Origin: Octopus sinensis
Lineage: Eukaryota
DNA length: 25,699 nucleotides
Reading direction: 5' to 3'
Assembly (NCBI RefSeq): GCF_006345805.1
Contig: NW_021833336.1
Coordinates: forward strand, 1-25,699
A program made the position numbers and the translations under genes. The notes beneath the pieces were generated by a model. That model searched no databases. It worked only from the letters and a program-made list of their open reading frames with translations, and was not told where the DNA came from. Shown here piece by piece: positions 1-25,699 of the stretch (the stretch's first letter is position 1; each line of letters opens with the position of its first letter).

Positions 1-197
1 AGAACCTTCACCAGTTATCGGCTGACTGTCACTCCTCATTTCGAGCATTCAACGACAATATGAATCTTCAAAGACAGTTGCTCCCATAAATTCTAAAATA
101 TAATTTAGGATTTATGGAGGGTCAAAGTTGGGAACAAAACCAAAACAATGGAGACATACAAGGAACCGAACGAAAACAAACCCATATATACCTACAC

Positions 198-244
<47 letters not shown>

Positions 245-283
245 GCCATAGAAGCATATATATTAAATTTATTATTACTAATA

Positions 284-284
<1 letters not shown>

Positions 285-368
<84 letters not shown>
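285..368. repeat. (ATT)n microsatellite, with neighbouring (CA)n at ~193-236 and (TA)n
   Basis: Seen directly; source of the poly-N/I/L ORFs at 112-459. Confidence 0.97.
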
Positions 369-402
369 CTTGTATATATTTATATATATATATATGATAT
401 TT

Positions 403-570
403 GGGGTGACCTGCAATATAGTGGTTCGCCAAAATGCTCCATATAAGTGCCTGGTTTAAAAAGACAAATAATTACTGAGGTTGATTCGATCGACTAAAAT
501 TCTTCAAGGCAGTGTCCCAGCAAAGCCACAGTCTAATGACTGAAATAGAAATAAGTAAAAGATAAAAAGA
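403..570 (+). mobile_element. Decayed 3' part of SINE family A
   Basis: 'cgactaaaattcttcaaggcagtgtcccagcaaagccacagtctaatgactgaaatagaaataagtaaaaga' matches the reverse complement of the family-A tail at 1043-1110. Confidence 0.65.
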
Positions 571-1042
571 TATATTAATATATGTCTTTAGGAAGAATTG
601 GAGAGGTAGGATCAGAACTCAGAACATAAAAATACAGGCAAATTTTGTCCTGTGTTCTAACAATTTTGCCAACTATGGTTGTTGAAAAGTAAAAATTCCG
701 ACTCGTCCGAATTCAACAACTGAAATCCAAATTGAATAATAAGAACACACAGCATTCATTTCTATTTCCTGAGACCATCTTTCATCTGAAGTAATCTTCA
801 GTGAGGGAGTAATTTAAACATGAGAATCAAGTATGAATGTTTGAAAACGACTGACAGTAGAACTGAGAAAACGTAAATATTTTATTTTTAATAAAGTAAT
901 AAGGAAGGCGCAGAAGCAGTAATTGAGAGATGATGGAGTTATGAGGAATCGCCCAGTAAAGAACGGTGAATAGTTGTGTGCTTATCCAGTAGAAATACCT
1001 GTATTATCAAATCTTGGAAGTCTTTGGGTGAATGTATATATA

Positions 1043-1427
1043 TACTCTTTTACTTGTTTCAGTCATTTGACTGCGGCCATGCTTGAGCACCGCCTTTAGT
1101 CGAGCAAATCGACCCCAGGACTTATTCTCTGTAAGCCCAGTACTTATTCTATCGGTCTCTCTTGCCGAACCGCTCAGTGACGGGGACATAAACACACCAG
1201 CATCGGTTGTCAAGCAATACACAAACATACACTCACACACACACACATATATATATATATATACATATATACGACGGGTTTCTTTGAGTTTCCGTCTACC
1301 AAATCCACTCACAAGGCTTTGGTCGGCCCGAGGTTATAGTAGAAGACACTTGCCCAAGGTGCCACGAAGTGGGACTGAACCCATAACCATGTGGTTGGTA
1401 AGCAAGCTACTTACCACACAGCCACTC
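1043..1427 (-). mobile_element. tRNA-derived SINE family A (CORE-like centre), near full length, internal (CA)/(TA) microsatellite
   Basis: Minus strand starts AGTGGCTGTGTGGTAAG (A-box-like), then GGTTCAGTCCC (B-box-like) and CCTTGGGCAAGT (CORE-like), and ends GAAACAAGTAAAAGAGTA. Close copies at 12662, 13419 and 22880. Confidence 0.88.
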
Positions 1428-2082
1428 TTGGATTTCAGCCACTCCTGGAGTTCAGGATTGTTGCTTTTAAAGCAACAAGGAAGGAGTATATTCGGTAACA
1501 AAAATTGTCTTCTCCGAGCTGACGAGAGACGTAACATCTGGCTATGTTGTAAAAGACAATAACGTCACTTATATATACATTAAATATACACACACTATAT
1601 GCATATATTTACATATATCTATACTTACACAGGTATATATATATATATATTCAGATATACCTTTGGATATCCTTGTTGCTTATTGTGGATATATATATAT
1701 ATATATGAATACACACAAATATAGATAACTACACGTATTTAACGTTTATAGTGCACATAGAAATAAAATCGGCTAGCTTAGATAACAATTATCGATTATT
1801 GAATACGATTTTGAAAACATATTAGACAATATATCTGGATAACGGTGCATTAATGGGCAATTTCTGTAAAGTCCGATGTGTAGATGCTATTCAAAATGGG
1901 ACTGTAAAATTGGTATAAAATATAGGCATCGGATGAAATAGTGTACAGTATTTTGTTTAACATATGTAGATTTCGAGTTCAAAAATGCAGTGCCTTGCTA
2001 TACCGTCTCAGTTCACAGTCTTTCGAAGACGAGTTTATATATCCTTTTATGAATTTGATAAAATAATTGCCATTCTTTTGTA

Positions 2083-2220
2083 GGTGCGTGTGGTAAGAAG
2101 TCTGATTCCGGATTCAGTCCTACCACATCATACCTTGGGCAGGTGTATTCTACTATAGCTCCGACTCAGCCAAAGTCTTGTGAGTGGATTTGCTAGACGG
2201 AAACTGATAGAAGCCCGACG
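2083..2220 (+). mobile_element. Diverged 5' half of SINE family A
   Basis: 'gtgtggtaagaag...ggattcagtcc...ccttgggcaggtgt...cttgtgagtggattt...gaaactga' aligns with 13430-13580. Confidence 0.8.
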
Positions 2221-2318
2221 AATACACACACTCACAAACACACACATATATATATATAATTAACAGAATGACATAAAAAATCCAAGGCTTTGAAATATTT
2301 CAGAACATTTATAAAGAG

Positions 2319-2366
2319 GTCTTACAGCTGTTTCCGGGATATTTCATATGTCCCTTCGTTAGAGAC
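2319..2366 (-). ncRNA. Minimal type I hammerhead ribozyme motif (Penelope pLTR style), core mutated
   Basis: Minus strand: GTCT-CTAACGA-A-GGGA..TCCC-G-GAAA-C-AGCT-G-TA-AGAC. Stem I GTCT/AGAC, palindromic stem III ACAGCTGT, G5>A in the core. Confidence 0.7.
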
Positions 2367-2524
2367 GGTGCGAGAAAATGGTTAAGCAATAGTTATTATA
2401 GAGAAGATATGAAATACAGAGTGAAGTGGAGGAATGAAACCAGACGTGAGATACATAAGGATATTGTATTTAAGCAGAATGGAATACATATAAGTTTTTT
2501 GTACCTTGTGTGTAAGTTCGAATA

Positions 2525-2664
2525 ATGTATGTATATGTGTGTTATATATATATGTATATATATATATAATACATATATATATGTATTATATATATAAATA
2601 TACATATATATAGTGTATATATATATATTGTTTTGCAAAATAGTGGTTTTGTCTTAATATATTT

Positions 2665-2730
<66 letters not shown>
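2525..2730. repeat. (TA)n-rich compound microsatellite
   Basis: Seen directly. Confidence 0.95.
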
Positions 2731-2790
2731 TGTCGCCATGATGTGATCATAGCCACTACACACATTTTTCTCTCTCCTTGTTTTTCTGTC

Positions 2791-2827
2791 CTTTTCTGTA
2801 GAAGATCGTAGGCTCGAAACGTAAAAG
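2791..2827 (+). ncRNA. Ultra-minimal hammerhead-like motif inside a ~185-bp insert (2732-2917) between (TA)n tracts
   Basis: CTTTT-CTGTAGA-A-GATC-GTAG-GCTC-GAAA-CG-TA-AAAG. Core A6>T, one stem II mismatch, palindromic ACGT as stem III. Confidence 0.55.
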
Positions 2828-3199
2828 ACTTTTTCTATTACTGAGCGTTATACTAATACATGTGTTTGTTTTGTACACCACATGTCTTCATCTTTTGTTG
2901 TTCGTAAAATCTCCCTGTATATATATATATATATAAAACATATATATGTGTGTGTGTGTGTGCGTGTGTGTGTGCGTGCGTGTGGCTGGCAATCTTTATA
3001 CTCTATCTGATATGGATTATTAGAACGCCCAATACTGCGGTATTCGCACTGAGAGGTCCTCTCATATAGATGTTCGGTACTTAGAGCACAGATATATATA
3101 TATCCTATCAGACAATAACCGTGTGGTATGGCATCGGCCAGGTCTTGTGATTGTTTATGAATCTTTGTGTCTATTCTATCTTTTCACCCGCTTCCCCGC

Positions 3200-3360
3200 T
3201 TAACGATCGGTGTTGGTTTGTTTACGTGCCTGTAACTTAATGGCTCGGCGAAAATTGATGAAATAAGTAGCAGACTTTAAAAAAAAATGTACTTGTGTCG
3301 ACTTATAGTGCTCCAGCTTCGCCGCAGCCGAATGACTGAAATAAGCACAATAGGTAAAAG
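3200..3360 (+). mobile_element. Decayed 3' half of SINE family A
   Basis: 'tcggtgttggtttgtttacgtgcctgtaacttaatggctcggcgaaaa...gtgctccagc...gccgcagccgaatgactgaaa' matches the reverse complement of 1055-1210. Confidence 0.7.
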
Positions 3361-3428
3361 TAATCTTGATCCATTTCCATTAGACCATAGCGTACAAAAA
3401 GCTGTTTAATATCAAACAAAAGACATTT

Positions 3429-3486
3429 TGTATTCTTACAAGTCTTAAGCAATGTGTTGCATGAAGAACGTGCGATAAGATGGCAC
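3429..3486 (+). repeat. 58-bp direct repeat, copy 1 (copy 2 at 5061-5118)
   Basis: tgtattcttacaagtcttaagcaa(t/g)gtgttgcatgaagaacgtgcgataagatggcac; 57/58 identical. Confidence 0.95.
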
Positions 3487-3886
3487 GTGGATTTTAGCTT
3501 TCTTCCTAGAGAGTTATTTATTGTGCTTTTGTTGTGTTGCTGACGTTATTAATGTTCAGAAGTGTATCTGATACTATAATGCTTTGTAAGTGAAAGCTAG
3601 GAGATGCTGTCCACACAATAAAATGTGATTTTCTTTATTAAATAGTTTGCTGAATATTAGGTATACAAAATCAGTGGCATATACTATCAAACTAGAATTA
3701 GTATATAGTAGATTTTTTATCTTACTAAGGTATATATTCCTTTAAGGGAATCAGACATTGAAGTGATTCTGCTTGCTAGAATATCGTTGCCGATTTTCCA
3801 CGACTCAAGCTGGTTTAAGAAAAGCGGGGATAAATTATACGTTGTGGCTATGGCTGTGTATGACGGGGCAGAATTATGGTTGGTAA

Positions 3887-4121
3887 AAGGCGGCGGGCTA
3901 GCAGAATCGTTAACACGCCGGGCGAAATGCTTAGCGGTATTTCATCTGCCGCTACGTTCTGAGTTCAAATTCCACCCAGGTCGACTTTGCCTTTCATTCT
4001 TTCGGGGTCGATTAAATAAGTACCAGTTACGCACTGGGGTCGATATAATAGACTTAATCCGTTTGTCTGTCTTTGTTTGTCCTCTCTGTGTTTAGACCAT
4101 TGTGGGTAGTAAAGAAATAGG
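3887..4121 (+). mobile_element. tRNA-derived SINE family B, full-length monomer inserted in the Penelope RT
   Basis: Head AAGGCGGCGGGCTAGCAGAATCGTT, B box GAGTTCAAATT, centre GTCGACTTTGCCTTTCAT..GGGGTCGA..AAGTACCAG, tail GTAAAGAAATAGG. Same family as 14156, 10887 and 18204. Confidence 0.9.
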
Positions 4122-5060
4122 TGCATATATTTTACATTATTTGCACAAAGAATTCCAAAACTTAAGAATGGGTGAATACAGGAATGGCGGGCTTATTAAT
4201 ACTCATAATAAGATGGGTCATGAGCGCGATAAGTTCGGAAAGAATGTTATTGTATTCTTCTAGCATAAGGATTTAGAATTCTCTCTTTGTTACAGTTAAT
4301 ATGAAATTTAGTCGCGTCAACTCTTTAGATATTACTTCAGACCGAGAAACTAGCAGTTTTAGGCTTTATTGTAAACCTAAAGTTTATTCTACATTAATAA
4401 TAATTCAGCCCATCCACTGTGTAGCCTTAAAAATGTGATTCATCAGATAGGTAAGCGAATGTTCAATTGTCAGTGGATGAAGTGGCCTTAAATATAGCCT
4501 CCCCTTAGTACAATAATTCTCTTAAGGACACGGTTTCTTAGAACATATCCATTATGTGAGCAATGAAAATAACCCCCGACATATCGGCCCTTAGTAATGT
4601 AGTGAAACAGTGATTGAATAATCATTGGTGTCACAATTAGCCGAATTTTCCTTGTGACGAATACTGCAGTAAATTAATCTTTCAAAGATTGATTTGCTTT
4701 AAGTATGATACACAAATATCTATATTAAACTAATACTGCTATTGTCGCACATAAAAGAATTCTAATTAAGGCTACTGGCTTAGTATAAACTCGGCGATTT
4801 TTTAATGATTGTCTTTCTATATAAGTGACGGTTGATTATATATTAGAATTGCCAGTGAACAAAACCAAAAGAGACAGAAATGCACATTTAGTGCTACCAA
4901 ACACCGCTGCTGGACACTTTTCGTCTGAAACTGGTATATTTCACTCTTTCTTAACACTATATGCCTTTAAGAAACATTATCTCAGAACGAATACCGGTGT
5001 AAATTACACTTTCAATGAAGTATCTGCTTTCGGCATGATACATAGATTGCTGTTTTAAAC

Positions 5061-5118
5061 TGTATTCTTACAAGTCTTAAGCAAGGTGTTGCATGAAGAA
5101 CGTGCGATAAGATGGCAC
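5061..5118 (+). repeat. 58-bp direct repeat, copy 2
   Basis: See 3429-3486. Confidence 0.95.
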
Positions 5119-5243
5119 ACGCTTCTGCCACACGCACACGAACAAACATATAGAATGTGCGCGTGTGTGTGTGTATACACATACATCATACATTATGCAT
5201 ACAAACATAAGCACATACATACATACATACATACATACATGCA

Positions 5244-5278
5244 ATGAAGAAGCCTTGGATTTGGGCTAGAAATCGGTT
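5244..5278 (+). ncRNA. Degenerate minimal hammerhead-like motif downstream of the Penelope remnant
   Basis: ATGAAGA-AGCC-TTGGATTTG-GGCT-A-GAAA-TCGG-TT. C3>A in the core, near-palindromic stem III, AATAAA about 23 nt downstream; stem I is not convincing. Confidence 0.4.
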
Positions 5279-5356
5279 ATTTATTGGCAAGAAATCGTGA
5301 AATAAAACTAAATAATAACATACATATATTCACTCACTCATTCGCACAAGTGTGCA

Positions 5357-5414
<58 letters not shown>

Positions 5415-5437
5415 CACACACACACACACACATAGAG

Positions 5438-5648
5438 AGTAAACCCGACAAAGATAGTACAGTGAAATTACTGTAAGCTATGGAAAATCCCATGTTTCGA
5501 ACAATGTCCCTCTTTTAAAGGTGTTAAGCTCTGCTATTTCTTTTTAATTTCACTCCTGTATACTTTCCCCTGAAGAATGACGATGTCCACAATATGGGAT
5601 TTTTCCACTCCCTACGGCTGTTTCACTGTTTCTTTGTATGGATTTACT
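5438..5648. mobile_element. Fold-back element with ~83-bp imperfect inverted arms, between (CA)n and (TATG)n tracts
   Basis: Left arm 5438-5521 agtaaacccgacaaaga..acagtgaaa..tggaaaatcccat aligns with the reverse complement of 5567-5648, agtaaatccatacaaaga..acagtgaaa..tggaaaaatcccat. Confidence 0.7.
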
Positions 5649-5654
5649 ATGCAT

Positions 5655-6032
5655 TTATGTATGTATGTATGTATGTATGTATGTATGTATGTATGTATGT
5701 ATCATGCATGTATGTACGCACGTAGGTATGTGTGTAAGCATGTATGTATGTATGCATGTATGGAAGTATGTAGATATATGTATATACAAGTATATATACA
5801 TATATATATAAATATATCATATATAAATATATATATATACACACACACACACAGAACTATATATATATATAATATATATATATTGAAGCATCTGTACGCA
5901 TGTATGTATGTTTGTATATATGTATATATATATATATTATATATATATATATACATATATATGTATATATATATATATACGCATATATATGTATATATAC
6001 ATATATACGCATATATATATATATACGCATAT

Positions 6033-6063
<31 letters not shown>

Positions 6064-6260
6064 GACACATATATGTATATACATGTGTCCGTATGTGCAA
6101 GTGTTGAAGTATATACGACATACATGCTATGCGTTCATACACACACACGCACAGACACACACACACACACACACGCACAGATACACACAGACACACACAC
6201 TCACAGATACACACAGACACACACACGCACAGATACACACAGACACACGCACACACAGCA
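5655..6260. repeat. Compound (TATG)/(TA)/(CA) microsatellite
   Basis: Seen directly. Confidence 0.95.
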
Positions 6261-6510
6261 TAAATGCACATCTTCATATTCTGTTCATGGAACTTACTAT
6301 GTTGGCTAATATTCAGCAAGAAAATAAGCAAAAAAAAAAAAAACCCAAATAAATACAATCAACAAAACAAATAAGAAATACAACCAGCAAACAGACGACA
6401 AAATAACAACAACAACAACAACAACAACAACAAAAACAAAAAATAAAAATAAACAAACAAACAAACAAGCAAAAAAAAAACTGAAACGCAGAAGAAAGAA
6501 CTCAGCAAAA

Positions 6511-6608
6511 TTAATGTCTACTCAAATACTCTATGGCTTCTTCGCCAGTAAGATTTGTAATAGCGATATTAAAGCCAGCAGATTTATCAGACATAACACT
6601 TGTAAGGT
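6511..6608 (-). CDS. Possible terminal coding exon of an unidentified gene: (D)LTSVMSDKSAGFNIAITNLTGEEAIEYLSRH*
   Basis: Non-repetitive island with a pyrimidine-rich acceptor (ttttgtttctggattctcag) and an open phase-1 frame to TAA. No homolog recognised and no partner exon found. Confidence 0.27.
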
Positions 6609-6944
6609 CTGAGAATCCAGAAACAAAATATAGAGGAAATTCACTCACAGTATTTTTCCCGATAAAAAGACATACACACACACACATACACACACATACA
6701 CAAAACACACAAACAAACAAAAAGAAGTAACGAAACTAAAAACTGCAAAAAAATAAAAGTTAAAGAAATAATAAAAAGAACATGAAATAAAAAAGAGGAA
6801 GAAAACAATCTAAATAAACCAAACGAAGAACATTTTTTTTTTTAGTTTGGTTGGAAATCATAAGATTATTTCTGTTTTTGTCTATATGAATGTGTATAAA
6901 GGTTTGTTTCTGTATGTTCGCATGGAAAAATATTTACAAACGCC

Positions 6945-7226
6945 TACATATATGTGTATACATACATACATACATACATAATACACACACACACACATAT
7001 ATATATACACACACATATATATATACACACATATACATATATACATACATATATATATAATTACATATACATACATATATATATATAATTATATATACAT
7101 ATATGTCCATATATATACCTATATATATATATATATATATCCATATATGTTCATATTGATTTATACATATATGTAAATATATGTACATGCATATATATAT
7201 TCATACATACACATACATACACACAC

Positions 7227-7268
<42 letters not shown>

Positions 7269-7335
7269 TATATTTGTGAGCAATAGAGAGAGCGATAGAG
7301 AGAGAGAGAGAGGGAGAGAGAAAGAGAGAGAGAAT
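6945..7335. repeat. Compound (TA)/(CA)/(GA) microsatellite
   Basis: Seen directly. Confidence 0.95.
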
Positions 7336-8749
7336 ACTTCTTATCACATGTTTGATATTCACTTTAGTTTTGTTGTTTCTTTGCGGTTATTTTCTTCTTC
7401 TCGTTGTTCTTCTAATTTACTAAATTAATATTATTTAAATTTCTGTATTTTGAAATTGCTGTAAAATTATTACTGAACAGAGAGAATATGTCTGTGTAAA
7501 ACGTATTCCGTCTAACGTAGCATTATTTATTTATTTATTTATTTATTTGTTTATCATAAGTTGTTCCTTACAACAAGTTGTTCGAATATCAGTGATTTCT
7601 TACTGGTTAACTGTTTTGTGAGACACCAAAACTATTTGTCTTAAATTTACAATTTCTTTTCCTTCCTATGCAATACTATTCATATATTGCCGAGTCATTA
7701 AATACTATTGAAGCGATCGAATATTTCATCATTTGGCAACAAGCACTTGTCTCTAAAAAAAAAAAAAAAACAAATGATAAATAGAAAATTTTCAATTTGC
7801 TTTGCAAAATCTTATTTTATCTGAAATCCTGTATCGATACAATATTGTTATATTTCGAAAAAAGTCATAAGTAAAACAAAACCCATAAACACACTCAACG
7901 GTTGTTGTTTGTCTATATTTTCCCTACTTTTCAAAGCAGTTATTCTTTGTCTATAGTCTCCCAAATATTTTTCCTTATATCAAACTGTAGTTTTTTTTCA
8001 GTGGATACATATTTCCAAACACCTTTTTTTTTAAAACTGATTTTATAGTTACCATATCCCTATAGTAAAATATGGAAGCTGATAGCATTAATGTTTAGTA
8101 GTTTATTTTCGCTTCCTTTTGTGTCGCCAACATAAGAACACGTACGCATATATGTTGTGTGTGCATATGTGTGATGGTAGACCGTAGCTGTTTTAAATCT
8201 TATTATATCCTTACTCTTGTATTAAAGCTATAGCGGGTTATGGTTAGTGTAGGTGTTGTTTCACTACTCGTTCGTTACGTTAATTCTCACTAGTCGTTCA
8301 TTATGTTAAGTCTGTGAGCAGGATTTATTTTCTTTATTTGTACAGCTTCTATAATCTGTTTTAATGCTAAGTCATTTAGATGTCTGGGAAAAATTTATTC
8401 TTCAACATTTTTATCGAGCTATTGTATTTCCATACGACACGTTGCTAGATTACAGATGTTTGTTTCTTTTCTTTATATTCTCACTCGTAGTCTGCAATCA
8501 TTTCACTCAAATTTCGAGCTGTTTCTCCTGTATAGTATTCCTACGTTGCGTATCTAAATATCTCATAGGTTACACAGCGTTACTAATATAGTAGTTCATT
8601 TTATTATCGGTTGTGCAACCGAAACAAACTTATATACAGTCAAATAGACAAAAACAAATTTTACGCTCCCAAGTGTTTGGTGTTTATGTAGGTGGACGGT
8701 CCTTTATGAGACATCTTTTTAGTAGAGTCTATGAATCTACAATAGTTAC

Positions 8750-8910
8750 GTGTTTAGTATTTCTTCCCACGCGTTACGTTTTGAGTTCAAATCCCGAGAA
8801 TGTCGACTTTGTCTTTCGTCGTTTCACGCTCGATAAAATTAAATTACCAGTCATGTACTGGGTTTGATGTACTCGACTTGCTCTCTCCTCTCAAAATTAC
8901 TGGTCATATA
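8750..8910 (+). mobile_element. Diverged SINE family B fragment
   Basis: 'ttacgttttgagttcaaatccc..gtcgactttgtctttcgtc..tcgataaaattaaattaccag..tactgggtttgatgtactcgact'. Confidence 0.75.
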
Positions 8911-9147
8911 TCTATAAATTCGAAACAAAGTTTGATAATAGTAAAATGTTTCAATAACGTAGTGACCTCAACTAGTATTAGAAATACCTTTACTTCCTTC
9001 ACTACTTATTATGAACACCTGAGTCTATAAGAAATACTTTAAACAGTTCAGTGAAGAAATTGGAAAAAAACTAAAAAAAAACTACAGAAATGTGTTACTG
9101 AGTTTGGTCACCAGGGAAATTTAATGTTAGAAACATCTAAATATTTG

Positions 9148-9389
9148 TTTCAAATTTTGACTGGAGGCAAGCGATTTCAAGGAATGAGAAAGAGAGAAAA
9201 ATGGCAGGGTAAGTCGACTGTACCAACCTTAGTATTTTACTGGAATTTTATTTTATCGACCAGGAAAAGATGAAAAGTAAATTTGACTTCGGCCGGATTT
9301 GAACTCGAAACGTAAAGAGCCATAAGAAATTCCACTAGGTATTTTTTCTAATGCCTCTGCCGATTCCTCCAGCTCGCTGCCTCCGAGAT
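9148..9389 (-). mobile_element. Older SINE family B relative with a 13-bp target-site duplication
   Basis: Head and centre match family B; atctaaatatttg occurs at both 9135-9147 and 9390-9402. Confidence 0.8.
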
Positions 9390-9559
9390 ATCTAAATATT
9401 TGGAGACGTGCTAAGGTTTTGAATAAGGTCTTGAATAAATGGACTAACAGTTTAGAGATGATTGTCGTAAGAGAAAAGCTGGTTATATGAGACGTTGGAA
9501 ACAAAGGATGTAAAAGACTTCGAAGAATAACGAAGCTGTTTAAGGGACGAATCAAATAA

Positions 9560-9750
9560 GGACCTTATACGTAGTCACTTCACATGCTAATAATAACAGT
9601 CAAATCTTAATTAAATTGTCTAATGCACTGTCTTTAAAGAAAGGCTCTTTGGATAAAGTGTTTCTAAATACAATGTGTCTGAAAAATAAGACAGCTATAT
9701 CAGGGCTAGCCAGGGGTTAGACAACAACAACAACAACAACAACAACAACA
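9560..9750 (+). mobile_element. Decayed interspersed repeat with a (CAA)n tail; related fragment at ~13376-13409
   Basis: gtcacttcacatgctaataataacagtcaaatct (9574-9607) resembles gtcactcgacctgctagaaacaacagttaaatct (13376-13409); ends in a (CAA)n tract. Confidence 0.5.
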
Positions 9751-10205
9751 TTATTAGCAACAACTACAACCATAAAATTGACACTATCAATAACAACAAC
9801 AGCAACAAAAATATCACCAGCAGCAACAATCAGAAACATAAAGTCTAGACAATTATATCACGGTAGACAATTCACAAATTAGATTATTGCCAGCTGAATG
9901 GAAATTCTATTAGATATATAAATTAATAAACGATGTAATGATAGGCAATCGTTTAACTTCTATAGCAACCTTTATTAGAAGGAAAAGAATGAGAAGTAAC
10001 ATATGACGTTCGGAGAAACAGAAACGTACATTATTTAGATGCTTTTAATCGGTAATATCCCCGAAAAGTAGAAAATATAAAGCGACTGTACTTCTGGAAG
10101 CAGACAGGGCAGTGAAAGAACTGGAGGAGATGAGGGGAGAACCTTTTTCTTTTTACAAAGACATTGAATGACTTTGACTGTTGCTCTACTCGACCAGGAT
10201 AGCTG

Positions 10206-10417
10206 TTGTTGTTGTTGTTGTTGTTAAGCAACAAGATGGGTAAGGGTGATTAGGTGATGGTCTAGGGCTTAGGAGCGGGAGACCCCAGACCTTGGAAAAA
10301 AAAAACTTTGGTCGTCTTGTTGTAGTCGAGGGCTCTTCGTTGACGCCCAACACCACTGGGAGGTGGCCCTCGAAGTCGCTGGAAATGGAGATCTCCAGGT
10401 CCAAATTCTTGGACGGC
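10206..10417 (-). mobile_element. Ribozyme-headed short non-autonomous retroelement, copy 1
   Basis: Highly similar to 17767-17969; (AAC)n 3' tail; TSD cgaccaggat(a/g)gctg at 10191-10205 and 10417-10431; internal T10 tract; no tRNA A/B boxes seen. Confidence 0.88.
10326..10417 (-). ncRNA. Predicted HDV/CPEB3-like self-cleaving ribozyme with a split P1, copy 1
   Basis: GCC[GTCCAA-GAAT-TTGGAC][CTGGAGAT-CTCC-ATTTCCAG]CGAC-T-TCGAGGGCC(P2)-ACC(P3)-TCCCAGT(L3)-GGT-GTTGGGC(P1')-GT-CAA-CGAA-GAGCCCTCGA(P2'). Folded by hand. Confidence 0.7.
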
Positions 10418-10724
10418 GACCAGGATGGCTGAGTTGTATGCTAGTCTGAATATAATATGAATGTCAATGTCTGCGGAAAAAGAGTGAACGAAGAAGAAAA
10501 AAAAAACCAAAAAATAAACAGGGTCCTCATCTTGACACATGCAATTGAGTAAATACCACGAAAGGCATTCAAGAAACTGATGGGGACAGTGATCAACTGG
10601 GTGATATTTTAAGTCCCATACCTGTAAAAAAAATATAAGACAAAGGAGAAACTCCTTGTTTCACGAGGGGCAGAAATTAAGACACCAGAAATACTTCACT
10701 GTTGTCTGTCTAGTATTTACTTAG

Positions 10725-11212
10725 TGGAGACGAGTGGCTTAGTGGTTAGAGTATTGGATTCATGATCGTACGTTTGTGGTTTCGATTCCTGGACCAGGAG
10801 ACACGTCGTATTCTTGAGCAAAATACGTCATTTCCCGTTGATACAGGCCTCCCAGATAGCAAAAATGAGTAATCCTGCGACGGACCTATTTCTTTACTAC
10901 CCACAAGGGGCTAAAGGCAGAGGGAATAAACAAGGACTGACAAACGGATTAAGTCGATTATATGCGTAACTGGTACTTGATTTATCGACCCCGAAAGGAT
11001 GAAAGGCAAAGTCGACCCCGGTAGAATTTGAACTCAGAACGCAGCGGCGGACGAAATACCACAAAGCATTTGCCCGGCATGCTAACGTTTCTTCCAGCTC
11101 GCCGCGACGGACCGGCGTTACGTGCAGGTGCGGAATATATACGCCACTGAAACCGGGAAACCGGCCCTTATGAGTCAGCATGACTCGAGAAGATAACTTT
11201 ACTTACCTTTCA
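10725..11212 (+). mobile_element. tRNA-derived SINE family C, interrupted by a family-B SINE
   Basis: A box TGGCTTAGTGG, B-box-like GGTTTCGATTCC, CORE-like TTCTTGAGCAA. Resumes after 11113 and ends in a CTTTAC-type tail. Confidence 0.75.
10887..11103 (-). mobile_element. SINE family B monomer nested in family C, 10-bp TSD
   Basis: gcgacggacc at 10877-10886 and 11104-11113. Confidence 0.9.
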
Positions 11213-11361
11213 TTTCACATTTCGACAGCGTAAATTTGGTTCCGATTATTAGGGCTCAATCTAGTAAGTACCAGTTATATACTGGAACCAGTTTTTGTAT
11301 CTAGCCCAAACGTATCAGCTCTGTACCATTACAGAAATTATAGGATCAGCGGTTTCGAATA

Positions 11362-11469
11362 TTTTACTCTTACTCTTTTCTCTTTTACTTGTTTCAGTCA
11401 TTTGACTGCGGCCGTGCTGGAGCACCGCCTTTAGTCGAGCAAATCGACCCCAGGATTTATTCTTTGTAA
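11362..11469 (-). mobile_element. 3' tail of SINE family A
   Basis: Near-identical to 1043-1134. Confidence 0.88.
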
Positions 11470-12621
11470 GATCTTCAAATTGTAAATTTTAATATTGTGT
11501 TAGCCTTTGCAGTAATAATATTCTCCTTATGTAAATATCGTTGTTTATGTAATGATCTAATTATCGTAATTTTCTATATTATTAGATATTAAATTTAAGT
11601 TTATTCGTAAGATACTTCTTAGCGATAGATTTGTTATTTGATAGCAAGCATACGAGGTGTACTAAGTTAGGCTTTGTATATACATGTTTTAATAGTATTA
11701 ATTGTAGTTTTAAATTTATAATTAAATTAGATAAACTTTGATAAACTTAGATATGTTTCGACTAAAGATTGGTCCAAGCCATGTCTAATTTGATAGCATA
11801 ACTTAGTTATTTCTTTAAATTTATATTCGATAATTATTCCCATTGATAATTATATTTATAGTATTTATAGTATTTATTCGATACTATATTACTACGAATT
11901 GATTATTTCTAAAAGTATTTTACATAAGATTTCCGAAAGTTCGTTTAAGTTAGTTTATATGTATTTTGAAATTAGCTATTTCATCTTTAAATATGAAAAA
12001 TTAAATTTATTAGGTCTTTATTATATGTGCATATACAATTATTTATATAGATTATTTTAGATCTTAATTATAATATTTATATACATTTATATATTTTCAT
12101 TGATAATTTATATATATTAGTCATTTTAAATATTTATGTAATTAGATATAGACTAATACCGATATTAGATTATAGGTGGGTTTCCTACCTTATAAATTAA
12201 AATTAATATTTAACATTATAGTCGATTTGGATATAATCATAATTGTTAAGTTCTATGTTTCTAGTTTGATAATAGAGTTTATTATAAGTAAAATTATTAT
12301 ATTATATATATTATTTATATCTTAAAAATATTGTTTAAATATTTCTGATTATATTTTAGATATTTCAATCACCTGAAGATTGACTGTAACTCGAATTTTT
12401 ACGAATTGGGCAGCCATGAAACGATCGTAGTGTTATACTCATTATCTTTTTTTAATAATTTTGATATATATTTAAAATAATATAAATTAATTAATCTTAT
12501 GTATTGGCTTAACTTTTTCATTGTATGATTTGCCTAATAGTGGTTTTATATCTAATTTAATATAAGATAATATTTTACTATAAAATTGGATTCAATCCTA
12601 AATCTGATTTTTCCCTGTAAG

Positions 12622-12622
<1 letters not shown>
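11470..12622. mobile_element. Extremely AT-rich segment carrying a hammerhead motif; probable Penelope-like element fragment
   Basis: Abrupt composition change at 11470, hammerhead at 12370-12432, ends at a (TA)n tract. No protein motif recognised with confidence. Confidence 0.45.
12370..12432 (+). ncRNA. Minimal type I hammerhead ribozyme with intact core nucleotides
   Basis: CAC-CTGAAGA-TTGACTG..CAGCCAT-GAAA-C-GATC-G-TA-GTG. Stem I CAC/GTG, palindromic stem III ACGATCGT, GUA cleavage triplet, two mismatches in stem II. Confidence 0.75.
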
Positions 12623-12661
<39 letters not shown>

Positions 12662-12663
<2 letters not shown>

Positions 12664-12822
12664 ACGACAGGCTTCTTTCAGTTTCCGTCTGCGAAATCCA
12701 CTCACAAGGCTTTGGCCGGCTCGAGGCTATAGCAGAAGACACTTGCCCAAGATACCACGCAGTGGGACTGAACCCGGAACCATGTGGTTGGTTAGCAAGC
12801 TACTTACCACACAGCCACTTCT
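12662..12822 (-). mobile_element. 5' half of SINE family A
   Basis: Near-identical to 1270-1427 and to the reverse complement of 13425-13580. Confidence 0.9.
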
Positions 12823-13418
12823 CCCCTCTTTGTGTTTCCTTTTCTCGAAGAAATTAGCCGTGGTCAGAGAGGAGATGAGATCGATTACGCTAGTCGTTTA
12901 TAAATACAGTTTTCTTTCTGATAACTAAATTGAACGTATAACATCACATTTATGCATGTAGACTTAAGGAATTTCAGGGTCCGGTCATAAGTGCAAAAAA
13001 TGAAATTTGTTTAGGGGAATGCAAACTCAGATCTAAAATCTATTTACAAACAAGTTTCTGTTTTCAATCTTAATATCAAATCAAACAGGTTTAATAATAA
13101 TAATAATTATTATATTTGTATATCAATCAAATCAGATAAATCTAATAACGGAGAAAAGTAAGGTTTCAAATCCAAATCAAGTCCAAAAATGTTTCTACGT
13201 CTCGTTCATTTTGACCATGAAGTTTTTTCAAGTGGATGTTCAAAGCGTTTTCATTGCTTCACTCCCACCAAAATTAAGGAGCTGTGCTTGCACCTTCCCC
13301 AGTTCCTTTTGTTCTCAAACCTATGGATATGGCACAAGGGGCAAGAAGAATTTATCATCGTTAAAAATCTCACGCGTCACTCGACCTGCTAGAAACAACA
13401 GTTAAATCTCCCACATAT

Positions 13419-13707
13419 AGGCGCAGGAGTGGCTGTGTGGTAAGTAGCTTGCTAACCAACCACATGGTTCCGGGTTCAGTCCCACTGCGTGGTATCTTGG
13501 GCAAGTGTCTTCTGCTATAAGCCCCGGCCGACCAATGCCTTGTGAGTGGATTTGGTAGAAACTGAAAGAAGCCTGTCGTATATATGTATATATATATGTA
13601 TATGTGTGTGTTTGTGTGTTTGTGTGTCTGTGTGTCCCCCCTAGCATTGCTTGACAACCGATGCTGGTGCCTTTACGCCCCCGTCACTTAGCGCCCCCGT
13701 CACTTAG
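13419..13707 (+). mobile_element. SINE family A, 3'-truncated, ending in a 16-bp tandem duplication
   Basis: AGGCGCAGGAGTGGCTGTGTGG head; cgcccccgtcacttag occurs twice in tandem at ~13676-13707. Confidence 0.9.
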
Positions 13708-14155
13708 AGAGAGAGAGAGTATATCATACGCTGCCGTTATATAAAAGGAAAAGTCTATTCGATCAGGGTTCATCTGTGTTCAATAGCGAAAACAACAATG
13801 ACAGAAATATTTCTCTTAAAATGTGTTCTCTTGATGCTTACTCACTTCTGATTATCTTTCCTATGTCTTCTGTTTCTGTGCCTTTATAAGATTTAAACGG
13901 AAAATTTGTTTTTCCTTAGTGCTGTCTTATACAAGTAGATCATTTCTATGAGAGATATCGTATCAGCGATATCTTACAAAATACAACACCTTAGGCTTTG
14001 AGAAACAGAAAGAAATGTAATTCACAAACAGTGACGTTTAGTATCTGTATCGATGGCGTTTATGACATTTCAAAGACAGTGTTTGTCATCTTGAGAAAAA
14101 GTATAGAGTTGATGTCACACTGTAACAAACCACTCTTTTAATATTTATTATTCTA

Positions 14156-16050
14156 AGGCAGCGAGCTGGTAGAAACGTTAGCACGCCGGGCGAAATACGT
14201 AGCCGTATTTCGTCTGCCGTTACGTTGTGAGTTCAAATTCCGCCGAGGTCGACTTTGCCTTTCATCCTTTCGGGGTCGATAAATTAAGTACCAGTAACGC
14301 ACTGGGGTTGATACAATCTACTTCATCCGTATGTCCCCTCTGTGTTTAGCCCCTTGTGGGTAGTAAAGAAATAGGTATTTCGTCTGCCGTTACATTCTGA
14401 GTTCAAATTCCACCGAGGTCGACTTTGCCTTTCATCCCTTTCGGGGTCGATAAATTAAGTACCAGTAACGCACTGGGGTTGATACAATCTACTTCATCCG
14501 TATGTCCCCTCTGTGTTTAGCCCCTTGTGGGTAGTAAAGAAATAGGTATTTCGTCTGCCGTTACATTCTGAGTTCAAATTCCACCGAGGTCGACTTTGCT
14601 TTTCATCCCTTTCGGGGTCGATAAATTAAGTACCAGTAACGCACTGGGGTTGATACAATCTACTTCATCCGTATGTCCCCTCTGTGTTTAGCCCCTTGTG
14701 GGTAGTAAAGAAATAGGTATTTCGTCTGCCGTTACATTCTGAGTTCAAATTCCACCGAGGTCGACTTTGCCTTTCATCCCTTCGGGGTCGATAAATAAGT
14801 ACTAGTAACGCACTGGGGTTGATACACATCTACTTCATCCGTATGTCCCCTCTGGTTTAGCCCTTGTGGTAGTAAAGAAATAGGTATTTCGTCTGCCGTT
14901 ACATTCTGAGTTCAAATTCCACCGAGGTTCGACTTTGCTTTTCATCCCTTTCGGGGTCGATAAATTAAGTACCAGTAACGCACTGGGGTTGATACAATCT
15001 ACTTCATCCGTATGTCCCCTCTGTGTTTAGCCCCTTGTGGGTAGTAAGAAAAAATAGGTATTTCGTCTGCCGTTACATTCTGAGTTCAAATTCCACCGAG
15101 GTCGACTTTGCCTTTCATCCCTTTCGGGGTCGATAAATTAAGTACCAGTAACGCACACGTGGGGTTGATACAATCTACTTCATCCGTATGTCCCCTCTGT
15201 GTTTAGCCCCTGTGGGTAGTAAAGAAATAGGTATTTCGTCTGCCGTTACATTCTGAGTTCAAATTCCACCGAGGTTCGACTTTGCCTTTCATCCCTTTCG
15301 GGGTCGATAAATTAAGTACCAGTAACGCACTGGGGTTGATACAATCTACTTCATCCGTATGTCCCCTCTGTGTTTAGCCCTTGTGGGTAGTAAAGAAATA
15401 GGTATTTCGTCTGCCGTTACATTCTGAGTTCAAATTCCACCGAGGTCGACTTTGCCTTTCATCCCTTTCAGGGTCGATAAATTAAGTACCAGTAACGCAC
15501 TGGGGTTGATACAATCTACTTCATCATCCGTATGTCCCCTCTGTGTTTAGCCCCTTGTGGGTAGTAAAGAAATAGGTATTTCGTCTGCCGTTACATTCTG
15601 AGTTCAAATTCCACCGAGGTCGACTTTGCCTTTCATCCCTTTCGGGGTCGATAAATTAAGTACCAGTAACGCACTGGGGTTGATACAATCTACTTCATCC
15701 GTATGTCCCCTCTGTGTTTAGCCCCTTGTGGGTAGTAAAGAAATAGGTATTTCGTCTGCCGTTACATTCTGAGTTCAAATTCCACCGAGGTCGACTTTGC
15801 CTTTCATCCCTTTCGGGGTCGATAAATTAAGTACCAGTAACGCACTGGGGTTGATACAATCTACTTCATCCGTATGTCCCCTCTGTGTTTAGCCCCTTGT
15901 GGGTAGTAAAGAAATAGGTATTTCGTCTGCCGTTACATTCTGAGTTCAAATTCCGCCGAGGTCGACTTTGCCTTTCATCCCTTTCGGGGTCGATAAATTA
16001 AGTACCAGTAACGCACTGGGGTTGATGTAATCGACTTAATCCCTTTGTCT
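14156..16050 (+). repeat. SINE family B head followed by a tandem array of its ~171-bp body (10 full units plus 1 partial)
   Basis: Unit starts (gtatttcgtctgccg) at 14205, 14375, 14546, 14717, 14884, 15058, 15231, 15402, 15576, 15747 and 15918. Only the first unit has the 5' head. Confidence 0.95.
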
Positions 16051-16173
16051 CGGGGATGATACATAAAGTAAAAACAAACCCAAACTGTGGATTGATGGAT
16101 TTGTCAGTGTCCGACGAAATATTTCGTAGCATTTTTTCGTTTTCTTTGTTTTTTTCTTCTGTTTACAATGCTA

Positions 16174-16389
16174 AGAGGAGGTGCTGAAATGTTCGTGGCT
16201 TTAGGTAAAAGAAAATACAAGAGTTTCAGTTAATTATGATTTTATTCAACATATTCCCCTCCTAGATTCACACACTTCTGGTAGTGGTCCTTCAGTTTTT
16301 CTAAGCCCTGTAAAAAACTCGGTAGATTAGGCTTCCAGCTAAGCCTTTCACTATACACCTAAAGCTAGGAACTTTTCAGCACTAACTCA
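16174..16389. mobile_element. Mariner-derived MITE
   Basis: Imperfect TIRs (gaggaggtgctgaaatgttcgtggcttta / taaagctaggaacttttcagcactaactc) with TA on both flanks. The minus strand near 16243-16278 reads KCVNLGGEYVE*, a typical mariner transposase C-terminus. Confidence 0.85.
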
Positions 16390-16894
16390 TAAATTTCAAT
16401 GTTATTTTAATACCACAACCGACACCATTTTGCCCTGGAGTGGAAGAATTGGGTGAAATGTTTCGAGCGAGATCTTGGAATTGGTATGTTCTTGTTGTTT
16501 ACACTGCTGCTAGTCATAATACTTATCCTTTGTTCAGCTCTGAGCAGACTTTGGAACCAAAGAATTACAATCTCGACCACACTTAGAACAACATTATTAG
16601 AATACCATTATGAAATGTATTTAGAATAGCATTAATGCGTGTGATCGTTTATTACTTTTTTTAAAAACGGTAGGGCGGGATTTGTGAAATATTTGGCAGC
16701 AGCCTCAGATCGAGTTGCCACGTAGAAAACTTCGTTGGCTCGAGTGATAGAGAGAAAGGCTGGCGGAAGGAGAATATATGGAGGGTTAGGTCAAGAAGAT
16801 ATGCAAGGGGATAGATTGGAAGAATAGTAGCGAAAGGGGCTGATTTACAGAATGTTGAAATACACACACACGCACGCACTTTTTGTTTCCGTAT

Positions 16895-17045
16895 ACACCG
16901 GCTACTTGAGTTTCCATCTACCAAATTGACTCACAAGGCTTTGGTCGGCTTGGGGCTATAGTAGGAAACACTTGACCACGATGCCATGCTGCGGGACTGA
17001 ACCCGAAACCAAGTGGTATGGAAGCGAACGTCTTATACACAACCA
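16895..17045 (-). mobile_element. Diverged 5' half of SINE family A
   Basis: 'gagtttccatctaccaaattgactcacaaggctttggtcggc..gggactgaacccgaaacca'. Confidence 0.85.
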
Positions 17046-17766
17046 CATGTATACATATAAAACGAAACAATCCCAAAACGTCTCTCATATTTTTTTTTTA
17101 CAGTTTTCGCCATTTAATCTACAAAAACGAAAATAGTTTTCTCTACTTTCATATATTCGTCGGTTTATTTTGGTGTAAGCAGCAGTGTTTCTGACATTCG
17201 TGTCTGTTATTTAAAAAGCCGTGAGTAAAGAGTGAGAGAGAGAGAGAGAGAAAATATTCGCATATTAAGGTGTGAATATTATCTGACCTTTTAATAACGA
17301 ACTGTCAAAGTATCTATTTTAGCACCACTGATTTTACTAAAATAAACAGTGGACATTGTTGACCTAGAACTAAGCTTTTAATCTAAAAAATAAAAAATAA
17401 AATAAAAATTTAACAAAAATGCTCTCTGACAAACACAGAACTCAATCTAAAATGGAAAAACTGCCATACAACTTGACATAGTCCAGATGAGAAGCTCTTC
17501 TATTCAAGTTATTTGTTTCAGAATGCAAATATGATAGATTAGACTATCCTCAAATATATATTTTATTTAGCACAAGATTGCAAATATGGATGTGAATGGC
17601 GGACGTCATATGTCAGATGAGAGGAGAAAGTTCGACATCTGTCACATCAGATGCGTTCGTAAGATGTTGGGTGTCTCATGGGAAGATATGGTCACCAACA
17701 ACGATGCCCTTTGAAGAACAGAATTTGAGACAGCATCTTCAAACTTTAGTGAGTATTGCGTAGGAT

Positions 17767-17969
17767 TGTCGTTGTTGTTAAGCAACAAGACGGGTAAGGG
17801 TGATTAGGCGATGGTCTAGGGCTTAGGGGTGGGAGACCCCAGACCTTGGAAAAAAAAAAACTTTGGTCGTCTTGTAGTCGAGGGCTCTTCGGTGACGCCC
17901 GACACCACTGGGAGGTGGCCCTCGAAGTCACTGGAAATGGAGATCTCCAGGTCCAAATTCTTGAACGGC
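17767..17969 (-). mobile_element. Ribozyme-headed short non-autonomous retroelement, copy 2
   Basis: Same 5' end as copy 1; short (AAC)n tail; TSD at(t/c)gcgtaggat at 17755-17766 and 17970-17981. The host LINE sequence is continuous across it. Confidence 0.88.
17878..17969 (-). ncRNA. Predicted HDV/CPEB3-like ribozyme with a split P1, copy 2
   Basis: GCC[GTTCAA-GAAT-TTGGAC][CTGGAGAT-CTCC-ATTTCCAG]TGAC-T-TCGAGGGCC-ACC-TCCCAGT-GGT-GTCGGGC-GT-CAC-CGAA-GAGCCCTCGA. Four differences from copy 1, none breaking a pair. Confidence 0.7.
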
Positions 17970-18203
17970 ATCGCGTAGGATAGCTTGGTTATGTACGCTG
18001 TATGAACAGAAGTCCGCATCCCTAAAGATGGTTTAGTACAGTCGGGTTCTGGAAAGTCGTCACTACATGAGATATAGTGGTGTGAGATTTACACACGCAT
18101 GTACAGTCACACACTCACACACATTCACACATACATATACACATGTACACGTACACACACATACACACATAGATATATAAGCACACGTACACACACATAT
18201 CTT

Positions 18204-18589
18204 ATTTCTTTATTGTCCACAAGGGGCTAAATATAGAGGGGATAAACAAAGACAGACAGACGGATTAAGTCGATTACATCGACCCCGAAAGGATGAAAGG
18301 CAAAGTAGACCTCGGCGCAATTTGAACTCAGAACGTAACGGCATACGAAATACCTATTTCTTTACTGCCCACAAGGGGCTAAACACTGAGAAGACAAACA
18401 AGGATAGACACACGGATTAAGTCGATTATATAGACCCCAGTGCGTAACTGGTACTTATTTAATCGACCCCGAAAAGATGAAAGGCAAAGTCGACCTCGGC
18501 GGAATTTGAACTCACAACGTAGCGGCAGACGAAATACTGCTAAGCATTTCGCCCGGCGTGCTAACGGTTCCGCCAGCTCGCCGCCTTAT
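18204..18589 (-). mobile_element. SINE family B with one head and two bodies (dimer), 17-bp TSD
   Basis: gtac(a/g)cacacatatctt at 18187-18203 and 18590-18606; internal junction GAAATAG|GTATTTCG at ~18353. Confidence 0.9.
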
Positions 18590-19134
18590 GTACGCACACA
18601 TATCTTCCTAGAATCGTTACAGTGTCGTGTAGATTCCTTTATGTTAATCGTCCGGAAACTCTGCGAGCCGAGTTTGAATCCGCTATGGATTTATTTCTGA
18701 TTTTCGTTCATCCATGGTCGATAAAGTACCAGCCCCATTTTTTAGAACCTCCTCTTCCCTCACTCCTTCTATCTGTCTGTCTTGCATATTTCGACATGGT
18801 ATCGGCCGTAGCCAGACCTGGAGAGAGATATGCACTGCCAGGTCTAAAACTACACATATCATAACAACGGTTCCCCTGAGACTCCATGTGGGAATTGAGG
18901 GTCTTAAGCAAGACACGCACACACACGCGCGCGCGCATCAGTGGTGGTTCCTTTGTGATTGCGAATCATGCAGTGCATACTAAAAAAATCTAAATTAATT
19001 AGATGCAAATAAAATGATAATACATCACTTTTACATACACGCTTTATATATTCTACTGTAACTATATGGATATGGTTTTTTTTTTTTAATTGCATGAACT
19101 GATTTTCTTTTGCCTCAGGAGACGCCACAATATA

Positions 19135-19244
19135 TCTCTATATATATATATGTGTGTGTGTGAGTGTGTGTGTGCGTGTGTGTGTGTGTGCGTGCATATG
19201 TATGTATGTATATATATATATGTATCTATCTATCTATCTCTCTA

Positions 19245-19293
<49 letters not shown>

Positions 19294-19387
19294 GTATATA
19301 TATGCATATATATATATATATGTATCTATAAGTGTATATATATGCATATATATATATATATATGTATCTATAAGTGTATATATATGC

Positions 19388-19433
<46 letters not shown>

Positions 19434-19515
19434 ATGTATGTATATATATATGTATATATATATGTATGCATATGTATATATGCATACACATACACACACA
19501 TATATATATATGCAC
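19135..19515. repeat. Compound (TG)/(TA)/(TATG) microsatellite
   Basis: Seen directly. Confidence 0.95.
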
Positions 19516-20144
19516 GCAAGCATATGTAAAAGGCCTTAAGGAAATTTCAAGTAATAACACTTATAAAACAGTTGTTTATAGACTTTATCCAAACTTACAA
19601 TAACTTCCAGTGCTAAATTCTAATTTCAAATATACCCTCAAGCTATGTCTTTTAGAAGTTTCACAGTTCCTTTCAGCAGTCACCTTTTATATTCTTACTG
19701 CTACATACAAATACCATTCCGTACAAATCTTCAGAAGACGAGGGTACCCGTGGTTATATCGATACATCGTACCCATTTAAACACTCACTTCTTTTGGGGT
19801 TTTTTTCTCTTTGATGATGTCACCATTTCGGTACCTACGTTAAACTTCTATTTAGCGTAAGAAACCCATCCGTCACACACTTGTTCCATTTTAGAGCAAA
19901 TTCTAACCCTGTTATTCGTCAGAGCCGTCGCATGACTCATGGTTGGATGCCAACCGCTTTGACCGCAGTTCAGTCCACCCTTTGATAGCTTCGAATGATA
20001 CCGATATGATTAAATGTTTTATCTTTTTATTTAAAGTTTGAATAAGCTATCAGCGGCGAGAGACTTTGAAGCATACATACATACATGCAAGCATGTATGT
20101 ATGTATGTATATATAAATGTATGTATGTATGTATGTATGTATGT

Positions 20145-20589
20145 GTCTTGAGGAAAGCTAATATCTTGAGTGTTGAGGGGATGGTGCACCGGTTACATTC
20201 GATTGGACACCTTATTAGAATGAAGGATAGTAGGATACCTAAATATATACTTATGGGGAACTTGTTAGTGGAAAGAGATCCCGGTAGAAACCAAGGCTGC
20301 GACTAGGAGAGCAATGCCTGTCATCACCTTTAAATGCCTGTCGACACCTTTAATGCCTGTCGACACCTTTAAAAGGGCACGTATTCTTCATGAAGAATTT
20401 AATTGTGCTGCTCTAAAGCGCGCTGCTGGTGTAATAAATAGGAAAAGCTTGGTTTGCAATGTCTGCTGTCGTGTATGCTTGCTAAGAGCAGGTCTCTTTA
20501 GCCACCAACGGAACCGCAAATGCAAAACTATAAGTTAGTCCTAAAGGTCAGCAATGGTCTTCCTCCGTCACGAGTGGACGGCCATCATT
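20145..20589 (+). mobile_element. 3' end of an RTE-type LINE (decayed), embedded in (TATG)n
   Basis: VLRKANILSVEGMVHRLHSIGHLIRMKDSRIPKYIL.. then LVCNVCCRVCLLRAGLFSHQR, the C-terminal CxxC..H motif of RTE ORF2; short 3' UTR followed by microsatellite. Confidence 0.85.
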
Positions 20590-20732
20590 ATGTATGTATG
20601 TATGTATGTATGTATGTATGTATGTATGTATGTATGTATGTATGTATGAATGTATGTATGTATTATGTATGTATGTATGTATGTATGTATGTATGTATGT
20701 ATGTATGTATGTATGTATTATGTATGTATGTA
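20590..20732. repeat. (TATG)n microsatellite, possibly the LINE tail
   Basis: Seen directly. Confidence 0.95.
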
Positions 20733-21362
20733 TTTCTCTTTCTATTTTGGTAGCAAGGCTGTGAAGGAGAACATCTAGTTTTATTCATCACCCTTTAAAT
20801 TTTGAGAAGGTTTTGCATAATTTTCAGTCCCAGATATAGTGACCATTAGGAATGTATGAATTAAGGCTTTGCGTCTCTCTCCAAAAATCCAAGTTCACTC
20901 ATACCAGGCAGTTTGGTACGTTTCCCGTTGTTTCAATGATAATAGGTATCAAACTAAAAGTGTATCTTGGGTATGAATTGCCCGTACTCCACATATTTTA
21001 AACGTCTAGGTTTATGTCTGCTTGAAACAAAGAAAGGCAACTGCTGTTCTGATGATGTTTATTGAGGCAGAAATATGTGACTAATATATTATCGCCAGCA
21101 AAAAAGAAAAACAAAGACAAAAACAAAAAAAACGAACATTAACAGTTATTTGCTTTACTGACATCTGGGGATTTTTGATTTTGGAGATTACTTGCTCTTC
21201 ACATTCGGAGTCAGTTGTATTTAGCACTAGGCGTTTGTCCACCTTCTCTCGAAACGAAGATACATAAGACACATCAAATATTTGATATTGCATTAATCAT
21301 CTTCAGTGACCAATTTCATGCCGCTGACCACCCAGATTTATTTATCTTAACTCAATTTTATA

Positions 21363-21745
<383 letters not shown>

Positions 21746-22397
21746 TACGTTGGCATCGCTATCGACCGGTGTGCTAAGATTCATTAAAACCACAACTGAA
21801 GATTTTCTGACACCTTCCAGTTCTAGATTTAACAGCTGACTGTCATTGTGCCTATCTCATCTCACCTCATATGTCAAGACTATTGTTTATCTCAGTTCCC
21901 TAACTACACACATCAATTAACACCTATTTCTCTGTCCAGTACTCAAGACATTCGTGTACGTGTGTGCGTGTGTGCGTGTGTGTGTGCACGAGTGATGCGT
22001 GATATCTGATGTATGTGTGTGTGCTTGTGTGTGTTTCTTATATATATGCATATACATATATATATATATATATATATATTTATGCTCATATATATCATAT
22101 CTATGAGTCCATATATATATATATATATATACACACACATATATATTTGTAAATTTAAGTATATAAATATATGTGTATGTAAATGCATATATCATATATA
22201 CATAAATGCACAAACACTGATACAGAGGCGTTTTCAAGTCGTCTCAGTTGCCATGTGGAAGAGACGGAATTCACTTTTAGAACCCATTAGACGGTTATTT
22301 CATACTTCACTGGCTAAATGTCAGAACTGTAACACTTTGGAAAACCAACCATTAAATAGGATAGCTGAACAAAAAAAAAAAAAAAAATTACGCACAT

Positions 22398-22444
22398 TAC
22401 ACACACACACACACACACACATACACACACACACACAACACACA

Positions 22445-22533
<89 letters not shown>
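22398..22533. repeat. (CA)n microsatellite
   Basis: Seen directly. Confidence 0.97.
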
Positions 22534-22879
22534 ATATTTCTAGTTGTGTAATGGAATGAACTCAGTAGGTGTTTTAGCTTCAGATTAAATGAGATCAAAA
22601 TCTTAAATCACTGATATGGTTGACTGAATTCCATTGAGCAAATATTCAGTCACCCCTAATCGCTGTAGACAGGTTAGTTTTCGCCGAAATGACTTTTTAT
22701 TCCTAACGAAGAAATGTGCAGCTTATTTACATTAATTTCATGAAATATTTTCTCTTCAGTCTCTGAGAGACTGAAATCAAATTATTACGTTATATCGAAC
22801 CTGCTTCTCCGTGTTGCTCATGTGCATTTTCCTTGCTCTTTCTTTTTGAACCCCGGTTAATTCTGACCGTACATACATA

Positions 22880-23114
22880 TACTCGTTTACTTGTTTCAGT
22901 CATTTGACTGCAGCCATGCTGGAGCACCGCCTTTAGTCGAGCAAATCGACCCCAGGACTTATTTTTTTGTAAACCTAGTACTTATTCTATCGGTCTATTT
23001 TGCCGAACCGCTAAGTTACGGGGACGTAAACACAGCAGCATCGGTTGTCAAGCGATGTGGGGGGGGGACAAACACGGACACACAAACATATACACACACG
23101 TACACACACACACA

Positions 23115-23169
<55 letters not shown>

Positions 23170-23300
23170 CGACGGGCTTCTTTTAGTTTCCGTCTACCAA
23201 ATCCACTCACAAGGCTTTGGTCGGCCCGAGGCTATAGTAGAAGACACTTGACCAAGGTGCCACGCAGTGGGACTGATCCCAGAATCACGTGGTTGGTAAG
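22880..23300 (-). mobile_element. SINE family A with an internal (CA)/(TA) tract, slightly 5'-truncated
   Basis: Collinear with 1043-1402. Confidence 0.9.
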
Positions 23301-23659
23301 TTTCGTCACGGAAGAGCCTCTTATTTATGAACACATATTCGTCGTAAATGAAGAGCTGTTCCAGTGGGATGAAATACGACAGCGATTAGCATATTTCACG
23401 TTCGAATCTCTCTGAACGTATTACGAACAATAAATATGCAAGCCATCGTTTTTCGTTCTCGCTGTTCCATTGTGCATATGGGCGATTTATATCTGCGACA
23501 TTTTTTTGATTATCCCAACTCGTGTATCTTCAGACGAGATCAAACAATCTCATCATAATAACCATCATTCCAATACGTTACAAATTACGTGCTTATAATA
23601 TAATAAGCAATTTCGAAGACATCTCACATCACTTCCATTTTTTCTTTATCGATGACCAG

Positions 23660-24031
23660 TCTCCTCCTCCTCCTCCTCCTCCTCAACACCTACTCCTCTC
23701 TTCCTCCTCCTCAACACCTCCTCCTCAACACCTCCTCCTCTCTTCCTCCTCCTCCTCCCCTCCTCCACACACCCGCCTACTCCTCCGTCACCACCACCAC
23801 CACCACCACCACCTCCTCCTCCTCCGTCACAACCCCCTCCTCCTCTCTTCCTCCTCCCTCCTCCTCCTCAGCACCTCCTCCGCCTCCTCCACACACCCTC
23901 CTATTCCACACACCCTCCTCCTCCACACACCCTCCTCCTCCGTCACCATCACCACAACCACCACCACCACCACCACCTCCTCCTCCTCCGTCACAACCAC
24001 CACCTCCTCCTCCTCCTCCTCCTCCTCCTCC

Positions 24032-24103
<72 letters not shown>

Positions 24104-24120
24104 CCTATCTATCTATCTAT
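23660..24120. repeat. (CCT)/(CAC) low-complexity tract followed by (TATC)n
   Basis: Seen directly. Confidence 0.93.
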
Positions 24121-24596
24121 TCCTTTCTCATATGAGAAAAATTCCCAATGCCATTATGATACTCAAGCTATTAGTATGTAATTTGATCCTCTTTGCAAAA
24201 AAAATCTTAACTGCTGCATGTGATAATAGACATCCAAATTAAACTAAATCCTTCTCATCAAAACTTGAGATATGATTTCAACACACACTTCTACGGCGTA
24301 TAATTCCATTGTCCTCATTTCTCATCAATCTGCCATTATCACGTCCATTTTCTTTCCCTGTGAATTTGTTTCATTTTCCTTTGTATCTCTTATTTGATGG
24401 GTTTTTCTTATTCGATTCCACAAAGACAATTATATTTATTCGTTTATAATAAGTTTTATTTTCGTTCCCTTCTTTACATACATTCCGATATGAGACGTAT
24501 GTTATATATATATGCATCTGGTTGCTTCGGTTGCTATAGCAGCCATTGTTTTTAACGGTTTCATTTTGTTGTCTCGTAACACTTATAAAAGTACCG

Positions 24597-24857
24597 CAAC
24601 CATCACCTCATCACCACCATCACAACAACAACAACAAGAGCAGTAGCAACAGCAGCAGTAACAGCAGCAGTAACAGCAGTGACAATACAGGCACCACAAG
24701 GATGACCACCACCGCCGCCGCCGGGCTATGACTACCACGACAACGACAACGACGACTACGGTGATGATGTCCAGCATTACCACTACCACAACCACCGCGA
24801 ACACCGTCAGCCAAAAACTGCCCGCACGACGACCACCACAACCTCCACCATCACCAC

Positions 24858-24937
<80 letters not shown>

Positions 24938-25155
24938 ATGTCTATCTATTTAACTCTATGTATGTACATATGTGTATACATGCATGTATGCATGTATGTA
25001 TGTACGTAAATGCATGTACATATGAATGTATGTATGTATGTATGTATGCATGCATGCATGCATGTATGTATATATATGTATGCATGTACATATGTATGTA
25101 TGTGTATGTATATATGTATGTATGTAAATGTATGTATGTAGGTATGTATGTATGA

Positions 25156-25187
<32 letters not shown>

Positions 25188-25379
25188 GTATGCATGTGTG
25201 CATGTATGTATGTATGTATGTATGTATGTATGTATGTATGTATGTATATATGTATGTAAATGTATGTATGTATGCAGGCATGCATCAATGTCTGTCAATC
25301 TATCTAGCAACCCTCCCCCTCTCACTCTCTTTCTGTATCTCTCTGTCAGTCTCTGTGTCACTCTGTGTATCTGTGAGTG

Positions 25380-25453
<74 letters not shown>

Positions 25454-25496
25454 GCCTCTCTGCCTCTCTGCCTGCCTGTCTGCCTGTCTGTCTGCA

Positions 25497-25527
<31 letters not shown>

Positions 25528-25535
25528 GTATCTGA
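24597..25535. repeat. Mixed trinucleotide, (TATC)n, (TATG)n and (TGTC)n simple repeats
   Basis: Seen directly. Confidence 0.93.
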
Positions 25536-25699
25536 CTGTCTGTTTCCTTATCCATATAACCACTTTCTTCCTCCTTTCTTTCTTTTTTATTCATTCCTTC
25601 ATCCATTTTTCTCATTTTCTTCTATCCGTCCCCCCTTCATTCCCCTCTTTCCTTTCTTCTTCTTCTTCCTTTTTACAGTTCTTCATTCATTTCTTTCTT

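Follow-up and report, generated by a model that had tools for sequence, protein, structure and literature searches.

Non-autonomous retrotransposons headed by a ribozyme are already known. Non-autonomous relatives of LINEs that keep the LINE 5' end have been linked to 5' ribozymes (Kojima 2018, PMC5786205), and some non-autonomous SINEs are described in a review as using HDV-like ribozymes (PMC6765202). The R2 SIDEs and R2/R1 hybrid SIDEs of Drosophila are non-coding, join a 5' HDV-type ribozyme to a LINE 3' end and are copied in trans; as described, they are rare, rDNA-specific and have a known parent (PMC3414825). NARTc, RIME and SIDER of trypanosomatids are short, dispersed elements that start at +1 of an HDV-type ribozyme, Pr77/L1TcRz, with a single-pair P1.1 and activity shown in vitro (PMC4035085, PMC3185411). 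The text of these reports gives the ribozymes a P4, describes no junction in P1 and assigns Pr77 promoter activity as well. Bipartite derivatives of RTE, Ingi, Vingi and R2 are reported as short, without a small-RNA head, and sharing both ends with a LINE (PMC5786205). Minimal HDV-like and theta ribozymes (PMC10879173), as well as silkmoth R2 and abalone ribozymes (PMC3774820), are described with no P4 and only a few bases between P1.1 and the catalytic C. Finally, the LP-SINEs of gastropods and bivalves are SINE-like elements of molluscs whose head of ~70 bp derives from a LINE, is not of the Pol III kind and is proposed to act as a promoter (PMC4758252).

The element described here occurs twice in the window (the whole 25,699-nt stretch of DNA that was analysed) and resembles each of these systems in part. 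It is non-coding, as are the Drosophila elements, but it is dispersed in more than 1,000 copies, prefers (CAN)n sites and has a predicted split P1. Its start coincides with that of an HDV-type fold with a single-pair P1.1, as in the trypanosomatid elements, whereas in this case the ribozyme is predicted. In common with the bipartite derivatives it has no small-RNA head, but no LINE sharing its ends was found among the sampled loci. Like the published P4-less ribozymes it has no P4, but its predicted P1 is broken by 36 nt in two hairpins; the large inserts described for HDV-type ribozymes lie in J1/2 or P4. It is likened to the LP-SINEs by description only. We consider it somewhat probable that the element is a young, high-copy non-autonomous non-LTR retrotransposon with a P4-less HDV-type head and a four-way junction in P1, likely excising itself at G1. 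Since the class is known, the family alone would be a modest addition; the split P1, an unusual feature that was absent from the earlier note on this DNA, matters more.

Anatomy of the window copies

Copy 1 lies on the minus strand at 10417-10206, with G1 at 10417, a 192-nt body extending to 10226 and a 20-nt (AAC)n tail at 10225-10206. Its target-site duplication (TSD) is 14 bp with one mismatch (10431-10418 vs 10205-10192), or 15 bp counting an ambiguous G. Copy 2, also on the minus strand at 17969-17767 (G1 at 17969, tail at 17779-17767), has a 12-bp TSD with one mismatch (17981-17970 vs 17766-17755). The two copies are 93.7% identical across 207 columns, and contain a T run of T10 in copy 1 and T11 in copy 2. 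Together, the tail and the target duplications fix the sense strand of the element. Compared with the family majority, the heads of both copies show changes at wobble pairs or in loops only. The earlier note had reported two copies with a shared 5' end, TSDs, (AAC)n tails, T runs of 10-11 and no A or B boxes, and all of this is borne out by alignment, a box control and family counts. The features, all on the minus strand, are as follows (element numbering from G1).

10418..10431, minus strand: 5' TSD of copy 1 (14 bp), matching 10192-10205 with one mismatch
10415..10417, minus strand: G1-C3, where the element starts and cleavage is predicted; would form the lower half of P1 with 10345-10347 (aligned copy starts; constrained fold)
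10399..10414, minus strand: inserted hairpin 1 within predicted P1 (element 4-19, 6 bp; MFE, pair probability 0.9-0.96)
10379..10398, minus strand: inserted hairpin 2 within predicted P1 (element 20-39, 7-8 bp), abutting hairpin 1 (MFE, pair probability 0.91-0.97)
10375..10378, minus strand: C40-C43, predicted upper half of P1, pairing with 10348-10351 (the sole split completing seven Watson-Crick pairs from G1)
10365..10373, minus strand: predicted P2 5' strand (element 45-53), pairing with element 83-92 (probability 0.94 in the 92-mer)
10352..10364, minus strand: predicted P3 stem (54-56 with 64-66) and L3 loop (57-63), with U57, C58 and G62 at HDV signature positions (descriptor match; U/G signature as described in PMC3386971)
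10345..10351, minus strand: predicted P1 3' strand (element 67-73; sequence, constrained fold)
10336..10344, minus strand: G74, predicted to make the one P1.1 pair with C58; no P4; J4/2, in which C79 (10339) is the putative catalytic base (descriptor match; HDV architecture)
10326..10335, minus strand: predicted P2 3' strand (element 83-92, with A84 as a bulge), where the ribozyme-like head ends (fold; descriptor match)
10226..10325, minus strand: 3' domain with predicted closing stem 96-105/180-189, T10 run at 10296-10305 and internal 10-bp hairpin (fold)
10206..10225, minus strand: (AAC)n tail of copy 1 (sequence)
10192..10205, minus strand: 3' TSD of copy 1 (sequence)
17755..17981, minus strand: copy 2 with its 12-bp TSDs, antisense within an old RTE-like fragment (alignment; tblastn of the host fragment)

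A young family in the source genome

An exact 29-mer from the 3' end of the element occurs 1,059 times in the 2.7-Gb source genome, an animal genome with octopus-like repeats, and its reversed control not at all. The window copies are two members of a young family numbering at least 1,059, for which a majority sequence was built. A DNA search returned 1,334 candidates, and the 40 that were scored are 96-100% identical. Mean divergence from the majority sequence is 3.1% in 60 copies and 3.9% in an unbiased set of 30, and the variation is mostly CpG decay. Position 6 (U6/C6) is the sole non-CpG diagnostic site; it divides the family, is unlinked to the other common variants, and keeps its pair with G17 in either form. 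A T run of at least 7 T is present in 82 of 98 copies. The element contains no ORF, and its dispersed copies with TSDs and a simple-repeat tail have the features of a non-autonomous non-LTR retrotransposon.

If the element were merely the 3' UTR of a longer LINE, as the earlier note had allowed, its 5' ends would fall at random truncation points. Two element fragments do start at position 92. However, the first 30 sites of the 3' 29-mer, picked regardless of their 5' end, all reach the same 5' end, at position 1, 2 or 3 (28, 1 and 1 copies, respectively), with later insertions interrupting three of them. Among aligned copies 111 of 131 start at position 1, and 119 of 131 at positions 1-3. No LINE coding sequence was found upstream of the truncated copies. 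This reading is refuted by the shared 5' end and retains next to no probability, and the non-autonomous family proposed earlier holds up. The same boundary appears in public data: contigs of five runs (organism labels A, B, D, E and F) leave the element for flanking sequence exactly at the equivalent of 10417, which, in contigs, makes visible the boundary of the element rather than RNA ends.

Two loci (L036 and L044) show the same interruption after element position 159 by another SINE-like repeat with a 15-bp duplication. As these are independent copies, this suggests a favoured insertion site inside the element.

Pol III features

The best matches to A and B boxes in the first 125 nt of the element carry 2-3 mismatches and do not fall in A-then-B spacing. 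In contrast, a control tRNA-type SINE at 10725-10805 has an A box with 0 mismatches and a B box with 1 mismatch. ARAGORN identified no tRNA in the window, and the Rfam models yielded no meaningful match at E<=10. T runs stop Pol III. A Pol III SINE would show A and B boxes and no internal T run; the element has no tRNA and no usable boxes, and carries a T run, which disposes of the known Pol III SINE that the earlier note had offered as a competing identity. The wider claim of the earlier note, that the element is promoterless, would be a further step: the head may hold an internal Pol II promoter, given that Pr77 of L1Tc is both promoter and ribozyme.

Predicted fold of the head

The first 92 nt of the element fit an HDV-type ribozyme without P4, beginning at the exact first base. 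The unconstrained minimum free energy (MFE) fold consists of two hairpins (4-19 and 20-39), P2 (45-53/83-92) and P3 (54-56/64-66), and leaves exactly G1-C3 (GCC) and C40-C43 (CGAC) single-stranded. Joined end to end, these two segments are the exact complement of bases 67-73, which directly follow P3 at the place of the P1 3' strand in HDV ribozymes. A 7-bp P1 can form only as a 3+4 split around the two abutting hairpins (36 nt), giving a four-way junction inside P1. When the strands of P2 and P3 are blocked, this four-way junction is the MFE structure at -19.5 kcal/mol, a value equalled by 3 of 2,000 shuffles of bases 1-43. Some split Watson-Crick P1 is permitted in 962 of 20,000 shuffles, and a split ending near base 43 in 214 of 20,000; the split pairing by itself is weaker evidence than the energy of the junction. 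Bases 90-93 repeat CGAC and are a rival for the P1 3' strand (probability ~0.2).

The remainder of the head resembles the HDV core. A descriptor of this core without P1 matches element 45-92 with a 9-bp P2, and has six other matches in 1.55 Mb of redundant loci. The core features are matched in the nested double-pseudoknot order, with U57, C58 and G62 equivalent to U20, C21 and G25, the pair C58-G74, and C79. The stretch after G74, J4/2, contains C79-G-A-A and leads into P2. One departure is A61 in L3, which stands where we take HDV to have C24. All core pairs and bases are intact in only 20 of 60 copies.

Several of these features have precedents. P4-less members, a single-pair or C:U P1.1, and P2 mismatches are found among active or predicted ribozymes (PMC3774820, PMC3185411, PMC13635239, PMC10879173). 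Less favourably, the A that precedes G1 in most copies ranks third among the bases at -1 in genomic HDV (PMC1874588). J1/2 is one place in which large inserts have been reported (PMC4908430), P4 another. The literature text that was searched describes neither a junction inside P1 nor this element family. The ribozyme head proposed in the earlier note holds up as a predicted fold that fits an HDV-type ribozyme from G1. By descriptor, the head lacks the contiguous 6-7-bp P1 running from the cleavage site that is an HDV-like feature, and Rfam HDV-type models gave no meaningful match at E<=10, nor at E<=1.

The absence of an Rfam match would also be expected if the fold had arisen by chance in some other structured RNA, for instance a degenerate Pol III SINE or a small RNA that has escaped recognition. 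Loose descriptors do yield chance matches (a looser form of the one used here hit two independent chance sites in 457 kb), and the free-fold z-scores of -1.6 and -2.5 are modest. However, coincidence would have to place the core, P1 and the element boundary together, and a Pol III origin sits poorly with box matches at background level and a T run that would stop the polymerase. We regard this origin as highly improbable.

An active HDV-type ribozyme could also use another P1, either one of 3 bp (1-3/71-73) with a structured J1/2 extending to base 44, or one of 6 bp combined with a 4-bp P3, the junction then being incidental. One R2 ribozyme, from a wasp, works with a P1 of 4 nt (PMC3774820), J1/2 domains that are structured and activate cleavage have been described (PMC4908430), and the free MFE pairs C53 with G67, lengthening P3. 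It would, however, leave to chance that C40-C43 is exactly complementary to G67-G70 and is left free by the hairpins. These alternatives appear improbable, though less so than coincidence.

The head may instead descend from an HDV-type ribozyme that no longer cuts, disabled by the insert and A61, in which case G1 would reflect the start of an internal Pol II promoter or a single master locus. The family is star-like: apart from U6/C6 it has no non-CpG diagnostic site, and none of its variants are linked, which fits one or two source loci. Covariation in the helices does not favour function: a single pair shows two-sided change, and 226 of 500 shuffles scored equally high, as is to be expected since the family is so young. 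There are also precedents for a promoter role, as Pr77 of L1Tc is reported as both promoter and ribozyme (PMC3383444), and the LINE-derived heads of the mollusc LP-SINEs are proposed as promoters (PMC4758252). In some R2 ribozymes one mismatch in P1 is enough to lower cleavage or abolish it (PMC3774820), and by the same token a junction in P1 may abolish it. On the other hand, the source sequence of the family retains all seven P1 pairs despite the insert, and also has P1.1, the U/G signature and C79, none of which a dead ribozyme need keep. Loss of activity is thus unlikely, but it is the most serious competitor to the self-cleaving head with a split P1 that we favour, in which cleavage probably occurs at G1.

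Among pattern matches in the source genome and public collections, no diverged relative was found. Four viral and 56 metagenomic matches to the core pattern were set aside; none of the 56 has a credible P2, and the four viral matches are unrelated by eye. A contig from public run X10 with changes at 38, 40, 41 and 51 led to a prediction of compensation that failed, as the predicted partner changes are absent. This variant is not in the source genome and represents a decayed copy.

It is possible, and we put this forward tentatively, that an active ribozyme of the HDV family, with P1 split by a perfect four-way junction, no P4 and A for the L3 C, drives an orphan retroposon of a thousand copies with (CAN)n microsatellites as its targets. 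Published searches for HDV-type ribozymes look for an uninterrupted P1. Cleavage by this RNA would mean that a four-way junction is tolerated in the substrate helix and that such descriptors are too narrow; contiguous-P1 descriptors and Rfam would miss the architecture, and further HDV-type ribozymes may be hidden in animal repeats. The split P1 would also offer a new attachment place for sensor domains, and host transcripts could be affected wherever one of the more than 1,000 potential cutting sites falls in a microsatellite-rich intron or UTR.

Insertion sites

The 15 bases upstream of the element are (CAN)n-like in 54 of 98 copies, compared with 50 of 5,580 background 15-mers (0.9%). C occupies -2 in 74 of 98 copies and A occupies -1 in 77 of 98. 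At sites outside microsatellites a duplication was detected in 31 of 44 cases; its length is 8-17 bp in all of them except one of 22 bp, and 12-15 bp in 18. Twelve of 16 perfect duplications begin with A and overlap the tail. For RTE elements, (CAA)n tails with A-first duplications are listed (PMC6007223). The RTE signature of a T stretch ~10 nt upstream of the TSD is not apparent in 16 clean cases, which show no T excess at -8 to -12. The pattern seems to fit target-primed reverse transcription aided by microhomology between tail and target.

At four loci (L020, L091, L092 and L119) the element is present two or three times in a span of a few hundred bases, often in (CAN)n repeats beside an earlier copy. 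Such clustering is expected if tails and targets draw new insertions.

The 3' domain and the search for a partner LINE

Bases 93-192 fold as a single unit, whose 10-bp closing stem (96-105/180-189) ends three bases before the tail. This domain is likely the tail recognised by a LINE, and would derive from one. The earlier note had proposed looking for a LINE that shares the 5' and 3' ends of the element, and none was found in seven pattern searches or among 94 LINE loci. In the pattern searches of the source genome, non-family letters were required beside a family motif. They returned 7, 3, 8, 15, 74 (30 of these inspected), 3 and 18 matches, and 84 loci were inspected. All were rejected as the partner: 8 are unrelated and match by chance, and the other 76 belong to the family but carry indels, are truncated or have been interrupted by later insertions. 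A check of 8 truncated or odd loci turned up no adjacent LINE coding sequence.

Protein-family searches drew on the best 150 of 59,986 reverse transcriptase (RT) candidates and the best 150 of 6,710 endonuclease candidates, a sampling that covers high-scoring families only. The 60 stretches taken hold BovB-like RTE elements with (AG)n tails, another RTE with a (TAG)n tail, and CR1/L2-like, Jockey/R1-like and Ingi/Vingi-like elements, the last with (AAT)n tails. No LINE sharing either end of the element was found by blastn of these stretches or by a covariance model over the 94 LINE loci, and the RTE loci among the top-scoring RT and endonuclease matches share no ends with it. LINEs of the Ingi/Vingi type have a similar 3' layout (a stem, a T-rich loop, a short spacer and a triplet tail) but no sequence match. 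The partner may be low-copy, unsampled or extinct. An RTE is a real possibility, though short of probable, and an Ingi/Vingi element is more doubtful.

The earlier note had pointed to RTE fragments nearby as a hint of partnership. These RTE-like 3' fragments, at 17596-18050 and 20145-20590, are real by tblastn to an RTE ORF, and Pfam identified nothing in three short RTE-like fragments. The first hosts copy 2 in antisense and the second has a long (TATG)n tail at its end, so neither of them shows partnership.

The following sequence of events would account for these features. The RNA of the element would be made within a longer Pol II transcript, and its own predicted ribozyme would cut before G1. 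A LINE protein would bind the 3' stem of the released RNA, and an APE-type LINE could then mobilise the element in trans, priming on microhomology between tail and target at CA-rich sites.

The contigs that carry the Ingi/Vingi-type LINEs are unplaced and contain 0 dinucleotide microsatellites per 10 kb, compared with 5-7.5 elsewhere. Many unplaced contigs, in the set L186-L200, L301-L303 and L306, are packed with intact LINEs and show this lack of dinucleotide microsatellites. These contigs likely come from another organism in the assembly. Two of the Ingi/Vingi-type families (L192:1358-1425, plus strand; and L198, L301 and L302, minus strand, 5' of a 2A-like peptide) start with an HDV-like fold. 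Between the two families P2 and P3 differ by changes that keep pairing, and a small P4 hairpin is present. An obvious catalytic C is missing from J4/2.

Other repeats in the window

The head of the tRNA-type SINE at 10725-10805 lies 300 bp from copy 1. A tandem array at 14205-16049 consists of ~11 units of 171 bp that are 96% alike and derive from part of a SINE-like repeat. The repeat from which the array arose is also present singly at 3887-4122, 10884-11105 and 18278-18588.
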